A stretch of DNA of 64,000 bases. Source: an uncultured bacterium. Its GTDB lineage: Bacteria; Planctomycetota; UBA1135; GCA-002686595. The stretch spans positions 32,001 to 96,000 of the forward strand of contig CALSNU010000002.1 in NCBI GenBank assembly GCA_943787795.1, written 5' to 3'. Positions 1 through 64,000 of the stretch are shown here, piece by piece; position 1 is the stretch's first letter, and each line of letters begins with the position of its first letter. A program made the position numbers and the translations under genes. The notes under the pieces are model-generated. The model saw only the letters and a list, made by a program, of their open reading frames with translations, was not told the DNA's origin and searched no databases.

Positions 1-305
1 ACCTCGATGGTGTCGGTGCCGTATTCGAGTTCGTACGACTCCGTGGCCGTCTTGGAAGGGAGCTTGCCCGGCTTGCGGATGGGGATGAAGCCCTTCCCCA
101 GGGCGTGAGCCAGAGCCGTCCCGAAGATGAAGCCCCTGGACTCGATGCCGCAGATCACGTCGTAGGACGAGGGGTCCACGAGGCTCGCGAGCCCGTCGAT
201 CGAGGCCTTCAGACCCTCCGCGCTCTGGAGGAGCGGGGTGATGTCCTTGAAGAGGATGCCTGGCTTGGGGAAGTCAGGGACGTCGCGGATGAACTGTTCG
301 ATCAC
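1..305 (-). CDS. apt: Adenine phosphoribosyltransferase (runs off the left edge of the window)
   Basis: Manual translation from GTG 305: MIEQFIRDVPDFPKPGILFKDITPLL...GIESRGFIFG...PIRKPGKLP...YELEYGTDTIE, the classic APRT motifs. Not in the ORF track. Confidence 0.95.
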   Translation of the reverse strand, partial: MIEQFIRDVPDFPKPGILFKDITPLLQSAEGLKASIDGLASLVDPSSYDVICGIESRGFIFGTALAHALGKGFIPIRKPGKLPSKTATESYELEYGTDTIE

Positions 306-563
306 GGTGAAGCTCCGCGGCGCGGTCCCCGAAGGAGACGGCGGCGCGTAGACGTCTTCGGCGGACCGGGGGATCGACTTGAACCACGACCTCTACATTT
401 CCACGCGTCGGCTCAAGTTGCGGGAATCCGGGGGCGCCTCCACCGGAAGATGTCGCGCAAACCGACAGTTCCGCACCCACAGAGAGCCCCGTTGCAAGCT
501 CCTAGGGTCGGCCATGGAACGGGTCCCGCGACCCGAACGGCTCAAGAGGAAGGCCGACGCCGG

Positions 564-1958
564 CTAGCGGTCTCGGAGCTGGCGGCGCAGCTTCGCCCGC
601 TCGAGGCGGGTGTCCCTGCCGTTGATGCTCGCCAGCTCGAAGAGCTTCAGCGCACGCCCTGGATCCGCGTCCACGCCCCGCCCCTCCAGCACGAGCTCCC
701 CCAGCCGAAAGAGCACGTCCCCGTCCTCCTCCTCGGCGATGCAGGACTCCAGCACCCGGACGGCCTCCGCCTCGTCGCGCTCGATATCCGGCGCGCCCTC
801 GAGGTATCGATCACAGAGCCAGAGGGCGGCGTGGGCGTTCCCACGGCCCGCGGAGCTCCTCACCAGGGTCAGCCCGCGCTCCACGTCGCGCTCAACCCCT
901 TCGCCCTCCATGGTGGCGAAGCCGACGTTCGCGACGGCGTACGGGTCGCCGAACTCCATGGCCTGGCGGTAGTACTCCATGGCGCGCGCCCGGTCCTCAT
1001 CCACGAACTTGCCGTACCAGTACAGCACGCCCAGGTACGTGATAGCCGACGCGTGGCCGCGCTCGGCGGCCTTGCGCATCCACTTCAGCCCCGCCTCCTG
1101 GTCCTGCTCCAGGCCAGGCCCGTCGAGGAGCCTGTCGGCGAGGTCGTGGGCCACCTCGCTGTTGGTCTCGGCGAGCTGCTCGAGGAGCTGCAGGCCCGCC
1201 TCCGCGTCGGGCTCGCAGCCGGTGCCGTCCACCATCGCGAAGGCCAGCCAGATCTCTGACCCCGTGTGGCCGAGGGAGGCGGCTCGCTCACGGAACTCGT
1301 AGGCACGGACCTCGTCCTCGCGGACGCCCTCGCCGTTCTGATAGCAGATGGCGAGGTTGGCGATGGCGGTGGGGTCCTCGTCGGCGGCCGCGGCGCGGTA
1401 CCAGCGCAGCATCTCCGAGAGGTCCTGGGGGACGCCCTCACCGAAGCGGTGACGGTAGCCGAGGGTGACCATGGCCGAGGTGTCGCCCCCGTCGGCCGCG
1501 AGCCGCAGCCAGCGCAGCGCGGCCTCGTCGTCGGCGAGCTCCTCCTCGAAGAGCTCCCCGAGGAGCCCGGCGCACGCCGCGTCCTCATGGCTCTCCCAAC
1601 CCTCCTCGAGGATCTGGACCGCGCGAGCCACGTCACGGACCTGGCTGTCGGCAGCGCTCAGGAGCTGGCCGAGGTCGAGGTGCACGTCGTCACTGCCCGC
1701 ATCGAAAGCACGTTCGTACCAGCGCAGCGCCGCGTCCTCATCAATGTCGACCCCGAGGCCGCCGTGGTAGCAGCGGCCCAGCGCCGCCATGGCCTCCACG
1801 TGCCCCTCGCCCGCCGCTCGCTCAAGCCAGCGGAAGGCGGTGGAGGCGCTCTCAGGAACACCGAGCCCATCGGAGTACCTGAGCGCCAGATCGAACTGGG
1901 CGTCCAGGTCCCCCTTGCGGGCCCTTGTACGGAGGATCTCGACTTCGAGGTCAGCCAT
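564..1958 (-). CDS. Sel1-like repeat (SLR) protein
   Basis: About 11 repeats of A(Q/M)xxLGxxYxxGxGVxxDxxxAxxWYxxAAxxG; very acidic; no signal peptide. Start 1958 (alternative 1976). Confidence 0.92.
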   Translation of the reverse strand: MADLEVEILRTRARKGDLDAQFDLALRYSDGLGVPESASTAFRWLERAAGEGHVEAMAALGRCYHGGLGVDIDEDAALRWYERAFDAGSDDVHLDLGQLLSAADSQVRDVARAVQILEEGWESHEDAACAGLLGELFEEELADDEAALRWLRLAADGGDTSAMVTLGYRHRFGEGVPQDLSEMLRWYRAAAADEDPTAIANLAICYQNGEGVREDEVRAYEFRERAASLGHTGSEIWLAFAMVDGTGCEPDAEAGLQLLEQLAETNSEVAHDLADRLLDGPGLEQDQEAGLKWMRKAAERGHASAITYLGVLYWYGKFVDEDRARAMEYYRQAMEFGDPYAVANVGFATMEGEGVERDVERGLTLVRSSAGRGNAHAALWLCDRYLEGAPDIERDEAEAVRVLESCIAEEEDGDVLFRLGELVLEGRGVDADPGRALKLFELASINGRDTRLERAKLRRQLRDR

Positions 1959-2105
1959 GCCATCGCGGCCCGTCATTCGTCCCGGAGCCCGTCGGGGGCT
2001 TCAGGGGCGGGGGCCGCTGGCCGATATCGTAGGGACCTGGGGCCACGGATGTGGTGGATCCGGCGGTCTTGCTCCCGCCGGGGCCTCGGGGCACGCCGCA
2101 GACCC

Positions 2106-2387
2106 ATGCCGACGCCCAGCTCACCCGATGACCGATCAGGCCCCCGCAGACCGCCGTCTGCCGGGCTCCAGCCGTGCCAGGGCTGCGTGCACCTGTATTC
2201 CACCTGGCGCCCGGAGCGCCCCCGGGGCTGCCGCGCCTATGGGTTCGAGTCGGCCGCTTGGCCCGCCGCCGTGGTCGAGCAATCCTCGGGACACGGCTGC
2301 ACGCTCTTCGAGTCGCGCAACGGAGGCCGGGAGCCGTCCTCCGAGCGGCGCCACCGGGGCACCCATGAGGGCGGCCTCTACGGATGA
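2106..2387 (+). CDS. Small 4-Cys putative metal-binding protein (93 aa)
   Basis: CQGCVHLYSTW...RGCRAYGFES...VVEQSSGHGCTLF fits a small-protein pattern CxxCxH(Y/F)xxTW...GCxA(Y/F)GFxS...SSGxxC. Nested at the end of shadow ORF 1266..2387. Confidence 0.7.
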   Translation: MPTPSSPDDRSGPRRPPSAGLQPCQGCVHLYSTWRPERPRGCRAYGFESAAWPAAVVEQSSGHGCTLFESRNGGREPSSERRHRGTHEGGLYG

Positions 2388-2443
2388 CCACCATCGGCCC
2401 TCGGCGTTAGATCCAAGGGCTCCCGAGCACTAGTCTCTTCGCC

Positions 2444-3445
2444 ATGGACAACGACACCCTGACCGCGGGCCACAACCTCACGTCGCTGCAGACGTTCCTG
2501 ATCTCGGAGCGCTCGAAGTACCCCCACGCCACGGGCCGGTACACCATGGTCCTCTCGGCGCTCTCGCTCGCGGGCAAGTTCATCGCTGCGCGCTGCCGCC
2601 GGGCCCGCCTCGAGGACGTCCTCGGCAGCATGGGCGCGGACAACATCCAGGGTGAGGCCCAGCAGAAGCTCGACGTGATCGCCAACGAGGCGCTCATTCG
2701 CTCCCTCGGATCTCGGCCAGGCGTCGCCGTCGTCGCCTCCGAGGAGGACGAGAACCCCATCATCCTCAGCAACGACACCTCGGGCGAGCGGCCCTACGTC
2801 GTGCTCTTCGACCCCCTCGACGGCTCGAGCAACCTGGACGTCTGCGGCAGCGTCGGGACGATCTTCAGCATCCTGCTCCACGACCGCCGCGCCGCAGAGG
2901 TCGAGGAGAGCGCCCTCCAGCCCGGCCTCCGCCAGGTCGGCGCCGGCTACGTCCTCTACGGCCCGTCCACCGTGCTCGTCCTCAGCACGGGCACGGGCGT
3001 GCAGATGTTCGTCCTCGACCCGGCCATCGGCTCGTTCCTGCTCGTCGACGACGACGTACGCATCCCGGAGGCGGGCAAGTCGTACTCCATGAACACGGCC
3101 AACCTGGCCTCATGCCCGGAGGGCTATCAGCGCTACGTGGAATGGGCCAACGGCGACGGCTACTCCATGCGCTACGCCGGCGCCATGGTGGCCGACGTGC
3201 ACCGCATCCTCATGAAGGGCGGCGTCTTCCTCTACCCGCCCACCGCCAGCTCCCCAAGCGGCAAGCTGCGCCTCATGTACGAGTGCAACCCCATGGCCAT
3301 GCTCATCGAGCAGGCCGGCGGCAAGTCCTACTCGGGCACCCAGCGCACCATGGAGATCCAGCCCGACGCCCTGCATCAGCGGGTCCCCGTCGTGCTCGGC
3401 AGCCCGGACGAGGTCGACCACGTCCTGCGGCACATCTCCAGCTGA
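2444..3445 (+). CDS. fbp: Fructose-1,6-bisphosphatase class 1
   Basis: QQKLDV, SEE, FDPLDGSSN, RYAGAMVADVHRIL, GKLRLMYECNP motifs. Confidence 0.97.
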   Translation: MDNDTLTAGHNLTSLQTFLISERSKYPHATGRYTMVLSALSLAGKFIAARCRRARLEDVLGSMGADNIQGEAQQKLDVIANEALIRSLGSRPGVAVVASEEDENPIILSNDTSGERPYVVLFDPLDGSSNLDVCGSVGTIFSILLHDRRAAEVEESALQPGLRQVGAGYVLYGPSTVLVLSTGTGVQMFVLDPAIGSFLLVDDDVRIPEAGKSYSMNTANLASCPEGYQRYVEWANGDGYSMRYAGAMVADVHRILMKGGVFLYPPTASSPSGKLRLMYECNPMAMLIEQAGGKSYSGTQRTMEIQPDALHQRVPVVLGSPDEVDHVLRHISS

Positions 3446-3484
3446 CGGCGACTCGCCCACCCCAAAGGGAGCGCCAGCTCGAGG

Positions 3485-4735
3485 TCAGGGGAACGTCGGC
3501 ATCAGCGCAAGCAGACGGTCCTTGATCCCGGTCGTCGTGGGACCCGGCTGGCTCGCGAGGAGGTCGACGAGCTCGAAGGGATCGGAGGCCAGGTCATAGA
3601 GCTCGAATTGCTGCGATCCCATCCGGTGGATGAGCTTCCAGCGTTGCGTCCGGAGAGCTCGAACATTCGGTCCGGGGAGACCGGGGAAGGGAAACTTGTG
3701 CACGAAGAGGGCCTCGCGCTCGCCGCTCTGCTGTGGGTCGGCGAGCTGGGCTGCGAAGCTGACCGAGTCCTCGGCGCCCTGGCCAGGCGGACCGAGCCCG
3801 CTCAGCTCGCGAACCGTGGCGAAGAGGTCCGTCACGTGGACGAGCTCGGCGCACTCTGCTCCTCGGGCCACCCCGGGCCCGGCCACGATCAGCGGGACCC
3901 TCACGCCCCCCTCGTACACGCTCCCCTTGGCCTGATTGAACTGAAACGGGGGCAGCACAGCCTCCCCTGGAGAGCCGTTGTCCCCCATCACGAAGACGTA
4001 GGTCCGCTCGAGGTCGACGAATTCCAAGAGCCGGCCGACGACGGTGTCGATGGACTCGCTCATGGCCCCGTGCTGACCCCAGGTCGTCAACGGGTGCCCC
4101 CGCGTATGAAGGGACTGCGGCGGCACGTGGTAGGGCGAGTGCGCCATCTTCGGGCAGTAGTACACGAAGAATGGTTCGGGAACGCGGCGGAGGGTCTCCA
4201 CCGCCTGGCCCGCCAGCTCTGTGGGGAAGTAGCCGGTCTGTGGAACGAGGGTCCCGTTGATGTTCCAGTTCCAGCACCGATAGTCGTTCGGTCCGAGGTA
4301 GCCCGAGACCGCGTCGAAGCCGCTGTCGAGTGGATGGGTGTCCGGGTCACCGAGATCCCGCAGATGCCACTTCCCCAGGGCCACGCTGGTGTAGCCAGGG
4401 AGCGCCTCGGGAAGCGTCGTCTCCGAGAGGGCCAGAGGCGAGTACACGCCGTCACCTTGGCGAATCACCGAGCCGATCCCCGTCCGGTCCGCATGCCGCC
4501 CGGTGAGCAGCGCCGCCCGCGTTGGGCTGCATGCGTGATATGCCCACGCGTTTCGGAAGAGCACCCCGCGCGCGGCCAGCGCGTCAAGGTTCGGCGTCGG
4601 CGGCGCGCTGGCGCCCTCCCCGTAGACCTGCACCTTGTCCCGCCCCACGTCGTCGAGGAGGACGATCAGGATGTTCGGAGGAGCAGGACCGCCGCCCTGC
4701 GCGAGGGCAGCGCAGAGGAGGGAAGAGAACCACAT
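3485..4735 (-). CDS. Exported sulfatase (formylglycine-dependent)
   Basis: PNILIVLLDD, CSPTRAALLTG, GKWHL, GDNG, K-G-SVYEGGVRVP, ELYDL. Start 4735 (alternative 4777). Confidence 0.93.
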   Translation of the reverse strand: MWFSSLLCAALAQGGGPAPPNILIVLLDDVGRDKVQVYGEGASAPPTPNLDALAARGVLFRNAWAYHACSPTRAALLTGRHADRTGIGSVIRQGDGVYSPLALSETTLPEALPGYTSVALGKWHLRDLGDPDTHPLDSGFDAVSGYLGPNDYRCWNWNINGTLVPQTGYFPTELAGQAVETLRRVPEPFFVYYCPKMAHSPYHVPPQSLHTRGHPLTTWGQHGAMSESIDTVVGRLLEFVDLERTYVFVMGDNGSPGEAVLPPFQFNQAKGSVYEGGVRVPLIVAGPGVARGAECAELVHVTDLFATVRELSGLGPPGQGAEDSVSFAAQLADPQQSGEREALFVHKFPFPGLPGPNVRALRTQRWKLIHRMGSQQFELYDLASDPFELVDLLASQPGPTTTGIKDRLLALMPTFP

Positions 4736-5199
4736 GGAAGGCGCTGGCAGGAGGCGGCGTACCGCACTCTTGAGCATACGGCACCCGCAAGAACCCGTCG
4801 GTGCCCCCCCGCGCCCGGCGACGAGAGGCCGGGTTTGGCCTGCCGGCGGGCACCATCCTCGAAGTGAGCTCCTCGAAGGGCCTGAGGCACACCCCGGTCG
4901 CTCGAGTCAATCTCGGGGCTTCTGAGCGGCTTCAGCAGGACCGTACAGGCGCCGGTCCGAACCCGCACGACCATGGGCTGCCGTACCGCACGCCGGCTCG
5001 GCCTCTCCGGCGGAAGCGTCCGCAACCGACGCCGCGAGCTTTGCGGTGGACGCCGAGCGATGGCTCAGCCTCGACGGCGGCTGGCGAGCCTCACTGGCCG
5101 GCGAGAGGCCCTGGCCGCTGGTGTCACCGAAGGTGCTCGACGGGTGGCAGCAGAGCGACGACTCGCTCCGCCGCCGGGAGGCCTCGCCGCGGAGCGGCC

Positions 5200-6852
5200 C
5201 TAGCGGCGTAGGTCTCGCAGCACGCGGAGCTCCGGGTCCACCTCGACCTCGGCCTCCCCCACCTCGACGGTCGCGCGGCCGTCCTCCATGGGCACGCGCC
5301 GCGCCTCGCCGTCGACCATGACCTCGACGGGCATGGGGAACGGCAGCCCGTCCGGCGCCTCCCAGCGCAGGCTGAGCGTCCCGCCGTCGTGCTCTACCGC
5401 CAGCACCGGCAGGGGGCCGCGCCGCAGGTAGACCTCGAAGAACCACCCGAGCTTGCGCCCGGAGACCTCCTCGGCGATGGCGAGCAGCTCGCCCGTGTCG
5501 CTGAAGCGGACCGCCGAGCCGTCGGTGGTCTTCTCGAGCTCGGGGTCAGGATAGGCCCAGCGCCGCAGCACCTTGAAGAAGGTCTCGTCTCCGAGGAGCC
5601 AGCGCAGGGAGTGACAGACCCAGGAGCCCTTGAAGTAGATGTCGCCGCCCGGGGCGTCGCTGCCGGTCTTGGAGAAGTAGATCGAGTCGCTGGTGCGCGG
5701 CGGCGCGGGCGCCACGGGCGCGTTGTTCATGACGCGCAGCAGGTCGATCTTCATCTTCTTCTGGTACGCCTTGCGGCCGAAGCGCTCCTCCAGGTACAGC
5801 GGCTGCATGTACGTGCCGATCCCCTCGTGGATCCAGAAGTCGGCCCAGTCCCGCGCGGTCACGAGGTTCGCCCACCACTCGTGCGCCAGCTCATGGTGGT
5901 GCAGCCAGTCGTAGTCGAAGTTCGGGTCGCCGCGGTACTTGTTGCCGTAGGCGATGATCGACTGGTGCTCCATCCCCAGGTGCGGGGTCTCCACGACCCC
6001 GTACTTGTCCCCGCGGAACGGGTACGGCCCGCACACGCGCTCGAAGAAGCGCAGGTGCTCGAGGATCTCTGCCATGAAGGCCTCGCCCTTCTCCTTGTTC
6101 TCCGGCAGGACCCAGAAGATCACGGGGAAGGTGTCCCCCGCCACGCTCTCCAGGGAGCTCACGAGCTCCAAGTAGGGCGCGGCGTTGAAGGCCACGGTGT
6201 AGTTGGCGATGGGCGTCGAGACCCGCCACTGCGAGGTCGTCTTGCCGTCGAGGGTCGAGCTCCCGATGCGCCGACCATTCGTCGCGACCACGAGCCCCTC
6301 GGGCACCGTGAAGGAGAGGTCCATGGACTCCGGCTTGTCCGAGGGGTGGTCCTTGCACGGCCACCACAGGTCCGCGCCCTCGCCCTGGCAGCTGGTGGCG
6401 ATCCACGGCTGACCGTTCGCCTCCGACCAGGTGAAGCCGCCCTCCCAGGGCGGACGCTCCGCCTCGTGTGGGACCCCGCCATACTCGACGACGATCTTGA
6501 ACTCCACCCCCTCCACGTCCGTGAACGCGGAGGACCCGATCCAGATCTCGCCCCCCGTGCGTTGGAAGGCGAGGGGGAGGAGCTCGCCCTTGCCCTCCAG
6601 GACTCGGCCTCCGAGGACGCGCGAGACCTGGAGGCTCGGGTCGAGCTGAAGCACGACCTCACGCGTCGCGTCCAGCAGCCGCGCCGTCATGCTCAGTGAC
6701 CCCTGGATCGACTTCGACTCGGGGACCACCTCCAGCTCCAACCCGTAGTGGAGCACGTCGAAGGCCGCCTGCTCCTCCATGAGCTCGCCGCCCGATGTGT
6801 TCGGAGGGGCTTGCTGAGGCGAGAGGGCGGCGGCGAGCAGCAGTGCGATCAT
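5200..6852 (-). CDS. M1-family zinc aminopeptidase, exported
   Basis: GMEH exopeptidase motif, HELAH...WIHEG (HEXXH-18-E), YFKG; signal peptide. Confidence 0.93.
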   Translation of the reverse strand: MIALLLAAALSPQQAPPNTSGGELMEEQAAFDVLHYGLELEVVPESKSIQGSLSMTARLLDATREVVLQLDPSLQVSRVLGGRVLEGKGELLPLAFQRTGGEIWIGSSAFTDVEGVEFKIVVEYGGVPHEAERPPWEGGFTWSEANGQPWIATSCQGEGADLWWPCKDHPSDKPESMDLSFTVPEGLVVATNGRRIGSSTLDGKTTSQWRVSTPIANYTVAFNAAPYLELVSSLESVAGDTFPVIFWVLPENKEKGEAFMAEILEHLRFFERVCGPYPFRGDKYGVVETPHLGMEHQSIIAYGNKYRGDPNFDYDWLHHHELAHEWWANLVTARDWADFWIHEGIGTYMQPLYLEERFGRKAYQKKMKIDLLRVMNNAPVAPAPPRTSDSIYFSKTGSDAPGGDIYFKGSWVCHSLRWLLGDETFFKVLRRWAYPDPELEKTTDGSAVRFSDTGELLAIAEEVSGRKLGWFFEVYLRRGPLPVLAVEHDGGTLSLRWEAPDGLPFPMPVEVMVDGEARRVPMEDGRATVEVGEAEVEVDPELRVLRDLRR

Positions 6853-7763
6853 GAGGTCATCCGGTGAGGGACCGCGTCGAGGCGGCCGGAGAGTCCGAAG
6901 GCGTCGAGCAGCGGACCGAGGATACCCGGGTCCGCGCCACGGTACGCCAGGTCATCCAGGCTCGCGTCCAGCGGCGCATCCACGGCGCAGGTCGCGAGGT
7001 CTCGGGACAGGAACGCGGCATCCTTGTGCTCCGCGAGCTTCTTGCCCAGGGTCTTGGCGCCACGAATGGAGAGCGTGGCCACGCGCTCGAGGTCCCCGTA
7101 GAGCTCCTCAAGGTCCGCGAACTCCTCGAGCAGCGCCACGGCGGTCTTGGGCCCCACGCCTCGCACCCCCGGGATGTTGTCGACGCTGTCTCCGGCGAGC
7201 CCCAGCAGGTCTCGGATCTGCTCCGGCCGGACGCCGAAGCGCTCGACCACCTCGGCGGGGCCGAGGCGCGTGCCGCGAGCGAAGTCCAGGAACCAGCTGC
7301 GCTCATCCACGAGCTGCGCGAGGTCCTTGTCTGCGGTGACGACGACGGTCTCCTCCACGTCCACCGCAAAGCGTGCCTTGGCCGTCGCGACCAGGTCATC
7401 GGCTTCATATCGATCGTCGATGCAGCAGAAGGCCCCCAGGGCCGCCGCCACCTCCTGGCACCGATCCAACTGCGCGACCAGGCCCTCGTCCGGGAGCTCG
7501 CGGTTCGCCTTGTACTCCGGGTAGACGTCGTTCCGAAAGCTGGTCGTCAGGCTGCCGTCGAAAGCCACGAGCAGCGCTTCGGGGCGCTCCTCGCGAATGA
7601 AGCGCGCCAGCATGTCGACAAAGCCGCGCACCGCGTTGATGGGCCGGCCCTCTGGATCCGTCAGCGACGACGGGAGCGAGAAGAAGGCTCTGAAGATGTA
7701 CGGGCTGGCGTCGACCAGGTGCAGGCGCCGCGGCGCTGCGCCTGAGTAGGCTTGATTCGGCAT
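6849..7763 (-). CDS. Stand-alone 5'-3' exonuclease / flap endonuclease (PolA N-terminal, Xni-like)
   Basis: LVDAS..FRAF, YKANR, YEADD, DKDL, GDSVDNIPGVRGVGPKTA (H3TH). No polymerase domain. Stop overlaps the M1 start (ATGA). Confidence 0.92.
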   Translation of the reverse strand: MPNQAYSGAAPRRLHLVDASPYIFRAFFSLPSSLTDPEGRPINAVRGFVDMLARFIREERPEALLVAFDGSLTTSFRNDVYPEYKANRELPDEGLVAQLDRCQEVAAALGAFCCIDDRYEADDLVATAKARFAVDVEETVVVTADKDLAQLVDERSWFLDFARGTRLGPAEVVERFGVRPEQIRDLLGLAGDSVDNIPGVRGVGPKTAVALLEEFADLEELYGDLERVATLSIRGAKTLGKKLAEHKDAAFLSRDLATCAVDAPLDASLDDLAYRGADPGILGPLLDAFGLSGRLDAVPHRMTS

Positions 7764-7844
7764 GACCCCTCGAGGGTAACAGTGCCGCTGGAGTTGCCCC
7801 ATGCGAGGCACATCGCGGGCCCCACCGCGGGCCCTGCTGGCGGC

Positions 7845-8207
7845 TCAGGCGCGCCGCGCCCGGGCCTCGGCCAGGTACCCGGAGAGCCGCTCCGCCGCTC
7901 CCGGGAGGTTCGGATCCAGGGCGATGGCCTCCTCGAGGTGCCGGATCGCCTCGACCGTGCGCCCTTGAGCCTCCAGCACCACCGCCAGGTGGTGATGCGC
8001 CTGGGGGAGCCGCGGCGCCAGCTCGAGGGTCGCCCTCAGCCGCGCCTCGGCCTGCGCGTAGTCCCCCCGAAGGTGAAGCTCCACCGCGCGGCGCAGGGGC
8101 CTCAGGAGGTCCCTTGCGGAGGGAGCCGAGGCGGAATCCAGTCGCGCCGCCCCGGAGGGGGCAGCGCGGGCAGACTGGTTGGCGTGTTGGTGGGGTCGCG
8201 GGCTCAT
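7845..8207 (-). CDS. Small tetratricopeptide repeat protein
   Basis: GDYAQAEARLRATLELAP..AHHHLAVVLEAQGRTVEAIRHLEEAIALDP, i.e. 2-3 TPRs. Confidence 0.75.
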   Translation of the reverse strand: MSPRPHQHANQSARAAPSGAARLDSASAPSARDLLRPLRRAVELHLRGDYAQAEARLRATLELAPRLPQAHHHLAVVLEAQGRTVEAIRHLEEAIALDPNLPGAAERLSGYLAEARARRA

Positions 8208-8358
8208 GGCGATGGGTCTGGCCGCGTTACCGCGCGAGATATCTCGCGGGACACTCGTACCGTCGACCAGATCACCCGGGAGCTTGAGGGTCTTGTGGAG
8301 AGCGTCGCCTGGCGCATCGGGGATGCCCCTGGCGAGCGGGCGATCGTCCGCCGATGGG

Positions 8359-8374
8359 CGGCAACAGGATTGCA
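8359..8374 (+). promoter_or_regulatory. Possible sigma-54 -24/-12 promoter
   Basis: CGGCAACAGGATTGCA has GG-N10-GC spacing with TTGCA and lies 67 bp upstream of the 8442 operon. Confidence 0.35.
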
Positions 8375-8441
8375 AAAACCCTCTATCCTTGGCGTCTCCA
8401 GCGGCCTCCTCCGGCCCGGTCTCCTCCTCCAAGTGCATTCG

Positions 8442-9515
8442 ATGACGCTGCTTAGACTTCTCCTTGCCGCAGGCGCGGCCACGACGGTTGCGGCCTTCGC
8501 CCAGCCCAACAGCGGTGACGCCTTCGCCGCGGACCCGCGCGCTGATCTCGCCCGCGAGGCCGCCTTGAACCTCGACTCCAAGGCGCTCTACATGGAGCAC
8601 TGCGCGAGCTGCCACGGCGAGTCCGGCGACGGCAAGGGCAACGAAGAGCTCGAGCGGCCCGCCCGGAGCTTCCTCCTCGGCGGCTACTCCTACGGCAACA
8701 CCCAAAAGGCCGTCCGGCGCTCGGTGATCCACGGGATCCCCGGCACGCCCATGCCCGCCTTCGGCGCCACCCTCGGGACCGATGAGATCAACGCGGTCGC
8801 GGACTATGTGATCAGCCTCGGTCCGCCGGGCACCATTGTTCAGCCCGGCGAGAGCGTCCTGGTCGTCGAGGATCGCCCCCTCGTGGTGAAGGGCATGATG
8901 CCCGCCTATGAGCAGGGCGCCTTCCGCGAGCCCCGGAGCCTCATCGTCGGGTTCCCCAACGGCACCACGTTCCAGTTCCGCGCCGAGGACAGCCGCCTAC
9001 TCACCGTGCGCCAGGGCGAGTTCCTCGATCGGCGTGATTGGGGCGGCCGCGGGGGCTCGGAACTGCAGCCCCTGGGCACCCTCACCTGGAAGGCCAGCCG
9101 CGAGTCCCGCGACTTCACGGAGTTCATGGACGCCGACTCCGGCCAGGGCCTCCGCCGCAAGGTGAAGCGCACCGAGATCAAGGGGGACGACGTGTGGATT
9201 CACTTCGACCTCCTCGACCAGGACGGCACCCGCGTCGGCGGGGGCCAGGAGTTCCTCTCCTTCCTGATGGTGGACGATGTCCCCGTTCCCATGCGCGCGA
9301 TCCTTGGCAGCGGAGAGGGACGCGGCATCGCGCTCCGCGAAGTCGCCGGAGAGAAGGCGGGCGCCAACGGCGCCATCAACGCGACCATCACCCCCGACGG
9401 CATGGTGGCGTGCGTCCTCGACGACGCACCCAACATGCGCATTTACCTGCACGCCCCCGCCTGGACCCCCTCGCTTAGCCTCGCCTTCAGCGCCTCGCTC
9501 GAGAAGAAGGACTGA
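8442..9515 (+). CDS. Exported c-type cytochrome with an additional C-terminal domain
   Basis: Signal peptide; CASCH heme motif; GIPGTPMPAF distal-Met region. Confidence 0.88.
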   Translation: MTLLRLLLAAGAATTVAAFAQPNSGDAFAADPRADLAREAALNLDSKALYMEHCASCHGESGDGKGNEELERPARSFLLGGYSYGNTQKAVRRSVIHGIPGTPMPAFGATLGTDEINAVADYVISLGPPGTIVQPGESVLVVEDRPLVVKGMMPAYEQGAFREPRSLIVGFPNGTTFQFRAEDSRLLTVRQGEFLDRRDWGGRGGSELQPLGTLTWKASRESRDFTEFMDADSGQGLRRKVKRTEIKGDDVWIHFDLLDQDGTRVGGGQEFLSFLMVDDVPVPMRAILGSGEGRGIALREVAGEKAGANGAINATITPDGMVACVLDDAPNMRIYLHAPAWTPSLSLAFSASLEKKD

Positions 9516-9519
9516 CCCG

Positions 9520-12132
9520 ATGATCACACTCGCCATCTGCAGCGCCCTCGTCGCCCAGGGCCCCACCTTCGCCGCCAGCGAGGCCGACGCCTACACCCTC
9601 GAGTACCTCAAGACCCCGGACGGCTGCGCCCTCGAGGTCGGAGGCATGGACTTTCTCTCCGACGGCCGGCTCGTCGTCAGCACCCGCCGCGGCCAGGTCT
9701 GGATCGTCGAGGAACCCCTCGGCGCCGACTTCGAGTCCGCGAAGCTGACCCTCTTCCACGAGGGCCTCTGGGAGGGCCTCGGCCTGAACGTCAAGGACGA
9801 CGAGATCCATGTCATCCAGCGCGGCGAGATCTCGAAGCTCCTGGACACGGACGGCGACGGCCGCTGCGACGTGATCGAGACCGTCGCCAGCGACTGGGGC
9901 GTGTCGGGCCACTACCACGAGTTCGCCTTCGGCCTCCCGCGGGACAGCGAGGGCCACTGGTGGATGGGGCTGAACGTCAGCTTCGGCGACCCCGAGTGGT
10001 GGCACGGCCGCTCGACGGCCCCCTACCGCGGGTGGGTCCTGCGGGTCTCGCCTGACGGCACGGTCACCCCCTGGGCCAGCGGCGTCCGCAGCCCCAACGG
10101 CGTGGCGGTGGACAGCCAGGACCGGGTCTTCGTCACCGACAACCAGGGCGACTGGGTGGCCTCGAGCCCGATCTATCACATCCAGGAGGGCGGCTTCTAC
10201 GGGCACCCCAAGAGCCTCAACTGGACCGACGACTACCGCGCCACCGGCAAGCTCGCCCACGACGAGATCCCGCCCGCGCGGGCCGCCACCGGGCGCACGA
10301 CCCCCGCGATCTGGATCCCCTACCAGTGGTCGCGCTCCACCGGCAACCTGCTGGAGGATCGCTCCGGCGGCGCCTTCGGCCTCGAGGACGGGCAGTTCAT
10401 CGTCGCCGAGCTCACCAACGGGATGATCCTCCAGGCCGGCTTCGAGGAGGTGCAGGGCCAGCTCCAGGGCTGGGTGGCGCCCCTGCGCCAGGAGATCGGC
10501 TCGGTGAACCGGGTCCTCCAGGCCCCCGACGGCACGGTCTTCTGCGGCCTCACCAACCGTGGCTGGGGCGGCCGCGCGCCGGCGGACGGGCTGGTGCGCG
10601 TGCGCCGCACCGCCGCCGAGGCCATGGACCTCGCGGGCATGACCCTGCTCGACTTCGACGAGGAGACCGAGAGCTTCGGCTTCGAGATTGCCTTCAACCA
10701 CCCGGTCCACGACGACTGGGAGCCGACGGCGGACCGCGTGAAGATGATCTCCTACGACTACGACTACTGGTGGGAGTACGGCTCGCCCGAGCGGCACGTC
10801 ACCGAGCTGGAGCTCTCCGACGTCCGGCTCTCCGAGGACCGCACCCGGCTCATCGTCAGGTCCTACGACATCTTCCCCGCCACCTGCGTGCGGATCACCA
10901 TGGACGGGATCCAGGCGGCGAGCGGCGCGCCGCTCCTCCACCCCGAGGTCTCCTACACGGTCAACCAGCTCCCCAGCGGCGCCCTGACCAACGCCTATGT
11001 CTCCAAGGTCGTGCCGCCGCCGCCGAGCCGGGGCGAGGCGGACGCGGGCGTCCTGCGCCTCTCCTGGGGCGACGCGCTCGGACAGTTCGAGGCCGAGGGG
11101 TGGGAGCTCGTGGACGCCACGCTCGACCCAGAGGACAAGCGGCAGTTCAAGACCGGCGTCGGCAACGGCGCGCTCGTCAACGCCGGCCCCGGCGCCACGG
11201 ACCTGGTGACCCGCGGCTCCTTCGGCGACGCCCACGTCCACGTGGAGTTCATGCTCCCCGAGGACTCCGCCTCCGGCGTGGAGCTCGGCAGCCTCGGCAG
11301 CCTCAATCTCTTCCCTGACGCCGAGGTGTGCGGTGGCTTCGTGGGGAACGGCGTCACCGCCGGTCCGAGCGAGAGGGCCTTTGGCGACGCGGGCGAGTGG
11401 TGCCCCCTCGACATCTACTACCGCGCCGCCACGGACAATAGCCCGGGCTTCCTGGATCGGGTGGAGCTCAACGGCGTCACGGTCATCGAGGGCCTCGAGG
11501 TCCCGAACGCCGGCAAGGGGCGCGCCCCCATCCGCTTCATCGGCTCCAGGGGCGCCGTCGCCTTCCGAAACATCCAGGTCAAGCCCCTGGACCGCCCCGC
11601 GGACGCGGGCGAGTGGGCCTTCCTGGACGCAGGCGCCACCTGGGATGACTGGGAGCTGGTGGGCGACTGCAACTTCGAGCTCGAGAACGAGGAGCTGATC
11701 GGCAAGGGGGCGCTCGGCTGGCTCTGGGCACCGGTGGACGACCTCGGTGATGCGACCGTGCGAGCCCGGGTCAAGGTCAACGCCAACGGCGCCGGCGCGG
11801 TGATCCTCCGCGCGGCCGACGGTGACGAGGGCTTCGAAGGCTACGAGGTCCGGGTCAACGCCTCGTTCCCCGATGACACCATGACCGGCTCGATCCGCGC
11901 CGGGGAGACCACCGCCAACGTGGGCACCCTGCTCATCGCTGCCGACACCTGGGCCGATCTCGAGATCGACGTGCGCGACGGGGAGCAGGGCACCACCGTC
12001 ACCGTGCGCCTCAATGGCGTCCTGGTGAATCAGATGGTGCACCCGGACGGCTTCGAACCCGGCGGCCTCGCCCTCCGCTGCGACCACGACGGCACCGTCT
12101 TCAAGATCCAGAACATCAGAGTCCGCCGATGA
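9520..12132 (+). CDS. Exported beta-propeller (sugar/sorbosone dehydrogenase-like) protein with two C-terminal DUF1080-like domains
   Basis: LEVGGM..GRLVVSTRRG, YHEFAFG, GVRSPNG, TDNQGDW propeller motifs; FGD..HVEF and VAFRNIQVK / FKIQNIRVR DUF1080-type ends. Confidence 0.8.
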   Translation: MITLAICSALVAQGPTFAASEADAYTLEYLKTPDGCALEVGGMDFLSDGRLVVSTRRGQVWIVEEPLGADFESAKLTLFHEGLWEGLGLNVKDDEIHVIQRGEISKLLDTDGDGRCDVIETVASDWGVSGHYHEFAFGLPRDSEGHWWMGLNVSFGDPEWWHGRSTAPYRGWVLRVSPDGTVTPWASGVRSPNGVAVDSQDRVFVTDNQGDWVASSPIYHIQEGGFYGHPKSLNWTDDYRATGKLAHDEIPPARAATGRTTPAIWIPYQWSRSTGNLLEDRSGGAFGLEDGQFIVAELTNGMILQAGFEEVQGQLQGWVAPLRQEIGSVNRVLQAPDGTVFCGLTNRGWGGRAPADGLVRVRRTAAEAMDLAGMTLLDFDEETESFGFEIAFNHPVHDDWEPTADRVKMISYDYDYWWEYGSPERHVTELELSDVRLSEDRTRLIVRSYDIFPATCVRITMDGIQAASGAPLLHPEVSYTVNQLPSGALTNAYVSKVVPPPPSRGEADAGVLRLSWGDALGQFEAEGWELVDATLDPEDKRQFKTGVGNGALVNAGPGATDLVTRGSFGDAHVHVEFMLPEDSASGVELGSLGSLNLFPDAEVCGGFVGNGVTAGPSERAFGDAGEWCPLDIYYRAATDNSPGFLDRVELNGVTVIEGLEVPNAGKGRAPIRFIGSRGAVAFRNIQVKPLDRPADAGEWAFLDAGATWDDWELVGDCNFELENEELIGKGALGWLWAPVDDLGDATVRARVKVNANGAGAVILRAADGDEGFEGYEVRVNASFPDDTMTGSIRAGETTANVGTLLIAADTWADLEIDVRDGEQGTTVTVRLNGVLVNQMVHPDGFEPGGLALRCDHDGTVFKIQNIRVRR

Positions 12133-13976
12133 GCCAACGCACACGCCTCGCCCTCGCCTTCACCGCGACCCTCGCCCTCGGGGCGGCTTTGCCGCCCGTC
12201 TTCCGGGGATCCGTGCTGCGGATGCAGCGCTCGGGTGAGATGGAGGGGACGCTCTCTGGGCCCCTGCGTCGCGCGAGCGCTGACTTCGCCCTTGCCCCGG
12301 CGGCGGTGGGCGGCGGGTTGATCTTCAACGGAGCAGACGACGCCTTCATTTCACTCGGGGGCCAGCAGGGCCAGCTGCCCCGGGAGGAGCTCCACGTGGG
12401 CGCGCTCGTCTCCGTCGAGACTCCGCGCCGCTGGGGCGGGATCGTCGGCGCCGTCGAGGACAACGCCGAGGCCGAGACGGGCTGGGTCCTCGGGTACGAC
12501 GACTTGGCCTTCACCCTGATGATCTCCACGGAGGCCACGGACGACGGCGACGGCAAGCTGATCACCCTCCGCGCGGACCAGCCGTACGAGTTCGGTCGCC
12601 TCCATCTCGTCACCGCCTCCTACGACGGGGAGCGCGCCGAGCTCACCATGGACGGCGTGGTCGTCGCGAGCTCCGACGCGCCGGGTGGCCCCATCCTCTA
12701 CAGCGGAGAGGAGCGCCTCACGGTCGGCGCCTATCGGGACGTGAACGAGATGTTCCCCCACGATGGACGCATCGCGGCGCTGGAGATCTTCGACACGCCG
12801 TTCGGCGGCAAGCTCGCCTTCCGGAAGCGCTTCGGAGCGGCCAACCCGACCCCGTGGACCGACGCGACCTTCGACTGGCGGGTCCAGCCCTACCTCACCT
12901 GGCCCTCCACGGACGCGGTGAGCATCCTCGGCGAGTCCACCTGGCCTTCGGAGGCCGTGGTCCTCTTCCGCCCCGAATCCCAGGCCGGCTGGACCGAGGT
13001 GACCTCGGGGACCCCGGGTTCGCGCCTCCACGAGGTCCGCCTCGAGGGCCTCGAGGCCGACACGAAGTACTTCTATCAGATGAACCTCATCGGCGCCGCC
13101 AAGGGCGACGCCGTGCCCGTCCTCGAGGGGCCCTTGCGCTCCTTCCGCACGGCCCCCGACAGCGACGAGAGCGCGTTCACCTTCACGGTCATCGGGGACA
13201 CCCAGACCAACGGCGCCGTGGCCAAGCGCGTGAGCGACCTCGCCTTCGAGCAGCGCCCGAACTTCGTCGTCCACTGCGGCGACCTGGTGGACACCGGCGG
13301 CAACAAGACGGATTGGACCGAGACGTTCTTCCCGAGCATGCGGCCGCTGATCGAGCACGCGCCGCTGGTGCCCGTCCTCGGCAACCACGAGCAGGACGCG
13401 CGGCTCTACTACGACTACATGTCGCTCCCGGCGCCGGAGCGGTGGTACTCCCTGCGCTACGGCGCCGCAGAGTTCTTCATGATCGACGGCAACCGGTCGC
13501 TCGGCCAGCAGTCGGAGCAGCTCGCATGGCTCGAGGGCGCCCTCGCCGCTTCGAAGGCGAAGTGGCGCTTCGCCGTGCTGCATCAGCCGCCTTACACCAG
13601 CGACTCCAACGACTACGGCGACACGACCAAGACCTCGTCCACGCGCGGCGACATGAACGTGCGCAACATCGTCCGCCTGCTCGAGGAGCACGGCGTCGAC
13701 ATCTGCTTCTCCGGCCACGTCCACGACTACGAGCGCACCTTCCCCATCAAGGACGGCGCGGTTCGCCCCCACCAGGATGGCGGTGTGCTCTACATCACCG
13801 CCGCGGGTGGCGGTGGTTCGCTCGAGGACTTCGACGGGACGAACACCTGGTTTGGCAACCGCAAGGCGCGGCGCCACCACCACCTCCACGTGGCGATCCT
13901 GGGAGATGACCTCGAGCTGCAGGCGATGGACGAGGACGGCCGCGTCTTCGACACGCTGCGCCTGAGGGCGCGGTAG
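12129..13976 (+). CDS. LamG + FN3 + metallophosphoesterase (purple acid phosphatase-like)
   Basis: LamG-like N-terminus; GDTQ, GDLV, GNHE, H-QPPY, GHVHDYER calcineurin-like motifs; ATGA overlap with the upstream gene. Confidence 0.9.
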   Translation: MSQRTRLALAFTATLALGAALPPVFRGSVLRMQRSGEMEGTLSGPLRRASADFALAPAAVGGGLIFNGADDAFISLGGQQGQLPREELHVGALVSVETPRRWGGIVGAVEDNAEAETGWVLGYDDLAFTLMISTEATDDGDGKLITLRADQPYEFGRLHLVTASYDGERAELTMDGVVVASSDAPGGPILYSGEERLTVGAYRDVNEMFPHDGRIAALEIFDTPFGGKLAFRKRFGAANPTPWTDATFDWRVQPYLTWPSTDAVSILGESTWPSEAVVLFRPESQAGWTEVTSGTPGSRLHEVRLEGLEADTKYFYQMNLIGAAKGDAVPVLEGPLRSFRTAPDSDESAFTFTVIGDTQTNGAVAKRVSDLAFEQRPNFVVHCGDLVDTGGNKTDWTETFFPSMRPLIEHAPLVPVLGNHEQDARLYYDYMSLPAPERWYSLRYGAAEFFMIDGNRSLGQQSEQLAWLEGALAASKAKWRFAVLHQPPYTSDSNDYGDTTKTSSTRGDMNVRNIVRLLEEHGVDICFSGHVHDYERTFPIKDGAVRPHQDGGVLYITAAGGGGSLEDFDGTNTWFGNRKARRHHHLHVAILGDDLELQAMDEDGRVFDTLRLRAR

Positions 13977-13985
13977 ACCAGGGTT

Positions 13986-14852
13986 CTAGAACCCGATCGC
14001 GGAGGCGCCGGCCGTGGAGGCCAGGGCCACGATGTCGTCGAGCTCACGCTGATCGATCTCCAACGCGAGGGTGGATGGCCACCCGAGCGGGATCGAGAGG
14101 TTGTCGAAGCCCTGGGCAGCGAGCAAACGCCCCAGGTAGGTGGAGAAGACGGCGACCTGCACCTCGCGATTGGGCGGGAGATCATTGCGGCCGCCCGCGA
14201 GGCTCTCGGCCGCGGCCTCGATCGCCGGCGGCAGCGACCAGTTGCGCGCGAGCATCAGGCAGAGGGCGGGCCCGGCGCGGCTGACCAGCTCCCTGCGCAT
14301 GCGCGAGCTGAGCTTGCTTCCTCGTCGTTTCTCGACTCGCTGCACCAACTGATGCCCGAGCGGAGCCCCGGCGCAGAGGATGAGCCCGGCGAGCATCGAG
14401 GCCCGATTCGCGCCCAGCTTGGCCGACGACACCCGGTGTGAGATGGCCCCGGCGATCCGCGCGCTCTTCCAGGTCTGCTCTCCGCCGAGCACGCTCTCCA
14501 GGACGGGCCCGAAGACGTGCGATCGAGCGACCTTGATCACCGCGAGCTCCCAGAGACCACGCATCCCGATGCGCTGCGCCGCGACGCTAGGCGATTCGAC
14601 GGGATCGCTGGCGGCGTAGAGCGCTGAGTTGGCAAGGTCTATGACCTGGCCCTTGAGGACCTCGTCTCCCTCGAGGATGTCGCCGACAGCCACGGCGTTG
14701 TACTCGCCGCTGACGACCAGGGCCGCGAGCTCCACGGCAGCTCGGCTCAGCCGCGGCAACTCGTCCTCTGCGACCTCCAGCTCCGCCAGGACGGCGCTGC
14801 GCCACTCTTCGCCCAACGAGTCGGGGACGCCTTCTTCCAAACACAGCCGCAC
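13986..14852 (-). CDS. Stand-alone HDOD domain protein
   Basis: LPRLS..A, D..L...V..LANSALY, IG...L, L...WSLP..I..A. The HD motif is degenerate (AGLILCAG). Start uncertain. Confidence 0.8.
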   Translation of the reverse strand: MRLCLEEGVPDSLGEEWRSAVLAELEVAEDELPRLSRAAVELAALVVSGEYNAVAVGDILEGDEVLKGQVIDLANSALYAASDPVESPSVAAQRIGMRGLWELAVIKVARSHVFGPVLESVLGGEQTWKSARIAGAISHRVSSAKLGANRASMLAGLILCAGAPLGHQLVQRVEKRRGSKLSSRMRRELVSRAGPALCLMLARNWSLPPAIEAAAESLAGGRNDLPPNREVQVAVFSTYLGRLLAAQGFDNLSIPLGWPSTLALEIDQRELDDIVALASTAGASAIGF

Positions 14853-14925
14853 ACTCTGATATCGAATGCTGGAACGCCGGAGCCGAAGGAAAATCACCGT
14901 GACGCACAGTGGAAATCCCGAACGG

Positions 14926-15780
14926 GTGCACCTGACAGGGTGGAGATGCCTCATCGGCCTCCTGGCGCTCGCGTCCTCCTGTGGAACAACGCCCCTCCCG
15001 GTCGAGCCTCAGGACGCCTTGGACGCCGGCGGCGCGGTCCTCGCCGTCGGCGGTGGAGGCACGCCGATGTCCGTCGTGCAGCGGGGGCTCCAGGAGGCCC
15101 AGGGCCACGAGGGAGGGGGGCCTCGCGTCGCTGTGATCCCCTTCGCGTCCGCGAGGGAGGACCGTGGGCTGGGTTCTGTGGAGATGTGGAGAGAGGCGGG
15201 CGCGCCGTCCGTGATCCTCGTTCCAGAAGACGAAAGCGCCCGGGCGATCGTCGAGAGCGCCGACCTCATCTGGCTGGGGGGCGGCAGCCAGCGCCGCTTG
15301 ATGGAGTCTCTGGACCGCCTCGACCTCACGGAACTCATCCGTGACCGGCACCGCGCCGGTGCGGTCGTGGGCGGCACCAGCGCCGGCGCAGCGGTCCTGG
15401 GAGGCGTCATGATCTCGGGCGACCCCGAGCCAGACTCCTACACGGGCGGGGCCATGGCCCCGATCCCGTCGCTGGGGCTGATCCCAGGCGTGATCATCGA
15501 CCAGCACTTCCGTGAGCGGAGGCGCGAGGGGCGGCTCATCAGCGCCCTGCTGGATCGGCCCCGCGGGTGGGTCGGCGTGGGGATCTCAGAGGGCACCGCT
15601 GCGGTCTTCGAGGCCGACTCATTCGAGGTGCTGGGCAAGGGCGTGGTCCTCGTCCTGGAGACCTCCACCGCGACGCTTGGGGACGCCGGGCCCGGCGAGC
15701 TGCAGCGGGCGAGCGGGGTCACGCTGTCCGTTCACACGCCCGGCGAACGCCGCGAGGTCCGCGGGGCGAGCGGCCCCTGA
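14926..15780 (+). CDS. Cyanophycinase / peptidase S51, predicted lipoprotein
   Basis: VGGG, IWLGGGSQ, GTSAGA nucleophile, IDQHF..RRREGRL, GISE; lipobox LASSC. Start uncertain (14866-14926). Confidence 0.85.
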   Translation: MHLTGWRCLIGLLALASSCGTTPLPVEPQDALDAGGAVLAVGGGGTPMSVVQRGLQEAQGHEGGGPRVAVIPFASAREDRGLGSVEMWREAGAPSVILVPEDESARAIVESADLIWLGGGSQRRLMESLDRLDLTELIRDRHRAGAVVGGTSAGAAVLGGVMISGDPEPDSYTGGAMAPIPSLGLIPGVIIDQHFRERRREGRLISALLDRPRGWVGVGISEGTAAVFEADSFEVLGKGVVLVLETSTATLGDAGPGELQRASGVTLSVHTPGERREVRGASGP

Positions 15781-15803
15781 GGGGAGGTCGTATCCTGCAG
15801 GGC

Positions 15804-18083
15804 ATGGCTCTCCTCTCCGCCCTCGCCCTCTTGCTCACCGGTCTCCCCTCCACCGCGCAGGCCGAAGGCCCGACGCCTGCAAGGGAGGACGCCGAGACGA
15901 CCCGGGTCCTGCTGGTGTCCGGGGCCAACAACCACGACTGGGAGTGGACCACCCCATCGCTTGAGTCGATCCTCCGGGAGACCGGGCGCTTCGAGGTCGT
16001 GGTCACGCGGAACCCCGGTGCGGCCCTGGCCGACAGGGGCGCCCTCGACTCATACGACGCAGTGGTCCTCGACTACAACGGCCCACGCTGGGGAGACGCC
16101 GCGGAGACGGCCTTCCTCGGAGCCGTGCGCGATGGGCTCGGCGTGGTCGTGATCCACGCCGCCGACAACCACGGCAACGGTTGGCCGGAGTACGAGAAGC
16201 TCGTGGCAGACCTCTGGCGCAAGGGGACCGGCCACGGCCGCTTTCATCCCTTCGACGTCGAGGTGGTGGATCGCGATCACCCCGTGACCCGCACCCTGCC
16301 GACCATCCTCGCGCACCCCGATGAGCTGTACCACGACCTCGTCAACGTGCACGACGTGGACCGGCGTGTCCTGGCCACGGCGCTCTCCACGAAGGAGAGC
16401 GGAGGCACCGGCGAGGCGGAGCCGATGATCCTCGTCCGCTCCTACGGCAAGGGGCGCATGTTCCACACGCCCCTTGGCCACGTCTGGAAGAACGTCCCGG
16501 GCTCCCAGGCCTCCCACCGCGACCCACAGTTCCGCGGGCTCGTGGTCCGCGGCACCGAGTGGGCCGCGACGGGCACGGTCACAGATGAGCGGACCGCTCC
16601 CGCGGCCGCGGTCGACGGGTGGATCTCGCTCATGGGCCCCGAGCACTGGCAGGCCTTCGGCGGCGGCGAGGCCCCGGAGGGCTGGCGGTTCGAGGGGGAC
16701 GTCCTGCGGCGCGATGGCGCCGCAGGCGACATCACAACGCGGGAGCTCTTCGGGGACTTCGAGCTCACGTTCCAGTGGAAGACCTCGATCGCAGGCAACT
16801 CGGGGCTGAAGTACCGCATCTCCGCCGACGCGAAGCAGCCGATCGGGCCCGAGTTCCAGCTCCTCGACTCAGCCGCCCCTACCTCCAACCGCGAGCATCG
16901 GGCCGGCGCCCTCTACGACGTCGTCCCCGCCGGGGCCTCTCCTCAGGTGCCCTGGGGCGAGTTTCATGAGGCGCGCATCCTCTCCCAGGGCTCGCGGCTC
17001 GAGCACTGGCTCGACGGAGTGCTGGTCGCCGCTGCCGACACCTCCACCCCCGAGTGGGCCGCCATGGTCGAGGACAGCAAGTTCAAGGGCGTGGACGGGT
17101 TCGCCGCGTCCGGACCAGGCCGCCTCCTGATCCAGGACCACGGCGACGAGGTCTGGATCCGGGGGATGCGCATTCGCGAGCTGAGCCGCGGCGATCAACA
17201 GGCCGCGCCGCTCTTCCCCGGCCAAAGCACCGAGGGGTGGTCCAACGTCGGCGACGCCCGCTACGAGGTTCAAGGGTCGACGCTGATCGGGCGCGCCGGT
17301 CCACAGCAGCAGCAGAGCTTCCTGGTCTCCGACCGCGAGTTCGGTGACTACACCATGGAGGTCGACGTCCGGATCGCCGTGGAGGGCAACTCCGGGATCC
17401 AGATCCGCAGCCACGTGGGCGAGGACGGGAAGCTGCGCGGCTACCAGGCCGAGATTGACCCCTCTCCGCGCAGCTGGTCCGCGGGCCTGTTTGACGAGGG
17501 TCGGCGCGCCTGGCTCGACGACCTCTCCGACAACAAGGCGGCCAGGGAGGCCTTCGACCTCGACGGCTGGAACCGCTACCGGATCGTCTGTGAGGGGCCC
17601 AGGGTCCGCACCTGGATCAACGGGGTCGCCGCCGCAGACCTGCTGGACGGCGAGGATCTCACCGGCTCCATCGCGTTCCAGATCCACGGCTGGGACGACG
17701 ACATCGAGATCCACTGGCGGGATCCCCGCGTCGAGGACCGGGGCCGGCACGGCTGGGTCCCCCAGGACCCCGCGGCCCGCTGCGCCCTCGGCGGCGCGCC
17801 GGGCGCACGCGCCACGATCCTGGGCGAGGACGTCGAGCTGCGGCTCGTGGGGGCCGACGGCGCTGCGCTGACCCGGGTTGATCTCTCGGACAGGGAGGGC
17901 TGGAAGGCCGGTTCAATGAACCGCGTCACCGTCCTGCTGGCTCCCGATCGCGCTGCGGTTCAGCTCGGCGACCGGACCACTGTCGAGGTGGCGGTGGAGG
18001 GCGTCGAGGCCCTCGAATTCCACTCGGACTCCCCGTCACTGGAGGTCCGCTCCCTCACCCTCTGCGAGCGCGCCACCGACTGA
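15804..18083 (+). CDS. Exported ThuA-like domain + two DUF1080 (3-keto-disaccharide hydrolase-like) domains
   Basis: VSGANNHDW, DELY, YGKGRMFHTPLGH (ThuA); FGDFEL..GNSG..EFQ..QDHG and FGDY..GNSGIQIR..GYQAEI..FQIH (DUF1080). Confidence 0.9.
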   Translation: MALLSALALLLTGLPSTAQAEGPTPAREDAETTRVLLVSGANNHDWEWTTPSLESILRETGRFEVVVTRNPGAALADRGALDSYDAVVLDYNGPRWGDAAETAFLGAVRDGLGVVVIHAADNHGNGWPEYEKLVADLWRKGTGHGRFHPFDVEVVDRDHPVTRTLPTILAHPDELYHDLVNVHDVDRRVLATALSTKESGGTGEAEPMILVRSYGKGRMFHTPLGHVWKNVPGSQASHRDPQFRGLVVRGTEWAATGTVTDERTAPAAAVDGWISLMGPEHWQAFGGGEAPEGWRFEGDVLRRDGAAGDITTRELFGDFELTFQWKTSIAGNSGLKYRISADAKQPIGPEFQLLDSAAPTSNREHRAGALYDVVPAGASPQVPWGEFHEARILSQGSRLEHWLDGVLVAAADTSTPEWAAMVEDSKFKGVDGFAASGPGRLLIQDHGDEVWIRGMRIRELSRGDQQAAPLFPGQSTEGWSNVGDARYEVQGSTLIGRAGPQQQQSFLVSDREFGDYTMEVDVRIAVEGNSGIQIRSHVGEDGKLRGYQAEIDPSPRSWSAGLFDEGRRAWLDDLSDNKAAREAFDLDGWNRYRIVCEGPRVRTWINGVAAADLLDGEDLTGSIAFQIHGWDDDIEIHWRDPRVEDRGRHGWVPQDPAARCALGGAPGARATILGEDVELRLVGADGAALTRVDLSDREGWKAGSMNRVTVLLAPDRAAVQLGDRTTVEVAVEGVEALEFHSDSPSLEVRSLTLCERATD

Positions 18084-18116
18084 GGCGACGCGCGGCTCGA
18101 ACTCTCCTCGCGCGGC

Positions 18117-20687
18117 TCAGCCGTCCAGCTCGGCCGCCGTCATCGGCTTGACCCGGTCGCCCGCGGCAGCTCGATTGCGCCCGACCGTTTCCAGGGTGAC
18201 CGGCTCGACGCCGTTGCCCCAGGAGCGACGGATGTAGGTGAGGACGTCCGCGAGGTCATCGTCCGACCCCTCGAAGCGGGGCATCTCGAGGTTCCAGGTG
18301 CGGCCCTCGATCTTCAGCGGTCCCTCGAGACCGTGCATGAGGATCTGCACGAGGCGATCCTCGTCGCCCACCGCGTAGGTGGTCCCGCGCAGGGTCGGCG
18401 CCTTGCCGTCCTGTCCCCCGCCGTGGCTCTGGTGGCAGGTCGCGCAGACGTTCTCGTACACGGTCCTACCGCGCTCGTACTGGGCGGTCTCCGCGGCCGT
18501 CAGGTCACGGGGGAGCTCGACCTCCACCGCGCCGGGCTTGCCGGGCCAGGTGCACCCCTCGTCGACCTTGCTCGCCGCCGCGGTCGGCGCGACGGCAGCG
18601 TCCTGAGCCTGCGCGGAGAAGTACGCGGGCATGGCGCGCAGCGGGAGCGGCAGGCGCTCCCCGCGCGGGCCCTTGCGGCGGGTCTCCATCAGGCCGTCGA
18701 GGAGCGGCTTGCTCCACCACGCGGCCGGAGGCTCCAGGGCCAGATCCACCACGAGCCCCACGTTCTCCTGGAGGTTCTCCCGCCCCACGCAAGAGGCGAG
18801 GGAGCGGAGCAGCTCCTTGCGCCCGGGGAGGTCGGAGGCCCACGCCTCGCGGCGCGCGAGCTCGAGCAGGAGGTCCGCCTCGCGGAACTGGAGGCCTGAA
18901 ACGACCGCCGAGCGCTCGAGGCTCGAGGATGCGTCCGCCGACATGCGCTGGACGAAGGCCTCGAGCACCACCTCCCGGTCCGACGCGCCGAGGGCCAGCA
19001 GCGCGTGGAGCCGCGCCCGGGCGTTGGGGTCAGCGAGCGCGCCGGCGAGCACGTCGTCGATGAGGTCGCTGCCCTCGAGGTCCAGGCGCCGCTCCGCGAT
19101 CTCCGCGGCGGCCGCGCGGACCCGCGGGTCCGGGAACGAGAGGCCGCTCCGGAGGGTCCCGTCGTCGATGAAGTCGACGCCGTCCAGGGTCCAGAGCGCG
19201 TGCACCGCGCCCAGGGCCGAGTCGCCGCCGTCGACGATGGAGCGCAGCGCCGAGAGGGCAACCGCCTCGCCGTCGAGGTCCTCCACCAGGATCCGCTGGG
19301 CGCTGTCCCGCACCCAGGCGTTGTCCGAGGTCAGCAGCTGGGCCAGCTCCTCGAGCTCGGCCCCCGCGAGGTCCACCTCCGGGCGGCGCACGGGCTCCCC
19401 CTCCTTGCGAACCCGCCAGATCCGCCCGAGGCCCATGGGCCCCTCCAACCCGCGCTCCTCGATCTGCCGGCGGAGGAACGTCGTCAGGAAGATCCGGTGC
19501 TGGATGAGCCCCCGGTACATGTCCGCGATGTAGAGCGCCCCGTCCGGCCCCGTCGTCATGGCGACCGGCCGGAACCGCTCGTGGGTCGAGGTCAGGAAGT
19601 CCCGCTCGCCGCGGACGTCGTTCGCCTTGAGCTGGGCGGTCTCGTCGCGCTCTTCGATCCGGTAGCGCTTGACCAGGTTGCCGGTGGGCTCGCAGACGAA
19701 GATGTCGCCCCGCGACTCCTCGCCAAGGGCGGCGCCGCGCAGCGGCGTCGCGCTGCACGCGGCGGTGAAGTAGTGGAGGGTGTAGTCGTCCCGCAGGGTC
19801 ACCTCCTGGTAGCCGCGGTTGACCCCCGGGTTGATGCGCGCGGGGAAGACCTCGCGCGTGGCGCTCACCCCGGCGAAGGAGCCGTGAAACTTGCGCTGGT
19901 GACGGTTCCGCACCGCGTACCGCGCGGGGGCGATATCCATGAAGAGGGGCTGCGGGTTCGTGTTGCGCGCGAAGCGGCCGACGTCGTCCTGCGCCAGGCC
20001 CCACTGGCCGCCCTGCCGCTCGCGGCGGATCTCCCACACCCCGTCGCCGTTCTCGTCCTCGGTCCGGCGTACTGCCCGGTTCCAGTTGGCGAAGTGGACC
20101 CAGTTGTCGAGCCCCATGGTCGGCCCGTTGATGTCGTGCTCCGGGTTCTCGAGGCCCTTGGTCAGGCCACCCATCACCACCTCGCGCCGATCGAGGACCC
20201 CGTCCCCGTCGTCGTCCCGCAGGAACACCAGCTCCGGCGGGAGAATGCAGAGGGCGCCGCCGAACATGGGCGCGACCCCCCGGGGCAGCACGAGCCCGTC
20301 CGCGAAGTCCTCGCGCCGGTCCATGGTCCCGTCCCCGTCCTCGTCGGTGAGCACCGCGATACGCCCGACGGGTTCCTTCTCGCCGTTGCCCTCGATGTCG
20401 GGCATGTAGCCCCGCATCTCGACGACCCAGAGCCGGCCGAGCTCGTCGAAGACCACCTGAACCGGGTCGACGACCATGGGCTCCTCCGCCACCAGCTCGA
20501 TCTTGAAGCCGGGGGGCAACTCGAAGGTCGCGAGCTCCTCCTCGGCCGAGAGCACCGGCGCCGCGGGGATGGCCAGGTCCGCGGGCAGGTCACCCTGGAC
20601 CTCACCGTTGCGGTCGCCGTTCTGGGCGAGGGTCGGGACGGCGAGCAGGCACGAGGCCAGGGGAAGAAGGGTGACGTGCGATCGCAT
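18117..20687 (-). CDS. PVC-type heme-binding membrane-bound dehydrogenase domain protein (propeller + HEAT + cytochrome c)
   Basis: LPPGFKIELVAEEP, LWVVEMRGYM, FRPV..GPDGALYIADMYRG..QH, HEAT-like repeats, C-terminal CATCH. Confidence 0.9.
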   Translation of the reverse strand: MRSHVTLLPLASCLLAVPTLAQNGDRNGEVQGDLPADLAIPAAPVLSAEEELATFELPPGFKIELVAEEPMVVDPVQVVFDELGRLWVVEMRGYMPDIEGNGEKEPVGRIAVLTDEDGDGTMDRREDFADGLVLPRGVAPMFGGALCILPPELVFLRDDDGDGVLDRREVVMGGLTKGLENPEHDINGPTMGLDNWVHFANWNRAVRRTEDENGDGVWEIRRERQGGQWGLAQDDVGRFARNTNPQPLFMDIAPARYAVRNRHQRKFHGSFAGVSATREVFPARINPGVNRGYQEVTLRDDYTLHYFTAACSATPLRGAALGEESRGDIFVCEPTGNLVKRYRIEERDETAQLKANDVRGERDFLTSTHERFRPVAMTTGPDGALYIADMYRGLIQHRIFLTTFLRRQIEERGLEGPMGLGRIWRVRKEGEPVRRPEVDLAGAELEELAQLLTSDNAWVRDSAQRILVEDLDGEAVALSALRSIVDGGDSALGAVHALWTLDGVDFIDDGTLRSGLSFPDPRVRAAAAEIAERRLDLEGSDLIDDVLAGALADPNARARLHALLALGASDREVVLEAFVQRMSADASSSLERSAVVSGLQFREADLLLELARREAWASDLPGRKELLRSLASCVGRENLQENVGLVVDLALEPPAAWWSKPLLDGLMETRRKGPRGERLPLPLRAMPAYFSAQAQDAAVAPTAAASKVDEGCTWPGKPGAVEVELPRDLTAAETAQYERGRTVYENVCATCHQSHGGGQDGKAPTLRGTTYAVGDEDRLVQILMHGLEGPLKIEGRTWNLEMPRFEGSDDDLADVLTYIRRSWGNGVEPVTLETVGRNRAAAGDRVKPMTAAELDG

Positions 20688-20840
20688 GCACAGATCTTAG
20701 GCGCTGGAGCGCTCCTTGCGACGGGGCCACCCAAGGCGGCCGCTTCCGACGGTGACCCGGCTGCGTCGCGACCCGGGCCGTGGCCGCCCCTGGACGGGTC
20801 GAGCGGTGCGCGATGGCCGTCCAGCGCCTACGCTGGTGCG

Positions 20841-22217
20841 GTGAATCGTCTCGCTCAAGTCCTCTGTCTCACACCGATCTTGCTGGCGGCCTGCGCCGGC
20901 ACGAACCCCGGCGACCGCGCCACACCGGCGCCTGCCATCAAGTCGCCTGCGCGGGGAGCCGCCCGACCCAACATCGTCGTGCTCTTCGCCGACGATGCGG
21001 GCTACTCGGACTTCGGCTTCCAGCCGAACGCCATGGAGGACATGAGGGGGCTCACGCCGCACATCGACTCCATCGCGGACGAGGGCGCGGTCTTCCGCGC
21101 CTTCTACATGTCGGCCTGCGTTTGCTCCCCGTCAAGGGCGGGCCTGATGACCGGCCGCTACCAGCAGCGCTTCGGCCACGAGAAGAACATCCCCCCCGGC
21201 TACATGAAGGGCGGCATGGCCCTGGAGGAGGCGACCATCGCCGACCGCCTGCGAGGCGCGGGGTACGAGACGGGGCTGGTGGGCAAGTGGCACCTCGGCT
21301 ACCCCGATCCTTATCACCCCAACGAGCGCGGCTTCGACTGGTTCATGGGGTGCCTCCAGGGCTCGCGGCCCTATCTCGAGATGGAGGAGCCCACGCCCCA
21401 CCGTGTGCTCCTTCGAGACCGTACGCCCACCCCCGAGGGCGGCTACGTCACCGATCGGTTCGGCGACGCTGCGGTGGAGTTCATCCAGGAGGAGCGCGAG
21501 GCACCCTTCTTTCTCTTCGTCTCCTTCACCGCGCCCCACGGCCCCCTCCAGCCGCGTCCGGGCGACGTGGACCTCCCCGAGCTCGCCTCCATCGAGAAGA
21601 AGCGACGCCGCAACTACGCCGGGCTCGTGAAGGCCATGGACGACAACGTGGGCAAGATCCTGACGGCCCTCGAGCGCGCGGGGATCGCCGAAGAGACCGT
21701 CGTGCTCTTCACCAACGACAACGGCGGCCAGACCCAAACCGCGGCGGTCAACAAGCCCCTGCGCGGCCGCAAGGGCCAGCTGTACGAGGGCGGCATCCGG
21801 GTCCCCGCCGCCCTGCGCTGGCCCGGCGTCGTCGCGCCGGGCACCGTGGTCGAAGCCCCGGCCATCTCCCTCGACCTGACGCCGACGTTCCTCGCGGCGG
21901 CAGGGAGCGCCCCGGAGCCCGGCGACGAGCTCGACGGACTCGACCTCACGGCGGCCCTGCGGGGCGAGGCCGGCGGCCCCCTGGCCCAGCGCTCGCTTTA
22001 CTGGCGCCGGAGCGGGAGCGAGGGCCCCATCGCCGCGCGCCGCGGCCGCTGGAAGCTGCTGTGGAACGACCGCGCCGAGGACCCCGAGCTGTTCGACCTC
22101 GCCAACGACGTCGCGGAGAGCCGGGACGTGGCCGGCGATCACCCCGAGGTCGTGGCGCAGCTCATGGCCGAGCTCGAGGGCTACGAGGCAGGGCTCATCG
22201 AACCCCTCTGGCGCTAG
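20841..22217 (+). CDS. Sulfatase (arylsulfatase/GALNS-like), lipoprotein
   Basis: Lipobox LAAC; PNIVVLFADD, CSPSRAGLMTG, GKWHLG, NDNGG, GRKGQLYEGGIRVP. Confidence 0.93.
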   Translation: MNRLAQVLCLTPILLAACAGTNPGDRATPAPAIKSPARGAARPNIVVLFADDAGYSDFGFQPNAMEDMRGLTPHIDSIADEGAVFRAFYMSACVCSPSRAGLMTGRYQQRFGHEKNIPPGYMKGGMALEEATIADRLRGAGYETGLVGKWHLGYPDPYHPNERGFDWFMGCLQGSRPYLEMEEPTPHRVLLRDRTPTPEGGYVTDRFGDAAVEFIQEEREAPFFLFVSFTAPHGPLQPRPGDVDLPELASIEKKRRRNYAGLVKAMDDNVGKILTALERAGIAEETVVLFTNDNGGQTQTAAVNKPLRGRKGQLYEGGIRVPAALRWPGVVAPGTVVEAPAISLDLTPTFLAAAGSAPEPGDELDGLDLTAALRGEAGGPLAQRSLYWRRSGSEGPIAARRGRWKLLWNDRAEDPELFDLANDVAESRDVAGDHPEVVAQLMAELEGYEAGLIEPLWR

Positions 22218-22543
22218 GCTTCGCCGGCGAGCACGCCGTCGGCGCGGCGCGCCACGACGAAGTCGTTCGCCGTCAGCCCGCCCGCGTCATGGGTGGTGAG
22301 AGAGACCGTCAGGCAGCGGTAGTCGCTGATCGTGAGGTCGGGGTGGTGGTTCTCCTCCTCGGCGATCTCGGCCAGGGCGTTGAGCGCCGCCAGGGCCGCG
22401 GCGAAGTCGGCGAGCCGCACCTCGAACACCAGCGAGGCCCCGCGGACCTCCCAGCCCGGGCCGAGCTCCGCCCCCATGGTCTCCGCTTCGGACGGCGCGA
22501 GGAGCGCCGCACCGTCCGTGCATCCAGCGGGGATCACGCTCAC
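22214..22543 (-). CDS. phhB: Pterin-4-alpha-carbinolamine dehydratase
   Basis: AEEENHHPDL, LTTHDAGGLTANDF; GTGA overlap with the ilvE stop. Confidence 0.92.
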   Translation of the reverse strand: MSVIPAGCTDGAALLAPSEAETMGAELGPGWEVRGASLVFEVRLADFAAALAALNALAEIAEEENHHPDLTISDYRCLTVSLTTHDAGGLTANDFVVARRADGVLAGEA

Positions 22544-23469
22544 GACGACGCCGGCCGCGTGTGGGTCAGCCACCCGTAGCGGTCCGGGACCCGGCCCTCC
22601 ACGATGGAGAAGAACGCCTCCTGGAGCCGCCTCGTGACAGGACCCGGGGCGCCACCTTCCATGGGCCGACGATCGACGCTGCGCACCGGCGTGATCTCGG
22701 CGGCGGTCCCGGTCATGAACAGCTCCTCCGCGAAGAAGATGGCCTCGCGCGGGATCCGCCGCTCCCGAAGCTCGAGCCCCATCTCCCGGGCGAGCTGGAT
22801 CACCATGTCCCGCGTGATGCCCTCGAGGATCGAGTTCCCGATCGGCGGCGTCACGATGGCGCCGTCCTGAACGAGGAACAGGTTCTCACCGCTGCCCTCC
22901 GAGAGGTAGCCGTCCACGTCGAGCACGAGGCCCTCGGCGTAGCCGTTGCGCACGGCCTCCTGGATCACGAGCTGGGAGTTGAGGTAGTTGCCCGAGGCCT
23001 TGGCCATGGAGGGGTGCGTCCCGGGAGCCATGCGCCGCCACGAGCTGAAGCACACGTCCACGCCTGACTCCACCGCCTCGTTGCCGTGGAGCGAGTCCCA
23101 CTCCCAGGTCGCGATGATGAGCTGAATCGGATTGCCCTTGGGCAGGACACCCAGCGGCCCGGCGCCCCGGAAGACCAGCGGGCGGATGTAGCAGGACTCG
23201 TGGCCGTTACGGCGCACGGTCTCCACCACGGCCTGCCCGACCTCCTCCTGCGAGAAGGGGATCTCCATGTCGAGCACAGCGCAGGAGCGGAACATGCGCC
23301 GCACGTGCTCGTTCAGGCGGAGGAGCGCGGGCCCATCGGGTGTGGCATAAGCCCGCATTCCCTCGAAGACCGCGTTCCCGTAGTGGAGGCTGTGGGACAG
23401 AACATGGATCTGCGCCTGACCCCAGGGGATCAGTTCGCCGTCCATCCAGATCACTTCAGAGGGCTTCAT
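22540..23469 (-). CDS. ilvE: Branched-chain amino acid aminotransferase
   Basis: IWMDG, LHYGNAVFEG, YIRP, AKASGNYLNS, EGSGENLF, LEGITR, GTAAEITP. Confidence 0.96.
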   Translation of the reverse strand: MKPSEVIWMDGELIPWGQAQIHVLSHSLHYGNAVFEGMRAYATPDGPALLRLNEHVRRMFRSCAVLDMEIPFSQEEVGQAVVETVRRNGHESCYIRPLVFRGAGPLGVLPKGNPIQLIIATWEWDSLHGNEAVESGVDVCFSSWRRMAPGTHPSMAKASGNYLNSQLVIQEAVRNGYAEGLVLDVDGYLSEGSGENLFLVQDGAIVTPPIGNSILEGITRDMVIQLAREMGLELRERRIPREAIFFAEELFMTGTAAEITPVRSVDRRPMEGGAPGPVTRRLQEAFFSIVEGRVPDRYGWLTHTRPASS

Positions 23470-23526
23470 CGACTGGAGAGGATAGCGGACCAGCGCGCCG
23501 CAGACCGCCCTACAATGGGCGCTGTA

Positions 23527-23808
23527 ATGAGCGACAACATCATGAATGCACCGCACGGGATGAACCTGGTTGTGGAGTGCACGGACGGGAGTGCGGTCAT
23601 CGGTCGCTTCGACGAGTCCAACGGCTTCGAGGTCGTGATGCACGACGTCGATACCTGGGCCGCGGAGCAAGGCAGCGAGGAGGAGCGCGAGCAGTGGGTG
23701 CGCTCCACAGCCACCTACGGGGTCGCGGTGAAGGAGCGGGACCACAACTTCTCCGCTCGCCTCGTGGCGAGCTGGCGATCCCTCGGCGACGTCGAGAAGC
23801 TCCACTAG
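23527..23808 (+). CDS. Hypothetical 93-aa protein, possible Sm/LSm-like fold
   Basis: Good codon usage; TACAAT upstream; GMNLVVECTDGSAVIGRF...VVMHDV resembles the Sm1 motif. Confidence 0.75.
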   Translation: MSDNIMNAPHGMNLVVECTDGSAVIGRFDESNGFEVVMHDVDTWAAEQGSEEEREQWVRSTATYGVAVKERDHNFSARLVASWRSLGDVEKLH

Positions 23809-23818
23809 GCCGCGAGGC

Positions 23819-25009
23819 ATGCAGACGGACTCCACCACCCTCCGTTGCGCCTCCGCCGTATCGAGTCTGAACGACCTCGACGCGGCCGTGGCCGAGGTCT
23901 CCGGCGAGATCGACGCGCGGCTCGACGGCGAGCAGCCTGACCTGCTCTTCGCCTTCGTGACCCACCACCACGGCGGGGACCTCGCCCGCGTCGCCGCGGA
24001 GCTCGTCGAGGCCACGGGAGCGGCCGAGGCCGCGGGCAGCACCGGAGCCTGGACGGCGGGCACCGGCAAGGAGCTTGAGCAGCGGCCGGGGCTCTCGGTC
24101 CTCGCCGCCCGGCTTCCCGACACGGAGGTCGAGGTCATCCGCCTCGCGCCCCCCGGCGAGGGTGGCTGGGACGCCGACGCGCTCCCCATCGACGACCCCG
24201 AGCGCACCTCGGCCATCATCGTGGCCGACCCCTTCACCTTCCCGGTCCCCACCTTCCTCGACGACCTCGCCGAGACGCAGCCCGGCCTGTCGGTGACCGG
24301 CGGGCTGGCGAGCGGCGGCATCGCGCCGGGCCAGAACATCCTCTATGCCGGCGCGGACCCGGTGAACTCCGGGGCGGTGGCCGTCCTGCTCAAGGGAGGC
24401 ACGCGGGTGGTGAGCGCCGTCAGCCAGGGCTGCCGCCCGATCGGGCCGCCCCTGGTCGCCACCCGGGTCGAGGGCAACGCCATCTTCGAGCTCCGGGGCC
24501 AGCCGGCGGCCAAGGTGCTGTTCGAGGTCCTCGAGTCCCTCGACGAAGACGAGCGCGAGCTCTTCCAGAAGGGCGCCTTCATCGGGCGCGCCGTGGATCC
24601 CGCGCGCTCCAAGTTCCGCCCCGGCGACCTGCTGGTGCGCAACATCATGGGCCTCGATCCCCAGCGCCACGCCATCGCGGTCGCCGACGGGGGCTTTCGA
24701 AACGGGACCACGTTCCAATTCATGGTCCGGGACGGCGCCTCGGCCGAGGCCGAGCTCGCCTCGGTCCTGGAGATCGCCGGACTGGAGTCCATGGGTCAGG
24801 CCTCCGGCGGGCTCCTGTTCACCTGCGGCGGCCGCGGGAAGGGGATGTTCGGTCGCTCCCACCACGATGCCGCCGCCATCGAGGCGGCCTTCGGCCCCGG
24901 CTTCCCCCTCGCTGGCTTCGCCGCCAACGGCGAGATCGGCCCCGTCGGCGGCCGTCCCTTCCTCCACGGCTTCACGGCGAGCGCGGCGATCCTCGCCCCC
25001 CGCAGCTGA
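23819..25009 (+). CDS. FIST N/C domain signal-transduction protein (NosP-like)
   Basis: ADPFTFP, GGLAS, VSQGCRPIG, FQFMVRD, FTCGGRG, GFAANGEIGP..LHGFT. Confidence 0.92.
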   Translation: MQTDSTTLRCASAVSSLNDLDAAVAEVSGEIDARLDGEQPDLLFAFVTHHHGGDLARVAAELVEATGAAEAAGSTGAWTAGTGKELEQRPGLSVLAARLPDTEVEVIRLAPPGEGGWDADALPIDDPERTSAIIVADPFTFPVPTFLDDLAETQPGLSVTGGLASGGIAPGQNILYAGADPVNSGAVAVLLKGGTRVVSAVSQGCRPIGPPLVATRVEGNAIFELRGQPAAKVLFEVLESLDEDERELFQKGAFIGRAVDPARSKFRPGDLLVRNIMGLDPQRHAIAVADGGFRNGTTFQFMVRDGASAEAELASVLEIAGLESMGQASGGLLFTCGGRGKGMFGRSHHDAAAIEAAFGPGFPLAGFAANGEIGPVGGRPFLHGFTASAAILAPRS

Positions 25010-25055
25010 CCCCCTCGCAGATGATCCCCTCGACCAAAGATCCTCGAGAGTGCAC

Positions 25056-25676
25056 ATGACCATGCTCCACTTGGCCCTCCTCCAGGACACGTTGACCTTC
25101 ACCACTCAAGGCGGTGGAGGAGACGGCGTAGGTCTCCTGCTCAACATCCTCAGCCTCGCAGCGTGGATCCTCATGCTCTTCCTGGTGCTCCGCGACCGCG
25201 ACCAGCTCAAGCAGGCGAAGGCGGACGCCGAGGCGGCCAAGGACCAGGCCCGCCGGGCGAACAACGCCAAGGACGAGCTCGCCGCCGAGGTGGGGAACCT
25301 GCGCGAGCTCCTCGCGCGCTCCGTGGAGGGTGAACCCCTCACCCGGGAGATGGTCATGGAGGGCCAGCTCTGGCGCGACGTCGACGGCGGGAGAGCCCTC
25401 GAGCTGTTCGGCGACCCGGGGGCGCACGTCCTCGACGTGCGGACCCCATCCGAAACGGCCGCCGGAGTGATCAAGGGCGCGCTCCTGATCCCCATGGACC
25501 AGATCGAAGAGCGGCAGGGAGAGCTCCCCGCCGACGGCAAGCCGCTCCTCGTGTACTGCGCGGCGGGCGCCCGGTCCGCGGCGGTCTGCGAGCACCTCTC
25601 GAGCGAGGGGTTCAGCGGCCTGCACAACCTCGAGGGCGGCTTCGGGACCTGGCCTGGGGAGACTCAGGCCTCCTGA
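25056..25676 (+). CDS. Membrane-anchored rhodanese domain protein (TM + coiled coil + rhodanese)
   Basis: TM helix, coiled coil, LDVRTPSE, YCAAGARS active-site loop, NLEGGF..W. Confidence 0.88.
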   Translation: MTMLHLALLQDTLTFTTQGGGGDGVGLLLNILSLAAWILMLFLVLRDRDQLKQAKADAEAAKDQARRANNAKDELAAEVGNLRELLARSVEGEPLTREMVMEGQLWRDVDGGRALELFGDPGAHVLDVRTPSETAAGVIKGALLIPMDQIEERQGELPADGKPLLVYCAAGARSAAVCEHLSSEGFSGLHNLEGGFGTWPGETQAS

Positions 25677-25900
25677 GGCCCGGTCGGCTCCCTATCGACT
25701 CCCGGTCGACTCCCCGTTGCCGCAGCCCCACGGCCCGGGCCGAACTTCGTCGATCTTGCCTCTGGACCATCAAGGAGAAGCGCGGCCTGACCCGATCCAG
25801 GATCCAGGGACGTCAGCTGGACTTCCCCCTCCCCCGCCCGTCGGCCGGACCGTTCAATAGCGCCGCACGCCCCCCCCCAGGCCCCTCTGAACTCGACCCA

Positions 25901-26725
25901 ATGCTGGACTCCGCCACCATCGAACGTGACCTCGCCTTCGCCATCGCCGCCGCCCGCGACGCCGGCGACCGCGGCCTCGCCCTGCGCGCGCTCGACCGCT
26001 GGGAGGGCAAGACCCTCGGCGATGTGTGCGACCAGGCCTGCGACGGGCTGCTCCACGGGCTGCTCGCCGGACGCTACCCCGACGACGGCGTGCTGAGCGA
26101 GGAGACCGTTGACACACCCGAGCGCCTCTCCAAGTCGCGGGTCTGGATCGTGGACCCGCTGGACGGCACCAAGGAATACGCCCAGCTCCGGGACGACTGG
26201 GCCGTGCACGTGGCCCTCGCCGTCGACGGCCGCTGCGTCCTCGGGGCCGTGGCCCTGCCGTCCCAGGGCAAGGTCCTCTACGGCGTCTCGGCGGACGGCG
26301 CCGAGCGCGCGGGATTCGAAGGGGACTACAGCGGCGAGCTGGTCTCCGGCACGAGCCCCCAGGAGGGCCGCCCCCGGATCGCCGTCAGCCGCTCCCACAC
26401 CCCCGAGTGGGTCGACCGCTTCGCCGCCTCCATCGAGGGCGACCTCGTCCCCGCCGGCTCCGCCGGGCACAAGGCAGGCATGCTGCTCACCGGGGACGCG
26501 GACATGTACGTTCACAAGATCGGTCTCAAGGAGTGGGACACCTGCGCCCCGGAGACCATCGCGCGCAGCCTCGGCTGGCACGTATGCCGACTGGACGGCA
26601 CCGAGCACGTCTACAACCAGGCCGACCCACGCAACCACGAGCTCGTGATGTGCCGACCGGCCGCGCGGGACGCCGTTCTGGCCGCGCTCCAGCAGTCCGG
26701 CGCTCTCGAGGACCGCAAGGTCTGA
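25901..26725 (+). CDS. cysQ: 3'(2'),5'-bisphosphate nucleotidase / inositol monophosphatase family
   Basis: LSEE, WIVDPLDGTKE, VSRSH, GSAG.K, EWDTCAP. Confidence 0.85.
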   Translation: MLDSATIERDLAFAIAAARDAGDRGLALRALDRWEGKTLGDVCDQACDGLLHGLLAGRYPDDGVLSEETVDTPERLSKSRVWIVDPLDGTKEYAQLRDDWAVHVALAVDGRCVLGAVALPSQGKVLYGVSADGAERAGFEGDYSGELVSGTSPQEGRPRIAVSRSHTPEWVDRFAASIEGDLVPAGSAGHKAGMLLTGDADMYVHKIGLKEWDTCAPETIARSLGWHVCRLDGTEHVYNQADPRNHELVMCRPAARDAVLAALQQSGALEDRKV

Positions 26726-26750
26726 GGCGCGCCCCTGGCCGGCGCCGCAC

Positions 26751-27575
26751 TCAGCGCGGAGGCTGGCACGGCGGGCAGAGGTAGAGCCGGCGAGACCCCA
26801 CGTCGATCTTCTCGACCGGGGCGCCGCACTCGGGGCACGGCCGGCCCGAGCGGGCGAAGGCCGCGTGGCGGTAGTGCCGGAACGGGACCCCGCGCTCCTT
26901 GGCGTCCTCGACACGCTCGAGGCAGTCCGTGATCCCGCCCGTCTCGTAGCTCTGCCGGGTCACGTCGAGGATCCAGCGCGCCAGGTCCTCCCGATCGCCA
27001 TCGTCGAGGTCCTTGGGCCGCCAGCTCGGGTGGAGCCCGGCCCACCAGAGGATCTCACTCCGGAGGTAGTTCCCAAGCCCGCTGACGAAGCTCTGGTCGA
27101 GCAGCAGCGCGCCCAGGTTGCGGCCGCGGAAGCGGCGGTCCAGGAGCTGCTCCAGGACCTGCGCCTCCGTCACGTCCGGATCCACCGCGTCAGGACCGAG
27201 CTTGCCGAGGTAGGGGTGATGCGGCTCTTCCTCGGGCCGCAAGACCTCGATCTCCGAGGCGCTGTACAGCAGGGCTGAGCGCTTCGCGCCGCGCAGCTCC
27301 ATCCGCAGCGAGCGCCCGGTCTTGGGGTAGGCTCCCGCCTTCCGGAAGTACCACTTCCCGTAGAGCTGATTGTGCGAGTAGACGGACAGCCCCACGTCGA
27401 AGCGGGTGAGGATCGCCTTGCCGCGTGCCTCGACCTCGGTGACCGTGGCCCCGGAGAGCTGGCTCTCCCAGGGCTTCAGGTGCGTCAGCCCGAACCCGAC
27501 CTCTTGCATCACCTGACCCTCGACCGCCTCGGCGATCTGATCTGCGGCTCGATGTATCTCCGGTCCCTCGGGCAT
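26751..27575 (-). CDS. nei: Endonuclease VIII
   Basis: MPEGPE N-terminus, RGK, YSHNQLYGKW, LYSASEI, GLGNYLRSEIL, C4 zinc finger. Confidence 0.95.
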   Translation of the reverse strand: MPEGPEIHRAADQIAEAVEGQVMQEVGFGLTHLKPWESQLSGATVTEVEARGKAILTRFDVGLSVYSHNQLYGKWYFRKAGAYPKTGRSLRMELRGAKRSALLYSASEIEVLRPEEEPHHPYLGKLGPDAVDPDVTEAQVLEQLLDRRFRGRNLGALLLDQSFVSGLGNYLRSEILWWAGLHPSWRPKDLDDGDREDLARWILDVTRQSYETGGITDCLERVEDAKERGVPFRHYRHAAFARSGRPCPECGAPVEKIDVGSRRLYLCPPCQPPR

Positions 27576-27673
27576 GGGAGGGCTTTCGCAGCGCGGTCCC
27601 CCGCGGAGTCACCCGAACAGAATTGCCGGCAGACAGATCGTTTCGAAATTTCGTCTGCCCGACGCCGCCGCGC

Positions 27674-27688
27674 CTGACAGAGTGTCAG
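27674..27688. promoter_or_regulatory. Palindromic operator upstream of the TetR gene
   Basis: CTGACA-GAG-TGTCAG perfect inverted repeat, 10 bp before the TetR ATG. Confidence 0.6.
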
Positions 27689-27698
27689 TCTATCTCCG

Positions 27699-28325
27699 AT
27701 GCCTGATTCCCTCCCCTCTTCGACAACTGCCAGTCTCCCCAGCCGAGGGGTGCCTGCTGACGTCCGCGAGCGAATCGTCGCAAGTACGGTCGCCCTGCTC
27801 TGGGACCACCCCCTGAGAGACATCACCGTCAAGACGATCATGGCGGGGACCGACCTCAGTCGGCCCTCGTTCTACCTCCACTTCAAGTCGATCCCCGACC
27901 TCATGGAGGAGCGCCTGGGTGAGCTGGAGAAGTCGCTGATCGAGGCCACCGTTGGCTGGCTTGCGACCGCCGACGATGACCCTCAGACCCTCTGGCGAGC
28001 GCTGCATGCCCTCGTCCTCGTCGTCGAGCCGAACGGTGTCGTGTTCCGCGCGATCTCGGAGGCCGCGACCGTCGACGACCGGCTCGCCGAGACCTGGACG
28101 CAGTTCATGGGGCAATGGGACACCGCGGTCGCGGCCCGGATCCGGGTCGGCCAGGAAGCCGGGTACCTCAAGGACGTTGACCCGGACCTGACCGCCTTCG
28201 CGTTGAACCGCATGAATGCAGAGGTCCTGATCGAGGCCTTTGGCCGTCGTCCGGTGAAGGACTCGGAGTCCATCGCCCGCACCGTCCACCAGATCTGGAC
28301 GAGCACGCTCTACGCGGCTCGCTGA
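27699..28325 (+). CDS. TetR/AcrR family regulator (EthR-like C-terminus)
   Basis: HTH ITVKTIMAGTDLSRPSFYLHF; AFALNRMN, IWTSTLY. Confidence 0.9.
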   Translation: MPDSLPSSTTASLPSRGVPADVRERIVASTVALLWDHPLRDITVKTIMAGTDLSRPSFYLHFKSIPDLMEERLGELEKSLIEATVGWLATADDDPQTLWRALHALVLVVEPNGVVFRAISEAATVDDRLAETWTQFMGQWDTAVAARIRVGQEAGYLKDVDPDLTAFALNRMNAEVLIEAFGRRPVKDSESIARTVHQIWTSTLYAAR

Positions 28326-28427
28326 GCCTCGGTCCTCTGGCCCGAGGGAAGGACACCCGTTTGCCCCACCCATCCTCGCGAGTCCCCGCTCGACCAGGCC
28401 TCGCGCCCCGGGGACCCCGAGCGCCTC

Positions 28428-28469
28428 TGAGCGGCCAGGTCGCCCTTGTGAGCGGCCAGGTCGCCCTTG
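28428..28469. repeat. Perfect 2 x 21-bp direct repeat
   Basis: TGAGCGGCCAGGTCGCCCTTG twice, between convergent genes. Confidence 0.9.
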
Positions 28470-28508
28470 CGCCGTCGGGCGCGACGGGCGCCCGTTCCCA
28501 GCACCCGG

Positions 28509-29093
28509 TCAAGCCGGCTCGTGGCGCGTGAGCCCCTCGAGGGCACGCTCCAGATCGATCGACAGCGCATCGAAGCCGTCGACGGCGTCCAGGCGCTGGC
28601 GCAGCGCGAGGACGAGCTCTCGGGCATGCCCGATGGTCTGCGCGGGTCCGCGGCTGAAGTGACTCCAGGCCTCCTCCGGGCTGCCCGCCGCGTCGAGCCG
28701 CGCCCCGAGGGAGCGCATGTTGTGCAGCTTGTCTGCGGCCTTCACCACCAGCGCTCGAAGGCTCATGGTCTCCACCGCTGCCAGCGCCTCGCCCTTGCGA
28801 GTCTCCCAGGACTCCCCCTTGCGCTCCGTCACCTCGGCAACGACGGCCCCCACCTCTGGCCCGAACTCCTCGGCGACCCGAGCCGCGGTCCAGTCCTCGC
28901 AGTCCTCCACCACATCGTGGAGCAGCCCGGCCTGGATGGTCTCGTCATCGGCGCCGCTGCGCGCGAGCAGCAGGGCCACATGGTAGGGGTGAGAGATGTA
29001 GGGGATCGGGTCCCCCTTCCGGGTCTGGCCCTCATGGGCCAGGAGCGACGCGCGCAGCGCCGCCTCCACACCTTGGGAAAAGAGCCCGACCAT
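28509..29093 (-). CDS. HD domain hydrolase, Mesh1/small alarmone hydrolase-like
   Basis: HEGQTRKG..PYISHP, GLLHDVVED, VTE, KAADKLHN; no synthetase domain. Confidence 0.9.
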   Translation of the reverse strand: MVGLFSQGVEAALRASLLAHEGQTRKGDPIPYISHPYHVALLLARSGADDETIQAGLLHDVVEDCEDWTAARVAEEFGPEVGAVVAEVTERKGESWETRKGEALAAVETMSLRALVVKAADKLHNMRSLGARLDAAGSPEEAWSHFSRGPAQTIGHARELVLALRQRLDAVDGFDALSIDLERALEGLTRHEPA

Positions 29094-29099
29094 CCGCGC

Positions 29100-29948
29100 T
29101 CAGATCTGTACGCCGAGGGGCTTCAGGAAGATGAAGCCCACGATCATGGAGGCCAGCACGAACGCAGCGAGGACGCCCAGGGGCCCGCTCAGGGGCAGCC
29201 ACCCGAGGTCGCTCTCCGGATACACGAAGCTGATCTTCTCCAGTCCGGTCCCCGAGAGCGTGTCCTCTGCGGGCCAGAGGATCGCCTCCAGCGCGCTGCT
29301 GACGCGCTCAGGCTGCATGGACCGGACGCTGACCTCGTCTCCGGCCACGATCGTCTTCAAGATCGTCTTGTCGCCGGCGGTGAGGACGATCTCGTACTCC
29401 CCGGGCTGCTCGGCGATGAACTCGACGAAGGCGCGGCCCTGCCGAGGGATGCGGGCCACCGGTGAGACGGCCGCGAGCCCCTCGGGGAACACGATCTCCA
29501 GGCCTTCGATCGCGTCGCGGTCCCCCACGACCTCGAGGGTCAAGCCGTCGCCCGCGAGCAGCTCCACGTCCGCCTGCTGAATCGGTACCGGCTCGAACCC
29601 GTAGCGAACCACCATCTGCGCGGCCACGAGCGCGAAGGGGATCGCCAGCGGAACGAAGGGCCCGAAGTTGAGCACCAGGTACTGCACGTTCCGGAACAGC
29701 ACCTTGCCGATGGCCTTGCCCACGGTCACCAGGTCGTCCTGATAGAGGCGGATCTCGATCAGGTGACCCTTGATCTTGTCCTTGGTCGCCTTGATGCCCT
29801 TCTGCCAGGAGATGTGCTTGAAGATCCACAGCGCGAGCACGCCGAAGATCCCGCTCACAAAAAGGAGCGCGAACTCATCACTGACCGCCTCGAGGGGGGT
29901 CAGGACAAGGTCGAAGAACGAGGTGACTGCGCGGTTGATCGCGTTCAT
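29100..29948 (-). CDS. 3-TM membrane protein, possible DUF106/EMC3/TMCO1 (Oxa1 superfamily) homologue
   Basis: Amphipathic N-helix, TM1, basic helical segment, TM2 (NFGPFVPLAIPF), about 125-aa soluble insert, C-terminal TM. The CDS is secure; the family is an inference. Confidence 0.7.
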   Translation of the reverse strand: MNAINRAVTSFFDLVLTPLEAVSDEFALLFVSGIFGVLALWIFKHISWQKGIKATKDKIKGHLIEIRLYQDDLVTVGKAIGKVLFRNVQYLVLNFGPFVPLAIPFALVAAQMVVRYGFEPVPIQQADVELLAGDGLTLEVVGDRDAIEGLEIVFPEGLAAVSPVARIPRQGRAFVEFIAEQPGEYEIVLTAGDKTILKTIVAGDEVSVRSMQPERVSSALEAILWPAEDTLSGTGLEKISFVYPESDLGWLPLSGPLGVLAAFVLASMIVGFIFLKPLGVQI

Positions 29949-29993
29949 CGTGGGGCGGGCGAGGGGCCGTGGGATGGGCCGAAGCGTCGAGGA

Positions 29994-30191
29994 TCAGCTG
30001 ATATAGCCGAGGCCCTTGAGCTTCTCGGTGATGTCGGCGTCGGAGCCGGCCTCGTCGAACTGGGCGAGCTCGCGCTCGAGCACGTGGTGGATGAACTCCT
30101 CGTGGGAGGCGTACCCGGCGACCTCGGCGATCTGCTTGATGCGGGTGAGGAGCTCGGGGTCGATCTTGACCTTGTTGGCGGATCCAAACAT
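29994..30191 (-). CDS. Small ribbon-helix-helix (CopG-like) protein with C-terminal LxxLGY tail
   Basis: KVKIDPELLTRIKQIAEVAGYASHEEFIHHVLEREL (beta-alpha-alpha) followed by ITEKLKGLGYIS. Confidence 0.8.
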   Translation of the reverse strand: MFGSANKVKIDPELLTRIKQIAEVAGYASHEEFIHHVLERELAQFDEAGSDADITEKLKGLGYIS

Positions 30192-30221
30192 GGGAAGGTG
30201 GTGGTTGAAGAAGGTTCGGGA

Positions 30222-32348
30222 CTACTGGTTGGAGAGGATCGGGCGACCGACCATTCCCGGCGTCGGGTCGACGCCGTACAGCTTCAGGATCGTCGTGGTG
30301 AGATCCTCGAGGCGCGGGTCAGCGAGCTGAACCGGCTGGTTGGTGAGCAGGACGCCGTTGACGACGCTGGGGTGCATCAGGTGACTGCCGTTGAAGGTGC
30401 CGCCGACGTTGTCGGAGAGGACGGCATTGGGGATGCGCCCCTGGGTGGCCTCGTCGGAGTTGCCGTAGCCCCAGTTGTAGCCGACCACGATGTCGGGGGC
30501 CTCGTCGAGGCGCTCCCCGCCGGCGTAGACAACGGAGGCGAGGTCCGCGCTCTTCACGACCTGCTCGCTCCCGCGTTCGTCGTCGCGGATGGCCTCGAGC
30601 TCGCGCTTCAGCCGGGCGAGGAGCTCGTCTGCTTCCGCGCCAGGCTCCACGATGCCCTGGGACTCCCGGCCCTTGAGGTTGAGGTACAGGCCGTTGAAGC
30701 CCACGCCGTAGGCCGTCGACTTCGACCAGTCCACGGCGTCGGAGATGAAGACGTCCTTGAAGCCGCTGGCGTCCTCGGGGAGCTCCTTCGCGCGGCCCTC
30801 GTTCAGGACCAGGTAGCCGTTCTCCAGGAGCCAGGTGTTGAGGCTGAACTTGCGCCGGTAGGCGGCGAAGCCGTGGTCCGACATGATCATGACGACCGCG
30901 TCGTCTCCCACGCGGTCGAGGACCTTCCCGAGGAAGGGGTCCATCTTGAGGTAGAGGTCGTCCACCACGTCGCGCCAGGTGGAGCCATCTCGGTCCGACC
31001 ACCAGCTCGAGCTCTCGTTCGCGATCGCCTCGTCGAAGAACGGGTGCTCGGGGTCCTGGTGGCGCCACATCATGTGCATGGCGAGGTCCACCGAGGAGAC
31101 GTAGAAGAAGAGCAGGCCGCCATCGTCGTTCGCGACGTAGCGGTCCAGCGCGTGGTCCAACATGCGGGCCCGCTCCAGATAGACCAGCTCCGCCTGAGCC
31201 ATGAACTCGGCGTCGGTGAAGGCGCCGTCCTTGAGGGCGGAGACCTCCTCGGCCATGCCCTGGGTGTAATAGTCGCCGATCGCCGCCGCGAGGTCCGCGG
31301 AGGCCTCCTCGGGAAAGGAGATCGTGTCGACCGGCGCTACCGGATCGAAGTTGACCGGCGAGGCGTAGAGCACGAAGTCCGGGCCGATGCTACGCAGGTA
31401 GAAGCGCACGATACCCCCGAGGTTCATGGCGCCCATGGGCGCCATCTCGAAGCTCACGCGGCAGAAGCGTGACCACTGCCCCGGGCGCATGACCACCCGC
31501 TCGGTGCCCACCTCAACCGTCGCGGTGTTGCTCCGCTCGTCGACGTAGATCGTGAGCGGCGTCGTCGCCACGGGGTCGCCGTCCTTGAGGACGTTGACCG
31601 GGCCCTCCAGCTGCGTCCGGATCGCGCCTCCGCTGACTCGAACGGCGCGGAACTTGCCGCCCGAGGTCTCCTTCTTCGCCGGCGGGTCGCTGGTGAAGAT
31701 GGTGTACGTGCCGTAGGCCGAGTCCAGCGCCGGGGTCAGCATCCCCGGAAAGCTGACGCCCTTGGAGGGCTCGACGGGGAAGTTGATCGGGACCCGGTAC
31801 AGGTCCGCGGGGACGCCGGCCTCACCGAGGATCGTCCAGAAGGCGCGCCCTGTACGGTTGGACTCCGAGCTACCGCCCGTGGGGATCTTGTACCCGGTGA
31901 GCGGGACCTCGATCCCTCCACCCTCCTCCGAGACCACGGTGGAAGGCTCGATGGAGTAGTGCTCCTTGTTGCGGTGGATGAAGTCGTAGACCCCGTGTCC
32001 ACCCGGGTTGCGACCCGTGATGAAGTTGGACCACGCCACCGGGCTCTGGGGCGGCGTGGACGTCCCGAGGGACAGCACGCCGCCCGCGGCGTCCGCGAGG
32101 CGCTGGAAGTTCTTCATCCGGTCCGGATAGCGCTCCATCACCGAGGTGAGGATCTCCGGGTCCATCCCGTCGATTCCGAGCACGACCACCCGCGGGTGAT
32201 CCGCGGGAGGCAGGGCCAGAGATCCGGACTCACGTGCCCCCCGTGACGCCTCGGCGTCGGTGGACTTGCGGAGCGTCGGGACGCCGGTCGCGAGCAACGT
32301 CGCGATGACGGCGAGGGCCACGTAGGCCGTCCATCGGGGGAGATTCAT
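30222..32348 (-). CDS. Alkaline phosphatase superfamily protein (type I phosphodiesterase/NPP-like)
   Basis: N-terminal hydrophobic anchor; VVVLGIDG, QSPVAWSNFITG, D..MH, SDHGF, GSH. Confidence 0.9.
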   Translation of the reverse strand: MNLPRWTAYVALAVIATLLATGVPTLRKSTDAEASRGARESGSLALPPADHPRVVVLGIDGMDPEILTSVMERYPDRMKNFQRLADAAGGVLSLGTSTPPQSPVAWSNFITGRNPGGHGVYDFIHRNKEHYSIEPSTVVSEEGGGIEVPLTGYKIPTGGSSESNRTGRAFWTILGEAGVPADLYRVPINFPVEPSKGVSFPGMLTPALDSAYGTYTIFTSDPPAKKETSGGKFRAVRVSGGAIRTQLEGPVNVLKDGDPVATTPLTIYVDERSNTATVEVGTERVVMRPGQWSRFCRVSFEMAPMGAMNLGGIVRFYLRSIGPDFVLYASPVNFDPVAPVDTISFPEEASADLAAAIGDYYTQGMAEEVSALKDGAFTDAEFMAQAELVYLERARMLDHALDRYVANDDGGLLFFYVSSVDLAMHMMWRHQDPEHPFFDEAIANESSSWWSDRDGSTWRDVVDDLYLKMDPFLGKVLDRVGDDAVVMIMSDHGFAAYRRKFSLNTWLLENGYLVLNEGRAKELPEDASGFKDVFISDAVDWSKSTAYGVGFNGLYLNLKGRESQGIVEPGAEADELLARLKRELEAIRDDERGSEQVVKSADLASVVYAGGERLDEAPDIVVGYNWGYGNSDEATQGRIPNAVLSDNVGGTFNGSHLMHPSVVNGVLLTNQPVQLADPRLEDLTTTILKLYGVDPTPGMVGRPILSNQ

Positions 32349-34510
32349 ACCTTGGCTTGCTCCGTGCTCTGGAGGCGATCAGGCGCGGCGCCGCTGCTCC
32401 CCATGGATCCGAACAGGCGCCTTCCCTTCATGTAGGCGGGGACGTCGACCCCGAAGAGGTCGAGCACAGAGGGCGCGATGTCCGCGAGGGTCGGGTCCTC
32501 GACGTCGATCTTGCGGTTGCACCAGAAGACGCCGGGGACAAGCCGCGGGTCGACGCAGTGATCGCCTGACCAGCTCTTGGTGTTGTCCGAGAACGTCTCC
32601 TTCGAGACGGCGCCCACGGCGCAGTCCCAGGAGTGGCGGAAGCCCCGGTGGTAGCCCACCAGCAGCTCCGGCGCCATGTCGGCGTAGGGGCCATCGTGGA
32701 CCTCGGCGGTGAGGAAGACCTCGTTGACCGCGCGCTCCCCCGACTTGGGGTCGACGAGCGCCTCGAGCTTGTCCTTGATCTCCTTGCAGAGAGCATCGAG
32801 CTCCTCGCCCGGCTCCACCTGGCCGACGCGCTCGCGGCCCTTGCGGTTGATGAAGATGCCGGTGAGGCCGAGGGTGAAGGCCTTGGTCTTCTCCCAGTCC
32901 ACCGTCTCGAACCAATCGCCCGAGGTCTCAGCGCCGTCCTTCAGCACGAGGTAGCCCTCGTCTCGAAGCCACGCGTTGAGGTTCACGCCGCGCTGGAACG
33001 AGCAGAAGCCGTGGTCGGAGACGACCATCAGCAGCGTGTCGTCGTCGCCCTCGAGCTTGTCCATGACCTCGCCAATGAGGGCGTCGGCCTTGCCATAGAG
33101 TTCGGGGATCACGTCCACGAACTCGGTCGTGTCCTTGCCCTCGTTGGCGGGGTGGTCCTTCTCCAGGTAGCGCCAGAACATGTGGCTGACGCGGTCCGTG
33201 GTGTCGAAGACGACGGTGACGAAGCCCTTCTTGGTCTTGTCCAGGACGTCCCAGAGCTGCTTCTTGCGCTCGTCCATGATCAGGTACGCCTGATCGAGGA
33301 ACGCGGGCTCGTCGATCACCCGCTCGTTCAGCGCCCAGGTGTCCTCCGCGAGGCCCAGCGTCGAGAACTTGCCCAGCATCTTGGCCAGATAGATCGAGTA
33401 GACGAAGGGATGGCTCAGCGGCATCGCCGGCGACTCAGGGTCGATGTTGATCGGCGTGACGTAGACGCTGACGGCCTCCTCATCCCAGCGCTGAATCCGG
33501 AGGCGAGCGATGCCCTGGACGCCGTCGAAGGGGATCTCCATCCAGGGCGTGTACTCCCCGACGCCGACCTCCACGGTCTCCTTCCCGATGGTGATCGCCG
33601 CCTTGGCGGTCGCCGCGTCCATCCTGACCGAGAACGGGCACTTCATCGCGATGCCGTCTGCGCCCGGCGGGCCCTTGAGGTTGGACTCGATGGCCTCCGC
33701 CCGTCGAACGACGCGGAATCGCTGACCACCCGTCGCGGCGCCCAGCTTGCTCTCGTCGGAGGTGTAGAAGCTGAACGAACCCTGGGTGCCCTGGAGGTCG
33801 GGGACGCACATCCCTGAGAGCAGCGTGCCGTTCTTGAACTTCTGCGGCGGGAAGGTGATCGGCACCCGGATGATCGACGACCACACCATGTTGGCGCCCA
33901 GCAGCTTCCAGAACGGCTGGCTCTTCTGGAGGATCTTGTAGACGGCACGCTGACCGAAGGGGACCTTCGCGAAGCCGAGGTTGATGTTCCGGGGGACCGT
34001 GCGCGTGTCCGTGGAGGACAGCACCGGCATGTAGGAGCATGGATCCCTGGTCAGGAAGTCGTAGATGTTGTGACGCGAGGCGTCGACGCCAGTTGCGAAG
34101 GTGGACCAGGCCACCGGCGAGATCGAAGGGATCGATGTACCCAGCTCGGAGTGGCAGCCTTGCGCCTGGAGCCGGGCGAAGTTGGGCATGCGGTCCGCGT
34201 ACTTCGCCGCCATCTTCGGGTCGAAGCCGTCGAGCCCGATCACGACGACCCGCTTGACCTTGGCCTTGGTCTTCCCGCGGCGGTAGACCACCTTGATGGC
34301 GGCCTTGAACGGCCAGATCAGGATGATGCCGAACGCGAGCGCGAAGGTTCCCAGGAGGACTAGCAGCGACCCAGCGGCCGCGAACCCAGCCCCAGGGCCG
34401 ATGTAGGCGAGTGGCATCACCACGTGGTCGGTCCCCAGGACGGGGGCCTGGAGCGCCGTGAAGGTCGCCGCCCCACCTGCGAGGATGGAGAGGAGTCGTT
34501 GGGATCGCAT
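32345..34510 (-). CDS. Alkaline phosphatase superfamily protein (type I phosphodiesterase/NPP-like) with AYIGPG-TM anchor
   Basis: VVVIGLDG, ISPVAWSTFATG, DRVSH, SDHGF, WSGDH; ATGA overlap with the downstream paralogue. Confidence 0.9.
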   Translation of the reverse strand: MRSQRLLSILAGGAATFTALQAPVLGTDHVVMPLAYIGPGAGFAAAGSLLVLLGTFALAFGIILIWPFKAAIKVVYRRGKTKAKVKRVVVIGLDGFDPKMAAKYADRMPNFARLQAQGCHSELGTSIPSISPVAWSTFATGVDASRHNIYDFLTRDPCSYMPVLSSTDTRTVPRNINLGFAKVPFGQRAVYKILQKSQPFWKLLGANMVWSSIIRVPITFPPQKFKNGTLLSGMCVPDLQGTQGSFSFYTSDESKLGAATGGQRFRVVRRAEAIESNLKGPPGADGIAMKCPFSVRMDAATAKAAITIGKETVEVGVGEYTPWMEIPFDGVQGIARLRIQRWDEEAVSVYVTPINIDPESPAMPLSHPFVYSIYLAKMLGKFSTLGLAEDTWALNERVIDEPAFLDQAYLIMDERKKQLWDVLDKTKKGFVTVVFDTTDRVSHMFWRYLEKDHPANEGKDTTEFVDVIPELYGKADALIGEVMDKLEGDDDTLLMVVSDHGFCSFQRGVNLNAWLRDEGYLVLKDGAETSGDWFETVDWEKTKAFTLGLTGIFINRKGRERVGQVEPGEELDALCKEIKDKLEALVDPKSGERAVNEVFLTAEVHDGPYADMAPELLVGYHRGFRHSWDCAVGAVSKETFSDNTKSWSGDHCVDPRLVPGVFWCNRKIDVEDPTLADIAPSVLDLFGVDVPAYMKGRRLFGSMGSSGAAPDRLQSTEQAKV

Positions 34511-34911
34511 CGTCGGGAGGGGGGGCGTGGGAAGTGCAATCGGCTGGGCCGAGCGCCGCTGAGTTTATCGGCAATCGGAAGGTCATCCATCCAGCCGAGG
34601 TGGCAGCAATTGCTGAGCGAGCGAGCCCAGGGCGCGATTTGACGCGGCTAGTCCCGGCCGCCGTCTGGGTACGTGCACGGGTGCGGGTACGTTCCAACGG
34701 CGCCACGGTGAGCAGCGGTCACACGCGGGGCGCTTGGGGTCGATGCGTCATCCAAGCCCCCTCTCGAGCGTTGACCGGCTCTGAATCGTCCAGGAACGGG
34801 ACTTGGGGCTCTCGCCAACGGAAGAGCGGCATCGGGACTGAAGTCTCCCGGCCCAAACGGTCGAACGCGTGTGAAGAAGGTGGCTTCCAAGGTCCCCATC
34901 TGAAGAACCCC

Positions 34912-35472
34912 ATGAAGACCAGCCCCAAACTCGCTGCCCGGACCCGCGGCCCGGCAGGACGAGGAGGATTCACCCTCCTCGAGGTCCTGATCACCGTCGC
35001 AGTGCTGATGGTGGGCCTCCTGGCCATGACGTCCACCTCGGTCGTCGTGAACTCGCTTCGCCGGAGCGCGTCCGACCGATCGCGCGCCCACGCCGCGGTC
35101 CAGGCCATCAGCCAGGACCTGCTCTCCGTGGCACGCGTCTCGAGTGAAGACCCGGCGCTCTGGGCCGGCCAGATCCTCCAGGCCTACGGGCCGGATGGTT
35201 CACCCGGGAACGAGCTTCCGATCACCGGGCTCGACCCATGGACGGGCTCAGATCACATCGCCACGGTCACGATCATCACCGACGAGACCGTCACGGACTC
35301 CGCGATCGGGACGGACATCGGCATGCCGCGGGACCTCGATGGGGATGGGCTCGCCTCCAACTCCGACGTCACGGGCAACGCGTCGCTCCTGCCCGCCATC
35401 GTCGACGTCCGCTGGCGCCACGGCGGCGGCGAGTTCGAGGTCCGCCAGGTCGTCTACCTGCTCCGGTTCTGA
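34912..35472 (+). CDS. Type IV pilin-like / pseudopilin protein (PilV-like)
   Basis: Class III signal G|FTLLEVLITVAVL; DLDGDG motif. Confidence 0.88.
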   Translation: MKTSPKLAARTRGPAGRGGFTLLEVLITVAVLMVGLLAMTSTSVVVNSLRRSASDRSRAHAAVQAISQDLLSVARVSSEDPALWAGQILQAYGPDGSPGNELPITGLDPWTGSDHIATVTIITDETVTDSAIGTDIGMPRDLDGDGLASNSDVTGNASLLPAIVDVRWRHGGGEFEVRQVVYLLRF

Positions 35473-35474
35473 CC

Positions 35475-36518
35475 ATGAAGCCCGGCCCGTCTACTCCCAG
35501 TCGAGCCGATCAGGGTGGATTCACCTTGATCGAGGTCAGCATCGCCTTCTCGGTGATGACGGTCATCCTGCTGGCCACCTCGGCCGTGCTCCGCAGGGAG
35601 ACCCAAGGGATCACCGAGCTCCAGACCCTGGGGCAGTCGGAGCAACGAATAGAGGGCGCCTTCCAGAAGATCCTGAGGACGATTCAGTTTGCTCGGGGCT
35701 TCTCGCCCGAGACCAACCTCGTGAGCACCCTCAGTGCGAGCGAGACCGGCGAGGTGCTGATCGGCGCGATCGCCGGGTTTCCACAGAGCGGGTACCTCGT
35801 GCTGGACCGGGGACTCGAGAATGAAGAGATCCTCCGCTACGAGTCGCACGCCCCGACCGGCAGCCAGCTCTGGACCCTGGATCGCGGCGTGGAGGGCACC
35901 GTTGCACGGGGCCACAGCGCCGGGTCATCTGCCATCTGGAGCGGGCTGGCCCGCCCCATTGAGAACCAGACGGACCCTGTCCCCTCCGAGTACGACGGCC
36001 GGACCGACGACCTCAGAGGAGAGATCTACTTCATCGGTCGAGGCACGGGGCTCAGCTTCCAGGTGCCAGTTGACCCCGCGAACACCGGCAGCTACGTCAC
36101 GGGCTCCGGACCTCGCTGGGGAGCCCAGGTGTCCGGCGGAGACGTCGAGGGTGCCTATGGCGCCGTCACCTACATCGCCTCCACCGAGGTCGTCGAGTCC
36201 CAACGAGACTTCGACTTCAACGAGGACGGGGACCTGGACGACACCTTCGACCTGGGCCGAGTCGTCCTCCAGAGCTGGAGCAGTGACCCGGACGAGGCGC
36301 TCAGCATCGGCATGACCCCCTCCATCATCCTCCAGGAGAAGGGCGCCTATGGCAGCGACATGGACGACGACGGATTCGAGGACCCCATGTTCCTCTGGTC
36401 CTCCGACCAGGGCCGCGTCCGCCTCCGCTTCTTTGTCCTCGCTGGCACCATCAACGGCCAAGAAGTCGTCCGGCGCTTCGAGACCATTATCCACCTCTGC
36501 AACGGATCTGCGGAGTGA
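35475..36518 (+). CDS. Type IV pilin-like / pseudopilin protein (PilW-like)
   Basis: Class III signal G|FTLIEVSIAF; DFNEDGD and DMDDDG motifs. Confidence 0.88.
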   Translation: MKPGPSTPSRADQGGFTLIEVSIAFSVMTVILLATSAVLRRETQGITELQTLGQSEQRIEGAFQKILRTIQFARGFSPETNLVSTLSASETGEVLIGAIAGFPQSGYLVLDRGLENEEILRYESHAPTGSQLWTLDRGVEGTVARGHSAGSSAIWSGLARPIENQTDPVPSEYDGRTDDLRGEIYFIGRGTGLSFQVPVDPANTGSYVTGSGPRWGAQVSGGDVEGAYGAVTYIASTEVVESQRDFDFNEDGDLDDTFDLGRVVLQSWSSDPDEALSIGMTPSIILQEKGAYGSDMDDDGFEDPMFLWSSDQGRVRLRFFVLAGTINGQEVVRRFETIIHLCNGSAE

Positions 36519-37054
36519 ATCGACCTGCGGCTCGGCGGCCGCACCAGACCCTGAGAATCATGCACAAGCGTACGCGCAAGCTCATCAACAAGCCTCTCCA
36601 GCTGAAGCTGGTCGGGATCTTCACGGCCATGGGGGCGACGTGCGCGTTGTTCCAGGTGATCCTGATCAACACCACGCTTCTGGAGCTCGCACAGTCGATC
36701 CCCAACGGCGGTGAACAGCTCCTCCAGGAGTCCCGGGCCCTCGTGCTGAAGAACACGCTGTGGACCCTCGGGGTGCTCGTGCCGCTCATGGTCTGTGTCG
36801 GCATCGCTGCCACACACCGCGTCGCTGGCCCGGCGTATCGCATGACCCAGCACCTCAAGGCCATCGCGGAGGGCGGGGCGGTTCGCCACTGCAAGATCCG
36901 CAAGCACGACGAGTTCTCCGAGCTCTGCGATGCCCTCAACGGCGCGCTGGATCAGCTCGCTCCCGCCGCCGACCGCGGAGAGGAATTCAGCGAGGACTGG
37001 ACCCAGGACTCCCCGGCCCCGGCCGAGCAGGAGCTGAGGGACAAGGCGGCCTGA
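36515..37054 (+). CDS. Two-TM membrane protein with HAMP-like segment and no output domain
   Basis: KRTRKLINKPLQ, two TMs, THRVAGP.YR...IR.HDEF..L..ALN. Confidence 0.8.
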   Translation: MNRPAARRPHQTLRIMHKRTRKLINKPLQLKLVGIFTAMGATCALFQVILINTTLLELAQSIPNGGEQLLQESRALVLKNTLWTLGVLVPLMVCVGIAATHRVAGPAYRMTQHLKAIAEGGAVRHCKIRKHDEFSELCDALNGALDQLAPAADRGEEFSEDWTQDSPAPAEQELRDKAA

Positions 37055-37194
37055 GCGACCCCGCTGCGCCTGGCTGTAACTGGCTGCGCCCGGCCGCACC
37101 CCGCCGCACCCCGCCGCTCCGTGATCCGCGGCAGCGGTGGACCGAGGGCAAGTATGAGCTCCGGGCGGACAGCGCCCCTGGGGACGCAGGCCCG

Positions 37195-38067
37195 TCAGGG
37201 GAGCGGAGCGCCCGTCGAGGCGGTCCACAGGTCAAACCACTGATCCCGTGAGAGGGTGACCTCCGCCGCTCGTACGGCGCTGGCGATTCGATCCAACCGT
37301 CCCGTGCCGGTGATCGGCCGTAGGCGCGACGGGTGTCTGAGCAGGAAGGCGTAGGCGACCGTGTCGACGCTCTCACCGAGCTCGTCTGCCACCCTCGCCA
37401 TCGCTGCCCGGACCCGCACCTCCTGCTCCCCGTCCCCCGCGAAGAGCCGCCCCCCGCCGAGGGGCGACCAGGCCATGGGCCGGAAGCGACGCGCCAGAGC
37501 CTGGTCGAGGGTGCCGTCCACGAAGGGTTCAAGGTGGAGGACAGAGGCCTCAACCTGGTTCGTGACCAAGGGCCGCTCGAGGCGGCTCTGGAGCGCGTCG
37601 AGGCAGGACGGCGTGAAGTTGGAGACTCCAAAGTCCAGCACCTTGCCGCTGGCCTCCAGCGACGAGAACGCGGCGGCGACCTCGTCGGGGTCCATGAGCG
37701 GGTCCTGGCGGTGCAGCAGGAGCAGCTCCACGTGATCGGTCCCGAGGGCCTTCAGGCTGCGCTCCGCGGAGTCGACGATGTGCGCGCAGCTGGAGTCATA
37801 GCCGTGCCGGCGGTGGGCCGGCCGGCGCTCGGAGACCAGCTTGATGTTGCACTTGGTGATCAGCTTCAGCTCGCGGCGCAGGCCCGGATCCGCGCCCAGC
37901 GCCGCCCCGAAGGACTCCTCCACGGTATAGCCGCCGTAGATGTCCGCCAGATCGACGGTGTCGACCCCGAGGTCCAGGACCTCTCTTGTCCAGGCCGCCA
38001 GCGCGGCGCCTTCGAGGTTCCACTCCGGCTGCCGCCAGAGGCCCGCGATGATGTTCGAGAGTTCCAT
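37195..38067 (-). CDS. Aldo/keto reductase (YdhF-like)
   Basis: GLWR, DLADIYGGY, ITKC, LLLLHRQD, GVSNF, TNQVE, AWSPLGGG. Confidence 0.93.
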   Translation of the reverse strand: MELSNIIAGLWRQPEWNLEGAALAAWTREVLDLGVDTVDLADIYGGYTVEESFGAALGADPGLRRELKLITKCNIKLVSERRPAHRRHGYDSSCAHIVDSAERSLKALGTDHVELLLLHRQDPLMDPDEVAAAFSSLEASGKVLDFGVSNFTPSCLDALQSRLERPLVTNQVEASVLHLEPFVDGTLDQALARRFRPMAWSPLGGGRLFAGDGEQEVRVRAAMARVADELGESVDTVAYAFLLRHPSRLRPITGTGRLDRIASAVRAAEVTLSRDQWFDLWTASTGAPLP

Positions 38068-38149
38068 GGGGAGAGCAGGAGAATAACCGCCGAAGAGCGT
38101 TCCCGTCGCAACCGTGCCTCGGTCCGGCCGAACCGCTAGCCTCTCCCCC

Positions 38150-39808
38150 ATGGATCCGTCCGAGCCGCGCACTGACGACGACGACGCTGCCCGCTCGTCG
38201 CAACCTCCCCCGGCCGCCCCGGCCGGGACCGGGAGCGGCGCCTCCATCGCGCGGATCTGGCTGCTCCCCGCCGCGCTTGCCATCGTGTTGGTCGCGCTCT
38301 TCCTGCGCGGGAAGGGCCTGGACCAGGGCCGGATGTCGCCGGACGACGGCGAGTTCCTCTGGTCCGCACAGATCCATCAGATCGACCTCGCCAGCGGCCC
38401 GGGCGCTTGGCTGGAGGAGGACAGGGAGTGGGCCGCGGACCTCGTCCGGGACTTCAGCCAGGACGAGGGGCGCTCGACCTATCCCCACGGCTACCTGCAT
38501 CAACTGAGCACCCGCTACGCCGCTCGGCTCGGCGCCAAGGCGGGCTTCGGTCGCGTGGCGGCCCTGCGCTTGGACCAGGCCATCCTGGGCGCGTTGACCT
38601 CCATCCTCGTGCTGCTCTGGCTTCGTCGCGTCGCGCCGGGGGAACCCCTGGTCGCCATCGCGGGGGGCGGACTGATGGCCGTCCAGCTCGGGCACGTGAT
38701 GGTCTCCCGCACGGGCTGGGGCCAGGCGGCCTGCACCTTCTTCCTCGTCTGGATGATCTCGATCGCCTGGCGCATGTACACGGAGGCGGGCGAGCGAGAC
38801 ACGCGGGCCCTCGCGCGCGGCGCCGCGGGGATCACGGCGACATCGCTGCTGGCGTACGGGTTCCACGAGATGGCCACCGTGTACACCTTCGTGCTCGCGG
38901 TCCTCGTGGTGCTCCTGTTCCGCACGGGCCCGACGGGCCAGAGCGTCGCTCCGTGGCGCTCACGCCGGGTCGCATGGGGCCTCGCGGCCTGCATCCCGGT
39001 GGGCGCCCTCACCGTCGGCCTGCTGTTCTTCAGCGAGTTCGCCCGGGACAAGTGGTTCTCCTCATCCCTCGACGCCACCTACGGGTGGTGGCAGCGGCGC
39101 GAGCTCGCCTTTGGCTACCTCCTCGACGTGGTGGCCGTCCCGCGGCAGATCTCCATCCCGGTGCTCGCCCTCGCGCTGCTCGGCCTCGCCGGCGCTCTGA
39201 CCCGCGACGCGAAGTGGCTTGTGTGGCTGGTCGCCTGGGCCGTCGTCCCCACCCTGCTGCTGTTCCTGCGCTTCAACTTCCCCGAGCTGGCGCGGATCTA
39301 TCTCCCCGTGGACGTGATCCTCGTGGTGCTGGCCGCGGAGGGGCTCGGCCTCCTCTGGACCGTGGCCCGGGGCCGACTCGGCGGCGCCCTCGCCGACGGC
39401 ACCGCGGCGCTGGCGGTGGTGTGGTGCGGCCTCGTGACCTGGTCGACGCTCTTCGTCGGCCCTGGAGCCGCCCTCCATGTCCCCGCGGTCCACCACCCTC
39501 TCCCCGAGGACGCCCATCCCGCCGGCTCCTTCGACGACATCGCCGCCACCCTGCGGGCCACCGAGATCACAGAGCCCGTCGCGGTCGCCTTCGTGTGGGG
39601 TCCCCTCTTCCGGATCCTGGACCTCGGCATCCCCGCTCGAATCGTCGAGCTGGATGCCCTCCCCGAAGGCGAGCCGGCGCCGCGCATCGTCGTCGCCCCT
39701 CGACGCTCCATGGAAGCTGGAGGGCGCATGCGCTCCGAGGGTGGGCCCTATGAGCTCGCCGCTCGGGACCGATACGATCACCTCGGCCTCTACGTCCTGC
39801 GCCGCTGA
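38150..39808 (+). CDS. Polytopic GT-C fold glycosyltransferase (ArnT/PMT-like)
   Basis: About 11 TMs; acidic SPDD loop after TM1; YPHGYLH; RIYLP. Confidence 0.65.
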   Translation: MDPSEPRTDDDDAARSSQPPPAAPAGTGSGASIARIWLLPAALAIVLVALFLRGKGLDQGRMSPDDGEFLWSAQIHQIDLASGPGAWLEEDREWAADLVRDFSQDEGRSTYPHGYLHQLSTRYAARLGAKAGFGRVAALRLDQAILGALTSILVLLWLRRVAPGEPLVAIAGGGLMAVQLGHVMVSRTGWGQAACTFFLVWMISIAWRMYTEAGERDTRALARGAAGITATSLLAYGFHEMATVYTFVLAVLVVLLFRTGPTGQSVAPWRSRRVAWGLAACIPVGALTVGLLFFSEFARDKWFSSSLDATYGWWQRRELAFGYLLDVVAVPRQISIPVLALALLGLAGALTRDAKWLVWLVAWAVVPTLLLFLRFNFPELARIYLPVDVILVVLAAEGLGLLWTVARGRLGGALADGTAALAVVWCGLVTWSTLFVGPGAALHVPAVHHPLPEDAHPAGSFDDIAATLRATEITEPVAVAFVWGPLFRILDLGIPARIVELDALPEGEPAPRIVVAPRRSMEAGGRMRSEGGPYELAARDRYDHLGLYVLRR

Positions 39809-39820
39809 GTCGGCGGCCTC

Positions 39821-39879
39821 TGGATTCGCCGCCGCTGATCCGCCTCTGCTGGATCCGCCACGATTGGACCCGCCGGATC
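39821..39879. repeat. Degenerate 4 x 14-15-bp tandem repeat
   Basis: TGGATTCGCC.., TGATCCGCC.., TGGATCCGCC.., TGGACCCGCC.. Confidence 0.6.
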
Positions 39880-39957
39880 GGCCCGAAGCGCGACTCCGCG
39901 CCGATTTCCGGGAGCGGCCCCTTCGCGCCTGACCCGAGAGCGCCTATCACCTCTGGC

Positions 39958-40509
39958 ATGAACAGTGAGCTCTGGGGATCCCGCGCCGACGAACGGCTGA
40001 TGCTGGTGGACGGCGAGGACGCCCCCGTCGGCACGGACACCCGCGCGCGCTGCCACGCCGTGGACGGCCTGCGCCATCGTGCCTTCTCGGTCTACCTGTT
40101 CGACCGTGAAGGGAGGCTCCTGATCCATCAGCGCCACGACACCAAGCCGCTCTGGCCGGGGTTCTGGTCCAACAGCTGCTGCAGCCACCCGGTGGGCGAC
40201 GAGGACGTGGCCGACGCGGCTCGCCGACGCGTCCGCGAGGAGCTCGGTGCCTCGGTGGAGATCGAGCCCATCCACCGCTACGAGTACCGCGCCACCTACG
40301 GCGGCGTGGGGACGGAACACGAGGTCGTGACGGTCTTCATCGGCAGGGTGGAGTCCCACGACCTGCAGCCCGATCCCATCGAGGTGGCGGACTTTCGCTT
40401 CGTCGAACCCGACGTGCTCGACGCCGAGATCGGGGACGGGGACCGCTACACCCCCTGGTTCCAGCTGGCCTGGCCAGTGGTGCGAGAGGCCGCCTCGAGG
40501 CTGACCTAG
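39958..40509 (+). CDS. idi: Isopentenyl-diphosphate delta-isomerase type 1
   Basis: HRAFS, WPGFWSNSCCSHP, REELG, EHE, PIEV, TPWF. Confidence 0.95.
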   Translation: MNSELWGSRADERLMLVDGEDAPVGTDTRARCHAVDGLRHRAFSVYLFDREGRLLIHQRHDTKPLWPGFWSNSCCSHPVGDEDVADAARRRVREELGASVEIEPIHRYEYRATYGGVGTEHEVVTVFIGRVESHDLQPDPIEVADFRFVEPDVLDAEIGDGDRYTPWFQLAWPVVREAASRLT

Positions 40510-40593
40510 GCAGCGCGGGCAACGGGCCTGATCGAGGGCCTGGCGAAGTGCCCAGCTGGGGGCCCGGCTGAACGCTCAGCTGGGGGCCTCTCC

Positions 40594-41847
40594 TCAGGGC
40601 AGGGACACGTCGCCGAGCGAGACGCTGCCCCCCGGGGTGAACTCCGGGAGAGGGCGCGTCACGCCATCTCGTCGGCCGCCAATGCGCACGGCGGACCAGC
40701 GCTCGGCGCCCTCAGGCGCTGTGACCAGCCAGCGGAAGTCACCGTCCTGGCCGGTGACGAGCGTCCAGGTCGTGCTGGGTTCGCCCTCCACCACGGCCTG
40801 TGCCGACTCGAGGCCGCGGGCTCGACCATCACCATCCACCAGGCGGCCGGTGATGAGCACCCCTTGGTCCAGGGCGATCTCGCGCGCGGGCCGCGCTTCC
40901 TCCTCGCCCACGGCGGTGACCAGCTGACTGAGAGAACCGAGCAGCCGCTCGCCCTCGCCGTCCCCTTCGCTCACCACCAGAACAGCTCGCAGGTCCAGCC
41001 CGCGCTCGACGTGCCGCACGTTGGCGCTGGATCCCTCGACCTCGATGGCGAGGGTGACGTCGGAGCGGCTCCCGTTGCGGGCGGGGAAGAGCTGGAGCAC
41101 GCCCCCCCATTCAGCCCCAGGGAACCCTCGATGGGTCAGGCGGATGACGAGGTCCGCCGAGGGTGGAAGCGACGCCTCTCCGGTCCCCACCGGGTCGACC
41201 GGGATCGCCAAGGTCTCGCGGGTCGCGGCGCGAATCAGGGCCACGCGCTCCGTTCCCCGGGGGACGCGCCGCAGCCCGACAAGGGCCTCCGCCGGAGGCT
41301 CGTAGAGCACCGCCGTGCCGTCCGGACCCGTGACGGCCGTGACCGGCAACCGCTCGAGCCTCGGCTCCCCCGGGACCGCGAGGGTCAAGGGGACGCCCTC
41401 CGCCGGACGGCCGCTCGAATCGAGGACCCTGGCCCGGTAAGACGTGCGCGGTCGGAGCGACAGCACGAGCCCGTCACGGCCGATGGTGGGCACCTCGGCG
41501 CTCCCGAAGAGGGCCCCGCGGCGCGCCGCGATGAACGCGCCCCGGCCCACGGGCGCCAGGAGCCGCGCCCGGCCCTCGCCGTCAGTGCGCCGCACCTCGG
41601 TGGCCAGCTGCAGCGAGGTCGCCACCCAATCGCCCGTGATCCGGCTCGCCAGCACCGCCGCGTCCGCCCGCAGCGTCTGGCGGTCGAGGACCCACAGCTC
41701 GGCGTCGACGACGGGTCCCCCAGCCTCATCGAGCACCGTGATCACGGGGCCGCGTCCAGGGAGCTCCGCCCCCGCACGCGGCGCGGCGCAGGCCGCGACG
41801 AGGAGAAGGGCGCAGAGGACGAACAGGAGGCTGGCGTGGGCTCGCAT
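40594..41847 (-). CDS. Lipoprotein with carboxypeptidase-regulatory-like beta-sandwich repeats
   Basis: Lipobox VAAC; repeated VLD..G.P / T..DG motifs. Confidence 0.7.
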   Translation of the reverse strand: MRAHASLLFVLCALLLVAACAAPRAGAELPGRGPVITVLDEAGGPVVDAELWVLDRQTLRADAAVLASRITGDWVATSLQLATEVRRTDGEGRARLLAPVGRGAFIAARRGALFGSAEVPTIGRDGLVLSLRPRTSYRARVLDSSGRPAEGVPLTLAVPGEPRLERLPVTAVTGPDGTAVLYEPPAEALVGLRRVPRGTERVALIRAATRETLAIPVDPVGTGEASLPPSADLVIRLTHRGFPGAEWGGVLQLFPARNGSRSDVTLAIEVEGSSANVRHVERGLDLRAVLVVSEGDGEGERLLGSLSQLVTAVGEEEARPAREIALDQGVLITGRLVDGDGRARGLESAQAVVEGEPSTTWTLVTGQDGDFRWLVTAPEGAERWSAVRIGGRRDGVTRPLPEFTPGGSVSLGDVSLP

Positions 41848-41995
41848 CGCGCACAGACGATACTTGCAAGCCGCGACGATTCCCGCACGCCGCGGCCCGC
41901 CTCTCTGCGGAACCCGCTGTTCGAGGGCGCTGCGACCCGGCCGCGCCAGCCCCGGGGACCGTCCGCATCAGCCTTCTCCCTGCCCGCACTGGCCT

Positions 41996-42049
41996 CCTGC
42001 CCGTACGCACCAGCTCCCTGCCCGTCCGCACCAGCTCCCTGCCCATCCG
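41996..42049. repeat. About 2.5 x 21-bp tandem repeat
   Basis: CCTGCCCGT(A/C)CGCACCAGCTC twice plus a partial copy. Confidence 0.85.
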
Positions 42050-42124
42050 ATCACCGGCCGCAGGGGCAGGAGCGCAGCCCCGCTCGAGGCTCATCCCAGG
42101 CCTGACCCGAGCCGCGCTGCTCCA

Positions 42125-42193
42125 TCAGCTGGGCCCATTCAGCTGGGCCCCTTCAGTTGGGCCCCTTCAGCTGCGTCCCTTCAGCTGTGCTCC
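42125..42193. repeat. 5 x 14-bp graded tandem repeat overlapping the rfbA stop
   Basis: TCAGCTGGGCCCAT, TCAGCTGGGCCCCT, TCAGTTGGGCCCCT, TCAGCTGCGTCCCT, TCAGCTGTGCTCC. Confidence 0.9.
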
Positions 42194-43062
42194 TCAGCCA
42201 GCTTCTTCAGGGTCTCGCCGTACTCGTTCTTGCCGAAGCGCTCGGCACGCTCGAGAAGCTGCTCGCGGGAGATCCACCCCAGCTCGAAGGCGATCTCGTC
42301 CGGAGACCCGACCTGCTGGCCCTGCCGCTCGGTGAGGGTGCGAACGAAGTTGCCCGCGTCCAGCAGCGAGGCGTGGGTCCCTGTATCCAGCCACGCGTAG
42401 CCGCGGCCCATGCGCTTGACGGAGAGTGAACCGTCGTTGAGGTAGCTCTCGAGCAGCGAGGTGATCTCCAGCTCCCCCCGCTCGGAAGGCGTGACCTGAC
42501 GGGCGCGCTCGGGGGCGCTGCCGTCCACGAAGTAGAGGCCGGTGACCGCGTAGTTCGAGGGCGGCTCGGGCGGCTTCTCGATGATGGCGCGGACGGTGCC
42601 GTCCGCGTCGAAGTCCGCCACGCCGTAGCGCTCCGGATCGGCCACCCGGTAGCCGAAGACCGTGGCCCCCGCGCTGGCCTTATCCGCCTCCTCCAGGAGG
42701 AGCGGCAGCCCCTGACCGAAGAAGATGTTGTCGCCGAGCACCATCGCCGAGGGCGCCCCGTCCAGGAAGTCCTCGGCCAGGATGAACGCCTGGGCGAGCC
42801 CGTCCGGGCTGGGCTGCACCATGTACGACAGCGAGATCCCCCACTGGCTCCCGTCCCCGAGCGTGCGCTCGAACTGATCCAGGTCGTGCGGGGTCGTGAT
42901 GATCATGATCTCCCGGATCCCCGCCAGCATCAGCACCGACAGGGGGTAGTAGATCATCGGCTTGTCGTAGATCGGCAGCAGCTGCTTCGACACCCCCGTG
43001 GTGATGGGGTACAGCCGGGTTCCAGAGCCGCCGGCCAGGATGATGCCTTTGCGTTGTGTCAT
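42181..43062 (-). CDS. rfbA: Glucose-1-phosphate thymidylyltransferase
   Basis: GIILAGGSGTRLYP, KQLLPIYDKPMIYYPL, LGDN, EKP, RGELEIT, WLDTGT. Confidence 0.97.
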   Translation of the reverse strand: MTQRKGIILAGGSGTRLYPITTGVSKQLLPIYDKPMIYYPLSVLMLAGIREIMIITTPHDLDQFERTLGDGSQWGISLSYMVQPSPDGLAQAFILAEDFLDGAPSAMVLGDNIFFGQGLPLLLEEADKASAGATVFGYRVADPERYGVADFDADGTVRAIIEKPPEPPSNYAVTGLYFVDGSAPERARQVTPSERGELEITSLLESYLNDGSLSVKRMGRGYAWLDTGTHASLLDAGNFVRTLTERQGQQVGSPDEIAFELGWISREQLLERAERFGKNEYGETLKKLAEEHS

Positions 43063-43450
43063 CGCTCTCTTTCGGTCGCCGCGGGGTCGCGGAATTTGGA
43101 GTCAGGGGAAAGTCGGGCCGAGTGCTGCCGTCTCGCCGGCGGGGGCCGGGCCGACAACGCGCTCAGGTGGCGCCTCGATCCACCGTCCCAGGGCGTGGGG
43201 AGCCAGCAGCCCGCGGCGGCGAGTCTCGTCGCGCTGGAAGACTAACCCGCCCGCGACAGCGTGTCGCCGCCTCCAGCCCGTCCGTTGACGTCGACGGGCC
43301 GAGGCGATCCCTCGTTGGGAGCCCGTGCCCCCCAAGCCGCCGCCAGGGTCTCTGCCCGGGACATCGCCCAGCACCTCGGCCGTCGCAGGAAGGTGCTCGT
43401 CCGGAAGGAAACCACCGGCGTGGTGCGAAGCAGGGCGCTACAACCTCTCC

Positions 43451-43996
43451 ATGGCCCCTTCGACGCCGCCCCCCCTCCTCGCATCCTCACCGCTGCGCCA
43501 CCTCGCCGGGCCGCTCGGTGCCGCAGCGATCTGGGGCGGTGGGATGGTCGCCGTCCCCATGGTCCCGGCCCCCATGACGCTCCAGACCCTGGCCCTGATC
43601 CTGGTCGGCGGCCTGGCCGGTGCGCGGGCGGGCGGCCTCGCCGGCGTGCTCTTCCTGGCCGCGGTCCTGGCCGGCGCCCCCGTCCTCTCCGGAGGGACCA
43701 GCGCTGCGGGCGCGTCGTTCCTCGACCTCGGCACCGCGGGCTTCGTGATCGCGTTCATCCCCGGTGGGACCCTCGCGGGGCTGGCGAACGGGCGCTTCCG
43801 CCACGACGCCGCGGTCTTCCTGGGGGCGCACCTCCTGATCCTGGTGGCCGGCTTCGCGTGGCTCTTCGCTCAGAAGGGCCTGCCCCTCGCGGAGGGGGCC
43901 TCATCCCTCGCCCTGCTCCTGCCTGGCGCTCTGGCCAAGAGCGGGCTGGCGGCGGTGGTCACGCGGGCCCTGCTCGGCGGCGGAGACGCCCCTTGA
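43451..43996 (+). CDS. bioY: Biotin transporter S-component
   Basis: VPMVPAPMTLQT, GAPVLSGG, TAGFVIAF; multi-TM. Confidence 0.85.
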   Translation: MAPSTPPPLLASSPLRHLAGPLGAAAIWGGGMVAVPMVPAPMTLQTLALILVGGLAGARAGGLAGVLFLAAVLAGAPVLSGGTSAAGASFLDLGTAGFVIAFIPGGTLAGLANGRFRHDAAVFLGAHLLILVAGFAWLFAQKGLPLAEGASSLALLLPGALAKSGLAAVVTRALLGGGDAP

Positions 43997-44355
43997 GCCC
44001 GCGCCCGGTCCCTCGGAAGCGCGTCCTCACGGAGGCGGAGTCCCTCCAGGACGAGCGGGTGCAGCGCATCCTCGCCACGGTGGACTCCATCCCCGAGGGT
44101 CGCGTGGCCAGCTACGGCCAGGTGGCGGAGGAGGCCGGGCTCCCGCGGGCCGCGCGCTTCGTGGGGTCCGTCCTGCGGCGCTTCGTGGCGAACCGAGGCG
44201 TCCCCTGGCACCGGGTCCTGGGGTCAGACGGCACCATCCGCGTCGTCGGGGGCACCGCCCGGGACCAGGCCATGCTGCTCCGCGCGGAAGGCGTGACCGT
44301 GCGTAACGGCCGCGTCCGCATGGCCGAGGTCGGTTGGCAGCCCGACGAAGAGTGA
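43993..44355 (+). CDS. Alkyltransferase-like protein (ATL/YbaZ, MGMT family)
   Basis: IPEGRVASYGQVA, AR.VG, PWHRV (Trp in place of the catalytic Cys). TTG start overlaps the bioY stop. Confidence 0.9.
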   Translation: MSPRPVPRKRVLTEAESLQDERVQRILATVDSIPEGRVASYGQVAEEAGLPRAARFVGSVLRRFVANRGVPWHRVLGSDGTIRVVGGTARDQAMLLRAEGVTVRNGRVRMAEVGWQPDEE

Positions 44356-44418
44356 GCCGTGGCGCAGATCTGGGGCTCACCGCTCCCAACGCCGCCCCCG
44401 ATCTGATTTCCTTGGGCC

Positions 44419-45378
44419 ATGGATCAGCTCTCAGGACTCAAGGCCCACTCCCTCGTCGTCGCCGATACGGGCGACTTCGCGAGCATCAAGACCTTCCAGC
44501 CGCGTGACGCCACGACGAACCCGAGCCTGCTGCTGAAGGCGGCGGCCATGCCCGAGTACGCCGAGCTGGTGGATCGGACGCTGGACGGAGTACGCAAGGA
44601 CGGCGGCGACATCGACGCCGCCCTGGACGGCCTCGCGGTGGCCTTCGGTCGCGAGATCCTCGAGATCGTCCCCGGCAGGGTCTCCACGGAGGTGGACGCG
44701 CGCCTCAGCTTCGACACCGCGGCCACCTTGGCCAAGGCGAAGCAGCTCATCTCGCTCTACGAGGCCGCCGGCGTCGACCGGGACCGGATCCTGATCAAGA
44801 TCGCCTCCACCTGGGAGGGCATCGAGGCCGCGCGGCTGCTCCGCGAGGACGGCATCCGCTGCAACCTGACGCTGCTGTTCTCCTTCGCCCAGGCCGTGGC
44901 CTGCGCCAACGCCAAGGTGCAGCTGATCTCGCCCTTCGTGGGCCGCATCCTCGACTGGCACAAGAAGTCCACCGGCAAGGAGAGCTACCCCGCCGCCGAG
45001 GACCCCGGCGTCCTCTCGGTGACGCGGATCTTCGAGTACTACAAGAAGTTCGGGCACAAGACCGAGGTCATGGGCGCCAGCTTCCGCAACACCGGGGAGA
45101 TCCTCCAGCTCGCGGGCTGTGACCTTCTCACCATCAGCCCCGGCCTCCTGGAGGAGCTGCGGACCACCGAGGGCGACGTCCCCGCTCAGCTGACCACGGC
45201 CTGCGCCGAGGCCTCGGACCACGAGCCCCTGCGGCTCGACGAGCGCGCCTTCCGCTGGATGATGAACGAGGACGCCATGGCCACCGAGAAGCTGGCCGAG
45301 GGCATCCGCGCCTTCGCCGCCGACACCCGCAAGCTCGAGCACCTCGTCGCCGAGCGCATGGGCGCGCCGGTGAGCTGA
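44419..45378 (+). CDS. tal: Transaldolase
   Basis: [50 protein letters not shown]. Confidence 0.97.
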
Positions 45379-45453
45379 CCGGGGACGCGACGAATCCGGG
45401 ACCAGGGCCGCTGAGCTGCGGCGAGATCCGCGGAGGCCAACTAGGATCAGGGG

Positions 45454-48400
45454 GTGCTGATGCTCCCCTCCCTGATCGCCCTCGCGCTCGCCGCCGGCTC
45501 CACCGCCGGTGAGCTCTCCCACGACCCCGCCGCTCCGGGAAACTCCGCCGCGCCGGAGGGCACCATCTCTCGGGAGGGCACCATCGCTCGGGGGGACACT
45601 ATCGCTCGGGGGGACACTATCGCTCGGGGGGGCACTATCGCTCGGGGGGGCACTATCGCTCGGGGGGGCACTGTCACTCGGGGGGATACCGTCGACTTCG
45701 GTCGCGACGTCCGCCCGCTCCTCGCCGAGCACTGCTACGCGTGCCACGGGCCCGACGAGGCCGCCCGCAAGGGTGGGCTGCGGCTCGACGTGGGCGACGA
45801 AGCCCGCGCGGCCGGGATCTTCGACGAGGACCCCGCGGAGTTCGTGCGCCGCATCGACGGCGCGGACGACTGGGAGCTCATGCCGCCCCCTGAGGCGGAG
45901 CACCCCCTCGATGAGGCCGCCATCGAGGTCTTTCGCCTGTGGGTCGCCGCGGGCGCGCCCTACGAGGCGCACTGGGCCTTCGAGGCGCCCGAGGCCGCTC
46001 CAGCCCCCGAGGACGCGTGGGGCCGCAACCCGATCGACCACTTCGTCCTGGCTGGACTCACCGAGGCCGGCCTCGAGCCCTCCCCCGAGGCAGACAGGCG
46101 GACCCTCGCGCGGCGCCTCTCCCTGGACCTGACCGGCCTGCCCCCGGACCCGGCGGAGGTCGAAGCCTTCGTGCTCGATGAAGCCCCCGACGCCTACGAG
46201 CGACTGGTGGACCGCTGGATGGCGCGGGACACCTGGGGCGAGCACCGCGCCCGGCAGTGGCTCGACGTGGCGCGCTACGCCGACACCCACGGCATCCACT
46301 TCGACAACTACCGGGACATCTGGCCCTACCGCGACTGGGTCATCGGCGCCTTCAACGGCGACATGCCCTTCAACCAGTTCTCCATCGAGCAGCTGGCGGG
46401 CGACCTGCTCCCGGACGCGACCCTGGAGCAGCGCGTCGCCACGGGCTTCCTGCGCTGCAACATCACCACCAACGAGGGCGGGCTCATCGACGAGGAGTAC
46501 AAGGTCCTCTACGCCCGCGACCGCACCGAGACCTTCGGACAGGCCTGGCTCGGCATGAGCGTGGGCTGCGCCGTCTGCCACGACCACAAGTACGACCCGC
46601 TCAGCCAGCGCGAGTTCTACGAGCTCTCCGCATTCTTCGATAACACCACCGTCCCCGTGCGCGACGGCAACGTGAAGGACCCGCGGCCGATCCTGCGCGT
46701 CACGCCCATGGGCGAGCGGGACCGGCGGGCGCAGCTGCTGGCGTCCCTGGAGGTCGGGCGACGGAAGCGCGGCGAACGCGCGAACGCGGCCCGCGCCGAC
46801 CTCGGTGCGTGGCTCGCGGAGACGGGCGGCGCGGGCATCGGCGCCGAGGCGCCCCACCGCTCGTACGAGGCCCTCCACCTCCCCCTCTCCGAGGGCGCGG
46901 GCCAGTACGTGACCGCAATCGTCGACGGTGCCGCGGCCGCGTACCCCCTGGAGGGCAAGGCAGCCTGGTCCGCCCAGGGCCCCGGGGGCGTCGCCCTCAA
47001 GACCGAGGGGCAGGCGATCACCGTCCCCGACGCCGCCGACTTCGAGCAGGACGAGCCCTTCACCAGCACCGCCTGGGTCAAGGTCCGCAAGGGCGAGCCC
47101 ACCGGCGCCCTGTGGAGTCGCATGGACTCCCCGAGCGCCTTCCGCGGCTGGGACGTGTGGCTCCAGAACGGACGCGTCGGCACCCACATCATCCACGCCT
47201 TCCCGGAGGACTGGCTGAAGGTCGTGGCCCGGGATCCCCTCCCCGTGGACCGCTGGGTGCACGTGGCCGTGACCTACGACGGCAGCTCCAAGGCCGCCGG
47301 CGTGGCGATCTACCACGACGGCGTCCTCCAGCCCACCAGGACCGAGGCGGACAAGCTCACCGGCTCCACCCGCACCGAGGTCCCCTTCCGGGTCGGCACC
47401 CGCACCGGGGGCAGCCCCACCCGCGCCCACCTCTACGAGCTCCGGGTGCACCGGGGCGTCCTCAACAGCGCCCAGATCCAGGGGCTCGCACTCTCGCGCC
47501 TCGCGGCCACCGCCGCCCGCGCGGGGTACGACGCCCTCGACGCGGATGGCCAGGCGAGCCTGAATCGCTGGTGGCTCGAGAACCGCGACCTTGAGTGGCA
47601 GGGGCTCGACGCCTTCGTCAGGACGGACGAAACCGCGCTCGCCGCCATCGAGAACGCGAGCCCCACGGCCCACGTGTTCGGCGAGCGCGACGGCGCGCCC
47701 ATGGCCTACGTGCTCAACCGCGGCGAGTACGACCAGCGCGGCGAGCAGGTCGGCGCGGGGACCCCCGCCTTCCTCCCCCCCCTGCCGGAGGGGGCCGAGC
47801 GCGACCGCCTCGCCCTCGCCAACTGGCTCTTCCAGCCGGGCCACCCGCTCACCGCCCGGGTCGCGGTCAACCGCTACTGGCAGGAGGTCTTCGGCCAGGG
47901 CATCGTGCCCACCAGCGGAGACTTCGGGCTCGCGGGCGAGCACCCGACCCACCCCGAGCTCCTGGACTGGCTCGCCCTGCACTTCGAGGAGGAGGACTGG
48001 AGCGTGAAGCGGCTCTTCCGAACCCTGGTGACCTCCGCCACCTACCGCCAGAGCGCGCGCATGACGCCCGAGCGCCTGGAGCGTGACCCCGACAACGCGC
48101 TCCTCTCCCGGGGCCCGCGCTTCCGCATGGACGCCGAGATGGTGCGCGACACGGCCCTGGCCGCGAGCGGGCTGCTGGTCCCCACCATCGGCGGTCCGAG
48201 CGTCAAGCCCTACCAGCCCCCCGGGGTCTGGGAGGCGGTCGCCATGCGCGAGAGCAACACCCACAACTACGTCCAGGACCAGGGCGACGGGCTGCGGCGC
48301 CGGAGCATGTACACGTTCTGGAAGCGGTCGGCGCCGCCGGCCTCCATGGAGATCTTCGACGCCCCCAGCCGCGAGACCTGCGCGGTCCGGCGCGAGCGCA

Positions 48401-48759
48401 CGAACACGCCGCTCCAGGCGCTTGTGACCCTCAACGACCCCCAGTTCATCGAGGCCGCGCGCGCCCTCGCGGAGCGGGCCCTCGCGCTGGAGGCGCCGGC
48501 CGCCGGCACGGTCGACGACGGCGCGCGGATGGACCACCTCATGGCGCGCCTCACCTCACGCGCCCTGGCGGACGACGAGCGCGCGGTGTGCGCCGGGGTC
48601 CTCGCGGACCTGCGGGCCCACTACGCCGGCGACCCGGACGCGGCCGCCGCCCTGCTCGACGTCGGGGACAGCACCGCCGCCGAGGACCCGGCCGAGCTCG
48701 CCGCCTGGACGATGCTCGCCAACATGCTCATGAACCTCGACGAGGTGGTGAACAAATGA
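45454..48759 (+). CDS. Planctomycete cytochrome c + DUF1549 + LamG + DUF1553 (PSD1) protein
   Basis: CYACHGPD, NPIDHF, RRLSLDLTGLPP, WLDVARYADT, CAVCHDHKYDP, LamG insert, PTHPELLDWLA, RRSMY, TNTPLQAL. Confidence 0.95.
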   Translation: MLMLPSLIALALAAGSTAGELSHDPAAPGNSAAPEGTISREGTIARGDTIARGDTIARGGTIARGGTIARGGTVTRGDTVDFGRDVRPLLAEHCYACHGPDEAARKGGLRLDVGDEARAAGIFDEDPAEFVRRIDGADDWELMPPPEAEHPLDEAAIEVFRLWVAAGAPYEAHWAFEAPEAAPAPEDAWGRNPIDHFVLAGLTEAGLEPSPEADRRTLARRLSLDLTGLPPDPAEVEAFVLDEAPDAYERLVDRWMARDTWGEHRARQWLDVARYADTHGIHFDNYRDIWPYRDWVIGAFNGDMPFNQFSIEQLAGDLLPDATLEQRVATGFLRCNITTNEGGLIDEEYKVLYARDRTETFGQAWLGMSVGCAVCHDHKYDPLSQREFYELSAFFDNTTVPVRDGNVKDPRPILRVTPMGERDRRAQLLASLEVGRRKRGERANAARADLGAWLAETGGAGIGAEAPHRSYEALHLPLSEGAGQYVTAIVDGAAAAYPLEGKAAWSAQGPGGVALKTEGQAITVPDAADFEQDEPFTSTAWVKVRKGEPTGALWSRMDSPSAFRGWDVWLQNGRVGTHIIHAFPEDWLKVVARDPLPVDRWVHVAVTYDGSSKAAGVAIYHDGVLQPTRTEADKLTGSTRTEVPFRVGTRTGGSPTRAHLYELRVHRGVLNSAQIQGLALSRLAATAARAGYDALDADGQASLNRWWLENRDLEWQGLDAFVRTDETALAAIENASPTAHVFGERDGAPMAYVLNRGEYDQRGEQVGAGTPAFLPPLPEGAERDRLALANWLFQPGHPLTARVAVNRYWQEVFGQGIVPTSGDFGLAGEHPTHPELLDWLALHFEEEDWSVKRLFRTLVTSATYRQSARMTPERLERDPDNALLSRGPRFRMDAEMVRDTALAASGLLVPTIGGPSVKPYQPPGVWEAVAMRESNTHNYVQDQGDGLRRRSMYTFWKRSAPPASMEIFDAPSRETCAVRRERTNTPLQALVTLNDPQFIEAARALAERALALEAPAAGTVDDGARMDHLMARLTSRALADDERAVCAGVLADLRAHYAGDPDAAAALLDVGDSTAAEDPAELAAWTMLANMLMNLDEVVNK
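45559..45684 (+). repeat. In-frame 7 x 18-bp tandem repeat encoding (G/D)TIARG
   Basis: G(G/A)CAC(C/T)ATCGCTCGGGGG units in the linker after the signal peptide. Confidence 0.95.
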
Positions 48760-50202
48760 ACCTGCCCGGCACCGACCCCCTCGCGCCCCTGCGCGAGACC
48801 CTGACCCGCAGGCACTTCCTGCGCTCCGGCAGCCACCTGCTCGCGGGGGCCGCCATGGCCCGGCTCGGTGGCGCGTCTCCGCTGGGCGCGTCGCCGCTCT
48901 CCCTGGCGCCCAAGGCCAAGCGCGTCATCTACCTCCACATGGTGGGCGGCCCGCCCCAGATGGACCTGTTCGACCCCAAGCCCCAGATGGCGGAGTGGTA
49001 CGACAAGGACCTGCCTGAGTCGGTGCGGGACGGCCAGCGCCTGACCACCATGACCTCGGGTCAGACGCGCTTCCCCATCGCCCCGAGCCGGTACCGCTTC
49101 GACCGCCACGGGGAGTGCGGCATGGAGATGACCGAGCTGCTCCCGAACCTCGGCAAGTCTGCGGACCGCATGTGCCTCGTGCGCAGCGTCCACACCGACG
49201 CCATCAACCACGAGCCGGCGATCACCTTCCTGCAGACCGGCAACCAGGTCACCGGCCGGCCGTGCCTTGGGGCCTGGGCCTCCTACGGGCTCGGCTCCAT
49301 GAACGAGGACCTGCCCACCTTCGTGGTCATGGTCGCGCGCCCCACCAACCAGGAGCAGATGCAGGCCATCTCCGCCCGCCTGTGGTCCTCGGGCGCCCTG
49401 CCCGGCGCCCACGCCGGCGTGTCCTTCCGCACCAGCGGCGACCCGATCCTCTTCCTCGAGAACCCCAACGGGGTGAGCGACGCCGTGCGGCGGCGCACCC
49501 TGGACGGGATCGGCGAGCTCAACCAGCGCCTCCTGGACGACATCGGCGACCCCCAGACCCGCACGCGCATGGAGCAGTACGAGCTGGCCTACCGCATGCA
49601 GTCGAGCGTCCCCGACCTCGCCGACCTGAGCGTGGAGCCCGACCGCACCTGGGAGATGTACGGCGACGCGGCGCGCAAGCCCGGCACCTTCGCCAACACG
49701 GCCCTCATGGCCCGGCGCATGGTCGAGCGCGGCGTACGCTTCGTGCAGATCTACCACAACAACTGGGACACCCACGCCAACGTGGCCGGCCGCCTTCCCG
49801 ACCAGTGCCGGGACGTGGACCAGCCCTGCCACGCGCTCCTCACCGACCTCGAGCAGCGCGGCCTGCTCGACGAGACCCTCGTGATCTGGGGCGGTGAGTT
49901 CGGCCGGACCATCTACTCCCAGGGCGGCCTCTCCAAGGAGAACTACGGCCGCGACCACCACCCCCGCTGCTTCTCCATGTGGATGGCCCGGGGGCGGCTT
50001 CCGCCCGGGGCACGTGCACGGCGAGACCGACGACTTCTCCTACAACGTGGTCAAGGACCCCGTGAACGTGCACGACCTGCACGCCACCCTCCTGCACCAG
50101 CTGGGCCTAGACTCCGAGCGCCTCAGCGTTCGCCACCAGGGCCTCGACCTGCGCCTCACCGGCGTCGAGCCCGCCCGCGTCCTGCACGAGCTCCTGGCCT
50201 GA
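48756..50202 (+). pseudogene. DUF1501 protein (Tat-type TRRHFL) with a +1 frameshift near 49988 (real lesion or sequencing error)
   Basis: AKRVIYL..GGP, WDTH, GEFGRT, GRDHH lie in one frame; the normal C-terminus [27 protein letters not shown] lies in another. Extra C in TGG ATG GCC C GGG GGC GGC. Confidence 0.85.
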
Positions 50203-50264
50203 GGCCGGGCGGCCCTCGATCGCAGGGAGCGGCGGAGGGACAGGGTCAGCGGTATCCTGTGGCC

Positions 50265-51431
50265 ATGCTCGCGCTCGCCCTCCTGCCCCCCCTCGCACCG
50301 CTCGTCCCCGTCGTCGCGAGCCAGAACGTCGACTTCCTGGACACGGTCGAGGCCATGCTCGTCGCCGACGTGCTGGACGTGGCAGCGCAGGTCGAGCAAT
50401 GGGTCGCGGACCTGCCGCCCGTTGAAGCTGGGGCCAAGGCGCCGAGCGCGGAGAGCGCTGCGGCCTTCGAGGCCTGGGACGAGGACTGGCAGGCGCTGAT
50501 GGGCAGCAAGGACTTCGAGTCGGACATGGCGAGGGTCATGGTCGAGGGGCTCGCCCTCCGGCGCAGGTGGAGCGGCGCTCCCTGGTCCGAGTTCGAGGAG
50601 CGCTCGACCCGCCTCCGGCGGGAGGGCTCACAGGTCCTCGTCATGGCGCTCCTGCGGCTGGAGCTCCTGGAGCGCAGCCCGCCGGAGCGGCAGGGGGAGT
50701 TCGCCGCGGAGTGGCTTCGATCCGGCCAAAGTGGCCGGAGCGAGCAGCTGGAGTCCCTGTTCAAGGCCGAAGGCGCGGTGGTCGAGGGGCTGGGCGCGCT
50801 CCGCCCCGGGCGAGGCAGCGTCCAGGACGCCGTCCGCAACCACCGATACGGCTCCCGGCGGGTGCTCGATGACCAGGTGAAGGCGGCGATGCCGCGCGGC
50901 TTCGATCATCGGCTCCAGGAGGCCCTCGCGGTCCGCTGGCTCGTTGATCACGCCAACCCCGACCGGCACGACCTCCTGGTGAAGGCCGCCGCCGCGGTGC
51001 AGGAAGAGCGCTGGACCCGCACGCCCCTCTACTTCGATGCGTGCGTGCGGATGGGAACCCTCCCCGCCCTCGAGGAGTGCGTCGACGCGCTGGGGCGGAT
51101 CGAGGACCTACGCGACGAGCTGGAGCGGGAGCGACGCCGCGGGAGCAAGCTCGTCAAGAAGCGTGCGCCCCGCGACTGGGAGCTCTCGAAGGACGACTGG
51201 GCCGTGCTGCGCGAGGCGGTCATTGCGGACCACGAGCGCGTCGTCGACCGGCGCGCGGCGGCCCTCGACGGCTACGCGCGGGCGGCCGAGGAGCGCCTCG
51301 CGGCCTTCGCCAGCGCGCTGGGGACCGATGCGCCCGAGCCCGGGGGCGCGAAAGCTCACGCGGCCTGGAAGAGGTGGCTCAAGGGAAGCCGGTCGTCCCT
51401 GCCCGAGGGCCTCACCGAAGAGGCAAGATGA
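50265..51431 (+). CDS. Hypothetical exported helical protein
   Basis: Signal-like N-terminus; TATCCT 6 nt upstream of the ATG; helical and coiled-coil character. Confidence 0.7.
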   Translation: MLALALLPPLAPLVPVVASQNVDFLDTVEAMLVADVLDVAAQVEQWVADLPPVEAGAKAPSAESAAAFEAWDEDWQALMGSKDFESDMARVMVEGLALRRRWSGAPWSEFEERSTRLRREGSQVLVMALLRLELLERSPPERQGEFAAEWLRSGQSGRSEQLESLFKAEGAVVEGLGALRPGRGSVQDAVRNHRYGSRRVLDDQVKAAMPRGFDHRLQEALAVRWLVDHANPDRHDLLVKAAAAVQEERWTRTPLYFDACVRMGTLPALEECVDALGRIEDLRDELERERRRGSKLVKKRAPRDWELSKDDWAVLREAVIADHERVVDRRAAALDGYARAAEERLAAFASALGTDAPEPGGAKAHAAWKRWLKGSRSSLPEGLTEEAR

Positions 51432-52438
51432 ACCGCAGGCTCCTCGCGTCGATCCTCGCGCTCGCGGCCTGCGCGGGCCCGGTCCGCCGTGGGCCTGACC
51501 CGTTGAATCCAGGTCGCGGCCTCGTCGGCCTGCGGCCCATCCCTGCGGACGAGGCAGGGACCAAGCACAACCACGGCGGGTCATGGGAGGGGATGCCCAC
51601 CTTCGAGCAGCAGAAGGGCCGCTACCCCTTCGTCGCCGAGCACATCGACACACTCTTCGGCTGGGTGCCCGATGGTGACTTCGAGACCCGACGCGTTTTC
51701 TTCGAGTACTACTGGGGCCTGAGCGAGCAGCGCGACGACCTGGCCCCGAAGAAGAACGGGCTCATCCGGGCCATCCGCCGATGGGAGGAAAGGGGCGCCA
51801 CCGTCGGGCACATCCTCATCTGCCGGGAGGCGCGACTCGCGGTCCAGCGCGGCTGGCCGGACGCCGAGCTCGGACCGTTCGAGGAGGACGGGCGGATCCT
51901 CTCCGCGAAGGACGTCACCGCCATCCGCGCGATGTTCCGCGAGGCCCACGCCGAGGGGTTGACCCTGCACGAGGACTACCGCCTGCTCATGCTGGTCGAG
52001 GACCCCTCCTTCTTCGCCACCGATCCCGAGGCGAACAGGGTCATCAAGCTGACCGAAGGCGTCGCCTACGAGGCCCACCAGTTCAACCGCCACTGGCCGC
52101 TGGAGACCGGGTGGTCGAAGCCTGGGCCGGTGGTGGAGGGTGCGAAGTGGGCGCTGGAACAGGGGCTCGAGTACGTCCTCTATTACGGCCCGGTCCTGTG
52201 GGAGCCGTCCGAGCACTACAAGCCGTTCATCGAACGCGAGTGGCTGCAGGCCTACTGGGCCGCCGGGCTCCCCAAGCATCACCCGAAGATGCACTACTTC
52301 CTGAACACCTTCCCGCACCACACGGGGCGGGGCCGCCCCGTCGGCCCCGAGTCCGATCCGCACTCCGTGCTCGGACTGACCAAGTGGCTGATCGAGGAGA
52401 TCAAGACCCCTTCCTCCGAGGCCGGCCAGGCGCGGTGA
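51428..52438 (+). CDS. Hypothetical lipoprotein
   Basis: MNRRLLASILALAAC lipobox; ATGA overlap; aromatic-rich globular sequence. Confidence 0.75.
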   Translation: MNRRLLASILALAACAGPVRRGPDPLNPGRGLVGLRPIPADEAGTKHNHGGSWEGMPTFEQQKGRYPFVAEHIDTLFGWVPDGDFETRRVFFEYYWGLSEQRDDLAPKKNGLIRAIRRWEERGATVGHILICREARLAVQRGWPDAELGPFEEDGRILSAKDVTAIRAMFREAHAEGLTLHEDYRLLMLVEDPSFFATDPEANRVIKLTEGVAYEAHQFNRHWPLETGWSKPGPVVEGAKWALEQGLEYVLYYGPVLWEPSEHYKPFIEREWLQAYWAAGLPKHHPKMHYFLNTFPHHTGRGRPVGPESDPHSVLGLTKWLIEEIKTPSSEAGQAR

Positions 52439-52612
52439 TGGGGTCGAAGCCGCGGGTTCGGGCGCGGCGCTGCACCTCCGGCGAACCGAAGAAACCCTGA
52501 CCGCAGCGTGCCCAGGTGCGGCGCAGGCCTCGGACCTGGTACCGGACGGTATCCGCGGCGCGCGGCGGCACTAGGCTTGGCATCGCCCTCCGACCCCCGG
52601 TTGGCTACTCCG

Positions 52613-54085
52613 ATGATCGACCTCCTGCCCCTGGCCCTCGCCCTCCTCACGCCCGCGGCCGCCCACCAGGAAGCCGCCGGCAACGTCCAGGTGGTGGACG
52701 CGACCACCGGCGAGCCCGTGGCGGGCGCGGAGGTGCTGGGCGTCCGTGAGATCGAGGTCCCCGTGTTCGGCGTCACCTGGAGCGAGGCCCGCGACGTGAC
52801 CGACGCCGAGGGCTGGGCGACGCTGCCGCCGGTGACCTCGAAGCAGGAGTACCAGTGGCTCATCGTGCGCGCCGAGGGGTACGGCGTCGCCGGGCAGATG
52901 GACGTGCCCAGGTCCGATGGCTGGGTCGTCGAGCCGGTCGCGCTGCACCCGGAGGTGCCCGCCGGCATTCGGGTGCTCGACTACCTGGGGCGGCCCGTGG
53001 AGGGGCTCCACCTGGGCCTGTGCGTTGGCTGCGGGCACACCCCTGACGTGGCGAGCGCGGTCACCGGCACGGACGGCCGCGCGACCCTGCCCGGTGTAGG
53101 GCGCGAGATCGACGGCATCGCCGACGTGTACCCCGTGGGGGAGGGGGTCCTGACCGACTACCTGCACGTGGACTGGGACGCGGCGCGGGGCGGCGTGTAC
53201 GAGACGGTGGCCGAGCCGGGCGGGACTCTCGAGGGACGCCTCTTTCGCGCCGACGGGTCGCCGGCTGCCGGCTATGGCGTCGGAGTCCCGGCGCGGCACC
53301 GCGGCCCCTGGACCGTGACGGACGTGGAGGGCCGCTTCCGATGCCGGGGCCTCGATCCGCGCTTCGCGTCCTACCTCCAGGTGAAGGCCCCCACTGGGGA
53401 GACCATCGCCGGGTTCGAGGGGTCTCGAATCGGCGTCCAGCGCACACTCCGCCTGCCCGCCGAGTTCTGGGGCGACACCGAGCCCGCGCGGGACGCCGAG
53501 CTCGCCCTCTCGGTCTACGTCGAGGGCACGCCGAAGGGCGACGGTGACTCCATCTGGCCGCTCGGAGTGCCGGTCCTCGCCACCCACCTCGGCACCGGAT
53601 GGTGCGCCCAGTTCCACGTCGCGCTCGCCGAGGAGACCCTCCTGGAGCTCCCGAGCGGTCCGTACCGGATCGAGGTCGGCGGCGGCGCGAGTCCCTATCC
53701 CTTGAAGAGGGTGGACGCGATCGAGCTCTCTCCCGAGCTGAAGACCCCGGAGTTGGAGCTCGAGATGCCTCGGCCCCAGCTCGTGCGCCTCGAGATCGAG
53801 GGGGTCCTCGAGAGCTCGAAGCTCCAGATGGCCTGCGCCGACGGCCAGGTCCGCAAGCTCAAGCTCGACCGGGTCGAGCGCGCGCCCGGGGCCGCTCGCG
53901 GGCTCGGCGTGGTGGAGCGCGTCGCGCTACCGGCGGAGCCCTTCGGGCTGTGGCTCGACAGCGAGGATGAACCCGAAGCCGCGGGTCGTTCAGCGGTCCT
54001 CATGGAGCTCTCCGAGCCCCGCTACCGGAAGGACCCCGACGAGGGCGCCGTCCGCTTCGTGCGGGCCACCCGACGCCCGCGCTGA
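52613..54085 (+). CDS. Exported protein with carboxypeptidase-regulatory-like repeats
   Basis: Signal peptide; VVDATTGEPVAGAEV, TDAEG, TGTDG, TDVEGRF repeats. Confidence 0.75.
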   Translation: MIDLLPLALALLTPAAAHQEAAGNVQVVDATTGEPVAGAEVLGVREIEVPVFGVTWSEARDVTDAEGWATLPPVTSKQEYQWLIVRAEGYGVAGQMDVPRSDGWVVEPVALHPEVPAGIRVLDYLGRPVEGLHLGLCVGCGHTPDVASAVTGTDGRATLPGVGREIDGIADVYPVGEGVLTDYLHVDWDAARGGVYETVAEPGGTLEGRLFRADGSPAAGYGVGVPARHRGPWTVTDVEGRFRCRGLDPRFASYLQVKAPTGETIAGFEGSRIGVQRTLRLPAEFWGDTEPARDAELALSVYVEGTPKGDGDSIWPLGVPVLATHLGTGWCAQFHVALAEETLLELPSGPYRIEVGGGASPYPLKRVDAIELSPELKTPELELEMPRPQLVRLEIEGVLESSKLQMACADGQVRKLKLDRVERAPGAARGLGVVERVALPAEPFGLWLDSEDEPEAAGRSAVLMELSEPRYRKDPDEGAVRFVRATRRPR

Positions 54086-54093
54086 ATCGCCCC

Positions 54094-55038
54094 TCAGGGG
54101 ATCGAGCGCGCGGCCGCCGGCCCACGGGCCGCCTCCCGCGCCCGGCACGCGAGGTCGGGGTCGTCCACGAAGACGGCGTCCGCGGGGAAGCGCTGGAGGA
54201 ACTCCGTCAGCGCCGCCTCGTCCCCGCGGAAGGTCCACACGAACACCTCGAGCCCGAGCTCGTGCGCACGCTGCAGGAGGCCCGGGCCCAGGGCGTCCGG
54301 GCCCTCGAAGGTCGCCCGCGAGAGACCGATGCCCGCGAGGCCCTCGGTGTGCTCCTCGAGGTCATCGGGGGACGGGAGAGATCCCGACAGGTTCCAGACC
54401 AGCCTCGCCGGGCAGTCCGGAGCCCCTGCTGCGGTGCGCAGCGCCTCACGATCGAAGCTCTGCACCACGACCGCCGCCCCCGGGTTCTCCTCGCCCCAGC
54501 GAGCCAGGACCTCCAAGACCGGCCCCGCGAGGTCGACCCCCTCCGCCAGGTGCCACGCCGGCTGCTTGAGCTCGGGGACGACGCCCACCGACCGGCCCGA
54601 TCGTTCGTTGAGGCGCGTGACAAGGTCGAGGGCATCGGTGAGCCGCGCGAGGCGATAGACGGTGTCGTCCCCCTCCGGGCCGCTCACCCCCAGCCCCTCC
54701 AGCTCGCTCCAGTCGAAGTCGCGGGCGTACCAGCGGCCATCCGATCGGGCCCTCCCCGGGAACCGCGCCGCCGCATCGGTGACCCGCTCCAGGGTGAGGT
54801 CGTGAAGGCAAACGAGGACGCCATCCCGGCTGCAGACCACGTCCGGCTCCACGAGGTCCGCCCCCTGGGCGTGGGCGAGGGCATAGGCCTCGAGGGTGTG
54901 CTCGGGGAGGTACGCGCTCGCACCCCGGTGCCCGAGGATGAGCGGACGCCCGGGTTCGCCGAGGGGAGCCGATGGCGGGCCCGGGGCGTGAACGCAGCCC
55001 GCGAGGACCGCGAGCCCGATGAGGAGAAGTCGGCGCAT
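54094..55038 (-). CDS. Glycerophosphodiester phosphodiesterase, lipoprotein (GlpQ-like)
   Basis: Lipobox LAGC; GHRGASAYLPEHTL, EPDV..SRDG..HD, ELK, QSF, WT. Confidence 0.92.
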   Translation of the reverse strand: MRRLLLIGLAVLAGCVHAPGPPSAPLGEPGRPLILGHRGASAYLPEHTLEAYALAHAQGADLVEPDVVCSRDGVLVCLHDLTLERVTDAAARFPGRARSDGRWYARDFDWSELEGLGVSGPEGDDTVYRLARLTDALDLVTRLNERSGRSVGVVPELKQPAWHLAEGVDLAGPVLEVLARWGEENPGAAVVVQSFDREALRTAAGAPDCPARLVWNLSGSLPSPDDLEEHTEGLAGIGLSRATFEGPDALGPGLLQRAHELGLEVFVWTFRGDEAALTEFLQRFPADAVFVDDPDLACRAREAARGPAAARSIP

Positions 55039-55266
55039 GGTGAGAGTCTGCACGACCGGCGGCCCGTTCGCTGGACCCGCCGCACCGGAGCCGCCGCACC
55101 CGACCCGCACAACGCGGCCATGGGAGATTCCCGCCTCGCCTTCTGGCGCCGCCGGTTGTTCTCCCCGGGGTGCCTCCCTAGGATCCGCCGCCCTTTTGCC
55201 CGCCCGCGCCCGTTCGCCGGGCCGAGCCCCCTCGCGCGGCCGGCCCGTCTCTCCCCCCCCATCCCC

Positions 55267-56157
55267 TTGAACGTCACCCTCAAGAAGCTCTCCGAGGTCC
55301 GCCTCACCAACCAGTACCTGCGCACCGATACGGACGTGGAGGCGCTGAAGAAGAGCCTGGAGAGCGTCGGGCTGATCCACCCGGTGACGATCAACGGAGA
55401 GGGGGAGCTCCTGGCCGGTGCCCGCCGCTTCCAGGCCGCGAGCGAGCTCGGCTGGGAGGAGATCCCGGTCCAGGTTGTGGAGCGGGACTTGCTTGAGCAG
55501 GAGCTCATCTCCATCGATGAGAACCTGGTCCGCGCGCCCCTCAACTCCCTCGAGCTGGAGCGGTACCTGAACCGGGGCCGTGAGATCTACGAGCAGCTGA
55601 ACCCCGAGGCCAACAAGGTCGACCTCTCCTCCGAGGAGCTCAAGGGCGAGGCCAGGCAGGAGAAGAAGGAGATCGAGGAGCAGGACGAGAGCTCCTTCGC
55701 CGCCGTCACCGCCGAGAAGACCGGGCTCTCGAAGTCCATCATCCGCGGCGCCATCAAGCGGGACGAGCTCGCGGCGGACGTGGTCAAGGAGGCCCGCAGC
55801 CAGGGGGAGCTGAACGCCACCCAGACCAACGAGATCATCAAGCTCGAGAAGGAGACCCAGGCGGAGGTCCTGCCCCTGATCGCAGACAAGACGGTCAAGG
55901 AGGCCCGCAAGATCATCGCCGCGGCCCAGACCGGCGGCGTCGAGGCCGCCGTGGAAGAGTCCGAGAAGGTGGTCCCGCTCCCCCGCGAGTACGGCCAGAT
56001 CCTCAGCCCGGTCCGGCGGGTCAACAAGAACATCAGCCGCATCCTGGTGGAGGAGCTGCGCTACGACGGGCCCGAGCGGAAGAAGATCCACCAGGAGCTA
56101 CGGGCGCTGAAGGACAACCTGGTGCAGTTCTTCGACATGGTCGGAGAGGGCGAGTAG
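55267..56157 (+). CDS. Orphan ParB/Spo0J-like protein (ParBc domain + HTH)
   Basis: SLESVGLIHPVTI, LLAGARRFQA, IDENLVR, HTH-like TAEKTGLSKSII. TTG start assumed (alternative ATG 55120). Confidence 0.85.
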   Translation: MNVTLKKLSEVRLTNQYLRTDTDVEALKKSLESVGLIHPVTINGEGELLAGARRFQAASELGWEEIPVQVVERDLLEQELISIDENLVRAPLNSLELERYLNRGREIYEQLNPEANKVDLSSEELKGEARQEKKEIEEQDESSFAAVTAEKTGLSKSIIRGAIKRDELAADVVKEARSQGELNATQTNEIIKLEKETQAEVLPLIADKTVKEARKIIAAAQTGGVEAAVEESEKVVPLPREYGQILSPVRRVNKNISRILVEELRYDGPERKKIHQELRALKDNLVQFFDMVGEGE

Positions 56158-56184
56158 GGGGCCAGCGCTCCGCCTGGTCCTCTG

Positions 56185-56254
56185 CCCGATCGCTGGGTCC
56201 CGATCGCTGGGTCCCGATCGCTGGGTCCCCATCGCTGGTGCCCCATCGCTGGGG
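56185..56254. repeat. 5 x 14-bp tandem repeat downstream of the ParB-like gene
   Basis: CCCGATCGCTGGGT three times exactly, then CCCCATCGCTGGTG and CCCCATCGCTGGGG. Confidence 0.95.
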
Positions 56255-56455
56255 CCCGGGACGCCGCTCGGTCCTCGTGGCGGTCGAAGGCCAGCCGGCT
56301 GATCCGGCCCCCGGCTCCAGAGCCGACCCGACGGAAGGCCAGGATCCCGCATCGGGACGAACGGGCGCCGTAAGTCCGGCGTCTCCCGTCGCCTCGTCCT
56401 GCCGGAACGCGTGGTCGGACGTAGCCTGTGGGCTCCCCCACCTGCACCGAGACCC

Positions 56456-59431
56456 ATGCTGCGACACCTCTCCTTCACGGCCCTGTTCACCCTCTCCCTC
56501 GTCAGCGCCCGCTCCGCACACGCGCTCCCGCAAGACATCGACGGGGCCGCCGTGCCCAGCGAAACGACCGGCGAGACGCCCGGCGAGGCGCTCGGCGAGG
56601 GCGACACGGTCCAGGCCGCCGTCACGCCGCGCCTGACGACGGAGGCCGACTGGGGCCAGTGGGAGCGCCTGGGCGCCGACGTCCTCTCCCCCGACGGCCG
56701 CTGGATCGCGTACACCATCCGCCGGAACGACGGCACGAGCGAGCTCCGGCTGCGCGTCATCGCCACCGACTCGACGGAGGTCTTCGAGCAGGGCGGCAGG
56801 CCGACGTTCTCCAGCGACGGCAAGTGGCTGGCGTTCTCCATCGGCAAGTCCGAGGCCGAGCGGGAGGAGCTCGCCAAGGGCAAGAAGCCCGTGGAGAACG
56901 ACCTGGGTCTGTTCGACCTCGTCGGCGGTGAGGAGGACACCATCGAAGGCGTGAGCACCTTCGCCTTCAGCGAGGGCGGCGCCTTCCTCGCGATGCAGCG
57001 CCACGGTGAGCCGGGCGACGATCACGGCGCCGACCTCGTCGTCCGCGACCTCGCGAGCGGCGTGGACACCCACTTCGGTCGCGTGGGTGCCTTTTCGTGG
57101 AGCGAGAAGGGCGCGTGGCTCGCGATGACCATCGACGCCCCCGACCAGGCCGGCAACGGGCTCCGCGTGGTCGACGCGCGTACGGGCAAGATGCAGACGC
57201 TCGACTCGGGCGAGGCGGACTACGTGGGCATGACCTGGCGCGACGACGCCGCGGACCTCGCGGTCATGCGCAAGCAGGCCCACGGGGACGACGAGGACGC
57301 CACCTTCACGGTGCTCGCCTGGCGCGGGCTTAACAAGAAGGCGCCGCGGTCCTCGCGCTACGACCACCTGGACGACGAGGCGTTCCCCGAGGACCTGCGG
57401 GTCGTCGACTTCGACGGCCTGACGTGGTCCGACGAGGGCGACGCGGTGTTCTTCGGCCTGAAGGCCTGGGAGACCCGACCCGCCGGGCTCGACGAGGACG
57501 ACGAGGAGGGAGCCGGCGACGAGGAAGGTGTCGACGAGGACGCCGCAGCGCCCGAGAGCAAGGAGGCCGCGGGCGAGGCGGCTGAGGAGCCCCAGGGTCC
57601 GGACGCCGAAGGCGAGAAGGCCAAGTCCATGCGGGAGAGCCTCGACGAGGCTCCCGGCGTCGAGATCTGGCACGCCAAGGACATCAACATCGTGCCCCGA
57701 CAGAAGCGCACCGAGTCTGAGGACGAGCGCGACAGCTTCATGGCGGCCCTCTGGCTCGATGCCGGCACGCTGGTCCGGCTGGAGGACGAGGCGGTCCCGG
57801 ATGTGGTCCTTCTCGAACGTCAACGCATGGCGCTCGGGAGCGACGAGGCGCCGTACGAGGAGGAGCAGCGCTTCTCGGCAACGCTCGTCGACCTGTACTC
57901 GGTGGACGTCATGACCGGCGAGCGAGAGCGAATCCTCGAGCGCGTCAAGTACACGATGGAGGGCGACCCCCGAGGGACGCGATTCCTGTTCGTGCGCGAC
58001 GGGCACATCTGGGCTTACGACATGCAGGCCCGCGCCGCGACGAACCTCACGGGCGACGTCGAGGCCGCGTTCACCGACCAGGAGAACTCAAGCCTCACCG
58101 ACGAGAAGCCGCCGTACGGCGTCGCGGGGTGGACGAAGAAGGGCGACCGGGTCCTGCTCTACGACCGCTACGACATCTGGTCCTTCGCGCTCGACGGCAG
58201 CTCGCACAAGCGCCTCACCCAGGGCGCGGAGGACTCGATCCGCCACCGCCGGTTCGTCGTCGCCGCGGACCCCGACGCCGAGCAGCGCGACATCATCCCG
58301 TCGGGGGGCTTCTACGTCAGCCTCTACGGCGACCTCACGAAGGAGTCCGGCTACGGCTTCCTCAAGCCCGGCCGCGCCCTGGACCGGCGGGTCTGGGAGC
58401 CCGCGCGCATCTCCGGCCTCGTCCGCGCGGAGGACGCCGACGTGTTCGCGTTCACCGCGGAGCGCTTCGACGACTCACCGGACCTGTTCGTCGGCGGACC
58501 GGCCCTCGAGGACGCCAAGCAGGTCAGCGCCACCAACGCGTTCGCCAGCGACTACCTCTGGGGGCACTCGGAGCTCGTCGACTTCGAGAACTCGAACGGC
58601 GTGCCCCTGCAGGGCGCCCTCTACTACCCGGCGGACTACGACGAGACGAAGACCTATCCGATGGTCGTGTACATCTACGAGCTGCGCTCGCAGTCGCTGC
58701 ACCAGTACATGGCCCCCTCGGAGCGCAACCCGTACAGCACGTCCGTCTTCACCCAGAACGGGTACTTCGTCTTCCAGCCCGACATCGTCTACCGCGCCCA
58801 GAACCCGGGGCTCTCCGCCGTCGAGTGCGTGGTCCCCGCGGTGCGCAAGGTGCTCGAGTCCGGCAAGGTGGACCCCGAGCGCGTCGGCCTCGTGGGCCAC
58901 TCCTGGGGCGCGTACCAGACGGCCTTCATCGTGACGCAGACCGACCTCTTCGCGGCGGGCGTCGCCGGGGCGCCGCTGACGAACATGATGAGCATGTCCA
59001 TGAGCATCTACTGGAACTCGGGGCAGACCGACGCGTACATCTTCCACGAGAGCCAGGGCCGCATGGACCGCCCCTTCTGGAGCGACGTCGACACCTACAT
59101 CGCCAACTCGCCGATCTTCTCCATCGAGGACCTCAACACGCCGCTGCTCGTGGCCTTCGGGGACGACGACGGAGCCGTGGACTGGCAGCAGGGCGTGGAG
59201 ATGTACAACGCGGCCCGCCTGGCCCAGCGCCCGTTCGTGATGCTCGTCTACCCCGGCGAGAACCACGGCCTGCGCAAGAAGCCGAACCAGGTGGACTACC
59301 ACCACCGGGTGCGAGAGTGGTTCGACACCTACCTCACCGGCAAGGAGGCTCCCGAGTGGATCTCCGACGGCGTCCCGTGGCTCGACCAGAAGAAGGCGCT
59401 TGAGGAGGTCGGGGGCGGCGACAAGGACTGA
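56456..59431 (+). CDS. Exported S9 (prolyl oligopeptidase family) serine peptidase
   Basis: Beta-propeller SPDG/SSDG repeats; GHSWG nucleophile; DGAV; ENHG. Confidence 0.93.
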   Translation: MLRHLSFTALFTLSLVSARSAHALPQDIDGAAVPSETTGETPGEALGEGDTVQAAVTPRLTTEADWGQWERLGADVLSPDGRWIAYTIRRNDGTSELRLRVIATDSTEVFEQGGRPTFSSDGKWLAFSIGKSEAEREELAKGKKPVENDLGLFDLVGGEEDTIEGVSTFAFSEGGAFLAMQRHGEPGDDHGADLVVRDLASGVDTHFGRVGAFSWSEKGAWLAMTIDAPDQAGNGLRVVDARTGKMQTLDSGEADYVGMTWRDDAADLAVMRKQAHGDDEDATFTVLAWRGLNKKAPRSSRYDHLDDEAFPEDLRVVDFDGLTWSDEGDAVFFGLKAWETRPAGLDEDDEEGAGDEEGVDEDAAAPESKEAAGEAAEEPQGPDAEGEKAKSMRESLDEAPGVEIWHAKDINIVPRQKRTESEDERDSFMAALWLDAGTLVRLEDEAVPDVVLLERQRMALGSDEAPYEEEQRFSATLVDLYSVDVMTGERERILERVKYTMEGDPRGTRFLFVRDGHIWAYDMQARAATNLTGDVEAAFTDQENSSLTDEKPPYGVAGWTKKGDRVLLYDRYDIWSFALDGSSHKRLTQGAEDSIRHRRFVVAADPDAEQRDIIPSGGFYVSLYGDLTKESGYGFLKPGRALDRRVWEPARISGLVRAEDADVFAFTAERFDDSPDLFVGGPALEDAKQVSATNAFASDYLWGHSELVDFENSNGVPLQGALYYPADYDETKTYPMVVYIYELRSQSLHQYMAPSERNPYSTSVFTQNGYFVFQPDIVYRAQNPGLSAVECVVPAVRKVLESGKVDPERVGLVGHSWGAYQTAFIVTQTDLFAAGVAGAPLTNMMSMSMSIYWNSGQTDAYIFHESQGRMDRPFWSDVDTYIANSPIFSIEDLNTPLLVAFGDDDGAVDWQQGVEMYNAARLAQRPFVMLVYPGENHGLRKKPNQVDYHHRVREWFDTYLTGKEAPEWISDGVPWLDQKKALEEVGGGDKD

Positions 59432-59456
59432 CGCCACGGCCAGCCGGCTCGCCGGA

Positions 59457-59516
59457 GCCTCCCCCACGGAACGGGCTTCCCCGGCAGGACGGCTCTCCCC
59501 GCCAGGACGGGCCTCC
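59457..59516. repeat. Degenerate 3 x 18-bp tandem repeat
   Basis: GCCTCCCCCACGGAACGG / GCTTCCCCGGCAGGACGG / CTCTCCCCGCCAGGACGG. Confidence 0.6.
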
Positions 59517-59569
59517 ACTGAACCCGCGGATCTCGTCAGGTCCGCGGGTCTCTCTTTGCTGGAGTCCCC

Positions 59570-61258
59570 ATGACCCGTCTCTCGCTCGGCACCCCTGCCC
59601 CGACTCCGGCGCCCCTCCTCGGCATGAACCCTCACTCTCCAAACGGCCCCTCGAACGCCCCGCTCTGCCAAGGCCTGGAGCCTGCGTCCACGCCGGTCTC
59701 CGAGGTGAAGCGCTGCGGGCGCGTCGCCCTGGCCGTCCTGGGACGCCTCGCCGGCGCCCTCGGGCTCGCGGGGCTCGCTGCGGGCCAGGGGACGCTCAGC
59801 GTCGATCGTGCGTTCGGGGATCACATGGTCCTCCAGCGCCGCCAGCCGATCCAGGTCTGGGGCCTCGCTGCCCCTGGCACGACGGTCCAGGTACGCCTGG
59901 CGGAGGAGCGCGCCGAGGCGATCGCTGGCGCGGACGGGCGCTGGCGGGCGGAGCTCGGCGCCATGGAGGCCGGCGGCCCCCACTCGATCACGCTGCGCTC
60001 GGAGGGAGAGGTGGTGACCCTCGAGGACATCCTCGTCGGCGAGGTCTGGCTCTGCGCGGGCCAGTCCAACATGCGCTGGACTCTCGGTCAGAGCGCCGCC
60101 GCCGAGGAGATGCTCGCCGCCTCCTCGATCCCACAGCTGCGCCTGCTCGACTTCGTGGGCGAGGCCTACCCCAGCTCCCGCGCCTGGACCGACGAGGAGC
60201 TCGCGAAGTGCTCCCCCGAGCGCTACTACCGGACGTCCGGCTGGGCGGTCTCCAGCCCCGCCTCGGCACGTCCGTTCTCCGCGGTCGCCTGGGCCTTCGG
60301 CCGCGACCTCCAGGCCCGGCTCGGCGTGCCCGTGGGCCTCATCCACAACGCCATCGGCGGCACCTGCACCGAGGCCTACATCAGCCCCGAGCGGCTCCGC
60401 GCCGAGCCGGAGCTCGCGGACGGGGAAGGGTGGCTGAAGGACCCCCGCGCCCCCGAGTGGCCCCGGCAGCGCGGCCGGGAGAACCTCGCGCGCTGGTTCG
60501 CTGCGCCCGAGGGTCCCATGCCCGGCCACCCCTTCCAGCCGGGCTTCCTGCACGACGCCGCCATCGCCCCCCTGGCGGGGCTCGGCCTCGCCGGAGCCAT
60601 CTGGTACCAGGGCGAGTCCAACGCGACCCTGGCCGACATGCAGGTGGCCGCGGACCCCGCCTGGTGTCGGACGAGCCTGACCGCGCTCATCGACGATTGG
60701 CGCGACACCCTCGCGAGGCCCGAGCTCCCCTTCCTTATGGTCCAGCTCCCGGGCATGGGGCGCGCGTGGATGGCGTACCGGGAGGTCCAGCGGCAGGTGG
60801 CCAAGCTCCCCGGAGTCGGCCTGGCCGTCACCCTCGACCTGGGCCACCCCACCGACGTCCATCCGCGCCGCAAGCGCGAGGTCGGCGCGCGCCTCGCGGG
60901 CCTCGCGCTCCACGGGGTCTACGGCCAGGACCTCCCGCGAAGTCCCGCCGCCCAGGGGGCCACCGTCGGGGAGCTCAGCTGCATCGTCCGGATCTCCAGC
61001 GCGGACGGCGAGCTCCGCACCCGGGGCGGGGCGCCCGTTCGAGGCGTCGAGGTGCTCGGTGATGACGGGATCTGGCGCGCCGCTGGCGCCGTCATCCAGG
61101 GCTCCAACCTGGTGGTGACCTCTCCCGGGACGCCCAAGCCGATGTCCGTGCGATACGCCTGGGCGCCGATCCCCGACGGCAACCTCGTGGGGAAGACAGG
61201 GCTCCCGCTGGGCCCGTTCATGGAGCCTCTTCGCGGCCGCTCGACGGAAGGCCGGTAG
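59570..61258 (+). CDS. Sialate O-acetylesterase (SASA, SGNH) family
   Basis: DHMVLQR, GEVWLCAGQSNM, FSAVA, WYQGESN, VQLP, DVHP..K..VG.RL, VRYAW. The true start may be GTG 59705. Confidence 0.92.
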   Translation: MTRLSLGTPAPTPAPLLGMNPHSPNGPSNAPLCQGLEPASTPVSEVKRCGRVALAVLGRLAGALGLAGLAAGQGTLSVDRAFGDHMVLQRRQPIQVWGLAAPGTTVQVRLAEERAEAIAGADGRWRAELGAMEAGGPHSITLRSEGEVVTLEDILVGEVWLCAGQSNMRWTLGQSAAAEEMLAASSIPQLRLLDFVGEAYPSSRAWTDEELAKCSPERYYRTSGWAVSSPASARPFSAVAWAFGRDLQARLGVPVGLIHNAIGGTCTEAYISPERLRAEPELADGEGWLKDPRAPEWPRQRGRENLARWFAAPEGPMPGHPFQPGFLHDAAIAPLAGLGLAGAIWYQGESNATLADMQVAADPAWCRTSLTALIDDWRDTLARPELPFLMVQLPGMGRAWMAYREVQRQVAKLPGVGLAVTLDLGHPTDVHPRRKREVGARLAGLALHGVYGQDLPRSPAAQGATVGELSCIVRISSADGELRTRGGAPVRGVEVLGDDGIWRAAGAVIQGSNLVVTSPGTPKPMSVRYAWAPIPDGNLVGKTGLPLGPFMEPLRGRSTEGR

Positions 61259-61307
61259 TCCACGAGCCGCCATTCAATGGAGCACGGGCAGGAGCCCCTG
61301 CTCCGCG

Positions 61308-64000
61308 TCAACGCCGCCGGAGCGCCGCAGCCGTGGCGCCCTCCGTCAGACCGTCCGGCGGCCCGGACGCCACGAGGCTCCCGCCGCCCGCGCCGCTGGA
61401 AGGGCCGAGGTCGATAACGTGGTCGCAGGCCGCGATGAGAGAGAGGCGGTGCTCGGCCATGAGGATCAGGTCGCCGCGGTCCGCGAGGTCTCGCAGGACC
61501 TCGACGAGGCGCCGTACGTCCTCCTCGTGCAGTCCTGTGGCGGGCTCGTCCAGCAGGCGCAGGGTGGGGCCAGCCTTGGCGAGGAGGCCCATCGCGAGGG
61601 TGAGGCGCTGGACCTCGCCGCCGGAGAGCTCGGGGACGGCGCGGCCGAGCGCCAGGTGGCCGAGGCCCAGTCGCCCGAGGCCCTCGATGCCCCTGAGCAG
61701 CTTGCCAAGCGAGGCCGCCCCCTGCAGCGCCCCCTCCTGAGCCCCCTCCAGAACACCGTGCAGCTCGTCCACAGGCGCGGCCATGAAGTCGGCGATGGAC
61801 CGGCCTTCCCAGCGGACGCCGAGGACATCGGGCCGGTAGCGCCGCCCGCCGCAGTCGGGACACGCGAGGTCCAGGTCCGCCATGAAGTCCATGGGGATCC
61901 GCTCCCGTCCCGTGCCCCGGCACGCCGGGCAGCGGCCCGCCGGGCTCGTGAAGGAGAACGCCCCGCGGGCGAGGCCGCTGCCGCCAGCCTCGGCGGCGAA
62001 CAGGGACTGCACGGCGCCCATCAGGCCCAGCGCGGTGACGACGGTGGACGCCTCGGTCGCGCGGCGTGAGCTCTGGACCTCCGCGAAGGTCGCGGGCGCC
62101 GCGCGCCCTCCGGTCCCTCCCATGACCATGCACTGCACGGGGGCGCCAGATCGAACGCTCGGCTCGATCACGTCGAAGAGCAGGCTCGACTTGCCGCTCC
62201 CCGAGACCCCGGTCACGGCCACGAGGCCCGCCGCGGGCAGGGCCACGTCGATGCCCTTGAGGTGGTGGGCCCGGCAGCCCTCGAGGACCCAGTCCAGGCG
62301 CGGCGCCTCGCGGCTGACCTTGAGATCGGCGCCGGCCGCGAGCGCCCGCGCGGTCGGTCCCTCGCCGGCGAGGACCTCGGACGGTGCGCCGATCGCCACC
62401 ACCTCACCGCCGGCGTCGCCCGCGCCGGGCCCGAGCTCGATCAGGTGATCGGCGGCCCGCAGGACGCCGGGGTCGTGCTCCACGAGCACCACGGTGTTCC
62501 CCTCCGCGGTGAACTCCCTGAGCAGCCCCATGAGCCCCTCCACGTCACGAGCATGGAGCCCGCTCGTGGGCTCATCGAGCACGAGCGTCACGCCCGCGAG
62601 CCCCGCGCGGAGCACGCTCGCGAGCCGCGTGCGCTGGAGCTCGCCGCCGGAGAGCGTCGGGCTCTTGCGCGAGAGCTGGAGGTGCCCGAGCCCCAGGGAC
62701 ACCAGCGACCCCACGCGCTCCCGGACCTCGGGCATCAATGCCTCGAGAACCGGCGATTGCCGCCCGTCCAGCTCGAGGGAACCGAGCTCATCCAGCAGGC
62801 GGTCGACGGGGAGGTCGAGGAGCTCCGGCAAGGTCCGCCCTCCCAGGGTCACGCTCCGCGCGCGCGGCCCGAGGCGCGTGCCGCCGCAGTCCTCGCAGGG
62901 GCCTGGGGCCAGGGGTTCCGCCCAGCTGATGAAGCTCTTCTGCTTGACCCGACGCTGGGCCTCGCGCTCGGCGAGGGCCAGCATGCCGTCCCAGGTCGCC
63001 TCGAACTCGTGGGTGCCCTTCCCCTCGCCCGCCTGACCGCCCTCGGCGAGCTCCCACCGCACCAGCAGCACCTCGTCTGAGCCGGCGCCCCTGAGCGCGA
63101 GCTCTTGAGCCACCTCGTCCAGCTCGGCGAAGGGCAGGTTCCAGTCCACCGACGGCCCCGCGGCCCGCAAGGTCGCGAGGAACTGCCCGTCCGCCTCGCC
63201 CAGGTACTTGCCCACCCGCGTCCCATCCATGGCCCCCGCGGTGATCGGGCGCGAGGGATCGGTGACGAGGCGCGCCGGGTCGCAGCGCGACACGGTCCCC
63301 TGGCCCTCACAGGTGGTGCAGGCCCCGGCCGCCCGATCCGGGCTGAAGTGCTCGGCCTGGAGCTCCACGGGCTCGCCGTTGAGCGTGCCCGCGCGGGAGA
63401 AGAGCAGGCGCAGGAGCGGGCCGAGCTCGCTCTGGGTCGCGACGGTGGAGCGCTGGCCCGCGCGGGCCTGCTGCTGGCGGAGCGAGATCACCGGGCCGAG
63501 GCCGTCCGCTCGGTCGAGCTCGGGCCGCGCGAGGCGCTTCATGTGGCGGCGCACCTGGAACGGGAGGCTCTCCGAGAAGCGCTGCCACGCCTCCCCCGCC
63601 AGGGTGTCGAAGGCGAGCGAGCTCTTGCCGCTCCCGGACACCCCGCAGACCGCGGTGATGGCCCGGCGCGGGAGGTCCACATCCACCGAGCGCAGGTTGT
63701 GGGTGCGGACGCCGCGGAGCTGGATGTGCTCGGGGAGGCGCGCCGGAGGCCGGGGGGCCCGGCCGGTCGCCGGGGCGTCGCCGACGCCGGGCGCTATCTC
63801 CCGCGCGACCCCATCCACCACGTCCACCCGCCGGTCCGCCGCGGCCCACAGGCCCCGGTGGTGGCTGATGGCGAGCACCGTGTGGCCCGCGTCGATGAGC
63901 CGGCCCAGGCTGCGCACCAGCCGCTCCACGTCGACGGGGTGGAGGCCGCGGTCCGGCTCGTCGAGCGCCACGAGGGTGGGCGCGCTCCCCGCCTCACCCA
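61308..64000 (-). CDS. uvrA: UvrA-like excinuclease ABC subunit A, extended/tandem form (5' end outside the window)
   Basis: End of one ABC domain (LDEP..GLH, ISHH), then a complete UvrA module: NLRSVDVDLP, GVSGSGKS twice, LSGGE twice, DEPT/DEPA, CxxC zinc fingers. Confidence 0.9.
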   Translation of the reverse strand, partial: GEAGSAPTLVALDEPDRGLHPVDVERLVRSLGRLIDAGHTVLAISHHRGLWAAADRRVDVVDGVAREIAPGVGDAPATGRAPRPPARLPEHIQLRGVRTHNLRSVDVDLPRRAITAVCGVSGSGKSSLAFDTLAGEAWQRFSESLPFQVRRHMKRLARPELDRADGLGPVISLRQQQARAGQRSTVATQSELGPLLRLLFSRAGTLNGEPVELQAEHFSPDRAAGACTTCEGQGTVSRCDPARLVTDPSRPITAGAMDGTRVGKYLGEADGQFLATLRAAGPSVDWNLPFAELDEVAQELALRGAGSDEVLLVRWELAEGGQAGEGKGTHEFEATWDGMLALAEREAQRRVKQKSFISWAEPLAPGPCEDCGGTRLGPRARSVTLGGRTLPELLDLPVDRLLDELGSLELDGRQSPVLEALMPEVRERVGSLVSLGLGHLQLSRKSPTLSGGELQRTRLASVLRAGLAGVTLVLDEPTSGLHARDVEGLMGLLREFTAEGNTVVLVEHDPGVLRAADHLIELGPGAGDAGGEVVAIGAPSEVLAGEGPTARALAAGADLKVSREAPRLDWVLEGCRAHHLKGIDVALPAAGLVAVTGVSGSGKSSLLFDVIEPSVRSGAPVQCMVMGGTGGRAAPATFAEVQSSRRATEASTVVTALGLMGAVQSLFAAEAGGSGLARGAFSFTSPAGRCPACRGTGRERIPMDFMADLDLACPDCGGRRYRPDVLGVRWEGRSIADFMAAPVDELHGVLEGAQEGALQGAASLGKLLRGIEGLGRLGLGHLALGRAVPELSGGEVQRLTLAMGLLAKAGPTLRLLDEPATGLHEEDVRRLVEVLRDLADRGDLILMAEHRLSLIAACDHVIDLGPSSGAGGGSLVASGPPDGLTEGATAAALRRR

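Follow-up and report, generated by a model that had tools for sequence, protein, structure and literature searches.

This locus raises the question of what a membrane protein with the layout of an archaeal or eukaryotic insertase is doing in a bacterium. Two studies treat the DUF106 type, with three transmembrane helices (TMs), as archaeal and eukaryotic, with bacteria using the 5–6-TM YidC (PMC8887752, PMC5868721), and two others likewise treat the type as archaeal and eukaryotic (PMC8662606, PMC5898192). The original prediction read the protein, here P0001, as a minimal Oxa1-type insertase; the homology stands, but the insertase function fared less well, with a gene context that points to the transfer of a group across the membrane. 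Coordinates refer to the window, the whole 64,000-nucleotide stretch of DNA analysed, unless a locus is named (Table 1).

The open reading frame of P0001 contains every sequence motif quoted in that prediction. The gene is real, because it has 552 relatives at E ≤ 0.001 (8,000 candidates scored) and a profile search of its family retrieved 1,961 clusters at 50% identity. Close relatives, where named, belong to Planctomycetota; look-alike clusters in the Atlas are mostly from Acidobacteriota and Aminicenantota, with few members of known phylum. Hydropathy (three TM stretches, at about residues 21–43, 91–115 and 257–275) and the helices of an AlphaFold2 model (pLDDT 94.2, pTM 0.87; helices at 2–20, 24–46, 49–68, 73–95, 98–116 and 255–273, beta region at 136–240) predict a three-TM core, and the hairpin region gives coiled-coil-like matches. 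Across 120 homologues, the loop between TM1 and TM2 has a mean of 9.8 K/R versus 3.6 D/E and the insert 11.9 K/R versus 19.3 D/E; the first 14 residues have a hydrophobic moment of 0.66–0.69. From this positive-inside bias and hydrophobic moment we predict an N-out/C-in orientation with an amphipathic H0, and the insert between TM2 and TM3 is an Ig/filamin-like sandwich with a predicted outward orientation. The layout proposed at the outset (amphipathic helix, three TMs, basic helical segment and beta-rich insert) is borne out by hydropathy, charge bias and AlphaFold2, as is the topology of three TMs with a predicted cytoplasmic hairpin.

Table 1 Features of the P0001 locus and of the related sulfate-activation operon
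Feature	Position	Strand	Length or residues	Remarks
Ylp1/DUF106-like 3-TM protein P0001 (family A)	29100..29948	-	282 aa	
Amphipathic helix H0	29889..29945	-	residues 2-20	predicted outer face; aligns with Ylp1 N-terminus
TM1	29811..29879	-	residues 24-46	conserved S32 (85%), K44 (K/R 74%)
Basic helical hairpin	29664..29804	-	residues 49-95	predicted cytoplasmic; Q49, K56, Y90 in at least 90% of 130
TM2	29601..29657	-	residues 98-116	P97, P104, Q111 (89%), R115 (60%)
Ig/filamin-like insert	29220..29543	-	residues about 136-243	predicted periplasmic
TM3	29130..29186	-	residues 255-273	F263, S267 (S/T 96%)
RHH-like small protein	29994..30191	-	65 aa	ends in L-x-x-L-G-Y; candidate soluble tyrosine carrier
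PDE2, AlkP-superfamily (PF01663)	30222..32348	-		predicted exported; N-terminal hydrophobic helix
PDE1, AlkP-superfamily (PF01663)	32345..34510	-		signal peptide followed by YIGPG, a single TM and basic residues; predicted cytoplasmic catalytic domain
YIGPG-TM segment of PDE1	34250..34405	-	residues 36-87	putative tyrosine shuttle in the membrane; occurs as a separate microprotein in other bacteria
HD-domain protein	28509..29093	-		frequent, not constant, last gene (65/80 loci)
Inositol-monophosphatase-family protein	25901..26725	+		near cluster in 35/80 loci
RHH-like LGY protein, ATP sulfurylase, short AlkP-fold protein, APS kinase	L082:2984-6878 (G000:C2:98984-102881)			

The kinship of P0001 becomes visible at the level of the family. 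A profile of 130 sequences (A2) placed MJ0480/Ylp1 (5c8j) first among 177,635 PDB sequences (E = 4.9 × 10−9), with an alignment that spans H0, TM1, the hairpin, TM2 and TM3. PF01956 was matched by 19 of the 130 family members at E ≤ 1 (best, 4.8 × 10−8), and neither by P0001 alone nor by any of 120 close relatives; the suggested kinship with DUF106/Ylp1 thus holds with the deep profile, but not with the single sequence or its nearest kin. Database annotations already name some family members DUF106. Judged by the family profile, P0001 belongs to the EMC3/TMCO1-like Ylp1/DUF106 branch of the Oxa1 superfamily, here in a bacterium. It has in common with archaeal Ylp1/MJ0480 (DUF106, PF01956, COG1422, PDB 5C8J), EMC3, TMCO1 and Get1 the three TMs, the predicted N-out/C-in orientation and the cytoplasmic hairpin, and family A resembles Ylp1 in its conserved Trp and in the aromatic residue and Ser on TM3. 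Unlike these proteins, P0001 is bacterial, carries an Ig-like periplasmic insert, is patchy in its occurrence and coexists with YidC; unlike Ylp1, it lies in putative sulfation operons rather than beside secY, its groove is partly less polar and no EMC6-like gene was seen among its neighbours.

The hydrophilic groove has been described by polar residues at TM3 positions −3, +3, +7 and +11, an aromatic residue at −1, a polar TM1 residue and an interface Trp (bioRxiv 10.1101/2020.12.20.422553), and we mapped these positions through the profile-to-Ylp1 alignment. The family has F/Y at −1 (88%), S/T at +3 (96%), K/R at +11 (82%), the Trp (80%) and S32 in TM1 (85%); P0001 itself has Val at the interface-Trp site. 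Positions −3 and +7 are apolar, and the groove looks less polar than that of archaeal Ylp1. The genes of archaeal members adjoin secY or ribosomal genes (PMC5898192). None of these lies beside P0001 or its relatives in the loci examined, in which the neighbours are AlkP, RHH-like, HD and sulfur genes; this lowers the case for an orthologue of Ylp1, not that for homology.

Bacterial YidC/Oxa1/Alb3 proteins (PF02096) belong to the same superfamily by way of Ylp1, with 5–6 TMs in YidC compared with three in P0001. The 130-sequence profile scored six planctomycete YidC proteins at E values of at least 490, and PF02096 matched neither P0001 nor its close relatives; the one PF02096 match in the genome is another gene, a separate YidC. 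Among 301 Planctomycetota genomes, the family profile matches 64, of which 41 matches are strong (family A) and 23 weak. As the genome of P0001 and all 40 other carriers of family A keep YidC, P0001 is unlikely to be a housekeeping insertase.

The genes around P0001 are strongly conserved. The order PDE1–PDE2–small RHH-like protein–P0001 is fixed, with the small gene in 79 and the PDE genes in 74–76 of 80 loci (those that lack them are short contigs), and it recurs in 6 metagenome loci as far as these reach; in distant families the small gene is present in 21 of 22 loci. The 65-aa protein matches RHH_1 at E = 0.051 only. Both PDE1 and PDE2 match PF01663, named phosphodiesterases in Pfam, far better than PF00884. 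The PDE2 proteins of distant relatives have lipobox-like or twin-arginine signals, so that the two paralogues are predicted to lie on opposite sides of the membrane. The inositol-monophosphatase-family protein is possibly a CysQ-like PAP phosphatase (our label). One genome (G025) has the operon split over two contigs, with PDE2 and the Oxa1-like gene on one and PDE1 and the RHH-like gene on the other (L156/L195). Beside the operon in the window are divergent pilin- or pseudopilin-like genes with N-terminal GFTLxE motifs (34660-37054), kept in only 11–16 of 80 loci, and further on a multi-TM protein that is GT-C glycosyltransferase-like by eye, a possible source of acceptors (38114-39808).

At its N terminus, PDE1 carries a Y[IV]GPG motif in all 90 genes with this end inside a locus, a count to be read with the profile having been seeded from motif-bearing genes and many of the 90 being kin. 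Ala occupies position −1 in 83 and −3 in 67 of the 90; residues 1–31 have no charge and the TM is followed by a mean of 7.5 K/R. From this succession of a signal-peptide-like stretch, Y[IV]GPG, a single TM and basic residues, we predict that a short tail with a terminal tyrosine lies on the outer side and that the catalytic domain is cytoplasmic. A profile of the helix matches 43 of the 301 Planctomycetota genomes, namely all 41 carriers of family A and two others (G245 and G003), the latter out of 260 genomes outside family A; relatedness among these genomes and among the paralogues means that such numbers are not independent. The suggestion that the protein might be dedicated to its operon is supported by this co-occurrence (41 of 41 carriers) and by the fixed gene neighbours. 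In two genomes of one family, a possible extra small AYIGPG open reading frame lies just upstream of PDE1 (L157:4289-4621, L163:3996-4352).

Genes for sulfate activation lie close by. In the genome of P0001, an operon about 33 kb from the P0001 gene combines sat (ATP sulfurylase) and cysC (APS kinase) with genes for a short AlkP-fold protein and another RHH-like LGY protein; a divergent gene there encodes a 191-aa lipoprotein-like product that also ends in an LGY-type motif. Elsewhere these genes are often directly upstream of the family A operon, with sat in reach in 12 and cysC in 22 of 80 loci (flanks of at most 8 kb). No recognisable PAPS sulfotransferase was found in the family A operons of the loci examined.

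Such enzymes do occur in the two genomes that have the helix outside family A, the carriers of what we call family C. There (G245 and G003), the helix forms a separate microprotein of 80–91 aa in the gene order arylsulfotransferase (PF14269)–microprotein–Oxa1-like gene–PAPS-type sulfotransferase (PF13469), and the same four genes are on a plasmid of the cultured alphaproteobacterium Paroceanicella profunda (L199:5112-8697, NZ_CP040820.1). In a profile comparison, the membrane protein of family C was matched to family A (98.8%, E = 4.6 × 10−17). The core shared by G245, G003 and P. profunda indicates that PDE1 and PDE2 are replaced there by unrelated sulfuryl-transfer enzymes. Caprazamycin is reportedly sulfated in two steps by Cpz8 and Cpz4, a PAPS sulfotransferase and an arylsulfotransferase that act through an aryl-sulfate intermediate, as the family C operons might; the shuttle is said to be a small molecule and to cross no membrane, unlike the membrane peptide with a translocating partner predicted here. 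Cpz4 is treated in PMC13426309. Plasmids of Paracoccus saliphilus and Tateyamaria omphalii carry the microprotein, a sulfotransferase and an arylsulfotransferase but no detectable Oxa1-like protein; the sulfotransferase has a membrane domain of its own, without a match to family A. These two plasmids count against a strict need for the Oxa1-like part. Compact sulfation operons with YVGPG microproteins occur on several alphaproteobacterial plasmids (L199:5112-8697, L212:3770-6800, L213:3713-6749). The operon in L213 is followed by glycosyltransferase genes, which hints at glycans as acceptors.

We propose that P0001 is not a general insertase but part of a trans-membrane sulfuryl relay in which the tyrosine of the helix would carry the sulfate along a path offered by the Oxa1-type groove, a reading for and against which we judge the case to be about evenly balanced. 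PAPS made in the cytoplasm by way of sat and cysC would be the source of sulfate. The short, Gly/Pro-rich N-tail of the helix would dip through the hydrophilic groove in the way that such tails pass when a protein is inserted; a cytoplasmic enzyme (PDE1 here, a PAPS sulfotransferase elsewhere) would sulfate the tyrosine; and after the tail had gone back, an exported enzyme (PDE2 here, an arylsulfotransferase elsewhere) would take the sulfate from the aryl ester and pass it on. The relay draws on the homology to Ylp1 and the 3-TM layout, on YidC being kept, on the almost one-to-one association with the helix, on the two flanking enzymes of AlkP or sulfur-transfer folds, one predicted to be cytoplasmic and one exported, and on the replacement of PDE1 and PDE2 in family C. 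Fusion of the helix to a 720-aa enzyme also favours a cycling carrier over a one-time substrate. Against the relay count the AlkP fold of PDE1 and PDE2, which are not known sulfotransferases, the lack of a recognisable PAPS sulfotransferase in the family A operons examined and the less polar groove (TM3 −3 and +7).

There is precedent for parts of such a scheme. Tyrosines shuttle acyl groups across membranes in DltX and PatA (PMC12148441), and arylsulfotransferases take sulfate from aryl-sulfate donors, with tyrosine peptides among their acceptors (PMC13426309). DltB/DltX/DltD and PatA/PatB resemble the present operon in that the conserved tyrosine sits on a membrane microprotein or a fused peptide, with a loader on one side and an extracytoplasmic transferase on the other (PMC12148441). 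Unlike in those systems, the tyrosine here is at a signal-cleaved N terminus (Y[IV]GPG) rather than in a C-terminal FxYxxF, the predicted cargo is sulfate and the membrane part is Oxa1-like; no MBOAT or SGNH proteins and no C-terminal FxYxxF were present among the Pfam matches and termini of the operon.

Further tyrosine carriers might be the L-x-x-L-G-Y tails of the small RHH-like proteins and of about 21 non-Cys sulfatase-fold proteins, although this step is more weakly indicated. In the genome of P0001, the LGY motif ends both small RHH-like proteins and many sulfatase-fold proteins, and it is internal in two arylsulfotransferases. GY tails occur in 0 of 25 Cys-type versus 21 of 25 non-Cys sulfatase-fold proteins, using a pattern loosened after a stricter first count (0 of 18 versus 16 of 35) and dropping 3 of 53 rows without an aligned site. 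A control motif ending in G-F near C termini is nearly as frequent genome-wide (17, compared with 21 for G-Y; other controls 2–5), which weakens this part of the case. The tailed sulfatase-fold genes without the Cys motif, about 21, are spread over contigs C1–C8 (L083, L085–L098). Their products are likely to be transferases misnamed sulfatases.

A sister family, B, bears on the relay from two sides. Some of its members pass the PF01956 cut-off, and its match to family A extends along the whole protein. In all 18 loci examined it lies behind, or is fused to, a PPDK_N/PEP-utiliser (dikinase-like) enzyme, and in two fusions the soluble enzyme is joined through one extra hydrophobic helix. This is again a group-transfer enzyme, which counts for the relay; no YIGPG-like helix was found near family B in the 18 loci, which counts against it. 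Family B might be the phosphoryl equivalent of the relay, or a bacterial pairing of the EMC1/EMC3 kind. Its loci (L167-L184; for example, L183:8705-16926 and L173:7106-10159) also contain PQQ-like beta-propeller and FG-GAP genes, and one such propeller is weakly similar to an EMC1 propeller model (E = 5.4 × 10−5).

The same evidence can be read in other ways. In the strongest alternative, a dedicated insertase or membrane chaperone might insert, orient or hold the signal peptide–YIGPG–TM hairpin, which has a topology like that of M13 procoat, together with the other membrane proteins of the operon; sulfate would then cross by another route, or the helix would be sulfated once before insertion. 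Known superfamily members do act in membrane protein biogenesis (PMC5868721), a partner with a short N-out tail and one TM has the typical shape of a Sec-independent substrate, and the one-to-one co-occurrence fits a dedicated substrate equally well. We nevertheless regard this as rather unlikely: no carrier tested lacks YidC, insertion would not require the invariant residue, a tyrosine at the mature N terminus, two plasmids have the helix but no detectable Oxa1-like gene, and family B is fused to a soluble phosphotransfer enzyme. It is improbable that the groove instead flips a lipid-linked or small phenolic carrier of sulfate (or phosphate) between the two enzymes, with the YIGPG helix as a structural partner like EMC6 or Elp1. 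EMC6-like partners have several TMs, whereas the helix has one and an invariant exposed tyrosine, and no carrier-synthesis gene is conserved in the clusters examined. The reported scrambling of lipids by insertases (bioRxiv 10.1101/2023.09.01.555937), dimerisation of 3-TM members through the far face of TM3 (bioRxiv 10.1101/2020.12.20.422553) and the lack of a tyrosine helix in family B would suit such a path.

The relay might also carry another cargo in family A; the AlkP-fold pair would then move a phospho- or phosphodiester group, and the association with sulfur genes would be looser than it appears. The preference of PDE1 and PDE2 for PF01663 fits this, as does the distance of sat and cysC (33 kb here, and in reach in the few loci counted above); we consider it very improbable, given that the LGY motif ties the operon to the sat/cysC operon and to two arylsulfotransferases and that in family C two sulfotransferases flank this core. 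A general housekeeping insertase of the archaeal type, as a second or replacement YidC, is hardly credible despite the homology to Ylp1, given its patchy occurrence (41 of 301 genomes), its position away from secY and ribosomal genes and the retention of YidC.

The sulfuryl relay, if correct, would answer how PAPS-derived sulfate could reach the periplasm and would provide periplasmic arylsulfotransferases, the physiological roles of which are poorly understood (PMC13426309), with their missing aryl-sulfate donor. It would also recast thousands of LGY-tailed ‘sulfatases’ as sulfotransferases and give the insertase fold a new job, the first function of the Oxa1 superfamily in group translocation. 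More broadly, and tentatively, bacteria may hold a large undescribed Ylp1/EMC3-like branch in which the insertase stroke has become a catalytic cycle. An N-tail with tyrosine at its tip would move back and forth in the groove and so export activated sulfate in families A and C and possibly, with the dikinase-like partner, phosphate in family B. We found no description of the family, its motifs or the relay in the open literature searched. Even on a cautious reading, the roughly 1,960 clusters of this bacterial family make up a new branch. Its family C form in G003 has 152 aa and no Ig insert (L194:9515-9973), a minimal bacterial Oxa1-like protein suited to structure work.
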